A DNA stretch of 64,000 nt from Ignavibacteriales bacterium. Lineage in GTDB: Bacteria > Bacteroidota > Ignavibacteria > UBA10030. The translations under genes were made by a program, and so were the position numbers. The stretch lies in contig JACPLA010000021.1 of NCBI GenBank assembly GCA_016186715.1, positions 640 through 64,639 of the forward strand, in the 5' to 3' direction. The notes under the pieces were generated by a model. That model searched no databases. It was not told the origin of the DNA and was given only the letters and a program-made list of their open reading frames with translations. The number at the start of each line of letters is the position of its first letter. Positions within the stretch are counted from its first letter, which is position 1. This document shows positions 1 through 64,000 of this stretch, piece after piece.

Positions 1-512
1 CGAACGACCAAGGCAACATGAATAATCGTCTGTCGCATCTTCGATCTCCTTAGTCAACGCCGGTATCACACACCCACAATATTTATGGCTCGACAGCCTT
101 AAGCCTTGTGGTTGGATGGAAGCGGATGAGATACGATGGCATCATGTTGAAGACGTAATTCGAATGACTCATTACGCTGATAACACCTCTCTCATTTTGC
201 TTTCGTAAGTACCTTAGAACGCCCATGCAACTTTCCTTTTAACGCTACCTTTTCAAAAAAATGCTCCACGACATGATGTCCTCCTTTAGTTAAGAATACT
301 TGATATCGGCTCGATGAATCTCGATCTTCGCCACCTTCGGATGCGTCGCTCGACTGTCTCTATGCTTTTCATAAAACGCATCCGACAGCTTTCAATACGC
401 TTGTCTCAATATTTCTGTCCCTGAACAAGGGAGTCCTCGCCGACTGCGGAAACAGCTGCATTGAACAGAAATCTAAGAAAGCAATCATCCAATTTAACTA
501 TTTTAAACCATA

Positions 513-545
513 CCCCGCAGCTTGGACTTCAAAGAAGCTGCGGGG
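513..545 (-). terminator. GC-rich hairpin (ccccgcagctt...aagctgcgggg) just past the stop of the Spy/CpxP-like gene; a T-rich tract follows on the minus strand
   Basis: Inverted repeat read directly from the sequence. The T-run is weak. Confidence 0.35.
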
Positions 546-563
546 TAAGCTACACTAGGTGCG

Positions 564-1250
564 TCAGCGTTTATTCGAAGAGTACCCACGAATCTGGTTG
601 TAAGAATCGCGTTGCTTTGGGGTCAGAAGATTGCTCGTTTCGAGGTGGGCCTGCAAGTGAGTCGTTCGGAGTTCTCCCTCCAATCGGGCAATTGACACGA
701 CGGACTTTATCAACGTTGCCGCTTCGATTTTCCTCGAGGCAAACAACCGGTCAAGCGATTTCTCTTGGTCTACGATAAGTTTACCTAACCTAACCGCCTC
801 TGCATGCATTTTGTCGAAGCTTACCCCAATGCGTTGTTTGACGCCGTTGGAAACGCCTAATTGATCGGCAGCGTCAAGAACGTGACGCGGTCCAGGGTAG
901 CTGTTTAACTCAGCAGCTTTCGCAAAACCCATCCCTCCACCTTCCAAGTAGCTTTTCATCTCGGCGTCAGAGAGGGCCTTGATTTCCCGGGTTTCGAGTC
1001 CAAGGTACGGCGATTGATCACCAGAGCTCTCGTATTTTTTCAAGCGCTCGGCAAGCATTGTCCTGAAATGTTCGTGCGACTCTAATTTGTCTAAGAGTTT
1101 CATCACCATTCCATGGTTACCTGAAATGAATGTGATCACCTCGTCTTGGTTTTTTGGGTCCTTTAGAAGGTCTTGAAACCTTTCTTGCGGAACGACAAAA
1201 GCTAATGAAACGACAACAACTGCGATTAGAACAATAATCGGTGATTTCAT
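564..1250 (-). CDS. Spy/CpxP-family periplasmic protein (LTXXQ motif), N-terminal signal/TM segment
   Basis: 228-aa ORF. The N-terminus is hydrophobic (MKSPIIVLIAVVVVSLAFVV). An LTPKQ (LTXXQ) motif sits near the C-terminus. The composition is helical and charged, typical of Spy/CpxP. Confidence 0.55.
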   Translation of the reverse strand: MKSPIIVLIAVVVVSLAFVVPQERFQDLLKDPKNQDEVITFISGNHGMVMKLLDKLESHEHFRTMLAERLKKYESSGDQSPYLGLETREIKALSDAEMKSYLEGGGMGFAKAAELNSYPGPRHVLDAADQLGVSNGVKQRIGVSFDKMHAEAVRLGKLIVDQEKSLDRLFASRKIEAATLIKSVVSIARLEGELRTTHLQAHLETSNLLTPKQRDSYNQIRGYSSNKR

Positions 1251-1419
1251 GGTTTAACTCCCGAAAGAAAAATTGTAAGAAACTGTTATTTAGTTAAGCA
1301 AGCAGCAAAGCATGTATGTCGTGCGGCAACCCGGGAAGAATCCTTACATTCCTTCCGCAAGGGTAACCTAACCAGCTCACGACATCACAGCGATAGCATT
1401 ACTTGTTAAGAAGTGGTAA

Positions 1420-1827
1420 TCAGATCCGAAGATTGTGCAACAGAACGGAGAGATCTCCCTGTGCACGGGGGAAGAACGAGTTGGAATTGTTCGCAATGCT
1501 TGAGAAAAGCGGGGGAAGATTTTCTGCATGCCAATGAATGTTACCGACAGTCAAGGACCGAAGGTCTTGCTGTTGCGTTGCAATCTGTGGGCCTTCACGG
1601 CAGACGCGTTCATGAAGGCCGCACTTGAGCATTACACTGAATGTTGGAAGGGCTTTCTGAGATCTCCGGCTGTGGGGACATTTGTCTTGTTCGCCAGAGA
1701 GAGATTTTCCACAGGGGATTGAAGCATTCGTCGTGATTCGCTGCTTCACAAAACAAAAAACGGGCAAGGTGCTCAACTGCACATGCGCAACGACGATTGT
1801 AATGACGAGGAGAAATCTGGAGTTCAT
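1420..1827 (-). CDS. possible small secreted Cys-containing protein (hypothetical)
   Basis: 135-aa ORF with a signal-peptide-like N-terminus. There is no recognisable domain and it sits in an otherwise non-coding 680-bp gap. Confidence 0.2.
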   Translation of the reverse strand: MNSRFLLVITIVVAHVQLSTLPVFCFVKQRITTNASIPCGKSLSGEQDKCPHSRRSQKALPTFSVMLKCGLHERVCREGPQIATQQQDLRSLTVGNIHWHAENLPPLFSSIANNSNSFFPRAQGDLSVLLHNLRI

Positions 1828-1930
1828 CTTCGTGTGATCCCGCCTTAGTTACCAAGTCAGAGTACCGATAAACGTCTCTTCATGTGAAAAAGTTCCAGTA
1901 CAATCATTGAGGTGGAATTAAGTGACAGTC

Positions 1931-2455
1931 TCATCCCATAGGGTGTTGCTGCTGTTGAGGGATCTTTTCTGATTGATTTGAGTGTATCAAACCCGTCCAG
2001 ACCGGGCATCTCAACATCACAGAGTATGAGATCTGGGACGGATTTGTGGCTAAGTCAGCGCCTGTCTTTCCGTCTCGGGCTTCGATGACCTCAAAACCCT
2101 CTTCCCTAAGACCGGTGGCGACCACTTCTCGCGTGAGGCTAGTCATTGACTGTCGTACAATGACAAGGTGAATCTCTTTGTTCCAAACTTCTCCGCTCTG
2201 GGACCGGATGACAAACAGGAGCGTGTAGTCTGTGCCCACGGGTATGCCGGGGTTTATGGCAAAAGTAAAAGGTGCTATCGCTTCTCCACGTGGCTTAATT
2301 TCATCGATGGTAATTGCCTGCTTTTCGAATCTTAGCGATGACGGTGGATTTTTTGCTTCAACCGAAATCCATCTTGCTTCATTCGAAGATGTGTTCTCAA
2401 ATCTGTTTTGAAAGGATCCTTGTGGGACTTTATGTATCACGGGCAATTTACTCAA
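1931..2455 (-). CDS. hypothetical protein whose C-terminal half resembles a response-regulator receiver (REC) domain
   Basis: 174-aa ORF. The C-terminal segment ([36 protein letters not shown]...) follows the REC pattern. The N-terminal half is unassigned. Confidence 0.4.
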
Positions 2456-2520
2456 GAGACGAGATTGTCTGACATGGAACGCGCGTCGATATGCATTCTT
2501 GCTTAGGGTTTTAGTGCGCT

Positions 2521-2967
2521 GTGCTCAATCAGGGCTTTATTGCCTTTTTCCATATTCGACTTTCAGCCCCAAACCCATCAAAACTGCCTACTGTTCTGAA
2601 CACGATTGGCGACCATATCCGGAAGCGAAGAACGGAGCTTGAACTGCTGCAAAAGGACGTAGCGGGGTTAGTCGGGGTCTATAAGACAACGGTCTACGAC
2701 TGGGAACGGGGTTATACGAAGCCACGCCACAGATACCTTCCCAAGGTTATTGAATTCCTGGGTTATGATCCGGCTCCCGCGGAGCCGAGGACGCTGGGAG
2801 AGAAATTGCTGAAGTATCGGAAGGACCGCGGGATAACTCAGAAGGAGCTTGCCCGGCGCATTGGGATTGACCCAACGACGTTGAGCAGGTTGGAAAAAGG
2901 CAAAGGAAATCGCAACTTTCGAAATGTAAAGGAGAAAGCAGAGAGCTTCCTAAGAAAACATTCCTGA
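2521..2967 (+). CDS. tandem-HTH XRE-family transcriptional regulator, paralog A of a 3-copy family
   Basis: Two HTH_XRE-like modules (LGDHIRKRR...TTVYDWERG and LGEKLLKYRKDRGITQKELARRIGIDPTTLSRLE). The true start is uncertain because the 5' part is a conserved non-coding leader. Confidence 0.7.
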   Translation: MLNQGFIAFFHIRLSAPNPSKLPTVLNTIGDHIRKRRTELELLQKDVAGLVGVYKTTVYDWERGYTKPRHRYLPKVIEFLGYDPAPAEPRTLGEKLLKYRKDRGITQKELARRIGIDPTTLSRLEKGKGNRNFRNVKEKAESFLRKHS

Positions 2968-3033
2968 GAAAACAAAGAGGCGAACGACCCACCTACTAGC
3001 CGTTCGCCCATTGCAATAGCCAAACACACCATC

Positions 3034-3444
3034 CTACTTTGTGAGAGCCATCTTCATTACCTTTGTGAATTGCTTTCCGCTCTGACCCGTCGCAACGATG
3101 CGATAGAAGTACACACCGCTTCCCACCTTGCCTCCAGCGGCGTCTGTCGCATTCCATGTCAGTCTCTGGTAGCCGGCAGAATACTCCCGCTCGACAAGTC
3201 TGACAATTTCACGACCCAAAACGTCGAGGACCGTGACACTCACGAATGACGGCTCGGGGAGCGCAAACGAAATCTGCGTTTCAGGATTGAAGGGATTGGG
3301 AAAATTCTGACTTACTTGAACCTCCTTCGGAATTACAATAACTATTTCCTCATCAGCATGTCTTTCCACGGGTTCACCCTCTACAAACGCGACGTTGCTG
3401 TACGCAGAGACCAAACATCGTGGCCGAATCTCTACGCTGGCCAT
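3034..3444 (-). pseudogene. remnant of a T9SS-secreted protein: C-terminal sorting domain only
   Basis: 136-aa ORF consisting almost entirely of a Por/T9SS C-terminal domain (NFPNPFNPETQISFALPEPSFVSVTVLDVLGREI...YFYRIVATG). No functional passenger domain remains. Confidence 0.5.
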
Positions 3445-3640
3445 GGTCGTATCGACTTGAGGTGATCAGATTCGGAAGCAACGCCCTGACCAGAATCTCT
3501 TCTAAATAAAGACGTGGCGATACTGCTGGGATTTGATACATTGACAGATTACAACTGGGAGCGCAACTTTAGACGGCCTACACTCAGGACTACACGTATC
3601 TTCCCGCATTCCTTGAGCCGGGAAGCCTTGGAAGGGAAAT

Positions 3641-3820
3641 TATGTTTTACCCCCTTCTTCGCGGGGTGAGCCAAAAGGGACTAGCGGGTAAACTCAACAT
3701 TGATCCTAGTACCTTGGCGCGGTTGGAACGAGATGAAGGAAAACCGAGTTGCAAACTGAAAGAAAAGTTTATTGAGTTCTTTAAGAAAAGCCGCCTATGC
3801 AACGAGCGGATTGAAGAATA
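3641..3820 (+). pseudogene. 59-aa fragment matching the second HTH module of the tandem-HTH XRE family
   Basis: Translation MFYPLLRGVSQKGLAGKLNIDPSTLARLERDEGK... aligns with GITQKELARRIGIDPTTLSRLEKGKG of paralog A. The first HTH module is missing. Confidence 0.5.
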
Positions 3821-3897
3821 ACCAGAAAAAGGAGACCTGCAGAACTTTTGTGTGTCTGTAGCAGCAGGGGTAGGAAACGCGACTCGTGCATGCCAAG

Positions 3898-4773
3898 CTA
3901 GGAAAGGCTCCTGGATTGAGCATCAGATGCACACTCCTCGACGACTTTGTGTATGTGAGCTTGAACGGTTTGTGATTTAGACGCTTGCGATTCTGTCATC
4001 TCATGGATTGGCTGACCAGATCCACCGCGACGCACCGCGATGATTTCACTCATAACACTGAGTGCTATTTCTTCGGGTGTTAAGGCACCGAGATCAAGTC
4101 CTGCCGGCGTCCTGACACACGAAAGCCCCGAAGCAGGTACCCCGGCATCCGCGACGTAATCGAGTACGAGTTTTGCACGTTTCTTGCTTGCAATGAGGGC
4201 GACGTATGCAGCGTTGCCTTCGAGTGCGAGCTTGAGTGAAAGATGATCCTGCTTATGCTGCGTTGCAATGACGACGTAGGATTGACTGTCGATCTTTGTC
4301 TCACCGAACGATCCCTGAAATAGTTTGTCTGCTGTGGGGAAAGCTTCCGGCATTGCCGCAGGGCTATTCACCGTGACAGTGAAGTTCATTATTTTGCCGA
4401 TTGCCGCAATCGTCTCAGCAATTTTTCCGTGACCAATAATCACAAGTTTAGGTTTCGGCAAAATCGGTTCAATATAGACTTGCATAGTCCCTCCACATGG
4501 CATGCCGACGCCGAGAACCTCGTCGGTCATATCGATGGATATCATTCGCGTATTACCATCTTTGATGCTTTGTGCAGCCTCATAGCGCACAGTGCTTTCC
4601 GCACATCCCCCGCCAACCCAGCCATAGAGAAGCCGCTCGTCGGTGTCGATGATTGCTTTTGATCCCGGCTTCGCAGAGGATGAACCCTGGATATGCACAA
4701 CCGTCGCCACTGCGAATGGTTTTTCCGTCTTGCTCAGCTCAAAGAGCTTTTCAAAAAATTCCTTTGACATCAC
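3898..4773 (-). CDS. coxF: XdhC/CoxF-family molybdoenzyme maturation chaperone
   Basis: XdhC_CoxI N-terminal domain (FAVATVVHIQGSSSAKPGSKAII...WVGGGCAE) plus a Rossmann C-terminal domain. It lies inside the cox cluster. Confidence 0.8.
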   Translation of the reverse strand: MMSKEFFEKLFELSKTEKPFAVATVVHIQGSSSAKPGSKAIIDTDERLLYGWVGGGCAESTVRYEAAQSIKDGNTRMISIDMTDEVLGVGMPCGGTMQVYIEPILPKPKLVIIGHGKIAETIAAIGKIMNFTVTVNSPAAMPEAFPTADKLFQGSFGETKIDSQSYVVIATQHKQDHLSLKLALEGNAAYVALIASKKRAKLVLDYVADAGVPASGLSCVRTPAGLDLGALTPEEIALSVMSEIIAVRRGGSGQPIHEMTESQASKSQTVQAHIHKVVEECASDAQSRSLS

Positions 4774-4781
4774 TCATCCTC

Positions 4782-5078
4782 CTATCGAAGGAAAACGTCG
4801 ATTCCAAAATAGGGTAAGATCACAAATGCGAGAGTCACAGCGCAGCTTCCCAAGAAAAATACTTTATTAAACACAGTACCCCTGGCTCGAAAAGTCAAAT
4901 AGAATGAAATACCGAATGAGATCACCCCAGCGGCAAGTAGGATGTGACGATAAGGACTGAGGATCCACACAAGACTTGTTGAACCGAGACCGAACAGGGA
5001 ATAGAAAAAGGGAAGTGCACAACAAGGTCGTGAAAGAAACCCAAAGATGATTCCCGTGATAGTCGTCAGATTCTTCAA
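4782..5078 (-). CDS. small 2-TM membrane protein with vicinal Cys pair, MerF/MerT-like
   Basis: 98 aa. TM1 carries a CCALPF motif, as in MerT/MerF CCxxP. It is followed by LSPYRH and a second TM. Confidence 0.45.
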   Translation of the reverse strand: MKNLTTITGIIFGFLSRPCCALPFFYSLFGLGSTSLVWILSPYRHILLAAGVISFGISFYLTFRARGTVFNKVFFLGSCAVTLAFVILPYFGIDVFLR

Positions 5079-5094
5079 TTGCGGACTCCTTCCT

Positions 5095-5648
5095 TCATCC
5101 TAGTTCCCTCGTTTCCTGTTCATGTTGCCGGCGTATATTCACGATCTCGGCAAGGATACTGAGTGCAATTTCTTCAGGGGTGGATGCATAAATCTCCAAA
5201 CCAGCCGGCGATCTGACGCGTTTCAATTCTTCGTCGGACACACCGCCTGAACGTAGATGCTGAATCATTTCTGCACCACGTTTCTTACTCCCCAGTACCC
5301 CAATGTACCTTGCCTTTGTTTCAAGTGCTTGCGCCAGAGCATCTTCATCGTATTTGCCGCGACTCGCGATGACGATATACGACTCAAGTGAGACATCTGC
5401 TTTCCTCAAATCCAACTCCTGGATGGTGTCATCCACCTCCATGTCATCTTCTGAAAGAAACGGATCAATAACGGTGACGTGGAATTTGAGCACTTCCCTA
5501 GCTTTGCAAGCGAGGTCGCAACCGTATCACCTCCAATGACCACGAGCCTGGCGACATGTTCAGACGTCAAGACTGGATTCCTTGATGGAGGAAAATCTTT
5601 TGAAGTCATCCGCAGTGTCGATATCAACGAGAATGCTGGCGTCAGCAA
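5095..5648 (-). pseudogene. XdhC-like Rossmann-domain-only gene, interrupted by a frameshift near 5490
   Basis: Two overlapping frames. One (5406-5648) encodes LVVIGGDTVATSLAKLGK. The other (5095-5493) continues with HVTVIDP...GVLGSKKR...SPAGLEI. It overlaps the 3' end of mocA. Confidence 0.45.
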
Positions 5649-6234
5649 GGTTCACTGTGTGGATTTTTTTCGGATGGAGGCCGAAGAGAGATCGACAGCC
5701 AATGTCACCCGAGATTTGCATCATCTCGCCAAACAGCGAGCGATCAACTAGTACCGGATTCCCTCGAAATCCCTTATAGACGGGAAGAATGATCGGAGCT
5801 TTCTCTCGACGATATTCATCGGTCAATTGATTGATAATTGAAGGATTGAGAAAAGGCTGATCAGCCAACACGATCAATGCGGCCTCTGAGTCGGGTGCGA
5901 GAGACTGGAGACCGGCCTTGATCGACGTGCTCATTCCTTGCGCAAATACATCGTTGACGACGACTCTTGTTCGTTGGGCTCCACTATTCAGAGTAATCGC
6001 TTTCAGAATTTTTTCAGACTGATAACCGAGGACAAGGATTATCTCGCTCACACTCGAATCAGCCACCGTACGTATTGTGTGTTCCAGTAACGTGCAATTC
6101 CCTACTTTCATCAATTGCTTGAGGCTTCCCATACGCTTCGACATTCCAGCTGCGAGAATTATCGCCGAGACGAATGGTCGATTGACCGTCTCAATTCTTT
6201 GTGCAGTATGTTCTCGAGTTTCGAGCATGTTCAT
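5560..6234 (-). CDS. mocA: MocA/MobA-like molybdenum cofactor nucleotidyltransferase
   Basis: N-terminal ILAAGMSKRMG nucleotide-binding loop and the MobA-like NTP_transferase pattern. Confidence 0.75.
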   Translation of the reverse strand: MNMLETREHTAQRIETVNRPFVSAIILAAGMSKRMGSLKQLMKVGNCTLLEHTIRTVADSSVSEIILVLGYQSEKILKAITLNSGAQRTRVVVNDVFAQGMSTSIKAGLQSLAPDSEAALIVLADQPFLNPSIINQLTDEYRREKAPIILPVYKGFRGNPVLVDRSLFGEMMQISGDIGCRSLFGLHPKKIHTVNLADASILVDIDTADDFKRFSSIKESSLDV

Positions 6235-7250
6235 CCACCAAGTTGAAACATTTCTGCCCTTGTTGCATGAGCACCTGCTTCAAGAAGTTGAGCGCGCTCT
6301 TCAGAATATCGATCGGTTCTGTTGCTCCAAATCGATGCGATCAATTCCTTGATGCTCTCGTCGCTCGCTCCGGTTCTCAGATGAGTCTTGAGATCGTGTC
6401 CCTGACTTGCAAACAAGCACGTATAGAATTTTCCTTCTGCCGATAGTCTGATCCTTGCGCAATCTCCACAAAAAGGTTTTGTCACTGATGCGATGACTCC
6501 TATTTCGCCCTTCCCGTCCGTGTATCGATACCGCAGCGCGACCTCGCTCGGATAACTTCGCTCCAAAGGTTCGAGCGGCAATTCTTTGTCGATACGTCGG
6601 ATGATCTCATCAGCAGAAACGACATCATCCATCCTCCAACCGTTCAGAGTTCCTACGTCCATGTACTCAATAAATCGTAGAACATGTCCCCGTCGTTTGA
6701 AAAATCTCGCGAGGTCAACCAACGTATGGCCATTGACCCCTTTTTGAACAACAACGTTGATTTTGAGAGGCGAGAAACCGACCCTCGCAGCCGTTTCAAT
6801 TCCTTGGAGGACGCGCTCAGTCGTGAATCCTTGTCCGTTCATCTTGCCGAAGACTTCATCATCGAGTGAATGCAGACTCACGGTTATTCTATGGAGTCCT
6901 GCATCCTTGAGCGCCTGCGCTTTTTCAGTTAACAGGTATCCATTCGTTGTGAGAGCGAGGTCTGTCATTCCCTTGATCCCGGCCAGTTGGTAGACCAACA
7001 CCTCTATGTCATTTCTAAGCAAAGGCTCGCCACCCGTGAGACGGACCTTGGAGACCCCAAGATCAACAAAGATCTTTGCAACGCGAACGATCTCCTCGAA
7101 TGTCAGGATTTCGGTTTTCGGAAGAAACTCGTATCGCTCGCCAAACGTTTCAGCAGGCATGCAAAAAGGACACCGAAAATTACATCGGTCCGTGACCGAG
7201 ACCCGAAGGTCGTTGAGCGGTCTGCCGAATTTATCTTTGAGTTCAGACAT
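6231..7250 (-). CDS. moaA: GTP 3',8-cyclase MoaA (radical SAM)
   Basis: CNFRCPFC radical-SAM motif, MoaA-type length (339 aa) and a C-terminal Cys cluster. Confidence 0.9.
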   Translation of the reverse strand: MSELKDKFGRPLNDLRVSVTDRCNFRCPFCMPAETFGERYEFLPKTEILTFEEIVRVAKIFVDLGVSKVRLTGGEPLLRNDIEVLVYQLAGIKGMTDLALTTNGYLLTEKAQALKDAGLHRITVSLHSLDDEVFGKMNGQGFTTERVLQGIETAARVGFSPLKINVVVQKGVNGHTLVDLARFFKRRGHVLRFIEYMDVGTLNGWRMDDVVSADEIIRRIDKELPLEPLERSYPSEVALRYRYTDGKGEIGVIASVTKPFCGDCARIRLSAEGKFYTCLFASQGHDLKTHLRTGASDESIKELIASIWSNRTDRYSEERAQLLEAGAHATRAEMFQLGG

Positions 7251-7257
7251 GTTTTTT

Positions 7258-8256
7258 TTAACGATGTTTCATCTTGATGTATTGTTCGGGGTCCTTTTCA
7301 AAGGTAGACTTGCAATGGGCGGAACAGAAATAAAAAGTCCTTCCATTCAGCTTTGAAATATGCTTCGCTGTAGCAACGTTCACCATCATCCTACAAATAG
7401 GGTCTTCTTGCTCGGCCGGTTCGTTCGCCCGGTGTTTTGCAGTCTCTGGGCTTGCGTGAGCTGCAGCTGATCTGGTAACTTGAATTATCTCTGCAAGAAT
7501 GCTTACCGCAATCTCTCCGGGAGCCGCCGCTTTGATGTCCAAACCCGCCGGGACCTTCACATGCTTCAACTGGGAGGAGGAGAAACCTCGTCCCTGCAAA
7601 TACTCTGAAACCGCCTCCCATTTCTTCTTGCTGGCAACAAACGCAACGTACGCAGCGTCAAGGCTCAGCGCCTGCTCGAGCGCTCCCTCGTCATCTTCTC
7701 CTTGCGTTGCAACGACAATGGCAGAACGGGTAGATGATCTCTCCTCAAACGCCCTCATAAGCCCTACACCATGCCCCGACTGTTGGAAAATATCCACGTC
7801 TGCAAAATCTTCTCGACTTTCTTCCGGGGCCACAACTGCAACGCGATACGAGAGGGTCTTCGCGAGCGTTGCGAGCGTTTGGGCAACGGCTGACCGTCCG
7901 AAGATGAGCAGTTGTACTTTCGAAAGAATCGGTTCAATGAAAATATCCAAGGTTCCTCCACTGTGACACATCATCGTGTAACCGGTGATGCCATCGGAAG
8001 GCTCGGCGCCAACTGTCGGGCTGACACGAACAAACCGCGGGTTGCCGTCCTCGAGAGCTTTCATCGCTTCTTTGATCACGATCGGTTGAGCGCATCCCCC
8101 GCCAACCCAGCCGGATAACTTCCCATCACGGGAGATGAGAGCTCTGTCGCCCGGCTTTGCTGAGGTCGGACGTTCACACCGCACGACGGTGGCAACCGCG
8201 AATGGTTCATTCTTTTCCCGGAGTCGACTAACGAGTTTTAAGAAATCGTCAAACAT
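7258..8256 (-). CDS. XdhC-family chaperone fused to a C-terminal YHS/TRASH metal-binding domain
   Basis: XdhC_CoxI and Rossmann domains, followed by ...ICRMMVNVATAKHISKLNGRTFYFCSAHCKSTFEKDP (YHS-type). Confidence 0.8.
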   Translation of the reverse strand: MFDDFLKLVSRLREKNEPFAVATVVRCERPTSAKPGDRALISRDGKLSGWVGGGCAQPIVIKEAMKALEDGNPRFVRVSPTVGAEPSDGITGYTMMCHSGGTLDIFIEPILSKVQLLIFGRSAVAQTLATLAKTLSYRVAVVAPEESREDFADVDIFQQSGHGVGLMRAFEERSSTRSAIVVATQGEDDEGALEQALSLDAAYVAFVASKKKWEAVSEYLQGRGFSSSQLKHVKVPAGLDIKAAAPGEIAVSILAEIIQVTRSAAAHASPETAKHRANEPAEQEDPICRMMVNVATAKHISKLNGRTFYFCSAHCKSTFEKDPEQYIKMKHR

Positions 8257-8300
8257 AATTCAATCTTCACGCACTTCTGTGTTTTCATTTCTTTTTATCG

Positions 8301-9470
8301 TTAAGATAAATGATGCTCGAGTTGGAGAAGACTCTCCAAACTGTGCGCGGGCGCGAAAACGTCCGCGAAGGGGAGTGCAGCACTCATCCCGCGTGTGATT
8401 GGCTGGTACTCAGCAAGTCCAAGAAGAGGATTGAGCCAGATGAGCTTTCGGGCCCGACGCTTGATTGTTTGGAGTTGTTCTGTCAGCGCTTCAGGTTCAC
8501 CGGTGTCCCAGCCATCACTCATGATAATGACCAAAGAATTGCGCGAACGCAGTTTCCGAGCATGCAGCGTATTGAATTCCGCCAAACATTTACCGATGCG
8601 CGTGCCCCCGGACCAGCTCTCGACGTTCTGCGCAACCATCTGTAAAGCGTTGGAGAGTTGATGCGTTCGAAGTGCGCCTGAAATATCGGTTAGCCGCGTG
8701 CTGAAAACGAACGAATCGACGCGCTCAAAATACTGCTGCAGTGCATAGACGAATCGCAGGAGGAACAAGCTGTAGAGGTCCATCGATCCGCTGACATCTA
8801 GAAGCACGACCAGATTGATCTTTTGACGTTTTCTTTCCTTATAGTGCAGCGTCATCGGTTCTCCGCCGCGACTGAGGTTGGAACGAATCGTCCGCCTGAA
8901 ATCCAGACGGCCTCGTTCTCCATACTGTCGATACCTTCGCGTCAAGCGCTTGCTCATCTGTCGCCACAGCCGCAGGCAAAGTTGTTCCAGGAGAGGAAGG
9001 TCGGAAGCCGCCACCTCTGAGAAATCCATCTTTCTTAATCGCTCTTCTGCACTTGCTCCGGTGGTTGCCGTGAGATCGCCTTCCTCCTGGGACTTGCTGG
9101 CCTGCTCCAAAGCTCGGCGGTGTTCGTCTCCAATCACGGGCACTTCAATCCGAGAAGAAAGTACTTCCCTCTGCAGGTGGATTGTTTCAGTGGAGTTTCC
9201 CCAAAACTGTTCAAACAGCTGATCAAACTGTTCGTATTGTTCCCTTGAAGAGCAGAGGAGTGCGCGAAGCGAAGATTGAAATGCTTCGCGATCGGTAATC
9301 GTAACGAAGCGAGCAACTTCCAGGGCATCGATGGTTTCTTGTAAACCGACTTGAAAACTGTTTGCTCGCAAGAATCGGCAGAACTGAACGATCGTCTTGG
9401 TCACGATACCGTCGGAAAAGCCAGCACTTGCACGCACGGTCATGCTCTTTTGAGTCGGTTTCTTCATCAC
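8301..9470 (-). CDS. coxE: VWA-domain protein CoxE
   Basis: MIDAS motif LVVLLDVSGSMD. It sits immediately downstream of the MoxR ATPase within the cox cluster. Confidence 0.8.
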   Translation of the reverse strand: MMKKPTQKSMTVRASAGFSDGIVTKTIVQFCRFLRANSFQVGLQETIDALEVARFVTITDREAFQSSLRALLCSSREQYEQFDQLFEQFWGNSTETIHLQREVLSSRIEVPVIGDEHRRALEQASKSQEEGDLTATTGASAEERLRKMDFSEVAASDLPLLEQLCLRLWRQMSKRLTRRYRQYGERGRLDFRRTIRSNLSRGGEPMTLHYKERKRQKINLVVLLDVSGSMDLYSLFLLRFVYALQQYFERVDSFVFSTRLTDISGALRTHQLSNALQMVAQNVESWSGGTRIGKCLAEFNTLHARKLRSRNSLVIIMSDGWDTGEPEALTEQLQTIKRRARKLIWLNPLLGLAEYQPITRGMSAALPFADVFAPAHSLESLLQLEHHLS

Positions 9471-9500
9471 CTCATCGTCCTCGGTTCGCGTTTCAACATC

Positions 9501-10424
9501 TTAACTTTCGACTTGCGACAGGATGCTTGGAATATTTTCAGCCTTGAGTTTCGAAATATCTTCGTTCGATTTCAGAATACATCCCAGTGTTTCTTCCACG
9601 GTCATCTCGTCCAGCTTGGTTTTCTCAAGCGAGAGAAGGGCAGAAGTCCAATCAAGAGTCTCTGCAATGCCCGGCGGCTTCGAAAGATTTTTACCCCGCA
9701 CTGCTTGAATGAACTGGACGATTTGATTCGCCAACTCTCGTCCGATCTGCGGAAGTTTCTTGTGAACGATGTGCAGCTCCTTCTCAAGGCTTGGATAATC
9801 AATCCAATGATAGAGACAGCGCCTTCTCAAGGCGTCGCTTAACTCCCTTGTTCGATTAGAGGTGAGCACAACGTAGGGTACATGGGTCGCCTTGATTGTT
9901 CCCATTTCGGGGATTGTGATCTGAAAGTCGGAAAGAAGCTCCAGCAGAAATGCTTCGAACTCTTCATCCGCCCGGTCAATTTCGTCGATCAACAACACCG
10001 GCGAAGCATTTGTCGCACTAATGGCTCTCAGGAGCGGTCGCTCCAGAAGGAATTTAGCGCTGAAAATGTGTTTCTCTTTCTCTGCGATACTTGCTTCAGC
10101 ATGTTCCTGAATCTTGATGCTCAGTAACTGCTTCTGGTAATTCCATTCATAGACCGCCGAGTTGACATCCAGTCCCTCGTAACATTGGAGGCGAATGAGT
10201 TCCGTTCCGAGAAAAGAGGCTAACACATTCGCTGTCTCCGTCTTTCCGACGCCAGCGTGTCCTTCTATGAGCAGTGGTCTTTGAAGCTTGAGGAGAAGGT
10301 AGATGGCGGTGGCAAGAGGACGGTCGGCAACGTACTTTCGCTGTTCAAAGCCGCGCATCAAATTGTCAATATCGGAGAGGTGGTTCATTGGATTAAGGAA
10401 TTCTTTAGGCATCGAATTATTCAA
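9501..10424 (-). CDS. coxD: MoxR-type AAA+ ATPase CoxD
   Basis: Walker A GHAGVGKT and the MoxR architecture, 307 aa. Confidence 0.85.
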   Translation of the reverse strand: MNNSMPKEFLNPMNHLSDIDNLMRGFEQRKYVADRPLATAIYLLLKLQRPLLIEGHAGVGKTETANVLASFLGTELIRLQCYEGLDVNSAVYEWNYQKQLLSIKIQEHAEASIAEKEKHIFSAKFLLERPLLRAISATNASPVLLIDEIDRADEEFEAFLLELLSDFQITIPEMGTIKATHVPYVVLTSNRTRELSDALRRRCLYHWIDYPSLEKELHIVHKKLPQIGRELANQIVQFIQAVRGKNLSKPPGIAETLDWTSALLSLEKTKLDEMTVEETLGCILKSNEDISKLKAENIPSILSQVES

Positions 10425-10426
10425 AC

Positions 10427-11017
10427 CTAAGATGAAGTTGACTTTCCGAGGATACGGCCGAAGAACCGACCAATCACTTTGCCTGTTACACTCAGAACCA
10501 AAGGAAGAGCATTGACAGGCTGAGGGGTAGGTGCAAATGCGACTTCGCTCCCCGTCCCATTTTCTTGCGCCAACTTTGCTTGAAAAGATCTGGTGAACTG
10601 TTCGAAGACATGATTTGACACATCATCCATCATCCGCGAGCCGAACTGTGCAAGCCTGCCCGTTACCGTGATTTCCGTCGTGCCGGTGACTTCCGTTCTT
10701 CCCTCAGTCAACGAGCGAAGTTTTCCCACCATCTTCATCGTGGCGCCGCCGGAACCGCGAGGATCTTGCCCCTTACCAAGAAGTTCAATTTCATGAATTT
10801 GATTGTCGAGTCGTTCGATTTTCACCTCTCCATTAAATTGAGAAGTAATCGGCCCTACTTTGACGGTAATGGTCCCTTTGTACGTCCTATCGTCGATCGC
10901 TTCCGTGATCTGGGCTCCGGGCAGACAGCTTGCGACTTTTTTCAAGTCGCTAAGGAATGCCCACACCTTTTCAATCGGTTGTTTGACCTGAAACTGTTTT
11001 GTGCTGGTTGCATGCAT
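10427..11017 (-). CDS. coxG: SRPBCC-family CoxG
   Basis: 196 aa with a CoxG-like sequence pattern. It lies directly after coxL. Confidence 0.75.
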   Translation of the reverse strand: MHATSTKQFQVKQPIEKVWAFLSDLKKVASCLPGAQITEAIDDRTYKGTITVKVGPITSQFNGEVKIERLDNQIHEIELLGKGQDPRGSGGATMKMVGKLRSLTEGRTEVTGTTEITVTGRLAQFGSRMMDDVSNHVFEQFTRSFQAKLAQENGTGSEVAFAPTPQPVNALPLVLSVTGKVIGRFFGRILGKSTSS

Positions 11018-11150
11018 CTTGGCAGAATCCTGACTATGATATGGTAATAAAACAACAAAGAAGATACTGCATCCGTTCGGTTACGGACGCAGCATCTTCG
11101 ATGAGTACGATGAACTTTCCCTGCTTCTCAGCAGCATCGGATGAGCACGC

Positions 11151-13511
11151 TTACCGTTCCGCTGCGACGCCTTTCTCCTTCAGAATCTGCCACACCTTCC
11201 ACGGCGTCATGGGGATATCGATGTGTCGCACACCGAGATGCGCTAACGCATCGACGACCGCGTTGACAATGGCAGGTGGTGCGCCGACGGTCGCGGATTC
11301 GCCCACTCCCTTCGCACCGAGAGGATGATGAGGTGATGGCGTGCATGTCTTGTCCGTCTCCCACTTTGGAGTCTCTACGGCCGTGGGAAGAAGATAATCC
11401 ATGAAGCTCCCGCCTTGGATGTTTCCCTCTTCGTCGTAGTTGATCGCTTCGTACAATGCGGGCGCAAGTCCCATCGTCAATCCACCATGGATCTGACCTT
11501 CGACAATCATTGGATTGATGATGTTTCCGCAATCGTCCACCGCGACGAACCGGCGTACTTTCACTTCACCGGTCCCGCGGTCAATGTCTACGACACAAAT
11601 ATACGAACCAAACGGAAAGGTAAGATTCGGCGGATCATAATAGGAGACAGCCTCGAGACCCGCTTCCATTCCCTGAGGATGGTTCGTGTACGCCGCAAAC
11701 GCAATTTCCTGAATCGTTTTTGCTTTCTGAGGAGCCCCTTGCACGTAGAATTTTCCACGTTCCCAGACAAGATCTGCCTCACTGCATTCGAGGAGGTAGG
11801 CGGCAATCTTCTTCGCTTTGTCGCGGATTTTTCGAGACGCCATTGCTCCTGCCGCTCCTGCCGTGGGAGTCGAACGAGAGGCATATGTTCCCAGCCCGTA
11901 TGGCGCGGTGTCGGTATCCCCTTCTTCCACTTGAATGTCGTCAACGGGGATGCCGAGTTCTTCTGCAACGATCTGGGCATACGTTGTCTCGTGGCCCTGA
12001 CCTTGCGACTTCGTGCCAAATCGCGCAACCGCTTTGCCGGTGGGATGAATACGAATCTCACAGCTGTCGAACATCTTGATGCCAAGAATGTCAAACGTGT
12101 GGGAAGGTCCTGCGCCGACAATTTCCGTGAAGCTGCTGATTCCGATTCCCATCAGCTCTCCTTTCTTCCGCTTCTCGGCCTGTTCCTTTCGCAGCGCATC
12201 GTAACCGATGATCACTTTCGCCTTCTGGAGCGCCGCCTCGTAGTTGCCGCTGTCATATTCCCAGCCAAGCGCAGATTTGTAAGGGAATTTATTTGCGGGA
12301 ATAAAGTTCTTCATCCGCAATTCCGCCGGATCCATCTTCAAGTCGTGGGCAAGGACATCGACCATGCGCTCAATCGTGTGGACTGCTTCTGTGACTCGGA
12401 AGGAACAGCGATACGCGATTCCTCCGGGGGGTTTATTCGTATAGACACCATCTACTTCCGCAAAAGCTGTCTTAAAGTCGTAGGAGCCGGTTGCGATGGA
12501 GAACAGACCGGCAGGAAACTTTGATGGGTTCGCTGCGGCGTCGGCGTAGCCGTGATCAGCTATTGTCTTGATTCGAAGTGCCTGCATGGTTCCATCTTTC
12601 TTTGCAGCAATCTCGGCCGTGATGTGATAGTCACGAGCGAAGGAATCCGCCTGAATATTCTCCATGCGATCTTCGATCCACTTCACCGGCTTTCCGATCA
12701 GAACGGAGGCCGCCACCGCAATGACATACCCCGGATACACCGGCACCTTTCCACCGAATCCTCCGCCGATATCCGGAGAAATGATCTGAATCTTTTGTTC
12801 ACTGAGGCCAACGTGTCCCGCGACCAGAGCAAACACCGTCCTAATCGCGTGTGGCGCCTGGGTGGTCATCCAAACGGTAAGTTTCCCGCTGATCTTGTCA
12901 AAGCTCGCCACGCAGCCACATGTCTCGATTGAACAAACATGAATTCTGGGGAGGTACATGTCTTGCTTGACTGTCACATCTGCTTCCTTAAAAGCTGTCT
13001 CTGTTGCGGCCTTGTTACCAACCTCCCAATGGAAGATAAGATTGTCTTTTTTGTCTTTCTTGTCGGTTCGGAGGATGGGCGCACCGAGCTCCAGCGCTTT
13101 TTTCGGGTCCACAACCACGGGGAGCGGCTCATATTCTACTTCCACCGCCGCCGCACCGTCTGCAGCAATGTACCGGTCGGTGGCAATCACTCCCGCTACT
13201 TCCTGAGATTGGTACATCACCTTCTCAACCGGAAGAACCATCTGTGTGTCAGACATCAGCGTCGGCATCCAGTGCAGGTTGTATTGCTTCAGCATCTCAC
13301 CGGTTACGACGGCGAGGACACCGGGGATGGCCGTTGCTTTGGAGGTATCGATCTTTTTGATTTTCGCGTGTGCGTACGGGCTGCGGACGATGTCGAGGTA
13401 GAGCATCCCCGGCAATTTGACGTCGTCAACATAATTGCCCTTTCCCTGAATAAAGCGCGGATCTTCCTTGCGCTTCACGCTATGACCCATGCCTTGGATT
13501 TCAGTAGCCAT
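11151..13511 (-). CDS. coxL: form-I aerobic CO dehydrogenase large (molybdopterin) subunit CoxL
   Basis: 786 aa of the xanthine-dehydrogenase family. It contains the form-I active-site loop GGIAYRCSFR (the AYXCSFR signature). Confidence 0.9.
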   Translation of the reverse strand: MATEIQGMGHSVKRKEDPRFIQGKGNYVDDVKLPGMLYLDIVRSPYAHAKIKKIDTSKATAIPGVLAVVTGEMLKQYNLHWMPTLMSDTQMVLPVEKVMYQSQEVAGVIATDRYIAADGAAAVEVEYEPLPVVVDPKKALELGAPILRTDKKDKKDNLIFHWEVGNKAATETAFKEADVTVKQDMYLPRIHVCSIETCGCVASFDKISGKLTVWMTTQAPHAIRTVFALVAGHVGLSEQKIQIISPDIGGGFGGKVPVYPGYVIAVAASVLIGKPVKWIEDRMENIQADSFARDYHITAEIAAKKDGTMQALRIKTIADHGYADAAANPSKFPAGLFSIATGSYDFKTAFAEVDGVYTNKPPGGIAYRCSFRVTEAVHTIERMVDVLAHDLKMDPAELRMKNFIPANKFPYKSALGWEYDSGNYEAALQKAKVIIGYDALRKEQAEKRKKGELMGIGISSFTEIVGAGPSHTFDILGIKMFDSCEIRIHPTGKAVARFGTKSQGQGHETTYAQIVAEELGIPVDDIQVEEGDTDTAPYGLGTYASRSTPTAGAAGAMASRKIRDKAKKIAAYLLECSEADLVWERGKFYVQGAPQKAKTIQEIAFAAYTNHPQGMEAGLEAVSYYDPPNLTFPFGSYICVVDIDRGTGEVKVRRFVAVDDCGNIINPMIVEGQIHGGLTMGLAPALYEAINYDEEGNIQGGSFMDYLLPTAVETPKWETDKTCTPSPHHPLGAKGVGESATVGAPPAIVNAVVDALAHLGVRHIDIPMTPWKVWQILKEKGVAAER

Positions 13512-13543
13512 TGTTCGAATCTCCTTATGTTAAGACGAAAGCA

Positions 13544-14023
13544 TCATTTTTTTTCCGTCGCAATTTTTTCCGCCGCGTACCGAATCGCTTTGACGATATT
13601 GACATAGCCTGTGCAGCGGCAAAGATTTCCCGATATCCCCCATCGAATTTCTTCTTCCGAGGGATGAGAGTTGTTCTTCAGTAACGTGTAAGCACTCATC
13701 ATCATACCGGGCGTGCAAAAACCGCACTGGAGACCATGCTTTTCCCAGAAACCTTCTTGAATGGGATGGAGCGTTCCATTCTTTGCGAGACCCTCCACCG
13801 TAAGGACATCCCCTCCATCGGCTTGAACAGCGAGGACCGTGCAGGATTTTACCGCGCGTCCGTTAAGGACAATCGTGCAGGCACCGCAGTTGGTGGTATC
13901 ACATCCAATGTGAGTCCCAGTAAGGTTCAACACTTCTCTGACAAAGTGCACGAGTAACATCCGAGGTTGAACGTCGGCTTCATTCTTCACGCCGTTGACG
14001 GTCATTTGAATTCGGTGGTTCAT
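13544..14023 (-). CDS. coxS: CO dehydrogenase small [2Fe-2S] subunit CoxS
   Basis: CGACTV and GFCTPG iron-sulfur motifs, 159 aa. Confidence 0.9.
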
Positions 14024-14026
14024 GAT

Positions 14027-15601
14027 TTATTTCCCTCCTTTCGCACGTTCTACAGCTTGGTTGAGCGCGCGAACAGTCAGAGTCTTGACCATAGCTCGTT
14101 TGTACTCTGCAGGACCGCGAAGATCAGATGAGGGCTGCGAGGCTTTTGCTGCAAGGTCGCCCGCCTTCCCCATCAGATCGTCATCCGGTTTTTTCCCTCG
14201 CAATAATTCCTCTGCTTCCTTCGCCTGAATAACCGTAGGTCCAACGTTCGTCAATCCAATGCCGACCTTTTCTATCTTGTCACTCGTATCGAGCGTCAAT
14301 TGAACCGCTACGGCAGCAACGGCGAAATCCCCAACTTTTCGCTCAAGTTTAAAGTACGCGCCTCCGGTCCGTCCACCCGGAGTCCGCACACGAATTTCAG
14401 TAAGTATCTCATCCTGCTTGAGCGCTGTCTCAAACAATCCGGTAAAGAATTGGTTGATGGGAATTGTGCGCTCACCCTTGGCGCCCGTTACTACTACCTC
14501 TGCACCGAGAGCCACCATTGTTGCAGGATGATCATTGGCGGGATCCGCGTGAGCCAAATTTCCGCCAACGGTTGCCATGTTTCTCACAAGAGGATCGGCA
14601 ATGACTTTTGCAGTATCCGCGATGATCGGATACTTCGAACGAATCAGATCGGAAGCATCGAGGTCTGACTCGCGTGTCAGAGCGCCGATCCGGAGAAATC
14701 CTCCCGATTCTTTGATATAGCTCAGTCCATCGAGACGGTTGATGTCAATGAGCATTGGTGGCGTAGCCAACCTTAGTTTCATCATGGGGATGAGACTGTG
14801 GCCGCCGGCCAGAATCTTCGCGTTCTCTCCATGCTTTTGCAGCAGCGAGATCGCCTCGGAGAGCGTTGTGGGCCGGAAGTATTCAAATGAGGGCGGGATC
14901 ATTGTTGCCTCCATTCTTCCGTGAGGAGTTAAGTGAGAAAGGTAATACCTTCGGTAGTAAGGAACCTGCGGAATGTTTCCATCGATGTTGATAACGACTT
15001 TTACCCCCTCGAGCGACATCTCAAGAACCTTATCGATCAGTGTGTTCACCTGATCAGTGCCCATCCATTGTAACCTTCTGCGAACCAATAGCGCCGCAAG
15101 TCCATGCCAGGCCGACCAAATCGCAAGAGTTGTTGCTTCAGCATCAGATTGTCGATTTCCATTACGCGCCAGGCACGCCTGAACATCGTTCCGAAGGAGA
15201 TCTAACATTTGGTATGTTGTCTGTTTGACTTCTTCCTGGGAGCGATGTTGGGTGGGCTTCCGCATGATGAACATCAGGTCGTAATACTCCGGATACTTCA
15301 GAGCAAAATCAAAATAGATTCTGCCGTGCTTTCGAAGCCGCTCCAATGGTTCTGCTATCAACTCACGCTGTTGTTGAAACGCAACAAGTTTTTCGAAGGC
15401 ATCTTCGTATAAGTGGTAGAAGATGTCGTTCTTATCCTTAAAGTAGAGGTAAATCGAAGAGGGACTATATTCGATGTGGTGGGAGATTTTTCGGATGGTA
15501 ACGTTCTCGAATCCTTCTTCGAGAAATAAGCGCATCGCGGCATCAAGCACTTGCCTTTTGAATGCAGACTTTTCTCGCTGTTTTCGTTCGTCCAGGCCCA
15601 A
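14027..15601 (-). CDS. coxM: single ORF encoding a TetR-family HTH domain (aa 1-200) joined in frame to the FAD-binding medium subunit CoxM (from about aa 234)
   Basis: The N-terminus has a TetR HTH (VTIRKISHHIEYSPSSIYLYFKDKNDIF). CoxM begins at MIPPSFEYFRPTTLSEA...LAGGHSLIPMMKLRLA. There is no stop codon between the two parts. Confidence 0.8.
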   Translation of the reverse strand: MGLDERKQREKSAFKRQVLDAAMRLFLEEGFENVTIRKISHHIEYSPSSIYLYFKDKNDIFYHLYEDAFEKLVAFQQQRELIAEPLERLRKHGRIYFDFALKYPEYYDLMFIMRKPTQHRSQEEVKQTTYQMLDLLRNDVQACLARNGNRQSDAEATTLAIWSAWHGLAALLVRRRLQWMGTDQVNTLIDKVLEMSLEGVKVVINIDGNIPQVPYYRRYYLSHLTPHGRMEATMIPPSFEYFRPTTLSEAISLLQKHGENAKILAGGHSLIPMMKLRLATPPMLIDINRLDGLSYIKESGGFLRIGALTRESDLDASDLIRSKYPIIADTAKVIADPLVRNMATVGGNLAHADPANDHPATMVALGAEVVVTGAKGERTIPINQFFTGLFETALKQDEILTEIRVRTPGGRTGGAYFKLERKVGDFAVAAVAVQLTLDTSDKIEKVGIGLTNVGPTVIQAKEAEELLRGKKPDDDLMGKAGDLAAKASQPSSDLRGPAEYKRAMVKTLTVRALNQAVERAKGGK

Positions 15602-15713
15602 ATCGAAAAATCCTTTCAGAACTGAACGCTGTTCAGTTTCCGCACAGTGTACGATATTAAGAACCGTTTGTCAAGAGGGAGCTGTGTTTAAGATAAAAGC
15701 GGCAAGCGTTTCC

Positions 15714-16430
15714 TCAGATCCAACCAAAACGGATGAGAGTCTTGTTGACCCGCCAAGAAAATAGAGCTGCCATTCCGATAAGGACAATTGTGAGAACCGG
15801 ACTGAACGCTTGATAGACTTGCAATCCTACAACGATCGTTGTGATTACGATAAACAGGCAGAGACTTGCCAACCGCTTACGGAGGATTCGATGGGGCTTA
15901 AGCTCTCCGAAAAGTCCTTCCGGCACATTGGCATCAGAACTGACGGTCGCGATGAGTGCTTCGATTTTTGGCTGAAGCTTGAAATGAACGTACGAAAGCA
16001 ATATCATCAGTATGAACAAAAGAAGGACTTTTGTCAGCACAACCCAGTTTGCCCACAATGCCTCAATCCCCAGAGGACCGGCGAGTAGCAGTAGAATGCC
16101 GGTAACGAGTGCAGTCCATTGAAATACGTAACAGCGAATTGCTCCGTGTTGAATTATGTTTTCCATGTACCTGTCGGCAAAGTAATGAAAAGATGTTCCG
16201 AGAAGTGCCCGTTCGTTTACCGCAATGAGGTTAAATAGCGGTATCGACATGAAAACAAAGCTCAAGACATGCAAAAACTTTAAGAGATCATAAAGTAAAT
16301 GCATTGTAACCTCTTCTTTCTGTGTTAAGCATGAGATGGTAAATAAAGTCGACGGGCTGTTATTGGATAAACACCTAACAGAAAAGGAGGGCGTGGGCAC
16401 CATTGGCTGTCCCAGCCGCCGGCACTTCAC
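15714..16430 (-). CDS. polytopic membrane protein of unknown function at the head of the cox cluster
   Basis: Multiple hydrophobic helices. The start is likely the internal Met (MHLLYD...). Confidence 0.45.
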   Translation of the reverse strand: MKCRRLGQPMVPTPSFSVRCLSNNSPSTLFTISCLTQKEEVTMHLLYDLLKFLHVLSFVFMSIPLFNLIAVNERALLGTSFHYFADRYMENIIQHGAIRCYVFQWTALVTGILLLLAGPLGIEALWANWVVLTKVLLLFILMILLSYVHFKLQPKIEALIATVSSDANVPEGLFGELKPHRILRKRLASLCLFIVITTIVVGLQVYQAFSPVLTIVLIGMAALFSWRVNKTLIRFGWI

Positions 16431-16586
16431 CGTATTAGCGTACCCCCTATTGAAAAAGTGTTAGCAGGGTAGATTATGTTGACAATCTAAAACTAGTTCC
16501 GGTAAAATCAAACTCCCGTAAATTCTGTGCGGAGCAAAAAAGAACGAATAACCCACCATCGAACACCGCACCTCGAGTAGACCCCA

Positions 16587-17122
16587 TCACACAGAATAGA
16601 AGCTTCTATCCAGACTACTGTATTGAATGGCTTCGCTCAAATGCTCAGTCCTGATCTGATCACTTCCCACAAGGTCGGCAATGGTGCGTGAGACTTTCAA
16701 AATTCGGTCATAAGCCCTCGCCGAGAGGCCCAGCCGATTCATCGCCGTTTTCAGCAACTCTGCCCCCGCCGTATCGATCTGACAGAATTCCTTGATTTCC
16801 TTCGATTCCATGTCGGCGTTGCAATACAGGTCTTTTCGTTTTTCGAATCTGCCAGTTTGAACCCCCTCGCACGAACAACACGCTCACGTATGGCCGAGGA
16901 ATTCTCGCCCGAGCGCTTCGAGGAAAGCTCCGTGTATTTGACAGCAGGGACCTCGACGTGAATATCGATTCTGTCCAGCAATGGACCTGAAATCTTGCCA
17001 ACGTATTTCTGGATTTGCATCGGAGTGCACATGCATTCCTGATTCGGGTTTCCGTAATTGCCGCACGGACAGGGGTTCATTGCCTTTTTGCCATATTCGA
17101 CTTTCAGCGCCAAAACCATCAA
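16587..17122 (-). pseudogene. comM: comM/yifB (Mg-chelatase-like ATPase) C-terminal remnant, 5'-truncated and frameshifted
   Basis: Frames encode [46 protein letters not shown] and ...LSARAYDRILKVSRTIADLVGSDQIRTEHLSEAIQYSSLDR. The AAA+ N-terminal two-thirds is absent. Homology ends exactly where the HTH-paralog leader begins, near 17080. Confidence 0.75.
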
Positions 17123-17505
17123 AACTGCCTACTGTTCTGAACACTATCGGGGATCACATCAGAAAGCGACGGCTTGAGCTTGGACTTCTCCAGCGTGAGG
17201 TTGCAGACCGTCTCTCTGTCAAAGTCGACACCATTCTCAACTGGGAACACAACAGAACGGCACCAACGCTCCGATGCCTTCCAGGGGTGATCGCGTTCCT
17301 CGGTTACGATCCATCGGATGACAACCCAAGAACACTGGGCGAAAAGCTGATGAAATATGGGAAAAGTTGTGGCATGAGTCAAAAAGAAATGGCGAGCCGG
17401 ATTGGTATTGACGCAACAACGTTGAGCAGGTTGGAGAGAGATAAGGGCAGATGCTTTGATACGGTACTCAAGAAAGTTCATGACTTCTTGAACACGCATG
17501 AGTAA
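16981..17505 (+). CDS. tandem-HTH XRE-family regulator, paralog B
   Basis: Shares the leader (ttgcctttttgccatattcgactttcagcgccaaaaccatcaaaactgcctactgttctgaac) and the protein core with paralog A. The real start is probably downstream of 17100. Confidence 0.65.
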
Positions 17506-17568
17506 CGCTAAATAACGAACGGCAAACAAGATAACACTCGACGTCAGCCTTAGGACCCAGGACGAAAC

Positions 17569-18168
17569 TTAATTACGCAACACTTCGGTCACTTGTGCTT
17601 GCCATGCTTTGATCACTTCTTCTGTGGTCTTAATTTCAGCGCCATAATTTGTCTTGAGATATTCGAGCCCCTCATTGTGGGCTTTTTCGTCGAATGCTTC
17701 AACGCCATCCTGCAAAATAACCAGATTGTAGCCTCTGAAAAATGCATCGGCAGAAGTATGGCGATCACAGATGTTTGTATGTAAGCCAGTGACATACAGC
17801 TTTGTCACGGCAAGGCTTCGCAGGAGTTGGTCGAGACCAGTCTCGAAAAATGCTGAGTAGGTGCGTTTTTCAAACTGATAATCTGGGGGTCCTGGTCTTA
17901 ACTCGGGAATCACCTCCGCGCCCGCGGATCCCTTCATGGCATGCTCACCCCATACACGAAGTTCAAAATCCTCCCTTAAATGCGCATCTCCAGCATAAAT
18001 CACAGGAACACCTTTCTTCCGAGCTTCTGCCAGAAATTTCATGAGATTGGGAATAATCCTATCTGCCCGTTCGCAGCGCAACTTTCCCGTGACAAAATCA
18101 TTGAGCATATCAATAACGAGAACCGCCTCGGGTTTTCTTGCCATAGGTCTTTCGCTCCTTTCTTTCAC
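17569..18168 (-). CDS. isochorismatase-family cysteine hydrolase (nicotinamidase-like)
   Basis: VLVIDMLNDF ... catalytic Cys in LYVTGLHTNICD. Confidence 0.8.
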   Translation of the reverse strand: MKERSERPMARKPEAVLVIDMLNDFVTGKLRCERADRIIPNLMKFLAEARKKGVPVIYAGDAHLREDFELRVWGEHAMKGSAGAEVIPELRPGPPDYQFEKRTYSAFFETGLDQLLRSLAVTKLYVTGLHTNICDRHTSADAFFRGYNLVILQDGVEAFDEKAHNEGLEYLKTNYGAEIKTTEEVIKAWQAQVTEVLRN

Positions 18169-18231
18169 GCTATCAACTGTTGTGATCCAAGGTAGTCAAA
18201 GTGGGAAGGTAAATCAAGGACCCTGCTGTAA

Positions 18232-20487
18232 CTACTCGTGGTAAAATAATTGATCAAAAGCGTACCTCACGCTTAGGTACGCGCCTCTTCCTCTCGTTGT
18301 AAAACCGTTTATTTCGGAGTACTTGGTGTCAAAGACATTCTCTATTCGAGCGCTCACCGAAAGATGTTCATCAACGTGATATCGCTGCGACAGGTCCAGA
18401 AGCGCATAGTCCGCCACCGGGGTACTTGCTAGAGCGCCATAAGGGCCGAGCTTTGAACTATAAAAGATATCGCTTCGCGCACCGACATATCTCATATCAA
18501 TCCTGAGAGCAAGGCGTTCAGTTGGCATATATATCAGACTCAGGTTTGCAGTGTTAGGTCTACGAACCAATCCTAACGTTTCCACTTCTTTTGTGATGAA
18601 TGCCCCATTGCTATACACCTGGACGTGGTTTCCGTCGGTCTGTGGAGTAGCAATGCTATTAGGGTTGTACGTTAATTTCCCGCTTACCAAGCTCAAGTTG
18701 CCTGAAAAAAACAAATGATCGGTTATCATGGAAGTGATCGTAAACTCGATGCCGTTGGTCGTTTGCTTACCCACGTTCAAATATGTATCTCCCCTGAAGT
18801 CGTCCCGAACCCAACTGTTGCCCAGCGTATCTATACCGATATTCTTATCCCAGAGGTACACGTTCTCAATGGCATCCTCAACGATGGTGTTAAAGTAAGC
18901 AACAGACAGACTCATACCCTTGCCAAGTTTTTGCTTAAAGCCGATCTCGTATGAAGCTGAGTTTTCCGGTTTCAGCTTCCTATTCCCCCTTGTGATGCCG
19001 GAAATATAGTTCTTGTCGGGTGCATACAGTTGGTAAAGCGATGGAGCGTTGAAGCCGGTTGAGTAGGAGGCATACAAGAGCGCATCGCCTCCGATTCTCA
19101 GCGATGGATTGATCTCGTAAGTAATATTTACGCCATAGGCGCTGTGGTCATTCAAACGCGCACCTAGTCCGATTGAAAACGGACTGAACATTTCATCCAC
19201 CAAGCTGCCATTCACGTTAACGTGCGCGAAGATGTTTCTGGTCGATGAGTTCAAATTCAATGTATCAAGATCTGATCTCGACTCATAGACACCGAAGGCG
19301 CTTCTCGAATAGAAATACGTCTTTGAGGTCATCGTTTCCGTGTACAGACCGCCACCCAATATACCTTCGAAATTTTTCAGTTTCAGGTTTCCCTGGATCT
19401 CATTGGTCAATGTTGTTCCCTTCCAGGTGCCATCGAAATACGTGTGGTCGGTCGTTCCCATGTTGTCCACAATCGAAGAATCATCGACTGCAACCCTTTT
19501 CATATCAGAATAACCACCAAGATACTTGATGCTGAGCTTATCACTAAGTTTGTAGGAAGCACCATAGGTAAATAGGTTCCTTCTAAAATTCAGCGTGTAG
19601 TTATCGTCATCCCTATACGCACTTTTGTCGATATCGGTCCTGTGAGTGGTATTCTTGTATGAAGCATAAACGTCGAGCCGGTCGTTTCTGAAGCCAACTT
19701 TGCCGACGACGTCTCTCTTATGGAAGCCATCTTTATCCCGATTTTTGAAGATGGCCAGATTCGTCACCGTATCTACTGTGGCGTCTAACCCCCTGACATT
19801 GGAATTGTTGATCTCCGTGTTGACATAAAGACCTGCGGGATCGGTATAATTCAAAAAGAGATTTGCAGAGAACGCTGAAGTTCCTTCGCCGAAGGTTCCC
19901 GTTTTCAACTCTACATCGGTATTGAATCCTGGCTTTCTGTTCTTCTCCGTAGCAATGTTCACGGCGCCACCGATAGCTGAGGAACCATAGAGTGTGCTAT
20001 GAGAACCTCTCACAATCTCGATGCGGTCAGCGGCTGCAAACGATAGTTCAGACAAATCGAGCGCATTATTCACACCTGAGGGATCCGTGATGCGGACTTC
20101 ATCGATCATAATCGTCGTTTGATTGCTTGCCGCGCCCCGGGTAAACATGCTTTGGAGCATTCCCGGATTCTGTCCGGTACCGACGACGTACAGACCTTCC
20201 TGTTGTGAGAGTAATTCCGCAACGCTGGCATAAGTGGAATTCTTCATCTGCTCTTTCGTAAGTAGCGTAATGCTTCTTCCCACTTCCATAGGATTCCTCT
20301 CACTCCGGGTGGCGGTTACGACTATTTCCTGAAGTTGATAAACTTTAACGGTATCCGCACTGGTTGAATCGTTAACAGCCTCGTTGGCAGACATCAACAC
20401 TGAGCCGGCACGAAATTCAGATAGGCCTTGTGCTCCTGCGCGAGCGGCAAGCAACCCCATTACGGAAAGTATAGCAATGCTCTTCAT
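18232..20487 (-). CDS. TonB-dependent outer-membrane receptor
   Basis: 751 aa with a signal peptide, a plug domain (IEIVRGSHSTLYGSSAIGGAVNI), a long beta-barrel and a C-terminal aromatic residue. Confidence 0.85.
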   Translation of the reverse strand: MKSIAILSVMGLLAARAGAQGLSEFRAGSVLMSANEAVNDSTSADTVKVYQLQEIVVTATRSERNPMEVGRSITLLTKEQMKNSTYASVAELLSQQEGLYVVGTGQNPGMLQSMFTRGAASNQTTIMIDEVRITDPSGVNNALDLSELSFAAADRIEIVRGSHSTLYGSSAIGGAVNIATEKNRKPGFNTDVELKTGTFGEGTSAFSANLFLNYTDPAGLYVNTEINNSNVRGLDATVDTVTNLAIFKNRDKDGFHKRDVVGKVGFRNDRLDVYASYKNTTHRTDIDKSAYRDDDNYTLNFRRNLFTYGASYKLSDKLSIKYLGGYSDMKRVAVDDSSIVDNMGTTDHTYFDGTWKGTTLTNEIQGNLKLKNFEGILGGGLYTETMTSKTYFYSRSAFGVYESRSDLDTLNLNSSTRNIFAHVNVNGSLVDEMFSPFSIGLGARLNDHSAYGVNITYEINPSLRIGGDALLYASYSTGFNAPSLYQLYAPDKNYISGITRGNRKLKPENSASYEIGFKQKLGKGMSLSVAYFNTIVEDAIENVYLWDKNIGIDTLGNSWVRDDFRGDTYLNVGKQTTNGIEFTITSMITDHLFFSGNLSLVSGKLTYNPNSIATPQTDGNHVQVYSNGAFITKEVETLGLVRRPNTANLSLIYMPTERLALRIDMRYVGARSDIFYSSKLGPYGALASTPVADYALLDLSQRYHVDEHLSVSARIENVFDTKYSEINGFTTRGRGAYLSVRYAFDQLFYHE

Positions 20488-20514
20488 AATTACTCCTTGC
20501 TGAGTGATTCGGAA

Positions 20515-21198
20515 TTATTTATTAACAAGAGATAGTTTTTTCACTTTGAGATACATCATCGAATCCTTTGTTTCCTTTGAGAAGTCGTTGAGGACGATTG
20601 TACGTCTGAAGAGCGGAAAGTCCAGCACAGTGGTATGGTATTCGCCATTTTCGCCACAAAGATCCATTCCTGTTTCTTCGCTTATTTCGTACAACCGCTC
20701 AGCGGCTTTCGTATCAAGGTCACAGCCTGGCCAACTGTCAGTCAACAAAGGCCGTTTCACACACGAAAAAATCACTTTGAAGTTATTCGTTATCAGTTTT
20801 TCAAGAAGTTCCTTTCGATTCCGTTTCCATAGCGGCGTCACGACTTCAATCCCGACAAAGGCTGCACATTCTTTTACCCAATTTGGATGAGCACGTATCT
20901 CATCGATATCACCTGTGATAACAACTGAGACCCCACGCTGCTCTTTCAAGGACCGAAGGGCTGATTTGTATACTTCGTTGAACGGTTGGGTAATTTCGAT
21001 GGTCCGATGGAGAATCTGGAGAGCCTCTGCCTGATATTTCATTACATGCACAGGGTGAGCGAGAAATCGCGGATTTGAGGGCGCGAAGGTAATCAGCCCT
21101 TTGATCTCATAGCCGAGGCTTTGGGCTTCATACAGTGCCAGACAGGAATCTTTACCGCCGGTCCATAATACAACGGCACTGCCTAAGAGCTGATTCAC
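20515..21198 (-). CDS. DUF71/MJ0570/Dph6-like PP-loop ATP pyrophosphatase, copy 2
   Basis: PP-loop WTGGKDS and the GENGEYHTTV motif. It overlaps the upstream paralog by 4 nt. Confidence 0.75.
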   Translation of the reverse strand: MNQLLGSAVVLWTGGKDSCLALYEAQSLGYEIKGLITFAPSNPRFLAHPVHVMKYQAEALQILHRTIEITQPFNEVYKSALRSLKEQRGVSVVITGDIDEIRAHPNWVKECAAFVGIEVVTPLWKRNRKELLEKLITNNFKVIFSCVKRPLLTDSWPGCDLDTKAAERLYEISEETGMDLCGENGEYHTTVLDFPLFRRTIVLNDFSKETKDSMMYLKVKKLSLVNK

Positions 21199-21956
21199 AC
21201 GCTTCTCCCTGACTCAGCAATGGGGATTAAATCGCAATACCAAAAGCCATTGTCAAAAGGCTTAGAGCCGCTGCTATTGCAGGCATATTGAGAATTGCCG
21301 TCCTGTTGTGTTGGTAGATATTTTCGATGTACGATCTCGCCGACTTCGAATTCTATCGGCTTTTTGAAAAGAGGGCCGTCGTAGACAAATGAATGAAATT
21401 CCCCGTACTCCCCGCAGGGATCGACATTGTCAGGGAGATCCTTGATGAAAGAATCATCAATAGCACGTCCCACGAAGGACTTATCTAGGAATCTATCGTT
21501 CACACACACGGTGGTTGCCTTAAACCCCAGCTCAATGAACTCTCGCATCAACTGATGAGTTGAAATCTTCCAGAGCGGAAAGACGGCGTTCAGGTTTAGC
21601 TCGGCGAGTTTGTTTTCCCTGTACTTGCGGAGATCTTCCAGGAAAATATCGCCAAAGACACAGACTTCCGTGCCGCTATTCTTCAGCCTTACCAGCGTTT
21701 CCTTCATGATAGTTTCATACGTCTTCATATCGGGCATCTCTGGGATGAGCATTTTGACCAGGGGTATTCCAATGCTTGAAGCCTGTTCATCAAGCAGCTC
21801 AACTCTGACCCCGTGCATAGAAATCCGACGGTACTGCTCGTTAACACTGGTGAGCAACCAAGAAACAGAGTGTTCTCCAAGTGTTAAGACCTTATGTAGG
21901 CACAGAGCGGAATCCTTACCGCCGCTCCAATTGAATACTGCTTTCTGCTTTTGCAC
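21195..21956 (-). CDS. DUF71/MJ0570/Dph6-like PP-loop ATP pyrophosphatase, copy 1
   Basis: PP-loop NWSGGKDS and the GEYGEFHSFV motif. Confidence 0.75.
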   Translation of the reverse strand: MQKQKAVFNWSGGKDSALCLHKVLTLGEHSVSWLLTSVNEQYRRISMHGVRVELLDEQASSIGIPLVKMLIPEMPDMKTYETIMKETLVRLKNSGTEVCVFGDIFLEDLRKYRENKLAELNLNAVFPLWKISTHQLMREFIELGFKATTVCVNDRFLDKSFVGRAIDDSFIKDLPDNVDPCGEYGEFHSFVYDGPLFKKPIEFEVGEIVHRKYLPTQQDGNSQYACNSSGSKPFDNGFWYCDLIPIAESGRSV

Positions 21957-22035
21957 AATTCAGACCGACGTATTGTAATCGTAGCTCCCGCATTCGATGA
22001 CAGGCGAGCTTATTTTGAAGCAGTTATTTGTTCAA

Positions 22036-22956
22036 TCACATTTTCATCCATCCTGATCGACAATGCTTCGCTGGAAACAGATCAGGGTGAAATACCTCAG
22101 CAAGTATTTCCAGAGAGTCTACTAATCTTGGGCCGGGGCGATTGAAATAGTGACTCCCTTCACCGATATACACCTCATGCTCTCGCACTGCCTTGAGTGC
22201 ATTCCATCCGCGTTTCTTTTCCAAAAAGGGCATATCCTTTAATGACCGCTGAATTGAAAATCCGCAGGGTGCAATGAGGATCTTATCCGGATCCTGTAGG
22301 ATGAGGTCCTCAAAACCGATCCAGCGCTTACCGTCATCAAGAAAGACATTCGAACCGCCAGCCATCTCTATCAATGGTATCATCCAGTGTCCTGCGACCA
22401 TAATCGGTTCGATCCATTCGATATGTGCGACCCGAGGGTGATGGGAGCATTCTTTTGTCTTGGACTGCACATCTTCAAATGATGTCTTCATCTTGCTGAC
22501 TACTTCGTTGCCTTTTCGTTGAACATCGAGATGACCTGAGACAAGCACAATGTTTTCCAATACCTGTTCCAGGCTCTTTGGATTCAAGTCTATGACAGTA
22601 ATATTGTCTTGGTGAAGACATTCATTGAGTGCCTCTCTCAATTCATCTGTGCTCACAGCACAGACCGCACATTGTGACTGCGTAATAATGTGCGTCGGTT
22701 CGAGTGCCCTGATCCTTTCCACATTGACCCTGTAGATTGATAGAGCCTCCCGCAGTATTACGCTCACTTCCCTGCTGATCTCAGGACTCGTTCCGCTTGA
22801 CCGGTACTTCGGCTGGCTGCAAACAGGAAGCTGCTCAATACCAGGAGGATAATCGCATTCATGCGAACGCCCGACAAGCCGATCCTTCAAGCCGAGCGAA
22901 CAAACAATTTCTGTTGCGCTGGGTAGCAACGAGATGATGCGCTGTTGTGGCGCCAA
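22036..22956 (-). CDS. BtuF/TroA-like (class III) substrate-binding-fold protein without a signal peptide
   Basis: IISLLPSATEIVCSLGL...GRSHEC matches BtuF-type cobalamin/siderophore binding proteins. Only 15 nt separate the start from the upstream gene, which leaves no room for a leader peptide. Confidence 0.65.
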   Translation of the reverse strand: MAPQQRIISLLPSATEIVCSLGLKDRLVGRSHECDYPPGIEQLPVCSQPKYRSSGTSPEISREVSVILREALSIYRVNVERIRALEPTHIITQSQCAVCAVSTDELREALNECLHQDNITVIDLNPKSLEQVLENIVLVSGHLDVQRKGNEVVSKMKTSFEDVQSKTKECSHHPRVAHIEWIEPIMVAGHWMIPLIEMAGGSNVFLDDGKRWIGFEDLILQDPDKILIAPCGFSIQRSLKDMPFLEKKRGWNALKAVREHEVYIGEGSHYFNRPGPRLVDSLEILAEVFHPDLFPAKHCRSGWMKM

Positions 22957-22971
22957 GGCCCGTTTCCTGAC

Positions 22972-23511
22972 TTAGATCCGGGATTCCGCCAAGGCCGGAA
23001 TTTTATGTTGTGCGAACTCAAATGAGCCGAAGAGCAGGCCGGAGTAGAAAAGAGCGCTCAACACAGTATTGCTAAAGAATGGTATCGCTGCGATGTAACA
23101 TTGAGCTAGTCCTGTCATGTTCATCGGATACAAGTGTCCTCCAGCCCATACCGCGAAATTCGTTATGATAAAGAATACGATTGAACCAGCCACCGAGGCG
23201 GCAATAATGTTGACGATTTTCAGACGATGCCGTAAGAGAAATCCCATCGTTGTCATCAAAGAGAAACATCCATAAATCACCAAACGCATCGCCGTGAAAA
23301 ACTCGTAGCCCTTAAGAAAGGCCAAACCAATATCGCTTAACACCATCGCAGCAAGGGGAACAACGTAGGCTGTTCTCCTGTCGGTAAAATAAGATCCTCC
23401 GAATAAGGCAAGAGCAATCATCGGCGTAAAGTTTGGGGGGTGTGGAATGAGTCGTGAAGCTACGGCCGCCAGCACCATTGAGATTAGGACCGTAATGCGG
23501 CTCTTAAGCAT
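22972..23511 (-). CDS. small polytopic membrane protein, possibly an ECF-type S-component
   Basis: 179 aa with 5 to 6 hydrophobic helices. It has a good RBS (aaaggagtaatcttATG) and is the first gene of the minus-strand operon. Confidence 0.45.
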   Translation of the reverse strand: MLKSRITVLISMVLAAVASRLIPHPPNFTPMIALALFGGSYFTDRRTAYVVPLAAMVLSDIGLAFLKGYEFFTAMRLVIYGCFSLMTTMGFLLRHRLKIVNIIAASVAGSIVFFIITNFAVWAGGHLYPMNMTGLAQCYIAAIPFFSNTVLSALFYSGLLFGSFEFAQHKIPALAESRI

Positions 23512-23608
23512 AAGATTACTCCTTTCTTGAATGATGAAGGATTTTGTAAGTTGGGGGGACTTTAATCACTTGCCTAGAATACGTTTGTGAATTCAGTGTT
23601 TTCGGCAA

Positions 23609-23641
23609 ACAAAAAAACCCCAACCTTCGAAAAGATTGGGG
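23609..23641 (-). terminator. rho-independent terminator on the minus strand (ccccaatcttttcgaaggttgggg followed by a T7 run)
   Basis: Perfect 8-bp GC-capped stem plus a T-run when read on the minus strand. It lies upstream of the uptake-operon promoter. Confidence 0.45.
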
Positions 23642-24240
23642 TTCAAGAAGTCAAGAAAAAGAAATATTCTCACTCGGGCGAACACCTTCCCTCGAAGGTT
23701 TCAAGCTGCTACGACTTGGCAGGTCTCCTGGCTTTCTCGATCCTTGATCGTCTTCCCATCCCGACTGTTGTCGGCACAGTGACGTTCGTGATCAAAGAGG
23801 AAATCTCACATTGGGTGAGTCGAGATCACAGTTGCGGGGCAGCTTCCGAATGTATCACGGAATTCCCTTTTCATCCCGGGCATTGCTTGCCGGGACACCA
23901 AATCATTCCATGTGAAAGAACGGTAATTCTTCGTCGCACGCCTATGTACAAAGATTCTCGACAAATGTCAAGAGATTGCAAGAGGGACAACCAAGATGGT
24001 GATGAACGGTCAGCAAGACCTCTTCTCGATGAGTGGTAGGGTACAAGCAATCAAGGGTCCCTAGTCTTTCTCACTTCGTGGACGAAATCCAAAGCGGGCT
24101 TTTTCAAAAGGCTCAAGACTGCATTTTCATACGTCGCGGTCCCTTTGCAGAACTACCCGAGTTATTTCAGGGGCCTTTTGGGAAACCATGCATGATATAG
24201 CATTCTCTCTTCAGGTTCTCAGCGGCGTTAACCAACAGGG

Positions 24241-24774
24241 TTGCGTTGCCAGAGTACGGGTCGGGTCGTCCTTACGGCCAAACGGCCAAAATCATCAGAA
24301 TTCCTTAAATCGCTCATTTCTCTGGGTGATCACATCAGAGCAAGGCGGCTTGAATTGAAGTTTTTGCAGAAGGACGTGGCTCGGGTTATTGGAGTCGATG
24401 AGACGACTGTCTACAATTGGGAGCGGGGGTATACAAGTCCGACGCTTAGGTATGTGCCGAGGATTCTGGATTTCCTGGGTTATGATCCGGCTCCCGCGGA
24501 GCCGAGGACGCTGGGAGAGAAATTGCTGAAGTATCGGAAGGACCGCGGGATAACTCAGAAGGAGCTTGCCCGGCGCATTGGGATTGACCCAACGACGCTG
24601 AGCAGGTTGGAGAGGACCAGCAGCAAGCGGGTTTTCCGAAGTGTTTTGCTGAAGGTTGAGGACTCTCTTCGCAAATGCTTCTGTGCGATCCTCGAGATCA
24701 TACTGTTTGCCCATAGAGCCCCCCTTTGGGAAGCACGAAATATCAAATCCGAAATACGAAACAAAAACAGATAA
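24241..24774 (+). CDS. tandem-HTH XRE-family regulator, paralog C; its 3' end reads through into unrelated sequence
   Basis: The core [47 protein letters not shown] is identical to paralog A at protein level and almost identical at DNA level. The C-terminal approximately 40 aa are not HTH-like. Confidence 0.65.
   Translation: MRCQSTGRVVLTAKRPKSSEFLKSLISLGDHIRARRLELKFLQKDVARVIGVDETTVYNWERGYTSPTLRYVPRILDFLGYDPAPAEPRTLGEKLLKYRKDRGITQKELARRIGIDPTTLSRLERTSSKRVFRSVLLKVEDSLRKCFCAILEIILFAHRAPLWEARNIKSEIRNKNR
24655..24714 (-). pseudogene. 20-codon stub of a four-helix-bundle (23S-IVS/Avd-like) protein gene
   Basis: MGKQYDLEDRTEAFAKRVLN compares with MKYDLEERLTNFAVRII of the intact copy at 41575. Nucleotide identity is high (ta[c/t]gatctcgagga). 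Confidence 0.35.
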
Positions 24775-25072
24775 TGACAGAAATTCAAAACGCTTTATGC
24801 CCGTTTTGAACCTTTGGACATTTTGTCATTGCTCTTTGTTTGAGATTTCGTGCCTGCACGCCGAAGTGAATGTGATTTCCAAAAGAATGGCGAAATGTTT
24901 CGGCACGCAGGCGTGCTTGTGATTTCGGATTTCAACGTTAGACTGTATAGAAGTTCCTATCCAAGCTCCTGACTGGATCGCCCCGCTCAGACGCTTCTGG
25001 CCATGCAAGGGATTCCATCCCTTCCATAGCAGTTCCCCAGAGAGGGATGGAATCCTCCCTAAGCACCAAATC

Positions 25073-26890
25073 TCATGCCTGCACCGGCTCAAGGTGGGTC
25101 CGGGCGAACCTCTCGAGCTCATTCTGAAATGCCGACAACTCCTCGTGAATATCGCGACGCATTCCCTCCCACCTTTTCTCGGTTCTCGAAAACAGATCTC
25201 GGTAGTACTCAATTCCATTGCACAGGTTGTTTCGGAACTTCCTAAAGAAGTTTCGCTGTTTCTCATCCAAAGGCTTCGCCGATTCACGAAACTGATCTTT
25301 GAGATAGTTGACGTAAAGCTTGAGCTCGTTGATAAACATGTGCGGACGATCCGACCTTCGGATGATATTCGTCCGCCCATAGATGTGATCCACCATTGTC
25401 TTGAGAGAAACGATCTCGGAGAAGTATGCAATATTCGGCCCAGGACACACCAGCGCACCATCCCCGCCCTGCAACCTGCTATCCATCCCATGAACAAGGA
25501 GCGCTCCTGCCCCCAGGCCGGCACAGAGGCATGACTTTTCTACAACACGGTCGAATTGAAACTGATATTCTTCCGGTGAAAGCCCCAGTCCTTCCAACTC
25601 CGAAATCTTCAGCTTTTGATACAGTCTCGACGCGACACAAATAGGGCGTTCTGTGAATTCGGTGCTAAATTCAAGATATTCCTTGGGACAGGAGCTTCCC
25701 GGCCTCCCACTGCCCACCAGCCTTTGGCGCTCGACATCCTTTGAGCTTCCCTTGAGGGTGTAGAAGGGAACACCCAGGGGGGATATGTGGCTGAGACAAA
25801 CATCGTTCTCCGTCGCAGCACCAAGTTGTTCTCGCGTGTGCGAATCAACGTTGGTAACCTCAGGAACGAGAAGGAAGGGTGTGCCCCATCCAACCGAATC
25901 CAGCCCATAGTGATCCAAAAGGAACTGATGCTCTTCAGCAGTCCCCACTCCACCCTGTGCCGTGAGTCTAAGCTCCATGGGTTGACGCGGAACGGCGCGT
26001 CCTTGTTTCCGCAAAGCTTCAGTAAGAATTTCGTGCGCCGATGTAACGAGCAACTCCCGATTGTTCTTGAATTCCTCCAAGATCGGGCCAATCAAGTATC
26101 CGTCGGTCGCAAATGCATGCCCTCCGCAGTTCAATCCCGATTCGATCCGATACTCCGACACCCACAATCCCTTTCTGGCAAGAAATTGCCCCTGAATACG
26201 TGCTGATCGGTAATCGCTCACTTTGAGTACAAGCATCTTTTTCAACTGCCCTTGCTCGTCAGGATAAAAATCCTCGAACTGCGCAATGTAACCATACAGA
26301 CGCGGGTTCATTCCTGCCGATAACACCAGGGAGGAGCGGAGCGTGCTTCGCGCAAATCCGCGGAGTGCGGCATGGGCATCATTATACTCCACGGGCAGCG
26401 GTTGCTCTTCTCGGTACGTCTGCTTGTCGAGCTTGGTCATAATGTTGACATCTATGCTGCCGGGGTGAAAGTGGTCGTTCACCCACCTCTCAAGATCCTG
26501 TTTCATCGCATTGTTCCGGACGAACTTCGTGAATCTCTGTTTGAGTTCCGAAAGGTCTGGAAGCATCTCAATATACTTCTGCAATTCGCCGCCTTTCTCC
26601 AGGAGAGAACACTTAAGACGGTCAAACCGTTTCTTCACGATCTTATCGATCAGGTTGAGATACATCGTAATCCTGCGCGCGCGATAATCGTCCTCTTCTT
26701 CACCGATCGGATCAAATGGAATGTCGCATTCCGTGCAATAGAGCTCGCGCATTGTTTCGATGAGCATATCATCGACGATCGAGATAACGGAAGATATCCC
26801 GTAATGTGCGACCTTGGCTGGCGTGTCAATGCTAAAGCCGGTTCCCATAACGGGTATGTGAAATGTGTGCGGCGTATTCGTTCTGTTCAT
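25073..26890 (-). CDS. large uncharacterised protein (605 aa), no confident family assignment
   Basis: Long uninterrupted ORF with plausible codon usage. Motifs GLNCGGHAF and GGVGTAEE hint at a nucleotide/FMN-binding barrel, but I cannot place it. Confidence 0.55.
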   Translation of the reverse strand: MNRTNTPHTFHIPVMGTGFSIDTPAKVAHYGISSVISIVDDMLIETMRELYCTECDIPFDPIGEEEDDYRARRITMYLNLIDKIVKKRFDRLKCSLLEKGGELQKYIEMLPDLSELKQRFTKFVRNNAMKQDLERWVNDHFHPGSIDVNIMTKLDKQTYREEQPLPVEYNDAHAALRGFARSTLRSSLVLSAGMNPRLYGYIAQFEDFYPDEQGQLKKMLVLKVSDYRSARIQGQFLARKGLWVSEYRIESGLNCGGHAFATDGYLIGPILEEFKNNRELLVTSAHEILTEALRKQGRAVPRQPMELRLTAQGGVGTAEEHQFLLDHYGLDSVGWGTPFLLVPEVTNVDSHTREQLGAATENDVCLSHISPLGVPFYTLKGSSKDVERQRLVGSGRPGSSCPKEYLEFSTEFTERPICVASRLYQKLKISELEGLGLSPEEYQFQFDRVVEKSCLCAGLGAGALLVHGMDSRLQGGDGALVCPGPNIAYFSEIVSLKTMVDHIYGRTNIIRRSDRPHMFINELKLYVNYLKDQFRESAKPLDEKQRNFFRKFRNNLCNGIEYYRDLFSRTEKRWEGMRRDIHEELSAFQNELERFARTHLEPVQA

Positions 26891-27023
26891 TGGTCGGGGT
26901 TGTAAGAACTTGGTTGCTGGACAGTTGCCATGTTTTCATCACCTCTTCTGCCGTCGTAATTTCCGCGCCGTCATAGGTAAGTCACAAAACGTAGCCTATG
27001 TGCACATCATGCAAAGCAAGAAA

Positions 27024-27047
27024 TCCCACCCCCGGTTGGTGGGAGGA
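27024..27047 (-). terminator. hairpin (cctcccaccaaccgggggtggga) downstream of apaG
   Basis: Inverted repeat followed on the minus strand by a T-rich stretch. Confidence 0.4.
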
Positions 27048-27083
27048 CTCAAGCAAACAGTCGGGTCTTGAACTCCGCTTCGG

Positions 27084-27467
27084 CTAGTTCGACATCGCTC
27101 GGAGAGTAAATCGGGGAATGACAATCCTGAACTGTTCACCCCCCGAACGCTTCATGAGGTACGTTCCTTCCATGGTCCCTTCCAGCGTCTCGAGAATGCA
27201 GTAGCTGTTGTAGTCGTGGGATCCGCCTGGTTGGATCACCGGTCGTTTTCCGATGACCCCCTCTCCTTCGACCTCTTCCAGCTTTCCGTTCGAATGCTTG
27301 ATGAGCCAATGACGGCGCAAGAGCTGAACGGGCTCCCGGCTCATGTTCTCGATCGTGATGAAATAGGCGAAGACGAACTTATGTTCAAGCGCGTTTGACT
27401 GCGCATCGAGATAGAGCGGCCTCACGGTCACCTTGATCTCTTCCGTGATTGCAGTGTAGGCATGCAT
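27084..27467 (-). CDS. apaG: ApaG (DUF525) protein
   Basis: 127 aa; KVTVRPLYLDAQSNALEHKFVFAYFITIEN is characteristic of ApaG. Confidence 0.85.
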   Translation of the reverse strand: MHAYTAITEEIKVTVRPLYLDAQSNALEHKFVFAYFITIENMSREPVQLLRRHWLIKHSNGKLEEVEGEGVIGKRPVIQPGGSHDYNSYCILETLEGTMEGTYLMKRSGGEQFRIVIPRFTLRAMSN

Positions 27468-27659
27468 GGGTCGACGATCTGCTCGAAGTGTTGTCCTTCA
27501 CTCTTCCCGCGATGCTAGTGCCCCTCCAACTAAATGTTTTTACAAACGAAGGGGCACAGTGTCCGTCCGACCTCGGCGAGTCCGATTACCGGACGAGACG
27601 GGTCGGCTGCAACTGAACGAAATGCTTGGTATGTGTCGAACAATTTAGTTGCAGACGCA

Positions 27660-28139
27660 CTAGTGATCTCCCCCCGGTTCATGTACATGGCCATGGTTCA
27701 ACTCTTCTTTTGTGGCCTCACGGACATCCACGACGGTAACATCAAAATTTAGCGTCTTCCCTGCCAGTGGATGATTGGCGTCGACAGTCACGGTCTTTTC
27801 TTTGACCTTCGTCACCGTCACGATATGAGCCCCCTGCTCGCCCTGAGCGCGAAACTGCATTCCCTTTTTGATTTCACCTGCGCCTTCAAACCGGTCGAGC
27901 GGGAGATCCACTATCTTTTCTTCATCCCACTCGCCGTATGCCTCTGCAGGAGGGACTGAAACCTTAACTGAATCGCCCCTTCCCTTCCCGTCCAGCGAAT
28001 TCTCCAGGCCTGGAATGACGTTCCCCTGGCCCTGGATATACGAGAGCGGCTCCTGTCCTTTGGAACTGTCGATAATCGTACCCTTTTCATCCGTGAGGGT
28101 GTAATCAATCGTAACCACTTTGTTTTTGGCGATTGTCAT
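27660..28139 (-). CDS. slyD: FKBP-type peptidyl-prolyl isomerase SlyD with a His-rich tail
   Basis: VVTIDYTLTDEKG...GQGNVIPGLENSL and a C-terminal HGHVHEPGGDH. Confidence 0.85.
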   Translation of the reverse strand: MTIAKNKVVTIDYTLTDEKGTIIDSSKGQEPLSYIQGQGNVIPGLENSLDGKGRGDSVKVSVPPAEAYGEWDEEKIVDLPLDRFEGAGEIKKGMQFRAQGEQGAHIVTVTKVKEKTVTVDANHPLAGKTLNFDVTVVDVREATKEELNHGHVHEPGGDH

Positions 28140-28229
28140 GAGTCCTCCGTGTCAACATGCTTGGAACACAGGATGAATTCCTTTTACTCTCCCCGCCCCT
28201 TGATAAGAAACAAAATCCCTTGCAGCGGC

Positions 28230-29018
28230 TCACTTCAGCCGCTCGACGTTCCATCGTTTCATCTCGTCCATCATGGAATAGTCGGTCAGATCGTACTGGA
28301 TCGGCGTGATCGACACATACCGGTTGGTCACCGCCCACTGATCGGCATCTCTGCTGCTGTTGTCGGCTTCCTGCAACGCTCCGGTCAGCCAGTAATATTC
28401 TTTGTTAGCTGGGTCCCGTCGCGCATCAAACGTGTCATCCCACGTCGACTTCCCCTGCCTTGTTACCAATACCCCTTTGATGTCCTGCGGTTTCAGCGGC
28501 GGTACGTTCACATTCAACAGAGTCCCTTTCGGCAGACCGTGGCTTGCCACCACGCGAGTGAGCTTGCGTGCAAATCGAGCAGCGTAGGTGAAGTCGGCTT
28601 TCCCGTACGTCGTCAGGGAGATGGCAAGAGAGGGAATCCCGAGGATCGTCCCTTCGGTCGCCGCAGAAACCGTTCCTGAATAAATAATACTGATTGCAGT
28701 ATTGGAGCCGTGGTTAATGCCGGAGACGATGATATCCGGCTTGCCTTGCAGCAGAGCCCGCACTGCAAGCTTCACGGCATCCGCCGGTGTTCCTTCCACT
28801 GCGTAGCCGAAAAACTTTCCGTTTTTCTGATATTGCCTGACGCGGAGGGGATAATTCATGGTAATGGCGTGACCGACAGCGCTTTGCTGCTTATCCGGAG
28901 CCACGACGGTCACGGTCCCAATCTTGCGCAATTCCTGGACGAGCGCGTAAATCCCCGGTGCATCGATCCCATCGTCATTGGAAACAAGGATGTTGAGTTT
29001 CCTGTCCGGTGCGTTCAT
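28230..29018 (-). CDS. surE: 5'/3'-nucleotidase SurE
   Basis: LNILVSNDDGIDAPGI motif. The start is taken at the internal Met of the 286-aa ORF. Confidence 0.85.
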   Translation of the reverse strand: MNAPDRKLNILVSNDDGIDAPGIYALVQELRKIGTVTVVAPDKQQSAVGHAITMNYPLRVRQYQKNGKFFGYAVEGTPADAVKLAVRALLQGKPDIIVSGINHGSNTAISIIYSGTVSAATEGTILGIPSLAISLTTYGKADFTYAARFARKLTRVVASHGLPKGTLLNVNVPPLKPQDIKGVLVTRQGKSTWDDTFDARRDPANKEYYWLTGALQEADNSSRDADQWAVTNRYVSITPIQYDLTDYSMMDEMKRWNVERLK

Positions 29019-29080
29019 ACGCTCAATGTAAGGAAATTTGGAGGGGGATACAACGATTCGACGGGGTCGGGACGAGGGGG

Positions 29081-29295
29081 GAAGCACCAAATCTCAATAA
29101 CCCCCGCCTGCCTTTTGTGATCCTTCCAGGCGGGCAGGAAATCACAAACAAATCCAAAATCGGAAATCACAGAAATTCGAAACGGCGGTGTTTCGATCAT
29201 TCCCAATTTTGGTCATTGGAGCCTTGTTTGAAAATTCCTGCCCGCCTGCAGGAGTCTTGAGTGCCAGGCGGGGTGCTTGAAATTTGGTGCTTAAG
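29081..29295. repeat. MITE-like intergenic element bounded by terminal inverted repeats gaagcaccaaatctca / tgaaatttggtgcttaag, with internal hairpins
   Basis: The TIRs were read directly. Internal palindromes include ccgcctgcc...ggcgggcagg. Related motifs (taagcaccaaatctca, TGTGATTTCC/TGTGATTTCGG, acagaaattcaaaacg-hairpin) recur at 24780-25075. Confidence 0.5.
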
Positions 29296-29337
29296 ACTGG
29301 TGTTTGAGCTTTTGGATTTGGTACGGTGAAATTTCCG

Positions 29338-30225
29338 TCATTTCCGAGACACAAGGCTAGTGTAACTCTCGTCTTTCGATGGGAATTTCTTCGACTTGAT
29401 GTCACTCACATACTTCCCCACCGAAGACCGGATCTCCTCGGCAAGATTGGCATAACGCCGGACAAAGCGAGGATGGAAATCTTCGTACAGGCCGAGCATG
29501 TCGGAAACCACAAGAATTTGTCCGTCGGTATGAATCCCTGCCCCAATACCGATCGTCGGAATTGACACCGATTGCGTGACCTTCGCGGCAAGCGTGGCGG
29601 GGATTTTTTCAAGCACGATCGAAAAAACTCCTGCTTCCTCAAGAACACGCGCCTCGGCAATGATTCTCCTTGCCTCTTCTTTTGTAGCCCCGCGCGGCTG
29701 GTAGCCGCCGAAGCTGTGAATGGACTGCGGCGTCAGGCCGAGATGACCCATGACGGGAATTCCGGCCTGCGCGGTCATCCGGATCATTTCTGCAACCCGC
29801 TCCCCTCCTTCCACCTTCACTCCCCCCGCCCCCGTTTCCTTCATGATCCGACCCGCATTCCGAAATCCCTCTTCGGGATTTCCCTGATAGGTCATGAAAG
29901 GCATGTCGACGATGACCAGGGCTCTCCTCACCCCCCTGACGACTGCCTTGGCATGGTAGAGCATGTCTTCGAGCGTCACGGGAAGCGTCGTCTCCTCACC
30001 CTGAAACACCATCGCCAGAGAATCGCCTACGAGAACAATCTCAACGCCTGCCTGATCCAGAAGCTTTGCGGTCACATAATCGTAGGCGGTCAAGCAGGCG
30101 ATCTTGTTTCCTTCCTTCTTCATCGCCATGACCGTCTTGGTCGTAACGCGTTTCACTTGCTGACCTGATTGCTGTGCCATCGTCAGTCCGCCCTTACGGG
30201 AATCTCGTGAAAATGTATCTGCCAC
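29338..30225 (-). CDS. panB: 3-methyl-2-oxobutanoate hydroxymethyltransferase PanB
   Basis: ACLTAYDYVTAKLLDQAGVEIVLVGDSLAMV... is the canonical PanB pattern. The start may be the internal Met. Confidence 0.85.
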   Translation of the reverse strand: MADTFSRDSRKGGLTMAQQSGQQVKRVTTKTVMAMKKEGNKIACLTAYDYVTAKLLDQAGVEIVLVGDSLAMVFQGEETTLPVTLEDMLYHAKAVVRGVRRALVIVDMPFMTYQGNPEEGFRNAGRIMKETGAGGVKVEGGERVAEMIRMTAQAGIPVMGHLGLTPQSIHSFGGYQPRGATKEEARRIIAEARVLEEAGVFSIVLEKIPATLAAKVTQSVSIPTIGIGAGIHTDGQILVVSDMLGLYEDFHPRFVRRYANLAEEIRSSVGKYVSDIKSKKFPSKDESYTSLVSRK

Positions 30226-30883
30226 GTGTGCTCACGGTCGAGAGATCCGTAGTACGAGCTTCCAGCTCCTCCTTGACGGTCCTCTTCTGCTGGTCACTGA
30301 GCCGCAGGAACTCTCCGAGACGCCTGTGCTCCCGGCTAAGGAGGATTGACCCGTGCTGCAGCACTGCTTCCCGTCCGTCCTCCCGCGCGTACCGCCTCTG
30401 CGCGCTGCCGACAATCTTCTTTCCATCGATCTTGACTTCATGCCGAGCCGAGCTCACAAAGCACGCAACGGAGGAAGGACTGCGGTACAGTCCGGGAAAA
30501 TTCGGCTGGGATCGTTCGAGGACGGCCCGAACGCCCAGCAAGCGCAACCCGCCGACCAGCGCGCGGCTAATTTCATTGTACACTCCGGCGACGCTTTTCG
30601 AATCTGCCACCATCGCCACGCTGTACGTGAGCTCGTCAGCGTGCAAGATCGCCCTCCCGCCCGTGGGGCGTCGTACCACATCGATGCCCGCACGCGCGGT
30701 TTTTTCCAGTTCGATAGCCTCAAGGGACTGATTCCAACCCAGGGAAACCGCCCACGGGCTCCAGCCGTAGACCCGAACGAAACACTCGTCTCCTCCCGTC
30801 GTGAGGGTCTGAACCAGTTCGCCGTCAACCCTCATGTTTTCCGAACCACTCTGATACCCGGTATTGACGAACTGCCATGCCAT
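30194..30883 (-). CDS. lipoate/octanoate-protein ligase family protein (BPL/LPL catalytic domain)
   Basis: LplA/LipM-like core (RRPTGGRAILH...KIDGKKIVGSAQRR). Confidence 0.7.
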   Translation of the reverse strand: MAWQFVNTGYQSGSENMRVDGELVQTLTTGGDECFVRVYGWSPWAVSLGWNQSLEAIELEKTARAGIDVVRRPTGGRAILHADELTYSVAMVADSKSVAGVYNEISRALVGGLRLLGVRAVLERSQPNFPGLYRSPSSVACFVSSARHEVKIDGKKIVGSAQRRYAREDGREAVLQHGSILLSREHRRLGEFLRLSDQQKRTVKEELEARTTDLSTVSTRGRYIFTRFP

Positions 30884-31680
30884 TAGTCGCGATGACGACT
30901 GATCCCTGGAATGATTCCGCGTTTGCTGGCCGCAATAAACTCGAGAATTTGTTGAACGGGCGGAATCATCTCGACATCGGATTTCACCCGCTCAACGGCT
31001 TGTGAGACGTTGAGATTCGACTTATAGAGAATTCGATAGGTATGGTCGATCAGCGTAATCGACTTGTCATCGAAGCCTCTTCTTCTTAAGCCAACCAAAT
31101 TCAGCCGCTCAAATGCCAGCGGATCCTGACCGGCAAGAACAAACGGTGGAACATCTTTCGAAACTCTGAACCCTCCGCCGATCATCGCATGATCTCCAAC
31201 TCTTACGAATTGGTGCACCGGCGTCAATCCCCCAATAATCACCCAATTTCCGAGCTCTACATGGCCCCCAAGTGCGACGCAATTTGCAAGAATGACCTTG
31301 TCACCAAGGTGGCAATCGTGAGCCACATGCGTATAGGCCATGAGCAGGCAATGACTCCCAACCCTCGTGATCCCGCTTTCTGCTGTTGCACGATTGAGCG
31401 TGGCAAACTCCCGAACCACAGTTCTTTCCCCCACCTCCAGATAGGTCTTTTCCCCTTTGTACTTCAGATCCTGCGGGGGACCTGCGATCGAGGCTCCGTT
31501 GAAGATCTTGCACTCCTTGCCGATTCTGGCGCCGTCATAGATCATAGCGTGGGAGCCCACCCACGTGCTGTCGCCGATGACAACGTCATCCTGAATAACG
31601 ACGAAAGGACCGATGATGACGCCCTCGCCAATCTCCGCTCGGGTACTCACAACGGCGCGGGGATCGATCTGCCTGCTCAT
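30883..31680 (-). CDS. lpxA: acyl-ACP--UDP-GlcNAc O-acyltransferase LpxA
   Basis: Hexapeptide repeats and the C-terminal LpxA domain. Confidence 0.9.
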   Translation of the reverse strand: MSRQIDPRAVVSTRAEIGEGVIIGPFVVIQDDVVIGDSTWVGSHAMIYDGARIGKECKIFNGASIAGPPQDLKYKGEKTYLEVGERTVVREFATLNRATAESGITRVGSHCLLMAYTHVAHDCHLGDKVILANCVALGGHVELGNWVIIGGLTPVHQFVRVGDHAMIGGGFRVSKDVPPFVLAGQDPLAFERLNLVGLRRRGFDDKSITLIDHTYRILYKSNLNVSQAVERVKSDVEMIPPVQQILEFIAASKRGIIPGISRHRD

Positions 31681-31695
31681 GAAATCGAAGTTGGG

Positions 31696-33144
31696 TTAGT
31701 TCACTCTGGAGAGATCGGGCTTCTGTTCGGGTTCCCTTGCCGCGGAATCCTGCCGGTCGACAATGGCCGCCGTGAAATCGCCCTCGGCAACCAGGCCTCC
31801 GTCAACGAAGGCCTTCCCCCGCACCTGAATGATCCTGGAACGCCGGCTGACCATTTCGACATCCAGGATCAGTTGGTCGCCGGGAATGACGGGTTTGCGG
31901 AACTTCACGTTGTTGATGGCCATGAAGTAGACAAGCTTGTTTCCGGGATTCTCAATCCCGTTCAGCAGCAAAACTCCGCCCGCCTGAGCAAGGGCTTCAA
32001 TGATCAGCACCCCGGGCATGACCGGCTGACCGGGAAAGTGCCCCTGGAAGAAAAATTCGCTCAAGGTCACACTCTTCACACCCACGACCCGCTTGTCCAT
32101 TTCGAAATCGATGATCTTGTCCACCAACAGGAAAGGGTAGCGGTGCGGAAGAATCCGCTGGATTGCATTCGTATCGAACACAATCCCTTCTTTCTTCTCG
32201 TGCTGGTATTTGCGAACGAGCTTCTTTTGCTGATACAGCTTTCGTACTTTCTTCGCAAATTCGACGTTGCTGGCGTGTCCCGGCCGCGCAGCCAGAATCT
32301 GGGCTCTCAGAGGCGCGCCGATCAGCGCCAAATCACCCATCAGATCGAGAAGCTTGTGGCGAGCAGGCTCGTTCCGATAATGAAGCTTCTTGTTATTCAG
32401 GGTCCCCGTGGTTCCAAGAATGACGGAATGGTCGATTCCGAGCTTGTGAGCGAGAGTTTTCAGATTTTCGGTTGAAATTTCACGATCGACGATGACGATC
32501 GCATTGTCCAGATTTCCACCTTTGATCAATCCCTGTGCGCGCAACGCTTCCACTTCGTGCAGAAAGCAAAACGTACGAGCAGACGAAAACTCCGACACAA
32601 ACTCTTTTTCCAGATTGAATAACCCCGTATGCTGACTCCCGAGGGCCGGATTGTTGTAGTCAATGACGACGGAAACGCGAAAATCATCCGTCGGGAGGGC
32701 GACAATGTCCACTCCCTTCTCTTCGTTCTGGTAGTGGATGGTTTGATCGATCACCAGATAATCTTTCGGCGCTTCCAATTCGTCAAAGCCCGCCTGTGTG
32801 AGCATTTCTACAAAAGGTTTGGCGCTCCCGTCGGCGATGGGAGGCTCAATATTGTCCAACTCGATAATGAGGTTGTCCACCTGCATCCCGACAACGGCAG
32901 CAAGAACGTGCTCGGTCGTGTGGACGCGGGCTTCGCCGACAGCCAGTGTCGTTCCCCGCGCGACATCGACCACATGATCAACGTCCGCCGGAATTTCCGG
33001 AGTTCCTCCCAAATCGACGCGACGAAACCGGATGCCGAAGCTCTCCGGCGCCGGTTTCAGCGTCATCCTTGTGGTGACGCCGGTATGAAGCCCGACCCCA
33101 TTCATCGAAACGGGCTTTTTGATCGTCCGCTGATGTACAAGCAT
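31696..33144 (-). CDS. lpxC/fabZ: bifunctional UDP-3-O-acyl-GlcNAc deacetylase / 3-hydroxyacyl-ACP dehydratase (LpxC-FabZ)
   Basis: N-terminal LpxC (HTTEHVLAA...) and C-terminal FabZ hotdog (ILPHRYPFLLVDKI...GHFPGQPVMPGVL). Confidence 0.9.
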   Translation of the reverse strand: MLVHQRTIKKPVSMNGVGLHTGVTTRMTLKPAPESFGIRFRRVDLGGTPEIPADVDHVVDVARGTTLAVGEARVHTTEHVLAAVVGMQVDNLIIELDNIEPPIADGSAKPFVEMLTQAGFDELEAPKDYLVIDQTIHYQNEEKGVDIVALPTDDFRVSVVIDYNNPALGSQHTGLFNLEKEFVSEFSSARTFCFLHEVEALRAQGLIKGGNLDNAIVIVDREISTENLKTLAHKLGIDHSVILGTTGTLNNKKLHYRNEPARHKLLDLMGDLALIGAPLRAQILAARPGHASNVEFAKKVRKLYQQKKLVRKYQHEKKEGIVFDTNAIQRILPHRYPFLLVDKIIDFEMDKRVVGVKSVTLSEFFFQGHFPGQPVMPGVLIIEALAQAGGVLLLNGIENPGNKLVYFMAINNVKFRKPVIPGDQLILDVEMVSRRSRIIQVRGKAFVDGGLVAEGDFTAAIVDRQDSAAREPEQKPDLSRVN

Positions 33145-33156
33145 ATCAACCTCGTG

Positions 33157-34215
33157 TTATGATTTCGATTCCAACTTGACGAGCAATTTTTCGACTTTCG
33201 TCTGAAGGTCCTTGAGATCATGTGCCAGTTCCGGGAGGGAACGTATCGTCGCTTCGATCCGCATCGCTTTACCCCGTTCCTTCGCCGGGTTCCCAAAGTA
33301 TGTCTTCCCGGGATCCTTGATGGACTTGGAAATACCCGATTGGGCGTAGATCACCGTTTTGTCTGCGATCTCGATATGCCCTACAAATCCAACCTGTCCG
33401 GCGACCATGACATTCTTCCCGATCTTCGTGCTCCCGCTGATTCCGGTCTGCGCCGCAATCACCGTATTCTCTCCAATGGTGACATTATGAGCCACCTGAA
33501 TGAGATTGTCGAGTTTGACCCCTTTCTTGATAAGGGTCTCCCCCAGTGTGGCCCTGTCCACTGAACAATTCGATCCAATCTCAACGTCGTCCTCGATCAC
33601 CACAATACCAAGCTGAGGAATTTTCTCAAAACTCCCCTCTCCGGTAGGGGCAAAGCCGAAACCGTCGCTTCCAATCACCGTTCCTGAATGAATGGTCACT
33701 CGGTTTCCGATCCGGCACTGATGAGAGACCGTCACGTTCGGATAGAGCAGACAATCGGTTCCAACTTCTGCCCGCGTTCCGATGACGCACGCATCGCCGA
33801 TCCGCGTGTTGTTCCCGATGATTGCTCCGTCTCCGACGACGACCAGTGCCCCGACGCCAACGTTGGTTCCCAAGGTCGCGGTCGGAGAAATAACGGCCGA
33901 GGGGTGCACCCCCTTGTAAAAGGGATCAACAGCGGGGGTCAGACGTTTGAGAACGTGAAGGAATGCGACATACGGGTCATCGACCTTGATGAGTGTCAGG
34001 GACTTCGGAGCGCCTGCCTTTTGCGGATCGAACGACCGTGAGACAAGGACCGCCGAGGCCTTTGTCGTGGCAATGTGTTTTTCGTACTTGGGATTCGCAA
34101 GGAAGGTCAGCCCCAAGGGTCCCGCTTCTTCAATCTTCGCAACCTTTGTAATATCAACAGTTCCGTCACCGACAACTTCTCCCTTCAGCCAGGCGGCAAT
34201 CTCGGAGACTTTCAT
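33157..34215 (-). CDS. lpxD: UDP-3-O-acylglucosamine N-acyltransferase LpxD
   Basis: Hexapeptide-repeat left-handed beta-helix and an LpxD N-terminal domain. Confidence 0.9.
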   Translation of the reverse strand: MKVSEIAAWLKGEVVGDGTVDITKVAKIEEAGPLGLTFLANPKYEKHIATTKASAVLVSRSFDPQKAGAPKSLTLIKVDDPYVAFLHVLKRLTPAVDPFYKGVHPSAVISPTATLGTNVGVGALVVVGDGAIIGNNTRIGDACVIGTRAEVGTDCLLYPNVTVSHQCRIGNRVTIHSGTVIGSDGFGFAPTGEGSFEKIPQLGIVVIEDDVEIGSNCSVDRATLGETLIKKGVKLDNLIQVAHNVTIGENTVIAAQTGISGSTKIGKNVMVAGQVGFVGHIEIADKTVIYAQSGISKSIKDPGKTYFGNPAKERGKAMRIEATIRSLPELAHDLKDLQTKVEKLLVKLESKS

Positions 34216-34222
34216 GGGTCGG

Positions 34223-34759
34223 TCAGTTTTGTCTTTGGCCGGGAGCCATCGTGGTCAGCCGTCCCAGGACTTTTTGAGTCAGATCATACTCTTCATTTGT
34301 GTACATCATCAGGATCTCGCCGCTCTTATCCAGAACATAGTCGTACCCCTCTTCCTTTGCAACGTCCTGAATGGCCTTGAACACCCGGTCTTGAACGGGC
34401 TTCATGAGTTCATTCTGTTTCTGGAACAACTCCCCGTTCTGGCCGAATTTCTGGGCGCGAAAATTCGCGATTCTCTGATCAAGATCACGAAGTCCTTTCT
34501 CCGTTTCCGCCCGCCGGGCGTCGGTCATGATGAGCTTTTTCTTATCATAGTCCGCGAATTTGTCCTCCCACTCCTTCTGAAGATTGTTCAGCTCCTGCTG
34601 CCATTCCACCACGAGCGCGTCAAGTTGCTTCTGGGCATCCTGGGCATCCGGTAGTTGCTTCATGATAGCATCGGTACTGATGTGCCCAATCTTTTGTTGC
34701 GCAGCCGCGGCAACCGGAGTCAGCACCGCCAGCAGCAAACATGGAAAAATCCGGTTCAT
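34223..34759 (-). CDS. skp: OmpH/Skp periplasmic chaperone
   Basis: Signal peptide plus a coiled-coil KE-rich sequence, next to bamA. Confidence 0.8.
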   Translation of the reverse strand: MNRIFPCLLLAVLTPVAAAAQQKIGHISTDAIMKQLPDAQDAQKQLDALVVEWQQELNNLQKEWEDKFADYDKKKLIMTDARRAETEKGLRDLDQRIANFRAQKFGQNGELFQKQNELMKPVQDRVFKAIQDVAKEEGYDYVLDKSGEILMMYTNEEYDLTQKVLGRLTTMAPGQRQN

Positions 34760-34795
34760 ACAGTTTCCTTCAAGGGGGTGTACACGCCGCCGCGC

Positions 34796-35344
34796 CTACT
34801 TAGACGACTTCGTGTCTCCGCGTTTCAACCGATCCAGAACTTTGTACGTCAGGTCGTATTTCGTCTCCGCATAGAGGAGGCCGATTTCATTGGCCTTGTC
34901 AAAGACAAAACTGAAACCCTCTTCTTTGGCAACGGCCTCAATATTCTTGAGGATTTTTTCCCGGATAGGCGCGAGTTTCTTGTCGCGCAGCTGCTGAGCC
35001 TCTCCGTTCTGTCCGAATTTTTGAACCTGGTAGTCGCGGGCCCGTTGCTGCATGTCGGCGAGCCTCCGCTGTTCTTCTTCCCGTTTGGCGGGGGCCAGCA
35101 CGGCTTCCTTCTTCTGGTAATCTTCGACCGACTTCTGAAACTCATCCGACATCTTCTGCAGCTCCTCTTGCCACCCCTTGAACACGGCTTCCAGTTCTTT
35201 CTGCGCTCCCTGTGCCTCCGGAAGATCATTGATGATCTTCTCGGAATCGACAAACGCTAGGCGCGGTACCTGGGCAAAGGCAGACGACGCAAAAAGCAGA
35301 AGTCCGAAGACCATAACACCGTTTGTTGTCACGGTATCCCTCAT
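34796..35344 (-). CDS. skp: OmpH/Skp periplasmic chaperone, second copy
   Basis: Paralog of the preceding gene. Confidence 0.8.
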   Translation of the reverse strand: MRDTVTTNGVMVFGLLLFASSAFAQVPRLAFVDSEKIINDLPEAQGAQKELEAVFKGWQEELQKMSDEFQKSVEDYQKKEAVLAPAKREEEQRRLADMQQRARDYQVQKFGQNGEAQQLRDKKLAPIREKILKNIEAVAKEEGFSFVFDKANEIGLLYAETKYDLTYKVLDRLKRGDTKSSK

Positions 35345-35414
35345 GTGTTAATGAATGATAAACAATTTGGATTGAAGAGCACGATGGCTTCCAAGCCTCC
35401 CGTCGTTCGCTTTC

Positions 35415-37802
35415 TTAAAATGTCCTTCCAAACTGGAAGTGGAACCTCCATCCCGACGGCTCCTGCTTCGGAAACAGACCGTCAAAACCGTAGCCGTAAT
35501 CAAAACCGATCAGACCGATGGGATTGATCAGCAGCCTCACACCCACCCCGGCCGAACGTTTGAGATCAAGGGGGTTCATCGTTTTCGGCTCGGCCCACAC
35601 GTTGCCGGCCTCGGCGAATAAGAGCGTGTAAATTGGAATCGGATTCAGAGCAAGCGCAAAGCGGAGTTCTGCCGAGTGTTTGATCAACCCCTTCCCTCCA
35701 AGGATCCCGCCGGTTGAATTCAAAGAGGTCTGCCTTCGGGGACCAACGCCGCGGTCATCGTACCCTCGCAACGGCGTAGTGGAAAACTGCCCCAGTCCCG
35801 TTCCACCCATATAGAAGAAATCCTGAATCGGAATAAACGCGTCCCTTTCGAATCCGAACAGAAACCCGTAGGTGGTCGAAAGTGCAATTGCCACGCGCGT
35901 GCTGTTCAGGACAGGGATGTACCAGTCGGCATTAAAGACATGCTTGTGGTAGTTCGCCGTGCCCGGGAGAAACGGGCCGCCGGAAATTTCCGTCAGCAGA
36001 GAGAGACTGGAGCCGCGCGAAGGAAAGATGGGACTGTCCGTACTATTCCGGCTAATGACCTGCGAAATTCCCATTTGCGTCGAGGTTCCCGCAGCGTAGA
36101 AATCTCCGCCGGCATTCACGACGTTCCGCTGGTAGCGCAGCGTCCAATCTCCGCGAAAGAGATTGTCCGGCCATTTCAGTCTGCGTCCCACCCGTATCGA
36201 CCCGCCCGTAATCTGGTAATCGTAATCAAAATAGATCACCCGTGTGTCGAAAAGATTGACCCCCACCAAAGTCGGGGTGTCAAACAACCACGGTTCGGTA
36301 AAGCCGATCGTAAACGTCCGGTACCGGTTCCCTTCGCCGAACTGCCATTCGAAATTCAGAACCTGGCCCGCTCCCCCCCGAAGCGGTTCGGTGATGGAGA
36401 AGTTATTGAACGTGAGCCCAAGGCCGCCGTTAAAACCGAACGCTCCGCTGTACCCCACCGACATGTTAAACGTATCGCTGGACTTTTCCTCGACCGCGTA
36501 TTCAACATCCACGCTGTTCTCTGCCGGATGGATGCGGGTATCCGGTTTGATTTTTTCCGGATTGAAGTAATTCAGCTGCGCCAGCTGACGGACGCTTGAA
36601 AGAATCGCTTGGCGACTGAAATAATCGCCCGGCCGGGTATACAGCTCCCGGCGAATCACTTTCTCGTACGTCTTGGTGTTCCCCGTGATAAGGACCCGGC
36701 CGATCCGGAATTTCTCCCTCTCACGCAGCCTGATCACAATGTCAAGGCTGTCATCGGCAACGCGAACCTCTTCAGGCTCGGCCTGGAACAACAAATACCC
36801 CGTGTCATAATACAGCGACCCAACGTCCGATTCCGATTCGTTGCGATACAGGTTTTCCTCGAATCGACGCTTATCGTAGATATCCCCTTTCTTGAACCCA
36901 AGCCGATCGTTGAGGATCTCGGTCGGATAAACGGCATTCCCTTCCCAAACAACATTCCTGACCTTGTATTGGGGACCCTCGTACACGTACACGTTGACCG
37001 TTAGCCGTTCTTTCTTGTCGTCGTACTTCAAAGAATCTGCGAGTATTTCCGCATCGCGAAACCCGTTCTTCCGATAGAAGTCCAGAAGGAGCTGCTTATC
37101 CTTTTCGTACCCCTTCGGCTTGAATTTCCGGCCCACCCAAAACTGCCACCAGGCGGGATCGTTTGTCTCGTCAAACGTACCTTTGAGGTCGCCGTCGTCA
37201 AAATGTTTGTTCCCGAAAAAGTGGATGGATTCGACTTTGACGACCGATCCCTCATCGATCGTCAAACGAAGGACGACGCGGCGGGACGTGGTATCTTCAG
37301 GCTGCTCCAGTTTTGTTTCAATCCGTGCGTTGAGATACCCCTCTTTTTCATATTCTGCCTTGAGGATTCGCTTGATCGAAGACAACCCCTGAGGCGTCAC
37401 CAGCTGACCCTTCGTCAGGCTGATTTTCTTTTGGATGTCGTCCTCATCCAGCTCGTCGTTTCCTTCGATAACCACGCGCTCAAGCCGCGGGTTCTCCTTG
37501 ACCCTGATGAGCAGGTAGACACCGTTCTGTACGCGGTTTTCGATCAGGATCTGTACATCGGAAAACAGGCGAAGCTGGTGAAGTCTCTGAATGGCCGTGC
37601 GAGTTTCGTCCCCCGGAACTGTAATCTCTGTCCCAACCTGGAGTCCCGTATTGGCAATAATGGCCTGAGGTTCCGCCGATGTCTGTCCCTCGACAGTGAT
37701 TCCGAGGATCCTGTAGACCTCAGGTTTTTGCTGGGCAAACAACGGTGGAAAAACTGCGAAGGCGAAAATAACGAGGCCGACAACCCTACAATTTCGAGAC
37801 AC
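35415..37802 (-). CDS. bamA: outer-membrane protein assembly factor BamA
   Basis: 795 aa with POTRA repeats, an Omp85 barrel and a terminal F. Confidence 0.9.
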   Translation of the reverse strand: MSRNCRVVGLVIFAFAVFPPLFAQQKPEVYRILGITVEGQTSAEPQAIIANTGLQVGTEITVPGDETRTAIQRLHQLRLFSDVQILIENRVQNGVYLLIRVKENPRLERVVIEGNDELDEDDIQKKISLTKGQLVTPQGLSSIKRILKAEYEKEGYLNARIETKLEQPEDTTSRRVVLRLTIDEGSVVKVESIHFFGNKHFDDGDLKGTFDETNDPAWWQFWVGRKFKPKGYEKDKQLLLDFYRKNGFRDAEILADSLKYDDKKERLTVNVYVYEGPQYKVRNVVWEGNAVYPTEILNDRLGFKKGDIYDKRRFEENLYRNESESDVGSLYYDTGYLLFQAEPEEVRVADDSLDIVIRLREREKFRIGRVLITGNTKTYEKVIRRELYTRPGDYFSRQAILSSVRQLAQLNYFNPEKIKPDTRIHPAENSVDVEYAVEEKSSDTFNMSVGYSGAFGFNGGLGLTFNNFSITEPLRGGAGQVLNFEWQFGEGNRYRTFTIGFTEPWLFDTPTLVGVNLFDTRVIYFDYDYQITGGSIRVGRRLKWPDNLFRGDWTLRYQRNVVNAGGDFYAAGTSTQMGISQVISRNSTDSPIFPSRGSSLSLLTEISGGPFLPGTANYHKHVFNADWYIPVLNSTRVAIALSTTYGFLFGFERDAFIPIQDFFYMGGTGLGQFSTTPLRGYDDRGVGPRRQTSLNSTGGILGGKGLIKHSAELRFALALNPIPIYTLLFAEAGNVWAEPKTMNPLDLKRSAGVGVRLLINPIGLIGFDYGYGFDGLFPKQEPSGWRFHFQFGRTF

Positions 37803-38769
37803 TTTTCAAAAACCTTTCCACGTATTCCAAACTCCCCTGGCGTTTTCGAATCTGCTCACTGACCTTTCCGAAACGGCGCTCCCGTTTCTGAAATTCCGCT
37901 ATTGCACTGTAAAGCTGCTTCCTGCGGAACGAAGGCCAGTATTCATCGGAAATAAACAATTCTGAATAGGCAAGCTGCCACAAGAGGAAATTGCTGATCC
38001 GAAGTTCTCCGCTGGTCCTGACCAACAGATCCGGGTCGGGAATATCTTTTGTGGACAGATAGCTCGCCAGGAGATCTTCCGTGACGGACGCCGGCTTCAC
38101 GATTCCCAAACGCACGTCTTCCGCCATCCGTCTTATCGCATTCGTGATGTCCCAGCGTCCGCTGTAACTGAGGGCAAGCACAAGAGTTAGACCCCTGTTG
38201 TCCTCCATAAGCTTAATTGCATCCAGAAGCTCGTCCTGCACATCCTGCGGGAGTTTGGCAATATCACCGATCGCCTTAAGCTGAACTTCGTTCTGGTGAA
38301 GACGGTCGCGCTCATCGCGGAGGGCTCTCAGAAGCAACCGCATCAGGAGAGAGACCTCATGTTTGGGCCGGTTCCAATTCTCCGTGGAAAACGCGTACAG
38401 AGTCAGATACTTGACGCCTAGCTGTCCGCACGCCTCCACAATATCACGAACGGAATTGACACCTTCGTGATGTCCGGCGATGCGCGGCATCCCCCGGCGT
38501 TTTGCCCACCGACCGTTTCCATCCATGATGATGGCAATGTGTTGCGGAATTTCCCCCGCTTGCAGCAATCGATCCTGCAGCTTCTTGTCCTGTCCCGTGG
38601 CTTTCTCGAGAGGCACTCCTTGACCATTCCCTTTGTGTGTAGAGGTGAAACCAAATTTAACCCTTTTTGGGTTGAAAGTCAAAGAAGAGAATGAAACGAA
38701 TGAAGCTTTTGTGTTTTCAGGAAAGGGGTTCCGCTCTGACGGCGGCCCGTTTCTTGACACCGCTTTCAA
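37786..38769 (-). CDS. uppS: isoprenyl transferase / undecaprenyl-diphosphate synthase UppS
   Basis: HIAIIMDGNGRWA...YLTLYAFSTENWNRP. The N-terminal extension is probably not translated. Confidence 0.85.
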   Translation of the reverse strand: MKAVSRNGPPSERNPFPENTKASFVSFSSLTFNPKRVKFGFTSTHKGNGQGVPLEKATGQDKKLQDRLLQAGEIPQHIAIIMDGNGRWAKRRGMPRIAGHHEGVNSVRDIVEACGQLGVKYLTLYAFSTENWNRPKHEVSLLMRLLLRALRDERDRLHQNEVQLKAIGDIAKLPQDVQDELLDAIKLMEDNRGLTLVLALSYSGRWDITNAIRRMAEDVRLGIVKPASVTEDLLASYLSTKDIPDPDLLVRTSGELRISNFLLWQLAYSELFISDEYWPSFRRKQLYSAIAEFQKRERRFGKVSEQIRKRQGSLEYVERFLKSVSKL

Positions 38770-38822
38770 ATTTGGTTATATTGAAAGAAACTTTTGGGGG
38801 TTGGCCGAAGTTGTAGGGGGAA

Positions 38823-41357
38823 ATGAGCGTTGTATCATACCACCGTGAGAGGTTTATGGAAGGTAACTTTTCGAATCGGGTTCAAGATGTCATCCGTCTT
38901 AGCCGGGAGGAGGCGCTCCGGCTGGGTCATGATTACATCGGAACCGAACACCTGCTTCTCGGGATCATCCGGGAGGGGGAAGGAATTGCGGTCAAGATTC
39001 TCCGAAACCTTGGAGTCGACCTGTACAAGCTGAAAAAAGCCATCGAAGACACGGTTCGGACTTCGGGAGGAACGCTGACCATCGGCAATATTCCGCTTAC
39101 CAAACAGGCGGAAAAAGTCCTCAAGATTACATATCTGGAAGCCAAACTCTATAAGTCGGACGTCATTGGGACCGAACATCTGCTTCTCTCGCTCCTTCGC
39201 GATGACGATAACATCGCGGCCCAGATCCTGCACCAGTTCAACGTACATTACGATGTGGTAAGGAACGAACTGGACAATATCATTTCCGGAAAGCCATCCA
39301 CCCCTCCGACCCAGCATGCACCTGAGAAAAAGCCCGAAAAATCGAAAACACCCGTGCTGGACAATTTTGGAAGGGACCTTACAAAGCTTGCTCTGGAAGA
39401 CAAGCTTGATCCGATTGTCGGCCGCGAAAAGGAAATTGAGCGAGTGGCCCAAGTCCTGAGCCGCCGCAAGAAGAATAACCCCGTGCTCATCGGCGAACCT
39501 GGTGTCGGGAAGTCCGCGATCGCCGAGGGGCTGGCTCTGCGGATTGTGCTGAAAAAGGTCTCAAGGGTCCTTCACGAAAAGCGGGTCGTTACCCTGGATC
39601 TCGCGGCGCTGGTCGCAGGCACGAAGTACCGGGGCCAGTTTGAAGAGCGAATGAAAGCCGTGATGAACGAGCTTGAGAAGGCAAAGGATGTTATTCTGTT
39701 CATCGACGAACTTCATACCATTGTCGGTGCGGGAGGCGCAAGCGGATCACTGGATGCGTCAAACATGTTCAAGCCCGCCCTTGCCCGTGGCGAGCTCCAG
39801 TGCATCGGCGCCACGACGTTGGACGAATACCGCCAATACATCGAAAAAGACGGCGCACTGGACCGTCGATTCCAGAAAATCATGGTCGACCCGACGACGG
39901 TCGAGGAAACCATCCAGATTCTCCAGAATATCAAATCAAAGTACGAAGAGCACCACGGCGTCCGTTTTACCGAAGAAGCCGTCGATGCGGCGGTTCGGCT
40001 CAGCGACCGGTATATCACGGATCGCTACCTCCCCGATAAGGCCATCGATGTCATGGATGAAGCAGGATCGAGGGTTCACCTTGCGAATATCGTCGTCCCA
40101 AAGGAAATCCTCCACCTCGAAGAAGAGATCGAAAAGATCAAACAGTCTAAAAATCAGGTGGTAAAGAATCAGAATTTTGAGGAAGCGGCCCGCCTGCGCG
40201 ACCTGGAAAAGAAACTGCTGAGCGACCTCGACATTGCCAAACGTGAGTGGGAGCTCAAGGCACAGGACACGATTTACGAGGTTGACGAAGAAGACTGCGC
40301 GGCCGTGGTTGCCATGATGACCGGCATCCCGGTGCAAAAAGTGGCTCAGAGCGAATCGGAAAAACTGCTGAAGATGCAGGATGCGTTGAAAACAAGCATT
40401 GTCGGACAGGATGAGGCGATTGAGAAACTGACCAAGGCGATCCGCCGTACCCGCGCCGGTCTCAAAGATCCAAAACGGCCCATCGGCTCCTTCATTTTCC
40501 TTGGTCCGACGGGCGTCGGAAAAACCGAGTTGGCCAAGTCGCTCGCCCGGTATCTCTTCGACTCGGAAGAGGCCTTGATCCGGATCGACATGAGCGAGTA
40601 CATGGAGAAATTCTCCGTTTCGCGTCTTGTTGGAGCTCCCCCGGGATATGTCGGATACGAAGAAGGCGGCCAGCTGACGGAGAAAGTACGCCGGAAACCG
40701 TATTCTGTGGTGCTTCTCGACGAGATCGAAAAGGCCCATCCGGATGTGTTCAATATTCTGCTCCAGGTACTTGATGACGGTATCCTGACGGACAGCCTCG
40801 GCCGGCGGGTCGATTTCAAGAATACGATTCTCATCATGACGTCCAACATTGGCTCACGTGATATCAAATACGGAGCCACGTTCGGATTCGGTCAGCAGAG
40901 CCAAAAGGACAAATACCAGACGATGAAGGGGAATATTGAAGACGCCCTCAAGCGGGTCTTCAATCCTGAATTCCTGAATCGGGTCGATGAAACCATCGTC
41001 TTCCACAATCTCGGGCGTGAAGACATCCTCACAATCATCGATATCGCTGCCAAGGATCTTATTGACCGCATGACCTCGATGGAAATCACGATCGAATTGA
41101 CAAAAGCGGCGAAAGAATTCCTGGCCGATAAGGGATTCGATCCCTCCTTTGGCGCCCGCCCGCTGCGTCGAGCCGTGCAGAAATATGTTGAGGATCCCCT
41201 TGCGGAAGAGATTCTGAAAGGGAATTTTTCAGCCGGCAGCAAAGTGAAGGTAAAGTTCAACAAGAAGGCGGAAGAGCTGAAGTTCATCGATTCCAGCAAA
41301 GACAAAGGCGGAGACGAGCTGAAGGAACAAGATGAAGAAGTCGTGGACGTGACGTAG
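38823..41357 (+). CDS. clpC: ATP-dependent Clp protease ATP-binding subunit ClpC
   Basis: Clp_N repeats, two AAA+ modules and a short UVR-like linker, 844 aa. Confidence 0.9.
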
Positions 41358-41383
41358 ACGCCGGTCTTGCATCCAAGAACCAA

Positions 41384-41418
41384 GCACCCCCGGGAGACCG
41401 GGGGTTTTTTGTTTTTCC
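41384..41418 (+). terminator. rho-independent terminator after clpC
   Basis: cccccgggagaccggggg followed by ttttttgttttt. Confidence 0.75.
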
Positions 41419-41436
41419 CAAGCACCTGCCATCCAC

Positions 41437-41532
41437 TTCATCATTCTACATTCAGCGTTCTGCATTCGATATTGTTTTTTGTTTGTGAAACAAGCAATAT
41501 CGAATATCGAATGCTGAATATTGAATGTAGAA
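41437..41532. repeat. approximately 95-bp imperfect palindromic element, copy L
   Basis: Left arm cattctacattcagcgttctgcattcgatattg. The right arm is its reverse complement with small insertions. Confidence 0.6.
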
Positions 41533-41574
41533 GGGAGGGAAAATCTACCTCTCTTGACATTCTATGGGGGAATC

Positions 41575-41931
41575 ATGAAGTACGATCTCGAGGAACGGCT
41601 CACGAATTTCGCGGTAAGGATTATCGATATTGTCGAATCGCTCCCGCGGACAAGAACCGGTAACTATCTGGCCGGACAACTGATTCGATCCGGCACCTCC
41701 CCTGCACTGAACTACGGGGAAGCCCAAGGTGCGGAATCTCGGCAGGATTTTATCCACAAAATGAAGATCATCGTCAAAGAATTGCGGGAAACCCGGATCA
41801 ATCTGACCATTATCCATCGGAAGAAACTCTCCCGCAGCCAAAACGCTTTCCCAGAGATCGCCGACGAATGTCGGCAGCTGATTTCAATCTTCGTCAAGAG
41901 TATCAAGACGGCGGAGTCAAGAAAAAGATAA
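41575..41931 (+). CDS. four-helix-bundle protein (23S rRNA intervening-sequence protein family, Avd-like)
   Basis: MKYDLEERLTNFAVRIIDIVESLP...GNYLAGQLIRSGTSPALNYGEAQGAESRQDFIHKMKI is the canonical family signature. Confidence 0.8.
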   Translation: MKYDLEERLTNFAVRIIDIVESLPRTRTGNYLAGQLIRSGTSPALNYGEAQGAESRQDFIHKMKIIVKELRETRINLTIIHRKKLSRSQNAFPEIADECRQLISIFVKSIKTAESRKR

Positions 41932-41976
41932 TAGGAGCGAGGACCCAGGCCGAAAAGTTGGGCACCGGCTATAACT

Positions 41977-42063
41977 TCAACATTCTACATTCAGCGTTCT
42001 GCATTCGATATTGTTTTTGTTGTGAAAGAAGCAATATCGAATGTTGAATGGAGAACGTAGATG
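41977..42063. repeat. palindromic element, copy R, more degraded on its right arm
   Basis: The left arm is 33/33 identical to copy L. Confidence 0.6.
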
Positions 42064-42069
42064 GGAGGC

Positions 42070-42110
42070 GAAAAAAAAATCCCCCAGCTGCAGCCGGGGG
42101 ATCGTTTTTG
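42070..42110. terminator. bidirectional rho-independent terminator (A9-cccccagctgcagccggggg-T5)
   Basis: A GC stem flanked by an A-run and a T-run. It serves cspA on the minus strand and the 4HB gene on the plus strand. Confidence 0.7.
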
Positions 42111-42126
42111 CTTCAGAGACTTTTCG

Positions 42127-42327
42127 TCAGACTTTCACGACTTTGGCCGCCTGAAGTCCTTTGGGTCCCTGCTGCACCTCGAATTCGACGGTGTCGCCTT
42201 CTTCGAGGGTCTTGTAGCCTTCACCCACGATGGCTTTGAAGTGGACGAACACATCTTCGCCGCTTGCCCGTTTGATGAAGCCGTACCCTTTCGCAGCGTT
42301 GAACCACTTGACGCTTCCGCGTTCCAT
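42127..42327 (-). CDS. cspA: cold-shock protein (CSD)
   Basis: [30 protein letters not shown]... The upstream 38 codons of the ORF are not part of the gene. Confidence 0.85.
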
Positions 42328-42551
42328 ACGGAACACTCCTTGAAGAGGTTTTACATGATGTACAGCCTGCTGGCCATGAACAGATGCTGTCAAAACCCTT
42401 CCAAGGACTGCAACCATCCCCGCACGGAGCGCATCGGACAAAGGACAACAACAGTGTACAGTGAACTACAGGCGCCAATCTACTGTTTTCCTGTTTGAAA
42501 AACAAGAGCCATCCGGCTTGGAAGGTAAGACGCTGTGCTTCACCTCCCCTC

Positions 42552-44741
42552 TTAAAGGTTTTCCTCCAAGAATTTCGTAATCATTTCGAACAAATGCGTC
42601 CTGGTTTCCCTTCCCCTAATGCCATGATTCTTATTCACATAGAACATGGTCTCGAATTGTTTCGCTTCCGACTGCAGGGCGTTGACAAACGCAGTCGTAT
42701 TCTGCCAATGCACATTGTCATCCGTGGTCCCATGCACGATGAGCAGGCGTCCTTTGAGCTTCTCTGCATGTGTGAGAGGCGCGCTCTCGTGATACCCTTC
42801 CTCGTTGTCCTGCGGTCTCTGCATGTATCGCTCAGTGTAAATCGTATCATAGTATTTCCAATGCGTCACCGGAGCGACCGCAACGCCCGCCTTGAAATAA
42901 TCGGCCCCCAGCAGCATCGTCAGCGACGTCATATATCCGCCGTAGCTCCAACCCCAGATTCCAATGCGGGTCTTGTCAACATACGATTGAGCGCCCAGAT
43001 ACTTTGCCGCTTCGATCTGATCATGCGCCTCCCACTTCCCGAGGTTTCGGTAGGTGACGCTTTTAAACGCCTTCCCGCGCATGCCTGTCCCACGGTTGTC
43101 CACACTTGCCACAAGGTATCCTTTCTGAGCCATGAGGTGGTGCCAAAGAGCGCGCAGCCCTCCCCATGCATTCTGCACCGTCTGTGAACCCGGGCCGCCA
43201 TAGACGTACATCAGGACCGGATACTTCCTGGAGGGATCAAAGCCCGGGGGCTTGATCATCCATCCATGGAGTTCAATCCCATCCGCGGTCTTGAAAGAAA
43301 AGAACTCGTGCTTCCCCATTCGATACTCCCTCAGGGATTCCAGCTTGTTTTCTTGAATCAGTCGAATGAGCCTCCCATCGGAGTAATAAATTCCCGATTG
43401 GAACGGCGTCTGAACGTTGGAATATGTTCCCAAATAGTACTTTCCGTTCGGGGCCATCGATACGTTCCAGCTGAAGTTCTCCCGGGACAGGCGCTGAAAT
43501 CCGGAGCCATCCGTTCGAACGGCATAGAGGTGTTTTTCCAACACTGACTTCTCCGCGGCCGTGAAATAGAGAATGCCTCGTTCCTCGTCAAGATGGACGA
43601 CATTGGCAACATCCCACCGCCCTTTTGTCAGCTGCCGCACCTCCTTTCCCTCCATATCAAACAGATACACATGTTTGTATCCGTCTTTTTCAGAAGACCA
43701 GATGAACTGACGGCCGTTTTTGAGAAATCTGACATCATTGTCTACCGAGATCCATGTCTTCTCCTGCTCCGTGAAAAACACTTCGGTCTTACCGGTCCGC
43801 ACGTCTCCCTTCATCAACTCAAGTCTGTTCTGCAGTCGGTTCAAACGGACCAGGATGAGCGTAGCCGGTTGAGACCCCCAGTAGATGCGCGGCACATAGA
43901 TATCGTCGTCCGTCCCCAGGTCCATCCAAACTGTTTTCTTGTCCGCAAGATCGACAACGCCGATTTGGACGACCGAGTTTTCATCCCCTGATTTCGGATA
44001 TTTCATCGGTAACACGTCTGCCCGAAGGCTGGCAAAATCCATCATATGGAAGTCCGGGACCCGGTGCTCATCAAGTTTCCAAAAGGCGATCCGAGACCCG
44101 TCGGGCGACCACTGCCAGCCATCCGAAATTCCGAACTCTTCTTCATACACCCAGTCAAACTTTCCGTTGATGATGTGATCCGAACCGTCGGCTGTCAACT
44201 GAGATTCCACACCCTTTTCAAGATCCCACACATAGATGTCATGTTCACGAACGTAACCGATCTTCTTTCCGTCTTGCGAGAATTTCGGGTTGTACTGAGG
44301 GACCTCAACGTCGGTGATCCGCCGAAGCGTCTTTTTCTTCACATCATAGAGGAAGAGGTTCCCGGCGGGGGTCAGTCGTGAGTAATACTGGCGTTCGGGA
44401 GGGTTCCCGGAAAAGAGGATCTGCCGTTGGTCAGGGGACCACCCGTATGCCGTGAATCGAAAAGAGTCGTTACCTTCCCGAAGATTTTTTGTATCGACGA
44501 CAACCTCCGATTTCCCGCTTGAAACGGTGACAACGAAAATCTTGACCGATGACGTCGTAGAATCGTATTCTTGATACGAGTATTTGCCTCCCTCATCAAT
44601 CCACTGGAATCCGGAGACACTGCGCGTTTCAAATTCGTCCGAACCGCTGACTTGCCGGTTCGTAAAGACTTTGTTCTGCGCGAAGCCCCCGACAATGAAT
44701 CCAACGCTGATACAGAAGAGAATCAAGACATATCTCATCAC
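42552..44741 (-). CDS. S9-family dipeptidyl-peptidase IV-like serine peptidase
   Basis: Signal peptide, a beta-propeller, and a catalytic GWSYGGYMT nucleophile elbow. Confidence 0.85.
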   Translation of the reverse strand: MMRYVLILFCISVGFIVGGFAQNKVFTNRQVSGSDEFETRSVSGFQWIDEGGKYSYQEYDSTTSSVKIFVVTVSSGKSEVVVDTKNLREGNDSFRFTAYGWSPDQRQILFSGNPPERQYYSRLTPAGNLFLYDVKKKTLRRITDVEVPQYNPKFSQDGKKIGYVREHDIYVWDLEKGVESQLTADGSDHIINGKFDWVYEEEFGISDGWQWSPDGSRIAFWKLDEHRVPDFHMMDFASLRADVLPMKYPKSGDENSVVQIGVVDLADKKTVWMDLGTDDDIYVPRIYWGSQPATLILVRLNRLQNRLELMKGDVRTGKTEVFFTEQEKTWISVDNDVRFLKNGRQFIWSSEKDGYKHVYLFDMEGKEVRQLTKGRWDVANVVHLDEERGILYFTAAEKSVLEKHLYAVRTDGSGFQRLSRENFSWNVSMAPNGKYYLGTYSNVQTPFQSGIYYSDGRLIRLIQENKLESLREYRMGKHEFFSFKTADGIELHGWMIKPPGFDPSRKYPVLMYVYGGPGSQTVQNAWGGLRALWHHLMAQKGYLVASVDNRGTGMRGKAFKSVTYRNLGKWEAHDQIEAAKYLGAQSYVDKTRIGIWGWSYGGYMTSLTMLLGADYFKAGVAVAPVTHWKYYDTIYTERYMQRPQDNEEGYHESAPLTHAEKLKGRLLIVHGTTDDNVHWQNTTAFVNALQSEAKQFETMFYVNKNHGIRGRETRTHLFEMITKFLEENL

Positions 44742-45184
44742 AATCTCCTTGATTGGTGGTCTCGGGCGAAACGAAAATAGGTAAAAAAGGCCGGAAAAAG
44801 AAACCCCGACGCAGCTTGGAATGCGCCGGGGTCAGGGAGGCTGTCATGAATCCGCCAACCTCTTGCCAGATCAGCGGACCCATGTTTTCATAACAAAAAG
44901 CAGCCGGCGTTTGTTCCGCTCAGAGCCTTTCTTTTTCTTTTCCTTCCTTTCGCACGCTGACGGCGAATCGCAATATGCAGAAAAGACGCCATGGAAAAAC
45001 CGAGTTCAGTCCGGGTGAGATGCCGAAGGACCAAACATCAAGCGCCACATGCCAAACAATGCCGACACCCAATTGCTCATTGACTCATTGAACCTTGCGA
45101 TTTTGGTGGAAGATGTGTTCAAAAAATTCTTATCTTTCTCCCTTCAATTTACGATCCAAGTTCCTCGCCCCCAGGAGCGTTTCT

Positions 45185-46474
45185 ATGCCCGACACCCTCA
45201 CCATCGTTGATAACCGAACGGGAAAGAAATACGAAGTCCCTATAGAGCAGAGCACCGTCAAGGCCGTCGATCTCCGGCAGATCAAAGTCAACGCGGATGA
45301 TTTTGGACTGATGTCGTATGACCCCGCGTTCATGAACACCGCCTCCGTGAAAAGCCGAATCACGTTCATCGACGGGGACAAAGGGATCCTGAGATATCGG
45401 GGTTATCCCATCGAACAGCTTGCAGAGTACTCCACGTCGTTCATGGAAGTGGCTTACTTGATTCTGAAAGGCGACCTGCCGACCCACGCGCAGCGCGAGG
45501 AATGGCGCAAAACGATCCGGCACCACACCTTCGTCCACGAGAATATCAAGAAACTGATGGAAGGATTCCGGTACGACGCTCATCCCATGGGAATGTTCAT
45601 CAGCACCATCGCTGCATTTTCAACATTCTACCCCGAAGCCAAGAATATCTTTGATAAGGACATCCGGCAACGGCAGATCAACCGGCTGATTGCCAAGGTC
45701 CCGACGATCGCCGCTTTTTCGTACCGGCACACAAAGGGAATGCCGTACGTCTACCCCGACAATGCCCTGACCTACGCCGGGAATTTTCTGAATATGATGT
45801 TCCAGGTGGGAGGACAGAAATACGATCCCCACCCGTCGCTCGAACACGCCCTGACCGTGCTGTTTATCCTTCATGCCGACCATGAGCAGAACTGCAGCGC
45901 GAATGCGATGAGAGGCGTTGGAAGCTCGCACGTCGATCCCTACTCTGCCTGCGCGGCGGCCGCAGCCGCCTTGTGGGGCCCTTTGCATGGGGGAGCAAAC
46001 GAGGCGGTCTTGGAAATGCTCGATGAAATCGGTTCCATCAAAAACATCCCGCCCTTTATCAAGGAGGTAAAAGATGGAAAGGGCCGTCTGATGGGCTTCG
46101 GCCACCGAGTCTATAAGAACTATGACCCACGCGCCAAAGTCATCAAGAAAATGGCCTACGAGGTGTTTGAAGTCACCGGCAAGAATCCAAAACTCGACAT
46201 TGCCCTTGAGCTGGAACGGATCGCGCTCGAAGACGAGTATTTCGTGAAACGAAAACTCTATCCGAATGTGGATTTCTATTCTGGGCTGATCTATCAGGCC
46301 ATGGGCTTCCCAATGGATTTCTTCCCGGTGCTCTTTGCCATCCCTCGCACCGTCGGATGGCTCGCCCAGTGGGAGGAACATATCCTTGATTCGGAACAGA
46401 AAATCGCGCGCCCCAGACAAATCTACCTTGGAGAGCAGGAGCGTCCCTGGGTTCCAATTGACAAACGGAAGTAA
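45185..46474 (+). CDS. gltA: citrate synthase
   Basis: HADHEQNCS and GFGHRVYK motifs. The start is taken at MPDTLTIVDNRTGKK. Confidence 0.9.
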   Translation: MPDTLTIVDNRTGKKYEVPIEQSTVKAVDLRQIKVNADDFGLMSYDPAFMNTASVKSRITFIDGDKGILRYRGYPIEQLAEYSTSFMEVAYLILKGDLPTHAQREEWRKTIRHHTFVHENIKKLMEGFRYDAHPMGMFISTIAAFSTFYPEAKNIFDKDIRQRQINRLIAKVPTIAAFSYRHTKGMPYVYPDNALTYAGNFLNMMFQVGGQKYDPHPSLEHALTVLFILHADHEQNCSANAMRGVGSSHVDPYSACAAAAAALWGPLHGGANEAVLEMLDEIGSIKNIPPFIKEVKDGKGRLMGFGHRVYKNYDPRAKVIKKMAYEVFEVTGKNPKLDIALELERIALEDEYFVKRKLYPNVDFYSGLIYQAMGFPMDFFPVLFAIPRTVGWLAQWEEHILDSEQKIARPRQIYLGEQERPWVPIDKRK

Positions 46475-46588
46475 GCCGGTCTCTTAACCTTCATTCTATT
46501 TCCTTGGGGAGGCACTTTTTTTTCTTCTTAGTTCCTTATCTTTAAAACGGGGAAAGGTTCTGCGGGGGATTCAACTCCTGGTTTCTTT

Positions 46589-47743
46589 ATGGAACGACGA
46601 AAGCTGCTGATCCTCTCTGCGACAGGCGGCGCCGGACACACGCGCGCAGCAGAGGCTCTTGAGGAGACGGCCCAATCATTGGACCTACCCATACAAGCCA
46701 ATCACTACGATTGCCTCGATTTCACCACGAAGGGCTTCAAGCGCCTGTACTCTGAGTCGTACCTTGCAATGGTCAACAAGGCACCGGAGCTTTGGGGCTA
46801 TCTCTATTCAAGATCGGAGATGAAGCCTTACGAGAAAAAAGGCCTCCTCAAACTGTTTGACGCCCTGAACTACAAGAATTACCTGAAATTTCTCCTGGAC
46901 GAGAAGCCCGATGCCTTGATCTGCACGCATTTCCTTCCTTACATTTCAATTTCGGGAGCATTACGAAAAGCTGGAATAACGGCTTCCGTCTTTGCCGCGA
47001 CCACTGACTTTGATGTCCACCAGTACTGGATCGACTCGGTTGTCAAACGATACTATGTGCATACAGAAGAATCTGCCTGGCAGCTGCGATCCAAGGGCGT
47101 TACGGCCGACAGGATTGATGTGAAGGGAATTCCCATAAAAAAGGAATTCGCCTCACGGGAAGAAAGATCCGCCGTTCGGCGACGCCTCAGCCTTTACCCG
47201 GACCGCCTCACCATTCTCATGGTGTGGGGAGGGTTCGGGGTGGGAAAAGCCGAGGAAATGGCGAAAGAGGTGATCGGTATGCTTGAAATCTTTCCGGAGC
47301 AGCGGTTCACGTTGCTGATAGTCTGCGGAAGGAATGAAAAACTCCGTCGACGTCTTTCCGAACAATCACCGCTGCCCCATGTCGACACTCATCTGTTTGG
47401 CTATGTCGAAAACGTCCACGAACTCATGAGCGCTTCCGATGTTCTCATCTCAAAGGCCGGCGGGCTCACCTCGGCAGAGTCGATGGCGCTCGGAATCCCC
47501 ATGATCATCGTTGACCCTATTCCAGGGCAAGAAACCCGAAACGCCGAAATGATTGTTGAGTGTCGCGCCGGATGGAAGGCCATGAATATTGCCAACCTGG
47601 GTTACAAGGTCAAGAGAATCGTTGAAAAGCCGGAATTGCTCGAGGAAGCGCGGGCGGCAACGTCCTTCCTGGCCCGGCCAACGGCTGCCCGGGATATTCT
47701 CAGCGACGTCTATGACACAGTGATCAAAGGAGACGCCAGATGA
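46589..47743 (+). CDS. GT28-family glycosyltransferase (MGDG-synthase / UgtP-like)
   Basis: N-terminal LILSATGGAGHTRAAEAL and a C-terminal GT-B domain. Confidence 0.7.
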   Translation: MERRKLLILSATGGAGHTRAAEALEETAQSLDLPIQANHYDCLDFTTKGFKRLYSESYLAMVNKAPELWGYLYSRSEMKPYEKKGLLKLFDALNYKNYLKFLLDEKPDALICTHFLPYISISGALRKAGITASVFAATTDFDVHQYWIDSVVKRYYVHTEESAWQLRSKGVTADRIDVKGIPIKKEFASREERSAVRRRLSLYPDRLTILMVWGGFGVGKAEEMAKEVIGMLEIFPEQRFTLLIVCGRNEKLRRRLSEQSPLPHVDTHLFGYVENVHELMSASDVLISKAGGLTSAESMALGIPMIIVDPIPGQETRNAEMIVECRAGWKAMNIANLGYKVKRIVEKPELLEEARAATSFLARPTAARDILSDVYDTVIKGDAR

Positions 47744-48543
47744 AAATCAAGCTGAATGGTCTCACGATGAACTATCAGGAACGCGGACTCCCCCAGGGGC
47801 TTCCCGTAATCTTCATCCACGGATTTCCTTTCGATCACACGATGTGGGAGTCTCAAATGATGGCACTCCCGCAGGAATACCGGGCGATTTCCTATGACGT
47901 GCGGGGGCACGGCCAAAGCGATGTGGCGGATGGTCAGTACTCGATCGAATTCTTTGTGGATGACCTCGTGGACCTGATGGACCATCTCGGGCTTAAAAAA
48001 GCTGTTCTCTGCGGATTGTCCATGGGTGGCTACATCGCTCTGCGCGCAACCGAGCGACATCCCAATCGGGTAAAGGCTTTGATCCTTTGTGACACGCGCA
48101 GTGAAGCCGACGCGAACGAGGCAAAGGTCAAGCGAGCCAACCAGATAAAAGCGGTCAAGACTGGCGGCGTCAAGCCGTTTGCGGAAGGATTCATCAAGGC
48201 CGTGTTTGCGCCGCAGACAATCAAGGAGAACCCTGTCGTTGTCGAATCGATTCGGACCGTCATCGAATCAACATCGCCGCTTGCGATTTGCGGTACCCTG
48301 CTCGCTCTTGCCGCCCGCACAGATACCACCGATTCCCTTCCCGCCATCAACGCGCCGACCATGATTCTCGTGGGAGAACACGATGCGCTGACTCCTCCGT
48401 CGGCCTCACGTTCTATGCACGAACGAATCCGCAGTTCCTCGCTTCATGTCGTCCCCCACGCCACACATTTGAGCAACCTGGAAAACCGGGCCTTTTTTAA
48501 CGAAAAGCTCCTTGCCTTTTTAAAATCCGTTCCGAAGCCATGA
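47740..48543 (+). CDS. alpha/beta-fold hydrolase
   Basis: The HG loop (VIFIHGFPFDH) and nucleophile elbow GLSMGG. Confidence 0.75.
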   Translation: MKIKLNGLTMNYQERGLPQGLPVIFIHGFPFDHTMWESQMMALPQEYRAISYDVRGHGQSDVADGQYSIEFFVDDLVDLMDHLGLKKAVLCGLSMGGYIALRATERHPNRVKALILCDTRSEADANEAKVKRANQIKAVKTGGVKPFAEGFIKAVFAPQTIKENPVVVESIRTVIESTSPLAICGTLLALAARTDTTDSLPAINAPTMILVGEHDALTPPSASRSMHERIRSSSLHVVPHATHLSNLENRAFFNEKLLAFLKSVPKP

Positions 48544-49225
48544 CGGGGCTCCGGACACTCCAGAACGAGGTCATCGGCTGTACCCGCTGCCCGCGTCTCG
48601 TACAGTGGAGAACCAGGGTCGCGACGGAAAAGACGAGACGTTTTCAGGACTGGAATTATTGGGGGAAGCCTGTTCCCGGATTCGGCGATGCCAGGGCTCG
48701 TTTGCTGATTGTCGGCCTGGCCCCTGCTGCGCATGGCGCCAACCGAACGGGCAGGATGTTTACCGGCGACCGGAGCGGCGATTGGCTGTATCGGGCTCTT
48801 CACAAGGCCGGCTTTGCCAGCAAGGCTCATGCCGAGTCCTGCAATGATGGACTCGTACTCAGAGATTGCTACATCACCGCTGCAGTGCGATGCGCTCCCC
48901 CGGCGAACAGGCCGACACCACGGGAAATTCAAAACTGCAAGACGTTTTTGATCCGGGAACTCACGCTTCTGCGTCGCGTGCGCGTGATCCTCGGCCTCGG
49001 GAGGATCGGCTTTGTTGCGGCATTCAAGGGCTGCCGCGAAGCCGGCCTCACTGCCTCAAAGATCATTCCGCGGTTCGGTCATGGAGTCCGTGTGAGCCTG
49101 AACGCGCACCTTACACTCATGGGATCCTTTCATCCCAGCCAGCAAAACACCTTCACGGGAAAACTAACGGAACCGATGTTCGATTCCATATTTCACCAAG
49201 CGAGGATTCTTCTCCGTAAAGAACT

Positions 49226-49229
<4 letters not shown>
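48540..49229 (+). CDS. uracil-DNA glycosylase, family 4/5 (UdgB-like)
   Basis: CTRCPRL Fe-S Cys and the GLAPAAHGANRTGRMFTGD motif. Confidence 0.8.
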
Positions 49230-52716
<3,487 letters not shown>

Positions 52717-52728
52717 TCCGCCTGACCG

Positions 52729-53574
52729 ATGAGAGTCCTTGTCCCTGTTGCCGGTCTTGTTCTCTTTCTTTCTTCCCCCCTGCTTTCCCAATGTTCAGAT
52801 GCGGGTGTGTGTTCAATCGGCCCTCGGACGCTCGAACCCGGGCATTCTGTTTCTGCACACTACACCTTTGGCTCCAGCGGATCTCCTGACGATCTCACGG
52901 TTCATACAGTCGATGTGAGCGGATCTTTTCGCATCCTCGAAAACTCCCGGCTCTCGGTGAAACTCCCCTACAGCGCCCAGTCCGGACCTCTCGGCTCGGT
53001 GCAGGGGATTGGAGACGTGACGATCCTTTGGGATCAACTCGTTTTTCCCGACGAACCGTTCACCGTCCGGATTACGGCAGGCGGAAAGATCGCCACAGGT
53101 TCCGTCAAAAATGGAAATCTGCCCCAGGCCTATCAAAGCGGACTTGGTACCAACGATGTCCTTGTCGGTGTGAGCGTCGAGCGCAACCTATGGAACGCAT
53201 CGATTGCCTATCAGATCTCCAGAGGGAGAAGCGACAATCCTCGCGATCGCCTGAGGCGAGGCGATGATATGCTCCTCCGCGCGGGCTACGCGGTGCAATT
53301 TGATGCCTGGAATGCCGGCGCAGAAGTCCTGCTTATCCGACGCCTAAGAGAGTCGAGCATCCTCGATTCGGTGCTCGGACAGCCTGAATCATTCGTCAAC
53401 ATCCGCGGGAGCGACCAGACGCAAATCAATCTTCTGGCAAGAGCGGGTCTGCCCGTTTCAGAGAGCATCGAACTCCGCGCCGTCACGGCAATCCCCCTTC
53501 TTCAACGAAAGAACAATATCGACGGCCTCAAGAGGGCGCTCACTCTTTCGGCCGGACTCGCTTATTCCTTTTGA
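52729..53574 (+). CDS. hypothetical outer-membrane beta-barrel protein
   Basis: Signal peptide, alternating amphipathic strands, and a terminal ...AYSF. Confidence 0.45.
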   Translation: MRVLVPVAGLVLFLSSPLLSQCSDAGVCSIGPRTLEPGHSVSAHYTFGSSGSPDDLTVHTVDVSGSFRILENSRLSVKLPYSAQSGPLGSVQGIGDVTILWDQLVFPDEPFTVRITAGGKIATGSVKNGNLPQAYQSGLGTNDVLVGVSVERNLWNASIAYQISRGRSDNPRDRLRRGDDMLLRAGYAVQFDAWNAGAEVLLIRRLRESSILDSVLGQPESFVNIRGSDQTQINLLARAGLPVSESIELRAVTAIPLLQRKNNIDGLKRALTLSAGLAYSF

Positions 53575-53578
53575 CCCC

Positions 53579-54562
53579 ATGAGAAACGTCCTCGTGACCG
53601 GCGGCACGGGATTCATTGGATCGAACCTCGCTGCCGCTCTCGTACGGGAAGGCCACAACGTTCGCATCCTGAGACGGGCCTCCTCCGATCTTCGAGCCAC
53701 CGGGAGCATCGACGCGGACTACATCATCGGAGATGTCAGGGATCCGGATTCCGTCCGCAAGGCGATCAAAGGATGCGATACAGTGTTCCATGTTGCGGCC
53801 CTCGTTTCGTATTGGAAACGGCGCCGGCAGGAATTGTACGATATCAATGTCGGTGGGACTGCAAATATTGTTCAGGCCTGTCTTGAGTATGGAATCGAAA
53901 AGATGGTGCATACAAGCTCCGTCGCCGCCGTTGGTTTCGCCGGCAATCGCGTCCTGGCGAATGAGTTAACCGAATTCAACTGGGACGCGCATGATGTTGG
54001 GTACAGAATTTCGAAGTCCCGGGCCGAACGGGAGGTCTTGAGGGGCGTAGAACGGGGACTCCCAGCCGTCATCGTCAACCCGTCGGTCGTGGTCGGAGAG
54101 CGGGATCTTCATTTCAACGGAGGACAAATCATCCGTGACGTCTACCGGAAGCGCATCTTCTACGACGTTCGCGGCGGATTCAGCATCGTGTACGTCGGAG
54201 ATGTCGTAAAGGGACATCTCGAAGCCGCACGCCGGGGGCGCATCGGTCAACGATACATCCTTTCAGGAGAAAACCTGACCCACAGGGAGATCCTGTCAAT
54301 CACGGCCGACGTTGTAGGTGGATTCAAACCCTTGTTCCGACTTCCCCTTTGGATGACCAAAGGATTGGCCGCAGCCTCCGAATCCTTCGGGAACCTCGCC
54401 AACAGGAAACCCTGGATCACAAGAGAGTTGGTCGCGGGGATCGGGCTTACTGTCTGGTTTTCCTGTGAAAAAGCAAAACGCGAACTGAATTATTCTGTCA
54501 CGCCATTCCGAACCGCCGTTCGGCGCACATTCGAGTGGTACAGGAACGAACAGATGCTCTGA
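53579..54562 (+). CDS. NAD-dependent epimerase/dehydratase (SDR)
   Basis: [14 protein letters not shown] Rossmann motif. Confidence 0.8.
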
Positions 54563-54570
54563 CCGCCTTC

Positions 54571-55860
54571 ATGAAAACATCACGATCGAAAAAACTCTTC
54601 GCCAAGTCCCAGAAACTTCTTCCCGGGGGCGTCAACTCGCCCGTGCGCGCCTTCAAATCGGTCGACCGAGACCCCCTTTTTATCGCCCGGGCCAAGGGTC
54701 CGTCCGTCTGGGATGTAGACGGAAATCGGTTTATCGACTATGTCGGATCGTGGGGACCGATGATTCTTGGACACGCTCATGCCGGGATACTTCGAGCTGT
54801 CCGGCAGGCGGCTGAAAAAGGAACGAGCTTTGGAGCTCCCACGGAGCGCGAAACTCTCCTGGCGGAGCTGATTACGAAGGTTGTTCCGTCCATTGAAATC
54901 GTGCGGATGGTAAATTCCGGAACCGAAGCAACCATGAGCGCCATTCGCCTTGCGCGTGCATTCACCGGAAAGGAAAAGATTATCAAGTTCGAAGGTTGTT
55001 ACCACGGCCATGCCGATTCTTTCCTGATTAAGGCGGGCTCGGGAGCCCTCACGTTAGGGACACCTGACAGCCCAGGCGTCCCTGCGGCAACCGCCTCGGG
55101 AACGCTGAGCGCTCCATTCAACGACCTCGCGTCAGTTCAGCAGCTCGTCGATCAGTGGAAGGGCGAAGTTGCAGCTCTGATTGTTGAACCGGTCGCGGGC
55201 AACATGGGTTGTGTCCCACCCGGAGCCGGATTTCTGCAGGGGTTGAGGGATCTGTGCAGCAGGGAACATATCGTTCTGATCTTCGACGAAGTGATGACGG
55301 GATTTCGCGTGGCTCCGGGAGGAGCTCAGGAGTTATACAGCGTGCGGCCCGATCTCACAACGCTTGGGAAGATCATCGGCGGCGGGCTGCCCGTCGGAGC
55401 TTACGGAGGAAAGAAGGAAATCATGAATCTTGTATCCCCGTCGGGACCTGTCTACCAGGCAGGCACGTTGTCGGGCAACCCGCTGGCAATGGCTGCCGGT
55501 CATGAAATGCTGAGAACACTTTCGAAATCAAAATCCATTTATAAGAAACTCGAGTTTTTGGGGAAGATCCTTGAAGAGGGAATGAACGATCATCTGAGGA
55601 AGGTCGGCCTGCCCTACTGCCTGAACCGTGTCGGGTCGATGTTCACTCTCTTCTTCACCGAGAGGGAAGTCGTCGACTTCGGATCGGCGAAGTCGTCGGA
55701 TACAAAGCGATTCGCAGCGTATTTCAATCGGATGCTCGAACAGGGGGTCTATCTTCCGCCATCGCAATTCGAAGCCGCTTTCATCTCCGCAGCTCACACG
55801 GAGAAAGATCTGGAGCGGACCATCACAGCGTTCAAGAAGGCCGTCATGCCCGTCGGTTAA
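54571..55860 (+). CDS. hemL: glutamate-1-semialdehyde 2,1-aminomutase HemL
   Basis: [13 protein letters not shown] and the PLP-Lys region. The start is taken at MKTSRSKK. Confidence 0.9.
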
Positions 55861-55883
55861 AACCGACGGCTCGATTCTGGCGA

Positions 55884-55910
55884 ATCCCCCAAAAGACGGG
55901 GATTTTTTTG
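55884..55910 (+). terminator. rho-independent terminator after hemL
   Basis: atcccccaaaagacgggggat followed by tttttttg. Confidence 0.7.
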
Positions 55911-56211
55911 TTCCCTAGACAACAACATTGTAGAGTCCGGTCCGCGACCGGACACGAAGGCTTGTGAGGTCCGATTACGAATCGGACTCTACAAGGCGTC
56001 GGATTTGAGCCAAAGGCTCATTCCCGCCAGCCTAAGTCCGGGCCTGATGGAGGCGGGCTGGCGCCTCTGGCGAATATCCGATGCCGTGCCTCCGGCACAG
56101 CCGCGCTTTGGAACTCCGTGCTTCGCCTTCCGATGCTCCCAAAGGAACAAAAGCAAAGGCCATGCTGATCGCTCAAGATGGCCTTTTGTACACGATAGTT
56201 TCTGAAAACCG

Positions 56212-57729
56212 TTACCGGACTTCTCCCTGTAATGCCGGGGACGACGCCGTCCGGGCGCCGAAAATCCCCCCGGGCGTGGTTACTGTGATGGTCACCGAAA
56301 ACGGATAGGGCGGCGGGCCTGTTGGAGTGGCATTGGGATCTTTTGAGATGTTGACGCTGAAAGATGTCCAGAACGAAGACTGGGTATCTGGGATGGTATT
56401 ACTAGGCGAGACTCTGGAAACAACTGCAGGTGCACCGCCGGTCACTTCGACGGCAATTGTGCTTCCACCCGCTACAGGGTTGAGATTTAGGTCATATACC
56501 GTGAAGGTTATTGTCGCCTGGGTTGTGGAATCGACCACGATGGGCGGACCCGGGGAACTCGTGATCGCAATAATCGGATCGGCCGAAAAGAGATGAGGGA
56601 TGGAATCCAGGACCTGAACTCCGTTTTCCCCGAGCGTTCGTGCAGTGACCTGACCGAAGCCATCCGGCGAGAAAGGGTTTCCTGAAATTATGGTAACTGT
56701 GGCAAATCCTTGCACGTTAGTTTGTCCCGAGTTGGTCGTAATCACGCCCTGGGTCGTCGTGAAGTACACGGCCGTTCCCGGCTGTACCGGATTCCCGAAC
56801 CTGTCTCCAACCAGAACCGTAATCCCGCCTGTGCCTCCGATGTATCCATAACCAAAGACATTTCTTGGATTTGCTCCAAGGGAGAAATGTGCCTGATCCG
56901 GTAGGCCTCCGTGAATGAGTATCCGCACAGGGCTTGAAACAACCTGCTGGCCGTCGGTATCCCGAGTCAGCGAAGCGGTGAGTTGAAGTGTCCCGGCAAT
57001 TGTTCCACTGTTCACAACGGTTGCAGCGCGGCCTGCTGAATTTGTGAAGGCCGACGTCGGAGAAACATATGCGCCGCCCGCTACAGGGACTCCCGTAATC
57101 GAAAAGTTGATCGTGTCTGCCACGGCGGATGTGATGGGAAAGCCAAGCGAGTCCCGGGCCTCGAATGTGAGAATAGCGCTCTCGGTTCCGCCCACCCCAT
57201 AGATTGCCAGCTGGACACTCCCACTGACGTACGCAATCGTATTTGCGTAGCCGCTTCCCGGCGCCGGGGGCGGAAGAATTGTCGTGGTATCCCGTTGGAG
57301 CTGAAAATCCTGCGTCTGAGATGCGCCGGGAACCAGTGAGACAACTCTACTAGCGGACCGATATCCGCTCTTGCTTAAGTTCATGGTACCGGAGGCCGCA
57401 TTACTGTCGGGGAGATCTATCGTAAAGTTGTACGACCCGTCGTTTGCCGAAGTTGTATTATAGGTTTGACTGGCAGTTGTCAACCCAATCGCTACCGCGG
57501 ACAGCGGGAGAGCGGTCCCCTGTTCGGAAACTACGCCCGTAACGATTGCGGTGGTCGGAGTCGCCCCCAGCGGACCCGTCGGTTCGTCCTTCTTGCAGCT
57601 CAGAAGGACAATCAGGACAAGAGGCACCACTTTGGTCAGAGCTCTCAGCGTGAAATTCATATCTCGTTCCCTTCGATGAATTCGTACAGGAAACAATTTC
57701 CTCATTGCAGCGAAGTTTCTCTGTGACAC
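56212..57729 (-). CDS. surface lipoprotein with Ig-like/S,T,G-rich repeats
   Basis: Lipobox LLSC, then long Thr/Ser/Gly-rich beta-rich sequence. Function unknown. Confidence 0.5.
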   Translation of the reverse strand: MSQRNFAAMRKLFPVRIHRRERDMNFTLRALTKVVPLVLIVLLSCKKDEPTGPLGATPTTAIVTGVVSEQGTALPLSAVAIGLTTASQTYNTTSANDGSYNFTIDLPDSNAASGTMNLSKSGYRSASRVVSLVPGASQTQDFQLQRDTTTILPPPAPGSGYANTIAYVSGSVQLAIYGVGGTESAILTFEARDSLGFPITSAVADTINFSITGVPVAGGAYVSPTSAFTNSAGRAATVVNSGTIAGTLQLTASLTRDTDGQQVVSSPVRILIHGGLPDQAHFSLGANPRNVFGYGYIGGTGGITVLVGDRFGNPVQPGTAVYFTTTQGVITTNSGQTNVQGFATVTIISGNPFSPDGFGQVTARTLGENGVQVLDSIPHLFSADPIIAITSSPGPPIVVDSTTQATITFTVYDLNLNPVAGGSTIAVEVTGGAPAVVSRVSPSNTIPDTQSSFWTSFSVNISKDPNATPTGPPPYPFSVTITVTTPGGIFGARTASSPALQGEVR

Positions 57730-57732
57730 CCG

Positions 57733-59172
57733 TCAATCCTTCCCGCTTTGCGAGCGTTTCTTGATGTCTAGTCGCCCTTCTTTCAGGCGTTCTTCAATCA
57801 CATTCCGGGCTTTTTGGGTGACCCGTTCCTCCAGCGTCGGTACAAGGTCAGCCCTTAAAAGTACGATCAGTTCCTTTTTGGTCACCTGCTGCCGGTCGTA
57901 TCCGAAAATGTACCGAAGACCTAACACCCACCAGGGGAGATCTTTGAGGATCGGAATCCCTTCCCTCACAATGTTCTCATCGTTGAGAAAAAGTCCTCCT
58001 ACATAGTTTTCTTCCCCATTCAGAAGAAGAAGCTTGCTCTCTGCTTTGGTTTTGTTGATACGCGACGTCGCAGGGTCGATCAACGAGCTCCGTTCGACCG
58101 AAAGGGAGATGTCAATGAAATCCATTCCGTCATAGGTATAAACCGTGGGGGTCACCTCAAGGATCGTCCCGGTGCTGACAAATGTCTCGGTAATGTCCCC
58201 CGAAATTGTCCGTTGTTTCACAGAAAAATCTTCGCCAACCTGAACCCTTCCTTTGATCCCCGACCGAACTGAGACCTGTGGGCGGGCTATTACTTCACCA
58301 ATGGCATTGGACTCGAATATTTTCAGCGCCGAGGTTATATCCACCTCCAGCTGGCCCTGCGCTGTGCTCGCTGTGACGCCGAAAATGTCGCTGCTCACCC
58401 GGCCCGAGCCCTGAAATTCAACCCCCAAATTCCAGTCGGTCGCACTCGACCGGAAAATCGAGAAGCTGATTCCGGACTCACGGAGCTTTGAAGTGTTGAT
58501 CTCGAGGAAGATCGCCGAAATCGTTACCTCACGCTCCTTCGCGAGGGCTGCTGCAGAGTCGGCTGCAGTAAGCGTCGGGAATCCCGTGATGGGCTGAACA
58601 GGACGCACTCCGGTCTCCGGCACTGGTTGCTGCGGTGTTGGTTCAACTCCCGGTGGCGTTCCCAGAGGAACTCCCTGCGGGGTCACAAGCTGGAAATAGT
58701 CCGGCAGTTCCCGGTACCAAATCCCGTTGGAACGAAGAATAGTCTCCAGGGCGGTTCGCCACGGCATCTCGATAATGTCCACGCCGATTTTCTTTCCCGT
58801 GAAATATTCTCCCGCAAAGACGATGGGCTTGTTGGTCAGCTTTTTGGACAATTCGCTGAGGGAAAGGAGCGCCTGCTCAACATCCATGTCGCTCTTGAAC
58901 GAAACGATTTCCTGAGGATCGATGCCGACTTTCCCCCGCTCCGCCCGCCTCAGAAGCATTTCGTCCCGAACCTGCGCATCGACGTCGGTAACAAAGATCA
59001 GAACGCAGAGGCACGCAATCATCATTCGTAAGTTCATAACTACCTCTTTAGGTTTATCTCCGCCCAAACTGAATTTGCTTTTCGACCTTGCGGATGATTC
59101 CGCCCTCGTCGAGGATGAATTCGATCCTGCTCTCCTGCGGGACAATCTTACTGACATATCCGCGCCAGACAC
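57733..59172 (-). CDS. pilQ: type IV pilus secretin PilQ-like (secretin family). The likely real start is the internal Met near 59043.
   Basis: Secretin N-domains and a C-terminal secretin domain (...LPWWVLGLRYIFGYD...ELIVLLRADLV). Confidence 0.7.
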   Translation of the reverse strand: MSGADMSVRLSRRRAGSNSSSTRAESSARSKSKFSLGGDKPKEVVMNLRMMIACLCVLIFVTDVDAQVRDEMLLRRAERGKVGIDPQEIVSFKSDMDVEQALLSLSELSKKLTNKPIVFAGEYFTGKKIGVDIIEMPWRTALETILRSNGIWYRELPDYFQLVTPQGVPLGTPPGVEPTPQQPVPETGVRPVQPITGFPTLTAADSAAALAKEREVTISAIFLEINTSKLRESGISFSIFRSSATDWNLGVEFQGSGRVSSDIFGVTASTAQGQLEVDITSALKIFESNAIGEVIARPQVSVRSGIKGRVQVGEDFSVKQRTISGDITETFVSTGTILEVTPTVYTYDGMDFIDISLSVERSSLIDPATSRINKTKAESKLLLLNGEENYVGGLFLNDENIVREGIPILKDLPWWVLGLRYIFGYDRQQVTKKELIVLLRADLVPTLEERVTQKARNVIEERLKEGRLDIKKRSQSGKD

Positions 59173-59935
59173 GGTCTCCCAAATGAAGAACCTGCAGCTC
59201 GTTTTCGTACAGGATAAACGCCTTTCCGGGTAACACAGCCTTTAAGTCGACATTATCGGCGTTGATCACGCCCACGGGGGCGTTCGACGCCAACGCCTGC
59301 AGAATCAGCGGGTTGAATGGATCAAACGGGGCACGGGCCAGCCCAAGTGCTTTTGCCGCCAGGGAACTCGCCAGCTCGGGAATTTTGGAGTAGTAGGCGT
59401 GTAATTCCATTGTAAAGGCAATCCACTTCTTTGTCTCGTTCGTCTCCGGATCCACCTGCTCCTGCTGTTGGAGGTTCAACGTGTTGATCTTGTATAGTTT
59501 CTTCCCGTTTTCGAGATAATAAACAAACTTGTAGAGATTACTAAATGGGGCCTCGCCGTCCTGGAGAAGATAGATATTATATCCCCACCTCGCGAAATCG
59601 CGGGGCCCGCCGTAGATCATGTTGAACGTCAGAAACCCGGCTTCGTCGATTCCACGGCTCATGTACGCGTACGTCTGCGAAGTGATATCGGTCGGCGGAA
59701 TTTCCTTGCTGCGCGAGTCGTATTTCCGCTTGACGTCAAAATACTGCTCCGTGAGCGTCTTCACCTGTTCGATGAGGAAGGGCAACTCCTGAAGCTCACG
59801 CTCCAGACTTCGAATGTCCCGCACGGCGGTGTCCAACTGGCGGGGCTGAATAAAGAACCAATAGACGAACCCGCCGCCCGAAATCAGCAGGAAGAAGACA
59901 CCCAGAACAACCGTATTGCGAAGTTTAAACGACAT
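59054..59935 (-). CDS. PilO/PilP-like single-pass membrane protein
   Basis: N-terminal TM, then a coiled coil, positioned between pilMN and pilQ. Confidence 0.45.
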   Translation of the reverse strand: MSFKLRNTVVLGVFFLLISGGGFVYWFFIQPRQLDTAVRDIRSLERELQELPFLIEQVKTLTEQYFDVKRKYDSRSKEIPPTDITSQTYAYMSRGIDEAGFLTFNMIYGGPRDFARWGYNIYLLQDGEAPFSNLYKFVYYLENGKKLYKINTLNLQQQEQVDPETNETKKWIAFTMELHAYYSKIPELASSLAAKALGLARAPFDPFNPLILQALASNAPVGVINADNVDLKAVLPGKAFILYENELQVLHLGDRVWRGYVSKIVPQESRIEFILDEGGIIRKVEKQIQFGRR

Positions 59936-60062
59936 GAGGTCTCCTTAGTCCTTCGATTCACAAAGCCGACAACGAATTTGTTCACTCAGGACTAAGTGCT
60001 GAGTGAGCAATTTCCCGAATGTTCCGCCACTTATACGTTACCGGAATTGCGAACCGAAGCAC

Positions 60063-61667
60063 TTAGCGCCCGGCCACTGGTCGCGGCGGAACTGCAAACT
60101 GGGCCCTATCGATCTGGTCAACCTGCAAATCGAACTCGTACACAATCTTCTCCCGGATCGTTCTCGTGCGAACCGCCTTCAGGGTCGCTTTTTCGAACAA
60201 GCTTGCCAGGCGCGGGATCCGTGTCCGGTAGATCGACCGTCCACTGATCACAAGCGCGGTAGGATTCCCCGCGTCCTGCTGAATCTGATAAATCCAGAGA
60301 GAATTCAGGTCTTCGACACTGTTGGAAAGATAATGAAGAATCCGGCTCCAGCGATCGCCGCCCGGCGCGATTGAATCGTACACCTGCGCAGCCGTCGAAA
60401 ACCGCGCGATGCCGGCCGTCAGCGTGTCCCTCTGCTGCCGCAAAACAACAAGGTCGCTGAACTCGGTCTGCCGCCTCTTCAGCAACTCCTGGGCCGCTCT
60501 GATTTCCTGGTTTCTCGAAATGATGGAAGTGTAAAAGAACACGATGGAAACCATGCTGAGGACAGCCAACAGCCACCCATGCCAGGCCAGCTTGAAAGCC
60601 TTCTGCTCTTCAAGAATCGAAGTCGGGATCAGGTTAACATCGTAAAAACCCGGATGCGCGGGCTGGAGCAATCTCCATGCCGTTGCAAGCGGAACGGAGT
60701 ATTCCGAAAGGGCCTCGCCCACCGATTCCTCGAACATGCTGAGGTCAAGCTCGCTCGAAGTCAGGTATTCTACGGCCGAACTGCTAAACTGAGGAGCCAG
60801 CGCCTCGCGCAGGTTCACCTTGTGCCCGTCGCCTGCCAGCAGGATGCGGTCGATCCGCGCAAGGGCTATGTTATCCTGCTCCAGGAGAATACGACTGTAG
60901 AGCGTATTTTCGATGTTCGGGGAGTTATATCCTTCGCTGATCACGGGGGCAAAATGCAGATAGTTGCCCCCCTGCATAAAGATGAGACGCGTAAACTCGT
61001 TGCCGACGTACGCGATAACGGAAATCTCTCCCTCTTGGAGCTGATAGCTGGCCCGGACGAAATTCATCAGCGCAACATCCGCACTGTCGATGATGCGGAG
61101 GTTGGGCAAACGGTTCCCTATGAACGGTTTGATTTCGAGGAGAACGTCGTACAACTTGAGTCCGTCTTCGCGCGTGACGGAGAGCAATCCCCCGGTGGAT
61201 GTGGGGATCATGTCGAGGCCGTCGAGGGCAGGAGGCGCCGAGCGCATCGACGACAATTCCTGCACAAGCTGTTTTTTCAGCTTGAGACCTTTCAGTCCGA
61301 AGTCGGTTTCGAATTCATGGTAGGTGACTGCCGGCTCACTCAGGGTAAAGGCGAGGTCGTATTTGGTGGGTGGGATGTCTCCTATGGTGGCCAGGAGAAC
61401 GGATGCGTTCGTGTTGCCTTCTCCGCCCCCCGCTTCCGTAGGCGGAGGAGCGGCGAATGTCTCTGTTCCCAAATCCCCGAAACCTGCTGCTTCTTCCGGC
61501 TCAACGCCGGCGGCCGCTTTTTCTTCAAACTTCTGAACCAGCGCGACCGTTTTGAAATCTCTCAACTGAACTGTGCTGCCCCTGAGGGAAAGCTGGACAT
61601 ACTTGAGTTCGAGGCCATCGACAAACAGGGCAACCGCCGTTTTGCCTTGGCCGGCCTGGTATGGCAT
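60063..61667 (-). CDS. pilMN: PilM (actin-like ATPase) fused to PilN (TM + coiled coil)
   Basis: N-terminal PilM pattern, then a TM helix (LLAVLSMVSIVFFYTSII) and a PilN-like coiled coil. Confidence 0.65.
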   Translation of the reverse strand: MPYQAGQGKTAVALFVDGLELKYVQLSLRGSTVQLRDFKTVALVQKFEEKAAAGVEPEEAAGFGDLGTETFAAPPPTEAGGGEGNTNASVLLATIGDIPPTKYDLAFTLSEPAVTYHEFETDFGLKGLKLKKQLVQELSSMRSAPPALDGLDMIPTSTGGLLSVTREDGLKLYDVLLEIKPFIGNRLPNLRIIDSADVALMNFVRASYQLQEGEISVIAYVGNEFTRLIFMQGGNYLHFAPVISEGYNSPNIENTLYSRILLEQDNIALARIDRILLAGDGHKVNLREALAPQFSSSAVEYLTSSELDLSMFEESVGEALSEYSVPLATAWRLLQPAHPGFYDVNLIPTSILEEQKAFKLAWHGWLLAVLSMVSIVFFYTSIISRNQEIRAAQELLKRRQTEFSDLVVLRQQRDTLTAGIARFSTAAQVYDSIAPGGDRWSRILHYLSNSVEDLNSLWIYQIQQDAGNPTALVISGRSIYRTRIPRLASLFEKATLKAVRTRTIREKIVYEFDLQVDQIDRAQFAVPPRPVAGR

Positions 61668-61714
61668 TTACTGTTGAGCCCTCTGTCGTGATCGGATGTG
61701 GTGACAGTGTACCA

Positions 61715-63061
61715 TCAAGCCTCCGCCGCGCCCTGCACTTGCAGGAGCTGCTGAATCCGGCGTTTGTTATTTGCGTAGTTGAGCGCGTTCTCGAGCGAAA
61801 TTCTCTTTCCCATGTACAGCCGCTTCAGGTCCTGCTCCATGGTGATCATTCCGAGCTCGGATCCCTCCGATATCATCTGATAGATTTCACTCGTGTTATT
61901 ATTCTTGATCGCCGCCCGCACCGAGGGCGCACCAAGAAGAACCTCACGGGCGAGAACGCGTTTCCCGTCGAGACTGGGGACAAGTTTCTGGGAAAGGACA
62001 CAGCGAACCGTGTCCGCCAGACGGTTTCTCACACGTTCTTGTTCGATCGGCGGAGTTTCACCGATAATCCTGTCAATACTCTCCACCGCCGACGCCGTGT
62101 GGAGCGTCGAGAACACCTTATGCCCCGAGTCGGTGATTTCCAGGGCAGTCAGAATCGTTTCAGGGTCGCGGAGCTCACCGATCATGATGATGTCCGGATC
62201 CTGGCGCAGCGCCTGGATAGCTCCCTCTTTGAAGGAAAGGACATCTCTTCCTACTTCACGGTGACGGATAATGCAGCGGTCCGACTTGTGAACATATTCG
62301 ATCGGAGAAGCAATGATGACGATATGGCCGTCAACACTGTGGTTGTTCGCATCGATAATCGAATCAAGTGTCGAGCTTTTGCCAGAACCAGTGATACCGG
62401 TGACGAGACAGAGTCCCTCTTTCGTATGGGCCAGGCTCAGGACTTTCAGAACATTCGCGTGGAGATCAAGTCCTTTGATTGAGCGGACCGAATTGTTGAT
62501 GGCGCGCATGTTGAGCGCCAGTTGGTCCAGATCGAAGTACGCATCGGCGCGAAACCGCCGGAATTCCCCGCCTTCCTGAAAAAGCATATGCGAAAAATCA
62601 AGATTCCTGTTTTCATAGAGAAAACTTCTCTGCCGGTCCCCGATCACGCTCTGAATCAAAACGTTCATGTCGTCCGGGGAATACTTGCCAAAAGTCGGAT
62701 CCGGCTTCTTGTTTCCGAACACTCTGTACCATACATAACCCTGGGAGCCGTACCCCCCCATATCGATATCCGACGCGCTGTTCGCGAACATCCGGCCGAG
62801 GAAATGGTTGATCGTATTCCTCAGTTTTTCTTTCTGCCCTTCATCCATTCGGCCCAGAATATCGCCAATCATCATCTGGCGTTCGAGGCCCAGGACGGTC
62901 TTAGGCAGTTGCGCCGTCGAGTCGTTGAGGATTTTCCTCGCCTCGGCGAGAACCGGAGAGTGGTCAAGGGGCGCGGCGGGAGCTTGCACGGAGGGGTTTT
63001 TTGGGGGTGCTGCCGCTTGGGCTTTCTGATCCTGAGCTTGCACAGCCATTACAGCCTCCAA
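61715..63061 (-). CDS. pilT: type IV pilus retraction ATPase PilT/PilU family
   Basis: Walker A GITGSGKSST, a His box, and a C-terminal AIKNN...EG motif. The N-terminal 60 aa are low-complexity, so the start may be internal. Confidence 0.85.
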   Translation of the reverse strand: MEAVMAVQAQDQKAQAAAPPKNPSVQAPAAPLDHSPVLAEARKILNDSTAQLPKTVLGLERQMMIGDILGRMDEGQKEKLRNTINHFLGRMFANSASDIDMGGYGSQGYVWYRVFGNKKPDPTFGKYSPDDMNVLIQSVIGDRQRSFLYENRNLDFSHMLFQEGGEFRRFRADAYFDLDQLALNMRAINNSVRSIKGLDLHANVLKVLSLAHTKEGLCLVTGITGSGKSSTLDSIIDANNHSVDGHIVIIASPIEYVHKSDRCIIRHREVGRDVLSFKEGAIQALRQDPDIIMIGELRDPETILTALEITDSGHKVFSTLHTASAVESIDRIIGETPPIEQERVRNRLADTVRCVLSQKLVPSLDGKRVLAREVLLGAPSVRAAIKNNNTSEIYQMISEGSELGMITMEQDLKRLYMGKRISLENALNYANNKRRIQQLLQVQGAAEA

Positions 63062-63207
63062 AAGGCGTTTGACAGTGGGGGAATTAAGAAACAGCTCACT
63101 TCCACATGAGCCCGATAATAAGAAACTACAGGCGAAAATGCAACTCCCTTAAAGGAAAAAATGCGACGGATTGTGCTTTTCCAATGATTTCAACCCTGAA
63201 CCCCATG

Positions 63208-63320
63208 TGGAAGTCCGGTTTCTCCCTGCGCCGCCAGATAGAAGTCCGATTTCTCCCCGTGCCGCCAGGTAGAAGTCCGATTTCTCCCCGCGCCGTCTAT
63301 AGGAGAAATCGGACTTCTAC
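63208..63320. repeat. three direct repeats of a roughly 31-bp unit followed by an inverted partial copy
   Basis: Units are (g/t)agaagtccg(g/a)tttctccc(c)g(c/t)gccgcca(g)(a/g). The inverted copy is ggagaaatcggacttctac. It lies 150-260 bp upstream of pilT. Confidence 0.6.
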
Positions 63321-63496
63321 CCTCGCCAAAAAAAATGCCACCTTCTGGGAGATGGCATTACGAGATAACGAACTGACGAAATAACCAATCAACGAATTGA
63401 CAAAGCGACGAATCACAGCGAAGATTTGAACGGTTTTCTGTCAGCGCCTCACCGGCCGGTCATCTCAGCCCTTACCCTTCACCCTTCACCACGCTC

Positions 63497-63961
63497 TTAT
63501 TTGACAAAGAGCATCTTCCTCATGACCGACTGCCCGCCGGACTCCAGGCGCGAGACGTAGACTCCGGTCGGAAGAGCCGATGCGTCGAACGTTGCCCGAT
63601 AGAGTCTTCCTGCGACCGCTTCTCCTTCGAAGAGAACGGCGACTTCCTGGCCGAGCATGTTATAGACCCTCAGGACGGCGCGGCCGTCTTCAGGAACGGT
63701 GAAGGAAATATTCGTCGTTGGATTAAACGGATTCGGGTAGTTAGGCTCAAGTGCAAGCTCCTGAGGAGCGAGACCGACTTCGACCTCCGCTGCAGAGTAG
63801 TACGTGTATGCTCCGCTGAAATCGATTTGCTTGATGCGGTACGCGTAGCGACCGGGCCAGAGGTCTGAATCAACGAATGAATATTCGCGGGGATCGGTTG
63901 TGGTGCCCGCTCCCTGAACAAATCCCACACGCGCCCATCCCTCTTGCTCCTCCGCCCCCAC
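63497..63961 (-). CDS. T9SS C-terminal-sorting-domain protein, C-terminal part (the gene continues beyond the window)
   Basis: NYPNPFNPTTNISFTVPEDGRAVLRVYNMLGQEV...YVSRL is the Por secretion tail. Confidence 0.7.
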   Translation of the reverse strand: MGAEEQEGWARVGFVQGAGTTTDPREYSFVDSDLWPGRYAYRIKQIDFSGAYTYYSAAEVEVGLAPQELALEPNYPNPFNPTTNISFTVPEDGRAVLRVYNMLGQEVAVLFEGEAVAGRLYRATFDASALPTGVYVSRLESGGQSVMRKMLFVK

Positions 63962-64000
63962 GCTCCTCCGCTCAATCTCAAAGCCGTAGTTGTTCAGCTC

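Follow-up and report, generated by a model that had tools for sequence, protein, structure and literature searches.

A cobalamin riboswitch-controlled operon in an Ignavibacteriales bacterium, probably for the acquisition and processing of corrinoids without BtuCD

Background

The DUF71-B12 proteins are a subgroup of COG2102 defined by de Crecy-Lagard et al. 2012 (PMC3541065). The encoding genes of 75 of the 102 members adjoin B12 transporter genes and those of 18 adjoin cbiB, and in bacteria the subgroup is strictly anti-correlated with CbiZ and co-occurs with CbiB (PMC3541065). The fold and the ATP pyrophosphatase site are shared with Dph6, the diphthine-ammonia ligase of archaea and eukaryotes. 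Enzymes with a PP-loop, such as Dph6, NAD synthetase and QueC, adenylate a carboxylate, which is then amidated. We know of no biochemical activity for any DUF71-B12 protein, nor for any member of the DUF6580, DUF5522 or leaderless periplasmic binding protein (PBP) families treated below.

Two described B12 uptake systems are relevant for comparison, BtuB-BtuFCD of E. coli and BtuM of Thiobacillus denitrificans (PMC6072759; PDB 8ovv/6ffv). The latter is found mainly in Proteobacteria and carries an invariant cobalt-ligating Cys80 in loop 3 (Rempel et al. 2018, PMC6072759). Salvage-stage enzymes such as the cobamide-remodelling amidohydrolases/phosphodiesterase CbiZ and CbiR are also encoded together with corrinoid transport genes.

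Organization and regulation of the operon

Inspection of the window, i.e. the whole stretch of 64,000 nucleotides, revealed six closely packed ORFs at 17569-23511, all on the minus strand. The features are listed in order of transcription, and domain scores are those of Pfam matches.

23701..23917, minus strand, cobalamin riboswitch aptamer (RF00174; cmscan 91.4 bits, E 2.3e-21)
23605..23644, minus strand, intrinsic terminator of the riboswitch expression platform (13-bp stem and U-tract)
23511..22972, minus strand, DUF6580 membrane protein, 179 aa (PF20221, 192 bits)
22956..22036, minus strand, leaderless BtuF-like protein, 306 aa (Peripla_BP_2 domain)
21957..22035, minus strand, spacer with the decayed remnant of a small Cys-rich DUF5522 gene (alignment to locus L086)
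21956..21195, minus strand, DUF71 paralogue A, 253 aa (PF01902, 140 bits; C-terminal GFWYCD tail)
21198..20515, minus strand, DUF71 paralogue B, 227 aa (PF01902, 129 bits; tail absent)
20487..18232, minus strand, BtuB-like TonB-dependent outer-membrane receptor, 751 aa (Plug and barrel)
18168..17569, minus strand, isochorismatase-family cysteine hydrolase, 191-199 aa (PF00857, 147 bits)

The true start of the last gene is likely the ATG at 18144, giving a protein of 191 aa that matches its relatives. An earlier sequence-only reading had described six co-directional, tightly packed genes with a 4-nt overlap between the two DUF71 genes, and both points were borne out at these coordinates, the overlap being real (21195..21956 versus 20515..21198). 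The intergenic gaps are 15, 79, -4, 27 and 63 nt in order of transcription, and the overlap together with the short gaps argues for transcription as a single operon. The same reading held that this is not a standard ABC importer. That view is upheld, as no ABC permease, ABC ATPase or ECF module came up in the scan of long ORFs, which covered ~0.5-48.5 kb of the window. The G+C content of the operon is 0.46-0.47, slightly below the 0.49-0.52 of its flanks. It is plausible that the operon, lying between HTH copies, is accessory; the same double-HTH gene is also found after the operon in loci L086 and L087.

The riboswitch match spans the full-length model (1-189) and lies far above the gathering score of 31.5. 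The terminator follows the aptamer and precedes the ATG at 23511, reads GAACCCCAATCTT-TTCG-AAGGTTGGGGTTT followed by TTTTTGTTTG in a terminator scan, and its hairpin is seen in the minimum-free-energy fold and the centroid fold alike. A Shine-Dalgarno sequence, AAGGAG, is found 7 nt ahead of the ATG. Homologous riboswitches are located upstream of the related operons in L022, L056, L081, L086 and L087. The presence of riboswitch and terminator directly upstream places the operon under regulation by B12, and such control in turn supports a corrinoid cargo for the TonB-dependent receptor. This key feature was overlooked in the sequence-only reading, although the Rfam search that it proposed is the one that gave the positive result.

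Conservation of the gene arrangement

All six genes occur in identical order in L086, five of the six plus DUF5522 in L087, and a receptor-DUF6580-DUF71-PBP arrangement in L088, an Omnitrophica MAG. Subsets of the six genes recur in many independent loci, as does the riboswitch-receptor-DUF6580 arrangement. We collected 80 loci seeded on DUF6580, scored 79 and counted neighbours within 3.5 kb: DUF71 was present in 22/79 and a BtuF-like PBP, leaderless in those checked, in 19/79. A riboswitch was detected by nhmmer in 13 of the 20 loci with full flanks, and Rfam confirms it in 8/9. Across phyla, DUF71 sits among transport genes in varying order. The gene arrangement is far beyond chance, and the co-occurrence of the genes is conserved. 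In cultured Bacteroidota (Flavobacterium, Hymenobacter, Algoriphagus) most A-type DUF71 orthologues are found alone, with neither riboswitch nor transporter nearby, as is the case in 74 of 80 genome loci.

The DUF71 paralogues

Paralogues A and B are 30% identical. The former has the motifs SGGKDS (PP-loop) and GEYGEFH, the latter TGGKDS (PP-loop) and ENGEYH, so that the ExGE[FY]H signature by which the DUF71-B12 subgroup is defined is present in both; the EYGEFH of paralogue A is an N-to-Y variant of the ENGEF/YH motif, and its closest relatives have this variant too. The best PDB matches of paralogue B are PH1257 (2d13) and PF0828 (3rjz). Clustering with B12 genes is evident both here and in L022, L056, L081 and L086-L088, in the form of riboswitch, TonB-dependent receptor and BtuF-like genes within one operon, and in L022, L056 and L081 an orthologue of paralogue A comes immediately after a cobalamin riboswitch.

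The two proteins share with the published subgroup the PF01902 domain, an intact PP-loop, the replacement of the Dph6 EGGE/DxE motif by ExGE[FY]H and the clustering with B12 transport (PMC3541065). Whereas the clusters in that study contain BtuCDF and cbiB, the partners here are a TonB receptor, DUF6580, a leaderless BtuF-like protein and an isochorismatase-family hydrolase, with DUF5522 in relatives. Furthermore, two divergent paralogues recur here, A with the GFWYCD tail and B lacking it, and A-type and B-type copies are paired in L086, L087, L101, L112, L120 and L134. The sequence-only reading stated that no role is described for such paired enzymes beside TonB receptors. This is contradicted by the published subgroup, with its clustering beside B12 transporter genes, and by the signature motif in both proteins. 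The broader claim of that reading, that the locus matches no described system, is wrong in part: the link between DUF71-B12 and B12 was predicted in 2012 (PMC3541065), but we found no paper on the recurring A/B pairing, on the leaderless His/4-Cys BtuF-like family or on the fusions of that family with DUF5522 or with DUF5522 and DUF71.

An identity as Dph6 was rejected, as the proteins score 101 (A) and 129 (B) bits with TIGR03679 compared to an equivalog cut-off of 197, and the catalytic Glu (E188) of Dph6 is replaced by His in both. To our knowledge diphthamide is absent from bacteria. The name 'diphthine--ammonia ligase' given to these proteins by NCBI is probably a misannotation. By analogy with Dph6, adenylation of a carboxylate followed by amidation would be their likely chemistry.

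The membrane protein and the BtuF-like protein

The DUF6580 protein, previously noted only as a small membrane protein, has the fold of an ECF S-component with six transmembrane helices, and the closest solved structure is BtuM. On the basis of this structural resemblance it is probably an inner-membrane corrinoid permease. DUF6580 differs from BtuM in being a separate Pfam family with no detectable sequence similarity; with an E limit of 10, neither phmmer nor a 40-sequence profile retrieved a BtuM chain. No Cys is conserved in loop 3 (residues 68-73), so that the BtuM-type Cys80 is absent, and the sole near-invariant Cys is C138 at the start of helix 6. In contrast to BtuM, DUF6580 has members in Ignavibacteria, Bacteroidota, Verrucomicrobia and Omnitrophica, among other groups.

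The BtuF-like protein had been called leaderless, and this is correct: even in the longest ORF that is possible the conserved first strand, RIISLLPSATE, begins as early as residue 6, which leaves no room for a signal peptide or an N-terminal extension. With few exceptions this is also true of the orthologues inspected in related loci and of the top 150 representatives of this large family. Lacking a signal peptide, the protein must act in the cytoplasm. It has the class III substrate-binding protein fold of the tetrapyrrole-binding branch, and haem binders head its structural matches, with BtuF following by a narrow margin. Near-invariant residues in the family are H32, C34, C96-x-x-C99 and C231, of which H32 and C34 align with the ligand loop SSYSDYP of E. 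coli and V. cholerae BtuF. A genuine periplasmic BtuF was rejected, given the missing signal peptide, the lack of BtuCD genes among the ORFs scanned and a score of 33 bits with NF002894 (cut-off 234).

The locus thus resembles BtuB-BtuFCD of E. coli in having a TonB-dependent receptor under the control of a cobalamin riboswitch and a binding protein of class III (BtuF-type) fold, but BtuC permease and BtuD ATPase are missing, and the ligand loops have His/Cys where BtuF has Tyr/Trp.

In L086 a DUF5522 ORF (7030-7239) occupies the position of the spacer downstream of the BtuF-like gene. The window aligns to both ends of this ORF with ~130 nt deleted, and no DUF5522 or CWC homologue was found elsewhere in the window. 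Fusions of PBP with DUF5522 (P0366), and of PBP with DUF5522 and DUF71 in the eukaryote Mucochytrium quahogii (P0512), exist.

The receptor and the hydrolase

The TonB-dependent receptor has a visible signal peptide and Plug domain, and its best NCBIfam match is TonB-B12 TIGR01779 (196 bits versus a cut-off of 600). For the hydrolase, the best PDB match is 3eef, an N-carbamoylsarcosine-amidase-related protein, with the Asp, Lys and Cys triad positions conserved in the alignment. Identity as nicotinamidase PncA, RutB or BiuH was rejected (55-62 bits versus equivalog cut-offs of 174-378), and beyond the generic isochorismatase fold nothing favours the nicotinamide-type substrate raised in the sequence-only reading. 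The gene is limited to close relatives, being adjacent also in L086 and in L081-083; in the latter it lies upstream of the riboswitch and, in L081, outside the riboswitch-controlled unit. It is a lineage-restricted accessory. A hydrolytic role comparable to those of CbiZ and CbiR is conceivable by analogy, but their folds are unrelated to that of the hydrolase.

A model for corrinoid acquisition and processing

We consider it highly probable that the operon is a cobalamin-riboswitch-controlled unit that acquires and processes corrinoids without BtuCD, which agrees with the earlier suggestion of an uptake-plus-modification unit for a corrinoid. Control by B12 in this reading rests on the RF00174 match and the terminator directly upstream, and on the equivalent riboswitches ahead of related operons. 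Riboswitch, terminator, family and fold assignments, the missing leader peptide, the synteny and the fusions are observations; the corrinoid as substrate, the order of hand-off and the amidation are inferred from them. At low intracellular B12 the riboswitch would permit transcription through the terminator. Corrinoids would then cross the outer membrane through the BtuB-like receptor and the inner membrane through DUF6580 acting as a solitary S-component-like permease, to be received in the cytoplasm by the BtuF-like protein, where the conserved His and four Cys in the cleft loops could ligate cobalt or perform redox chemistry. The two DUF71-B12 proteins may adenylate a carboxylate of the corrinoid at the expense of ATP and turn it into an amide, either to restore amides on corrinoids that are incompletely amidated or have been deamidated, or as a ligation during cobinamide or pseudo-B12 salvage; this amidation chemistry is proposed tentatively, as somewhat less likely than not. 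The hydrolase could be an amidase supplying ammonia or trimming an unwanted amide.

Several observations count against this model, namely the stand-alone A-type orthologues, the receptor score under the BtuB cut-off, the lack of the BtuM Cys and of sequence similarity to BtuM in DUF6580, the slight lead of haem binders over BtuF among the PBP matches, and the confinement of the isochorismatase gene to close relatives.

In the 2012 proposal DUF71-B12 proteins replace CbiZ, remodelling pseudo-B12 or cobinamide to an intermediate that re-enters nucleotide-loop assembly via CbiB; here the hydrolase would cleave the amide and DUF71 re-ligate or activate the product. The published anti-correlation with CbiZ, the co-occurrence with CbiB and the members beside cbiB (PMC3541065) speak for it, as does the presence of an amidohydrolase-family gene next to DUF71 in this operon, in L086 and in L081. 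We regard it as rather unlikely, however, since hydrolysis needs no ATP pyrophosphatase, the isochorismatase gene is missing from most loci with DUF71, PBP and DUF6580, and neither the scanned long ORFs of the window nor the called genes and homologue matches of the related loci inspected revealed cbiB, cobS, cobT or cobU.

Another explanation, which we judge a little less probable still, is that the leaderless PBP and DUF71, with or without DUF5522, form a chaperone system for upper-ligand or redox processing of B12, a bacterial analogue of MMACHC/MMADHC. Cys-Co ligation and the CxxC would then serve decyanation or dealkylation, and the ATP-dependent step contributed by DUF71 would be something other than amidation. 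The near-invariant His and Cys residues of the PBP and the Cys-rich DUF5522/CWC domains fused to it or adjacent are consistent with this, and Co-S ligation is described for BtuM (PMC6072759) and MMADHC (PMC12501144). On the other hand, no PP-loop enzyme is known to have a cobalt ligand as its target, and the operon in the window has lost DUF5522 while keeping all else. That the cargo is another tetrapyrrole or metal complex (haem, cobalt chelate), or that DUF71 and the isochorismatase gene are unrelated neighbours abutting a B12 locus, is very improbable: the unit is governed by a cobalamin riboswitch not only here but in many phyla, DUF71 lies among transport genes in variable order across phyla and is physically fused to PBP in a eukaryote, and the overlap and short gaps favour one transcript.

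The link between DUF71-B12 and B12 was predicted already in 2012, while no description was found for several other parts of the operon. It is possible, if somewhat doubtful, that DUF6580, the leaderless Cys/His BtuF-like protein, DUF5522 and DUF71-B12 constitute a widespread and previously unrecognised BtuCD-independent B12 route, leading from the S-component-like permease via a cytoplasmic carrier to PP-loop ligases that re-amidate damaged or incomplete environmental corrinoids, with a fused version of the cytoplasmic part operating in the eukaryote that carries the fusion, a thraustochytrid and thus from a group known for B12 auxotrophy. If so, the cytoplasmic carrier, which has a binding-protein fold, would receive corrinoids straight from the S-component-like permease.

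Organization and regulation of the operon

Six co-directional, tightly packed genes had been described at 17569-23511 by the sequence-only reading. All six are present on the minus strand, and with gaps of 15, 79, -4, 27 and 63 nt in transcription order they form a compact unit. The proposed 4-nt overlap of the two genes for PP-loop ATP pyrophosphatases of the DUF71 family is real (21956..21195 versus 21198..20515), and Pfam searches confirmed each of the six families. The features, in transcription order, are:

23917..23701, minus: full-length cobalamin riboswitch (RF00174; 91.4 bits versus a gathering score of 31.5), on the operon strand
23644..23605, minus: G+C-rich 13-bp terminator hairpin with U-tract, 3' of the riboswitch
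23511..22972, minus: DUF6580 membrane protein (Pfam; first gene)
22956..22036, minus: Peripla_BP_2 (BtuF-like) protein (Pfam; second gene)
22035..21957, minus: DUF5522 gene remnant, the 79-nt spacer between the BtuF-like and DUF71 A genes (alignment to both ends of the intact ORF in a relative)
21956..21195, minus: DUF71 paralogue A (Pfam; third gene)
21198..20515, minus: DUF71 paralogue B (Pfam; fourth gene)
20487..18232, minus: TonB-dependent receptor (Pfam; fifth gene)
18168..17569, minus: isochorismatase-family protein (Pfam; sixth gene); relatives suggest that its true start is the ATG at 18144

The riboswitch itself had escaped the sequence-only reading, which had proposed the Rfam search that revealed it. 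Together with the terminator it is predicted to form a classic transcription-attenuation platform, and the operon would therefore be turned off by B12. A good Shine-Dalgarno sequence is located between the hairpin and the first ATG. Matches in a sigma-70 promoter scan were no more numerous than in shuffled sequence, and no promoter is claimed.

The remaining long ORFs scanned (about 0.5-48.5 kb of the window) are housekeeping genes, including a Cox/XDH-type molybdoenzyme cluster, lpx genes, bamA, clpB and citrate synthase. No cob genes, ABC permease or ATPase, or ECF module were found among them. The molybdoenzyme cluster (about 3.9-15.6 kb, with maturation genes) includes a single 524-aa ORF (14027-15601, minus) combining TetR_N/TetR_C with FAD_binding_5/CO_deh_flav_C, which either is a true fusion of a regulator and a flavoprotein or results from the ORF caller joining two genes. 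The operon, with a G+C content of 0.46-0.47, slightly below its surroundings, is flanked by two paralogous double-HTH XRE-family genes that are 56% identical (16981-17505 and 24241-24774, both plus strand). A similar gene directly follows the operon in the related loci L086 and L087, and it could be regulatory or a neighbour linked to mobility. Beside the upstream HTH gene lies a 605-aa ORF (25073-26890, minus) for which Pfam gave no match at E <= 0.001. Within the last ~17 codons of the receptor gene, just before the isochorismatase gene, there is a hairpin with a T-run (18260-18282, minus) that resembles a terminator. Ten terminator-like sites were counted versus 6.2 +/- 2.4 expected, and this one could either partially uncouple the last gene or be a chance match.

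Conservation of the gene neighbourhood

The sequence-only reading had made its case depend on the co-occurrence being conserved in other genomes, which it is. L086, the closest relative (proteins 83-92% identical), has all six genes in the same order, and subsets recur elsewhere: DUF6580-PBP-DUF5522-A-B-TBDR in L087 (PBP, the BtuF-like protein; TBDR, the TonB-dependent receptor), riboswitch-RNR-TBDR-DUF6580-DUF71(B)-PBP in the Omnitrophica MAG locus L088, and riboswitch-DUF71A-TBDR, with or without PBP and DUF6580, in L022, L056 and L081. In L088 (1626-9629), the cobalamin riboswitch is located upstream of class Ia ribonucleotide reductase genes, a B12-independent isozyme, with TBDR-DUF6580-DUF71-PBP following on the same strand. 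In L081, a 77%-identical relative, a riboflavin biosynthesis operon headed by an FMN riboswitch (15258-15393) lies ~2 kb downstream of the DUF71A-TBDR unit; it is unrelated to the operon studied here.

Among 80 metagenome loci seeded on DUF6580 alone, 79 were scorable; within 3.5 kb, DUF71 was present in 22 of these and a gene for a BtuF-like protein, leaderless where checked, in 19. Where at least 3 kb was available on both sides, nhmmer detected a cobalamin riboswitch in 13 of 20 loci, and 15 of the 20 had at least one B12-linked feature. Rfam confirmed the riboswitch in 8 of 9 full-flank loci.

B12 context might also be expected for A-type DUF71 genes in cultured Bacteroidota. This was ruled out: of 80 genome loci retrieved with the A-type protein, 74, mostly from Flavobacterium, Hymenobacter and Algoriphagus (55-68% identity), had neither B12 context nor riboswitch. 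The link of DUF71A to B12 is thus lineage-dependent rather than universal, and those genomes are therefore not usable for inferring function. In front of two 'orphan' A-type genes (L084, 9334-10765, and L085), which have no riboswitch and no transporter, lie an AHSA1/SRPBCC gene and a Cys-rich CWC mini-ORF of 62 aa, the latter overlapping the DUF71A start by 4 nt.

The DUF71-B12 paralogues

Within DUF71/COG2102, genuine Dph6 enzymes have been separated from a bacterial 'DUF71-B12' subgroup, the latter marked by an ENGEF/YH motif replacing EGGE/DxE, and B12 transporter genes adjoin 75 of 102 subgroup members (de Crecy-Lagard et al. 2012, PMC3541065). Paralogue A carries SGGKDS and GEYGEFH, paralogue B carries TGGKDS and ENGEYH, and both score below the Dph6 equivalog cut-off. 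At the sequence level, A and B both fit the DUF71-B12 subgroup, and the statement of the sequence-only reading that such enzymes have no described role in this setting is wrong as regards the DUF71-B12 link itself. In the literature searched we found no experimental work on the subgroup after 2012; later papers merely cite that study.

A-type copies have a C-terminal GFW[YF]CD tail, and B-type copies have no tail and E[EN]GEYH. Four loci (L101, L112, L120 and L134) have the order A-DUF6580-B-PBP beside the order found in the window, so the pair recurs in two different arrangements. Many bacterial DUF71 proteins, including the homologues P0002, P0004 and P0121, are named 'diphthine--ammonia ligase' by NCBI. 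Since the Dph6 catalytic motif is absent and the score falls under the equivalog cut-off, this is probably a systematic, propagated misannotation, which is flagged here.

A leaderless BtuF-like family and its fusions

The claim that the BtuF-like protein is leaderless stands. Its orthologues have 0-13 residues at most before the first beta-strand in most loci; in a few, the maximal ORF extends further (21-24 residues in L054 and L145, for example). The same loci also encode weaker-matching, true periplasmic BtuF homologues with classic signal peptides. Scanned in full with HMMER, 1.8 billion representatives yielded 801 clusters at E <= 1e-30, and nearly all of the best 150 of these start at residues 2-8, which argues for a large, cytoplasmic family. 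H32, C34, C96, C99, C231, W181, W191 and RPGPR are near-invariant. In alignment, H32-E-C34 falls on the ligand loop of BtuF (SSYSDYP), and the remaining cysteines would, by homology, lie on cleft-facing loops after beta-strands.

Members of the family are fused to other domains: P0366 to DUF5522, a small CCxxxCxxCP domain, and P0400 to an AHSA1/SRPBCC domain. P0512 (643 aa) combines PBP, DUF5522 and a DUF71-like domain (WSGGKDS, GECGEFH) in one polypeptide. P0512 and P0498, from transcripts of the thraustochytrid-like eukaryote Mucochytrium quahogii (MMETSP0098), amount to a Rosetta-stone fusion of the cytoplasmic module seen in bacteria. In bacterial loci DUF5522/CWC is a separate gene after PBP (L086, L087, L089, L105 and L117), fused to PBP (L101, L112, L120 and L134) or fused to DUF71A (L103). 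Its ORF is intact in L086 (7030-7239) and ~130 nt are deleted in the spacer of the window, indicating that this small Cys-rich gene was lost here by deletion. The fusions argue that PBP, DUF5522 and DUF71 may act jointly in the cytoplasm on one substrate.

The DUF6580 membrane protein

The sequence-only reading had noted that a permease and ATPase pair was missing. This holds for ABC components in the ORFs scanned, but the small membrane protein it listed is itself a putative BtuM-like permease. BtuM, a solitary S-component, transports B12 in organisms that have BtuB and lack BtuCDF. This combination is found in about half of the B12-dependent Gram-negative bacteria, most of whose inner-membrane transporters have yet to be identified (PMC6072759). 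DUF6580 was unmentioned in the literature searched, although NCBI names some members 'putative transport protein'. Single-sequence and profile searches against the PDB gave no useful match, and a fold comparison, which indicated a BtuM-like fold, was the sole informative one. Membership of the BtuM family was ruled out by the lack of a sequence-level match and by the absence of the loop-3 cysteine that defines BtuM.

Conserved residues in DUF6580 are H24, P26, N27, D60, Y80, W122, Y128 and a near-invariant C138. S-components bind their substrate at the periplasmic face, where these residues would be placed by S-component topology. DUF6580 most likely works like BtuM, and is therefore a candidate answer to the missing-permease puzzle.

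The isochorismatase-family protein

This protein keeps the Asp-Lys-Cys triad. It reached no equivalog cut-off, and its closest structure is 3eef, an uncharacterised, N-carbamoylsarcosine-amidase-related protein. Adjacency of the gene is confined to close relatives (L086 and L081-083; upstream of the riboswitch in L081), and we treat it as a lineage-specific accessory. A conserved link in DUF6580 loci was judged weak, with only L150 and L123 having the gene, ~3 kb away and with unrelated genes between. As fusions of DUF71 proteins to ammonia-generating domains are frequent (PMC3541065), we speculate that the isochorismatase-family protein may be an ammonia-supplying or trimming amidase.

Proposed role of the operon

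We consider it likely that the operon encodes B12-repressed import through the TonB receptor and then DUF6580, followed by capture by a cytoplasmic, tetrapyrrole-type carrier (the BtuF-like protein) and ATP-dependent modification by the two DUF71-B12 ligases. PP-loop enzymes of the DUF71 clade adenylate a carboxylate, which is then amidated, and from this known activity the same chemistry is tentatively suggested here, though we would not favour it strongly. Two other explanations are live. The 2012 study proposed, as a prediction, that DUF71-B12 functions in pseudo-B12 or cobinamide salvage, replacing CbiZ, with which it is anti-correlated (PMC3541065). Alternatively, the proteins may serve as a ligand or redox-processing chaperone.

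Neither the association of DUF71 with B12 nor the riboswitch-BtuB logic is new. Literature searches for DUF6580, DUF5522, BtuN and cytoplasmic BtuF returned no relevant description. Several features appear to be undescribed in the literature searched: that DUF6580 has a BtuM-like fold and is linked to riboswitches, that leaderless BtuF-like proteins with His and Cys form a large family, that DUF5522 is connected with them, including a triple fusion in a eukaryote, and that A and B recur as a pair.

DUF6580 is a concrete candidate for the missing inner-membrane B12 transporter. For bacterial DUF71, the partners found here (the leaderless carrier of corrinoid type, DUF5522 and the pairing of paralogues A and B) constitute a minimal reconstitution set. 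Should the enzymes indeed re-amidate corrinoid carboxylic acids, they would add a new step of salvage or repair to the B12 cycle in the environment.

Follow-up and report, generated by a model that had tools for sequence, protein, structure and literature searches.

Intervening sequences (IVSs) in the 23S rRNA genes of Leptospira and Coxiella burnetii carry an ORF of family PF05635 in the loop of an inverted-repeat stem. In Coxiella this is an S23p ORF, the stem around it is cut by RNase III, and tandem heptameric repeats (GACAGAT) lie just before its ATG (PMC4990558). The S23p protein of Xanthomonas is a homopentamer, and the sporadic distribution of IVSs suggests that they spread horizontally (PMC4990558). 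Genes of PF05635 are also common in the neighbourhoods of diversity-generating retroelements (DGRs), where the protein Avd and a reverse transcriptase jointly act on structured RNA (PMC10053308), and they have been noted near cas genes (PMC3936711). Tandem heptamers have been described separately: the eight 'class 3' sites of Geobacter metallireducens, all of them gene-less, each consist of a pair of five-unit tandem heptanucleotide arrays with the consensus MTYCTGA (PMC2700814), and TAACTGA repeats occur in Beggiatoaceae, Cyanobacteria and Bacteroidetes (PMC4679880). Both of these papers propose that the repeats are binding sites for regulators and draw no link to PF05635 genes (PMC2700814, PMC4679880). 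IVSs that bear an ORF are already known, as is the fact that this four-helix-bundle (4HB) family is multicopy. A full-text literature search found no link between PF05635 genes outside rRNA and heptad-repeat ends, and no account of heptad ends outside rRNA, of the five-heptad module or of the connection to gene-less hairpins presented here.

The locus studied here lies on a contig of an Ignavibacteriales metagenome-assembled genome, of which a stretch of 64 kb (the window) was analysed. It contains a 4HB gene between clpC (38823–41357, plus strand) and cspA (42127–42330, minus strand), both assigned with Pfam. A terminator scan found an intrinsic terminator for clpC at 41386–41411 (plus strand) and one for cspA at 42078–42103 (minus strand), both just outside the block, which agrees with the original prediction of a cassette placed between them. 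The two terminators are host sequence and form the left and right limits of the insertion. Unlike the 23S IVSs, which occupy helix 25 or 45 of an rRNA gene, this cassette occupies an intergenic spacer between two terminators, and Rfam detected no rRNA in the window.

To see what this spacer looks like elsewhere, we compared genomes in which ClpC is 93–94% identical (L085, L086–L088, L196 and L198). The order UppS–ClpC–CspA is kept in all of them, with BamA upstream except in L088. The clpC–cspA spacer measures 130 nt in L085, 200 nt in L086–L088, 78 nt in L196 and about 75 nt in L198, compared with 770 nt here, and in these relatives it holds terminators only, with neither a hairpin nor a 4HB gene. 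The nucleotide alignment of the relatives to the window ends at 41341–41360 and resumes at 42078–42127 (at 42078 in L085). One assembly, GCA_040901865.1, contains both an empty clpC–cspA site (L196) and a cassette elsewhere (L001), which encodes a protein 77% identical to the one in the window and lies between an unannotated 250-aa ORF downstream of a carboxyl-transferase and a sigma-54 regulator. The four closest cassettes (L001–L004, proteins 71–79% identical) are found in four unrelated neighbourhoods with the same kind of flanks. Similarity from cassette to cassette starts at about 41430–41435 and stops at about 42056–42057, which are the outer edges of two palindromes that flank the gene. 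As the limits of similarity coincide with these edges, the palindromes appear to be the ends of the inserted unit. Taken together, the comparisons indicate that about 630 bp (roughly 41435–42070) were inserted between the clpC and cspA terminators, and that this happened after the split from the relatives with 93–94% identical ClpC. The predicted self-contained insert is therefore borne out by empty sites in relatives, by related cassettes in unrelated neighbourhoods and by similarity that is bounded by the palindromes. The nearest empty site is too diverged for a target-site duplication or exact ends to be defined against it. According to their gene tables no transposase lies beside L001–L004, and the 4HB gene is the only gene in the unit.

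The 4HB gene (41575–41931, plus strand) encodes 118 amino acids plus a stop codon and belongs to PF05635/TIGR02436, with the S23p/Avd fold. As expected from the first inspection of the sequence, the gene between the palindromes matches TIGR02436, with an E-value of 3e-22 and 78.8 bits, far above the cut-off of 24; the match to PF05635 reaches 44.1 bits (cut-off 33.8). An exact-sequence look-up of the protein returned no record. The protein is basic (pI 10.0) and contains no recognisable catalytic domain, and PADLOC and PHROGs yielded nothing useful on the cassette. An AF2 monomer model shows four helices with a pLDDT of 94, and Foldseek matched it to the S23p-family structures 2RLD (TM 0.79–0.86) and 2GSC (TM 0.82), then to Avd (4DWL) and next to DGR RNP entries (8UB*). 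This agrees with the prediction that the protein has the same fold as Avd and the 23S IVS ORFs. Sequence identity is 30–32% to 2RLD and 12–14% to Avd. Five chains are deposited in each of 2RLD, 2GSC and 4DWL, and likewise in the DGR RNP entries; like the cassette protein, Avd of Bordetella phage BPP-1 is a small basic four-helix bundle, and the solved members of the family are pentamers.

Comparison of the window gene with those of L001–L004 gave pS values of 0.64–0.93, which are saturated, pN values of 0.12–0.19 and dN/dS of at most 0.11. These values indicate strong purifying selection on the 4HB gene. The Coxiella IVS ORF, in contrast, is decaying, whereas the cassette ORF is intact. The arms of the same loci are still 75–82% alike although synonymous sites are saturated, which indicates that the ends, too, are under sequence constraint.

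The likeness to Avd raises the question of whether the gene is an orphan Avd, belonging to a DGR whose reverse transcriptase (RT) and repeats lie elsewhere. The fold in common with 4DWL and the 8UB* entries would fit such an origin, as would the frequency of PF05635 in DGR neighbourhoods (PMC10053308). Avd, however, has RT, TR and VR partners, whereas the cassette gene is solitary in each neighbourhood examined. The 64 kb contain no TR/VR-like repeat pair and no RT adjoins the L001–L004 cassettes in their gene tables, so that a DGR connection, a lead offered by the original prediction, did not hold up. The 300-nt repeats that the window does contain belong to HTH paralogs; of the 63 mismatches between them 29 are at A, so that other bases are affected as well. 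The protein is also much less similar to Avd than to 2RLD. A scan of IMG/VR with a protein alignment returned no relatives, hence there is no sign of phage carriage and we rejected it; this result too speaks against an orphan Avd, an origin that we consider highly improbable.

The two imperfect palindromes lie at 41435–41533 and 41974–42073, bracketing the gene where they had been predicted, and are direct repeats of each other. In the left palindrome, arms of 45 nt (41436–41480 and 41489–41533) are 78% complementary; in the right one the arms span 41984–42016 and 42029–42061. Positions 41435–41479 match 41974–42018 at 98%, and looser similarity extends as far as 41543 and 42073. The two copies had been said to share an identical arm of 33 nt: the identity is real, but the stretch is slightly longer, at 38 nt (41442–41479 and 41981–42018). 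In the whole 64 kb, a 31-nt arm pattern has exactly two occurrences, against an expectation of 0. As RNA, the left palindrome folds at -48.6 kcal/mol (z = -9.2) and the right one at -42.1 kcal/mol (z = -8.1), and none of 200 shuffles folded as well as either, in keeping with the long hairpins that had been expected. At the hairpins Rfam reported no family at gathering score, only miRNA-precursor look-alikes below threshold.

Each arm is built from heptads. The outer left arm (41435–41480, plus strand) consists of ACTTC followed by five TTCnnnn heptads up to TTCGATATTG and then a T-run; it reads ACTTC ATCA TTC TACA TTC AGCG TTC TGCA TTC GATA TTG. Its local pairing partner is 41489–41533; the partner arm reads CAATATC GAATATC GAATGCT GAATATT GAATGTA GAAG. 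Within this partner, the inner left arm (41495–41533, plus strand) starts with AATATCGAA, continues with nnnnGAA heptads and contains ATATCGAA twice. It is followed by a leader (41534–41574, plus strand) with a purine-rich, Shine-Dalgarno-like GGGGGAA at 41566–41572; a promoter scan found no sigma-70-type promoter for the 4HB gene. Behind the stop codon, a trailer of 42 nt (41932–41973, plus strand) leads to the inner right arm (41974–42016, plus strand), in which ACTTC is again followed by five TTCnnnn heptads to TTCGATATTG. The outer right arm (42029–42073, plus strand) comprises nnnnGAA heptads (42029–42061) and a 12-nt tail, GGGAGGCGAAAA. A four-heptad TTC pattern, with at most one mismatch, has 14 matches in the window against 0.85 expected, and all of these lie at the element or beside a putative gene stub at about 24740, except for an isolated one-mismatch match at 2541–2564. 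Similarly, five of the six occurrences of ATATCGAA or its complement in the window fall within the element, with the inner arms in the canonical polarity.

By the polarity that is found throughout the family (see below), the inner left arm is the canonical upstream end and the inner right arm the canonical downstream end. The two inner arms (41495–41533 and 41974–42016) are complementary, and their pairing would put the gene in the loop of a terminal inverted-repeat stem, as in the IVSs. The window copy differs from a 23S IVS in its extra outer arms, which give rise to the two local palindromes. The 12-nt tail GGGAGGCGAAAA repeats the start of the leader, and together with the outer right arm it forms a terminal redundancy. 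Outer partner arms that belong to a neighbouring unit at each end would account for both the two local palindromes and the short redundancy, so that the locus resembles a single unit to which some 0.2 of its neighbour is joined. Such redundancy would be expected of a copy made from a tandem or circular form.

A gene between two similar imperfect palindromes of 88–98 nt in direct orientation also resembles an integron-type cassette, in which the palindromes would be attC sites (CALIN). The outer ends are ACTTCAT... and ...GTAGAAG, however, and there is no RYYYAAC/GTTRRRY core pair; for lack of these core sites we rejected attC. Nor do the arms follow the R''-L''/L'-R' layout, as they consist of heptad arrays, and the architecture of the family is a stem that encloses the gene. 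An integron origin is thus scarcely credible.

Next, we considered how far this architecture extends beyond the locus. Scanning one genome per species yielded homologues at 54–70% identity from Bacteroidota, Planctomycetota, Verrucomicrobiota, Desulfobacterota, Nitrospirota, Armatimonadota, Fibrobacterota, Marinimicrobia and other groups; the 83 homologous loci considered here come from at least ten phyla. A strict heptad tract, defined as at least four heptads with a common invariant trinucleotide, lies within 300 nt of the gene in 59 of the 83 loci, and such tracts are 20 times as dense close to the gene (1.95 per kb) as at a distance from it (0.097 per kb). In 47 of 80 loci the complementarity between upstream and downstream flanks exceeds the 95th percentile of mismatched controls, whereas a significant local palindrome is present in only 9 of the upstream flanks and 15 of the downstream ones. 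As the two flanks pair with each other, the gene would sit in the loop of a long stem. This predicted stem enclosing the gene is the commonest architecture of the family, rather than two local palindromes as in the window. No 23S rRNA context was found with Rfam among 20 related loci.

The arms of five loci (L011, L013, L034, L052 and L081) abut the start and stop codons, as in L034, which reads AATATCGAATATCGAACAAGGAATAATGA-ATG...TCATAA-TTCGAAATTCCTTGTTCGATATTCGATATT. In L081 there is a hint that the tips of hairpins may be a preferred target. Where the arms abut the ORF, the word CAAGGAA can serve as a ribosome-binding site, which the stem would then sequester. At least one half of the end motif ATATCGAA...gene...TTCGATAT lies no more than 330 nt from the gene at 41 of the 83 loci, a 19-fold enrichment, and the motif has a clear polarity: ATATCGAA favours the sense orientation upstream (28 vs 9) and the antisense orientation downstream (23 vs 9). 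Purine-rich arrays likewise favour the upstream side (32 vs 11). These ATATCGAA/TTCGATAT ends are conserved although synonymous sites are saturated. More distant plasmid-borne members in Cyanobacteria and Chloroflexota (33–40% identity) have heptad flanks too. The gene of Nostoc flagelliforme has (TTCAAAA)4 upstream and (TTTTGAA)4 downstream, and that of Ca. Chlorohelix lies between helicase and methylase genes, with (ATGAnnn)5 on its upstream side and (TTCATnn)4 on its downstream side. The Pseudanabaena member, which adjoins cas1, has 5.7 copies of a five-heptad, 35-nt unit immediately before its ATG.

In the flanks of the 83 genes, tracts of four, five and six heptads occur 37, 68 and 22 times, with a local peak at five. 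Arms collected from metagenomes with a search pattern that required three heptads have exactly five in 36 of 69 cases and six in 2, and they typically open with ACTTC. Some arrays are far longer, such as one of 13 heptads in L030. Five appears to be the preferred number. The comparisons describe a unit that is bounded, so far as alignment reveals, by inverted five-heptad arrays, nnnnGAA upstream and TTCnnnn downstream, with the outer motif ATATCGAA/TTCGATAT. The Geobacter and TAACTGA repeats resemble these arms in their 7-nt period and in being intergenic and multicopy, and those of Geobacter also form inverted pairs of five units.

The original prediction had proposed a search for further copies of the palindrome, and arms of the same type proved to be abundant in metagenomes: a scan with TTCN4TTCN4TTCGATATTGTTTT returned 105 stretches. 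The palindrome type is therefore not confined to the clpC–cspA locus, which is itself not conserved in relatives. Only 5 of the 80 metagenomic loci returned have a 4HB gene within 150 nt; the other 75 are without one. These gene-less loci are mostly intergenic and show no orientation bias with respect to neighbouring ORFs. Many of them, though not all, fold into a hairpin of the form AATATCGAA(N4GAA)4-loop-ACTTC(N4TTC)4GATATTGTTTT, and 37 of 72 unique sites fold below -25 kcal/mol. Their outer end is either ATATCGAA or ACTTC, so that both topologies are present. The arms ACTTC(N4TTC)4GATATTG and the heptad words are those of the gene-bearing elements. When the arms were compared without gaps, the two arms of one hairpin paired at 0.70 and arms from different hairpins at 0.61, a covariation test that is weakened by pairing in multiple registers. 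As the vocabulary of heptad words is small, much of the arm pairing may follow from common words.

The 75 gene-less loci resemble MITEs in several respects: they are short, contain no ORF, occur in multiple copies and have their ends in common with a gene-bearing element. MITE/autonomous pairs and REP-RAYT systems likewise combine gene-less palindromes with the ends of a gene-bearing copy, and there, too, the gene is flanked by repeats on which it may act. Those systems have a single REP or TIR, whereas the cassette has five-heptad arrays and no known transposase or HUH enzyme. In L004, a hairpin is followed by a ribosome-binding site and the first four codons only and then by the next hairpin, and in L030 the downstream hairpin is followed by a stub of 16 codons. 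Both remnants hint at internal deletion as the source of gene-less forms and at a tandem arrangement of units. We infer that the gene-less hairpins relate to the cassette as MITEs do to an autonomous element.

The hairpins could also be understood as RNA-level devices, that is, RNase III sites, stabilisers or terminators of a resident, non-mobile gene. Their stems are very stable as RNA, and a T-run after many gene-less hairpins resembles a terminator. Among upstream hairpins the sense strand has a slight advantage in folding (28 vs 13). Over all 78 hairpins, however, the two strands differ only weakly, with the sense strand the more stable in 46 and the antisense strand in 32 (p = 0.09), so that the structure may act as RNA or as DNA. 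A resident gene is, however, contradicted by the empty sites in relatives and by the related cassette elsewhere in one of the same assemblies. Moreover, clpC and cspA have terminators of their own, and devices acting on neighbouring transcripts do not agree with the lack of orientation bias of the gene-less hairpins. We regard a purely RNA-level role as very unlikely.

With no 4HB gene nearby at 75 of the 80 metagenomic loci, it may be that the hairpins spread independently of this gene. This leads to an alternative in which the palindromes are MITE- or REP-like and are moved by an unlinked transposase of the HUH/RAYT or DDE type, while the 4HB gene has no functional connection with them and came to lie between two of them by chance or as part of a composite. 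The numerical excess of gene-less hairpins would suit such a passenger, as would the lack of a known catalytic motif in the 4HB protein, the empty PADLOC and PHROGs results, and the gene-less five-heptad pairs of G. metallireducens (PMC2700814). A passenger gene would not, however, be expected to accompany heptad ends of fixed polarity across ten or more phyla, with arms that often touch the start and stop codons, nor to be heptad-flanked in its distant cyanobacterial and chloroflexotal members. In the window, heptad tracts are essentially confined to 4HB sites, with the one isolated one-mismatch exception. No transposase adjoins the loci with gene tables (L001–L004), and no Y1 HUH transposase (IS200/IS605 PATE, REP/RAYT) is present in the unit or in the neighbour tables of these four. 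We therefore think it unlikely, though worth keeping in mind, that the 4HB gene is a passenger.

The reading that we favour, and hold to be somewhat probable, is that the cassette is a non-ribosomal mobile element of the IVS type, with heptad ends and one gene for a basic 4HB protein, that here lies in an intergenic spacer. In this element the heptad arrays would be putative recognition sites for its own 4HB protein. It is the 4HB gene alone that travels with the heptad ends across phyla, which makes a protein that recognises them the simplest account, and recognition by its own product would also explain why the end sequences are conserved across phyla. As the family is pentameric in solved structures, each subunit might bind one heptad, so that a pentamer would cover 35 nt. 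In the transcript, the arms are predicted to form a long duplex, which, like the stem of an IVS, could be a substrate for RNase III and could also mask the ribosome-binding site. For the catalytic step of its movement the element probably depends on a host enzyme or an unlinked one; the abundance of gene-less copies and the absence of a catalytic motif leave room for the latter.

A much bolder and quite tentative extension is that PF05635 pentamers are sequence-specific binders of five-heptad (35-nt) modules, and that the two together make up a class of minimal mobile elements with a very wide distribution, of which the 23S IVSs, many orphan heptamer repeats and DGR Avd would be offshoots. If this were true, each element would consist of a single gene of about 120 codons plus modules. 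The locus itself bears on questions that have stood for some thirty years, namely the role of S23p proteins in 23S IVSs and the spread of those elements: here and at related loci such a gene occurs outside rRNA, in what is demonstrably an insertion, and its ends have the conserved five-heptad design with ATATCGAA/TTCGATAT. It also offers a possible origin for the unexplained multicopy heptamer repeats of Geobacter, Cyanobacteria, Beggiatoaceae and Bacteroidota, and it provides an annotation rule by which cassettes and their gene-less derivatives may be recognised.

The window may hold traces of another such element. A stub of a second 4HB gene, of 20 codons, had been proposed on the minus strand next to HTH paralog C. 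Here an ATG follows a G-rich, Shine-Dalgarno-like tract and opens about 12 codons (MGKQYDLEDRTEA, 24714–24676, minus strand). At about 24686 HTH paralog C ceases to be homologous to its two paralogs, so that the rest of the proposed 20 codons runs antisense to the conserved C-terminal part of that gene; some 12 codons remain possible as a stub, and the remainder has to be given up. Neither NCBIfam nor Pfam matched the stub, and its score against the family HMM (E = 2.8 within the window) is not significant alone. It lies just downstream of the sole other heptad-repeat tract in the window, where ATTTCnn heptads at 24730–24760 are part of a compound hairpin at about 24745–24932. The whole (24676–24932, minus strand) abuts HTH paralog C and removes the stop codon of that gene, and it is probably the remnant of a second element.

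The assembly GCA_040901865.1 has an empty clpC-cspA site (L196), with a spacer of 78 nt that holds one bidirectional terminator. The same assembly also carries a related four-helix-bundle (4HB) cassette, which lies elsewhere (L001) and not between clpC and cspA. At another related locus, L081, the stem is prolonged past the element ends by the host flanks AACCGCAG and CTGCGGTT (around 2440-2500 and 2851-2900). Because of this prolongation, it looks from the sequence as if the L081 element had been inserted at the tip of a pre-existing hairpin, which resembles the insertion of intervening sequences of 23S rRNA genes into rRNA helices.

Partial or tandem units were of three kinds. In L030 the downstream hairpin is followed by a stub of a second 4HB gene, 16 codons long (about 3010-3060), L004 has an upstream duplicate of the hairpin, the ribosome-binding site and the first four codons (3742-3872), and L072 has two complete 4HB genes in tandem (175-550 and 1047-1422).

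In seven loci, all from the metagenome Ga0315912 (L096, L107, L112, L121, L127, L128 and L158), the TTC tract borders on long arrays in which other heptads (GGTTATT, GTTAGCT and GGGTTCT) are mixed. No 4HB gene was found near these arrays, which resemble the short tandem heptamer repeats of cyanobacteria. On the Pseudanabaena galeata plasmid pPg_04, an array of 5.7 repeats of a 35-nt unit (L201, 193-391; 96% matches), itself made up of five different heptads, lies directly 5' of a distant 4HB gene that adjoins cas1. A plasmid of Ca. Chlorohelix allophototropha carries a 4HB gene with heptad flanks (L200, 1183-1548). Its neighbours are a helicase-related gene on one side and an N-6 DNA methylase gene on the other, and it appears to lie within a restriction or defence operon.

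Besides those of the heptad elements, the window contains only one other long inverted repeat (55928-55994), with 26-nt arms that are 81% complementary and 15 nt apart; it has no heptad structure. A cobalamin riboswitch (RF00174; 23701-23917, minus strand; 91.4 bits) lies 5' of two minus-strand ORFs (22036-23511). The window also encodes three paralogous double-HTH (Xre-type) genes, A (2545-2947), B (17086-17447) and C (24241-24690), the first two of which also have a 107-nt upstream segment in common. Paralog C has lost its stop codon at the junction with the probable heptad-hairpin remnant, and its reading frame is therefore extended by about 30 codons.
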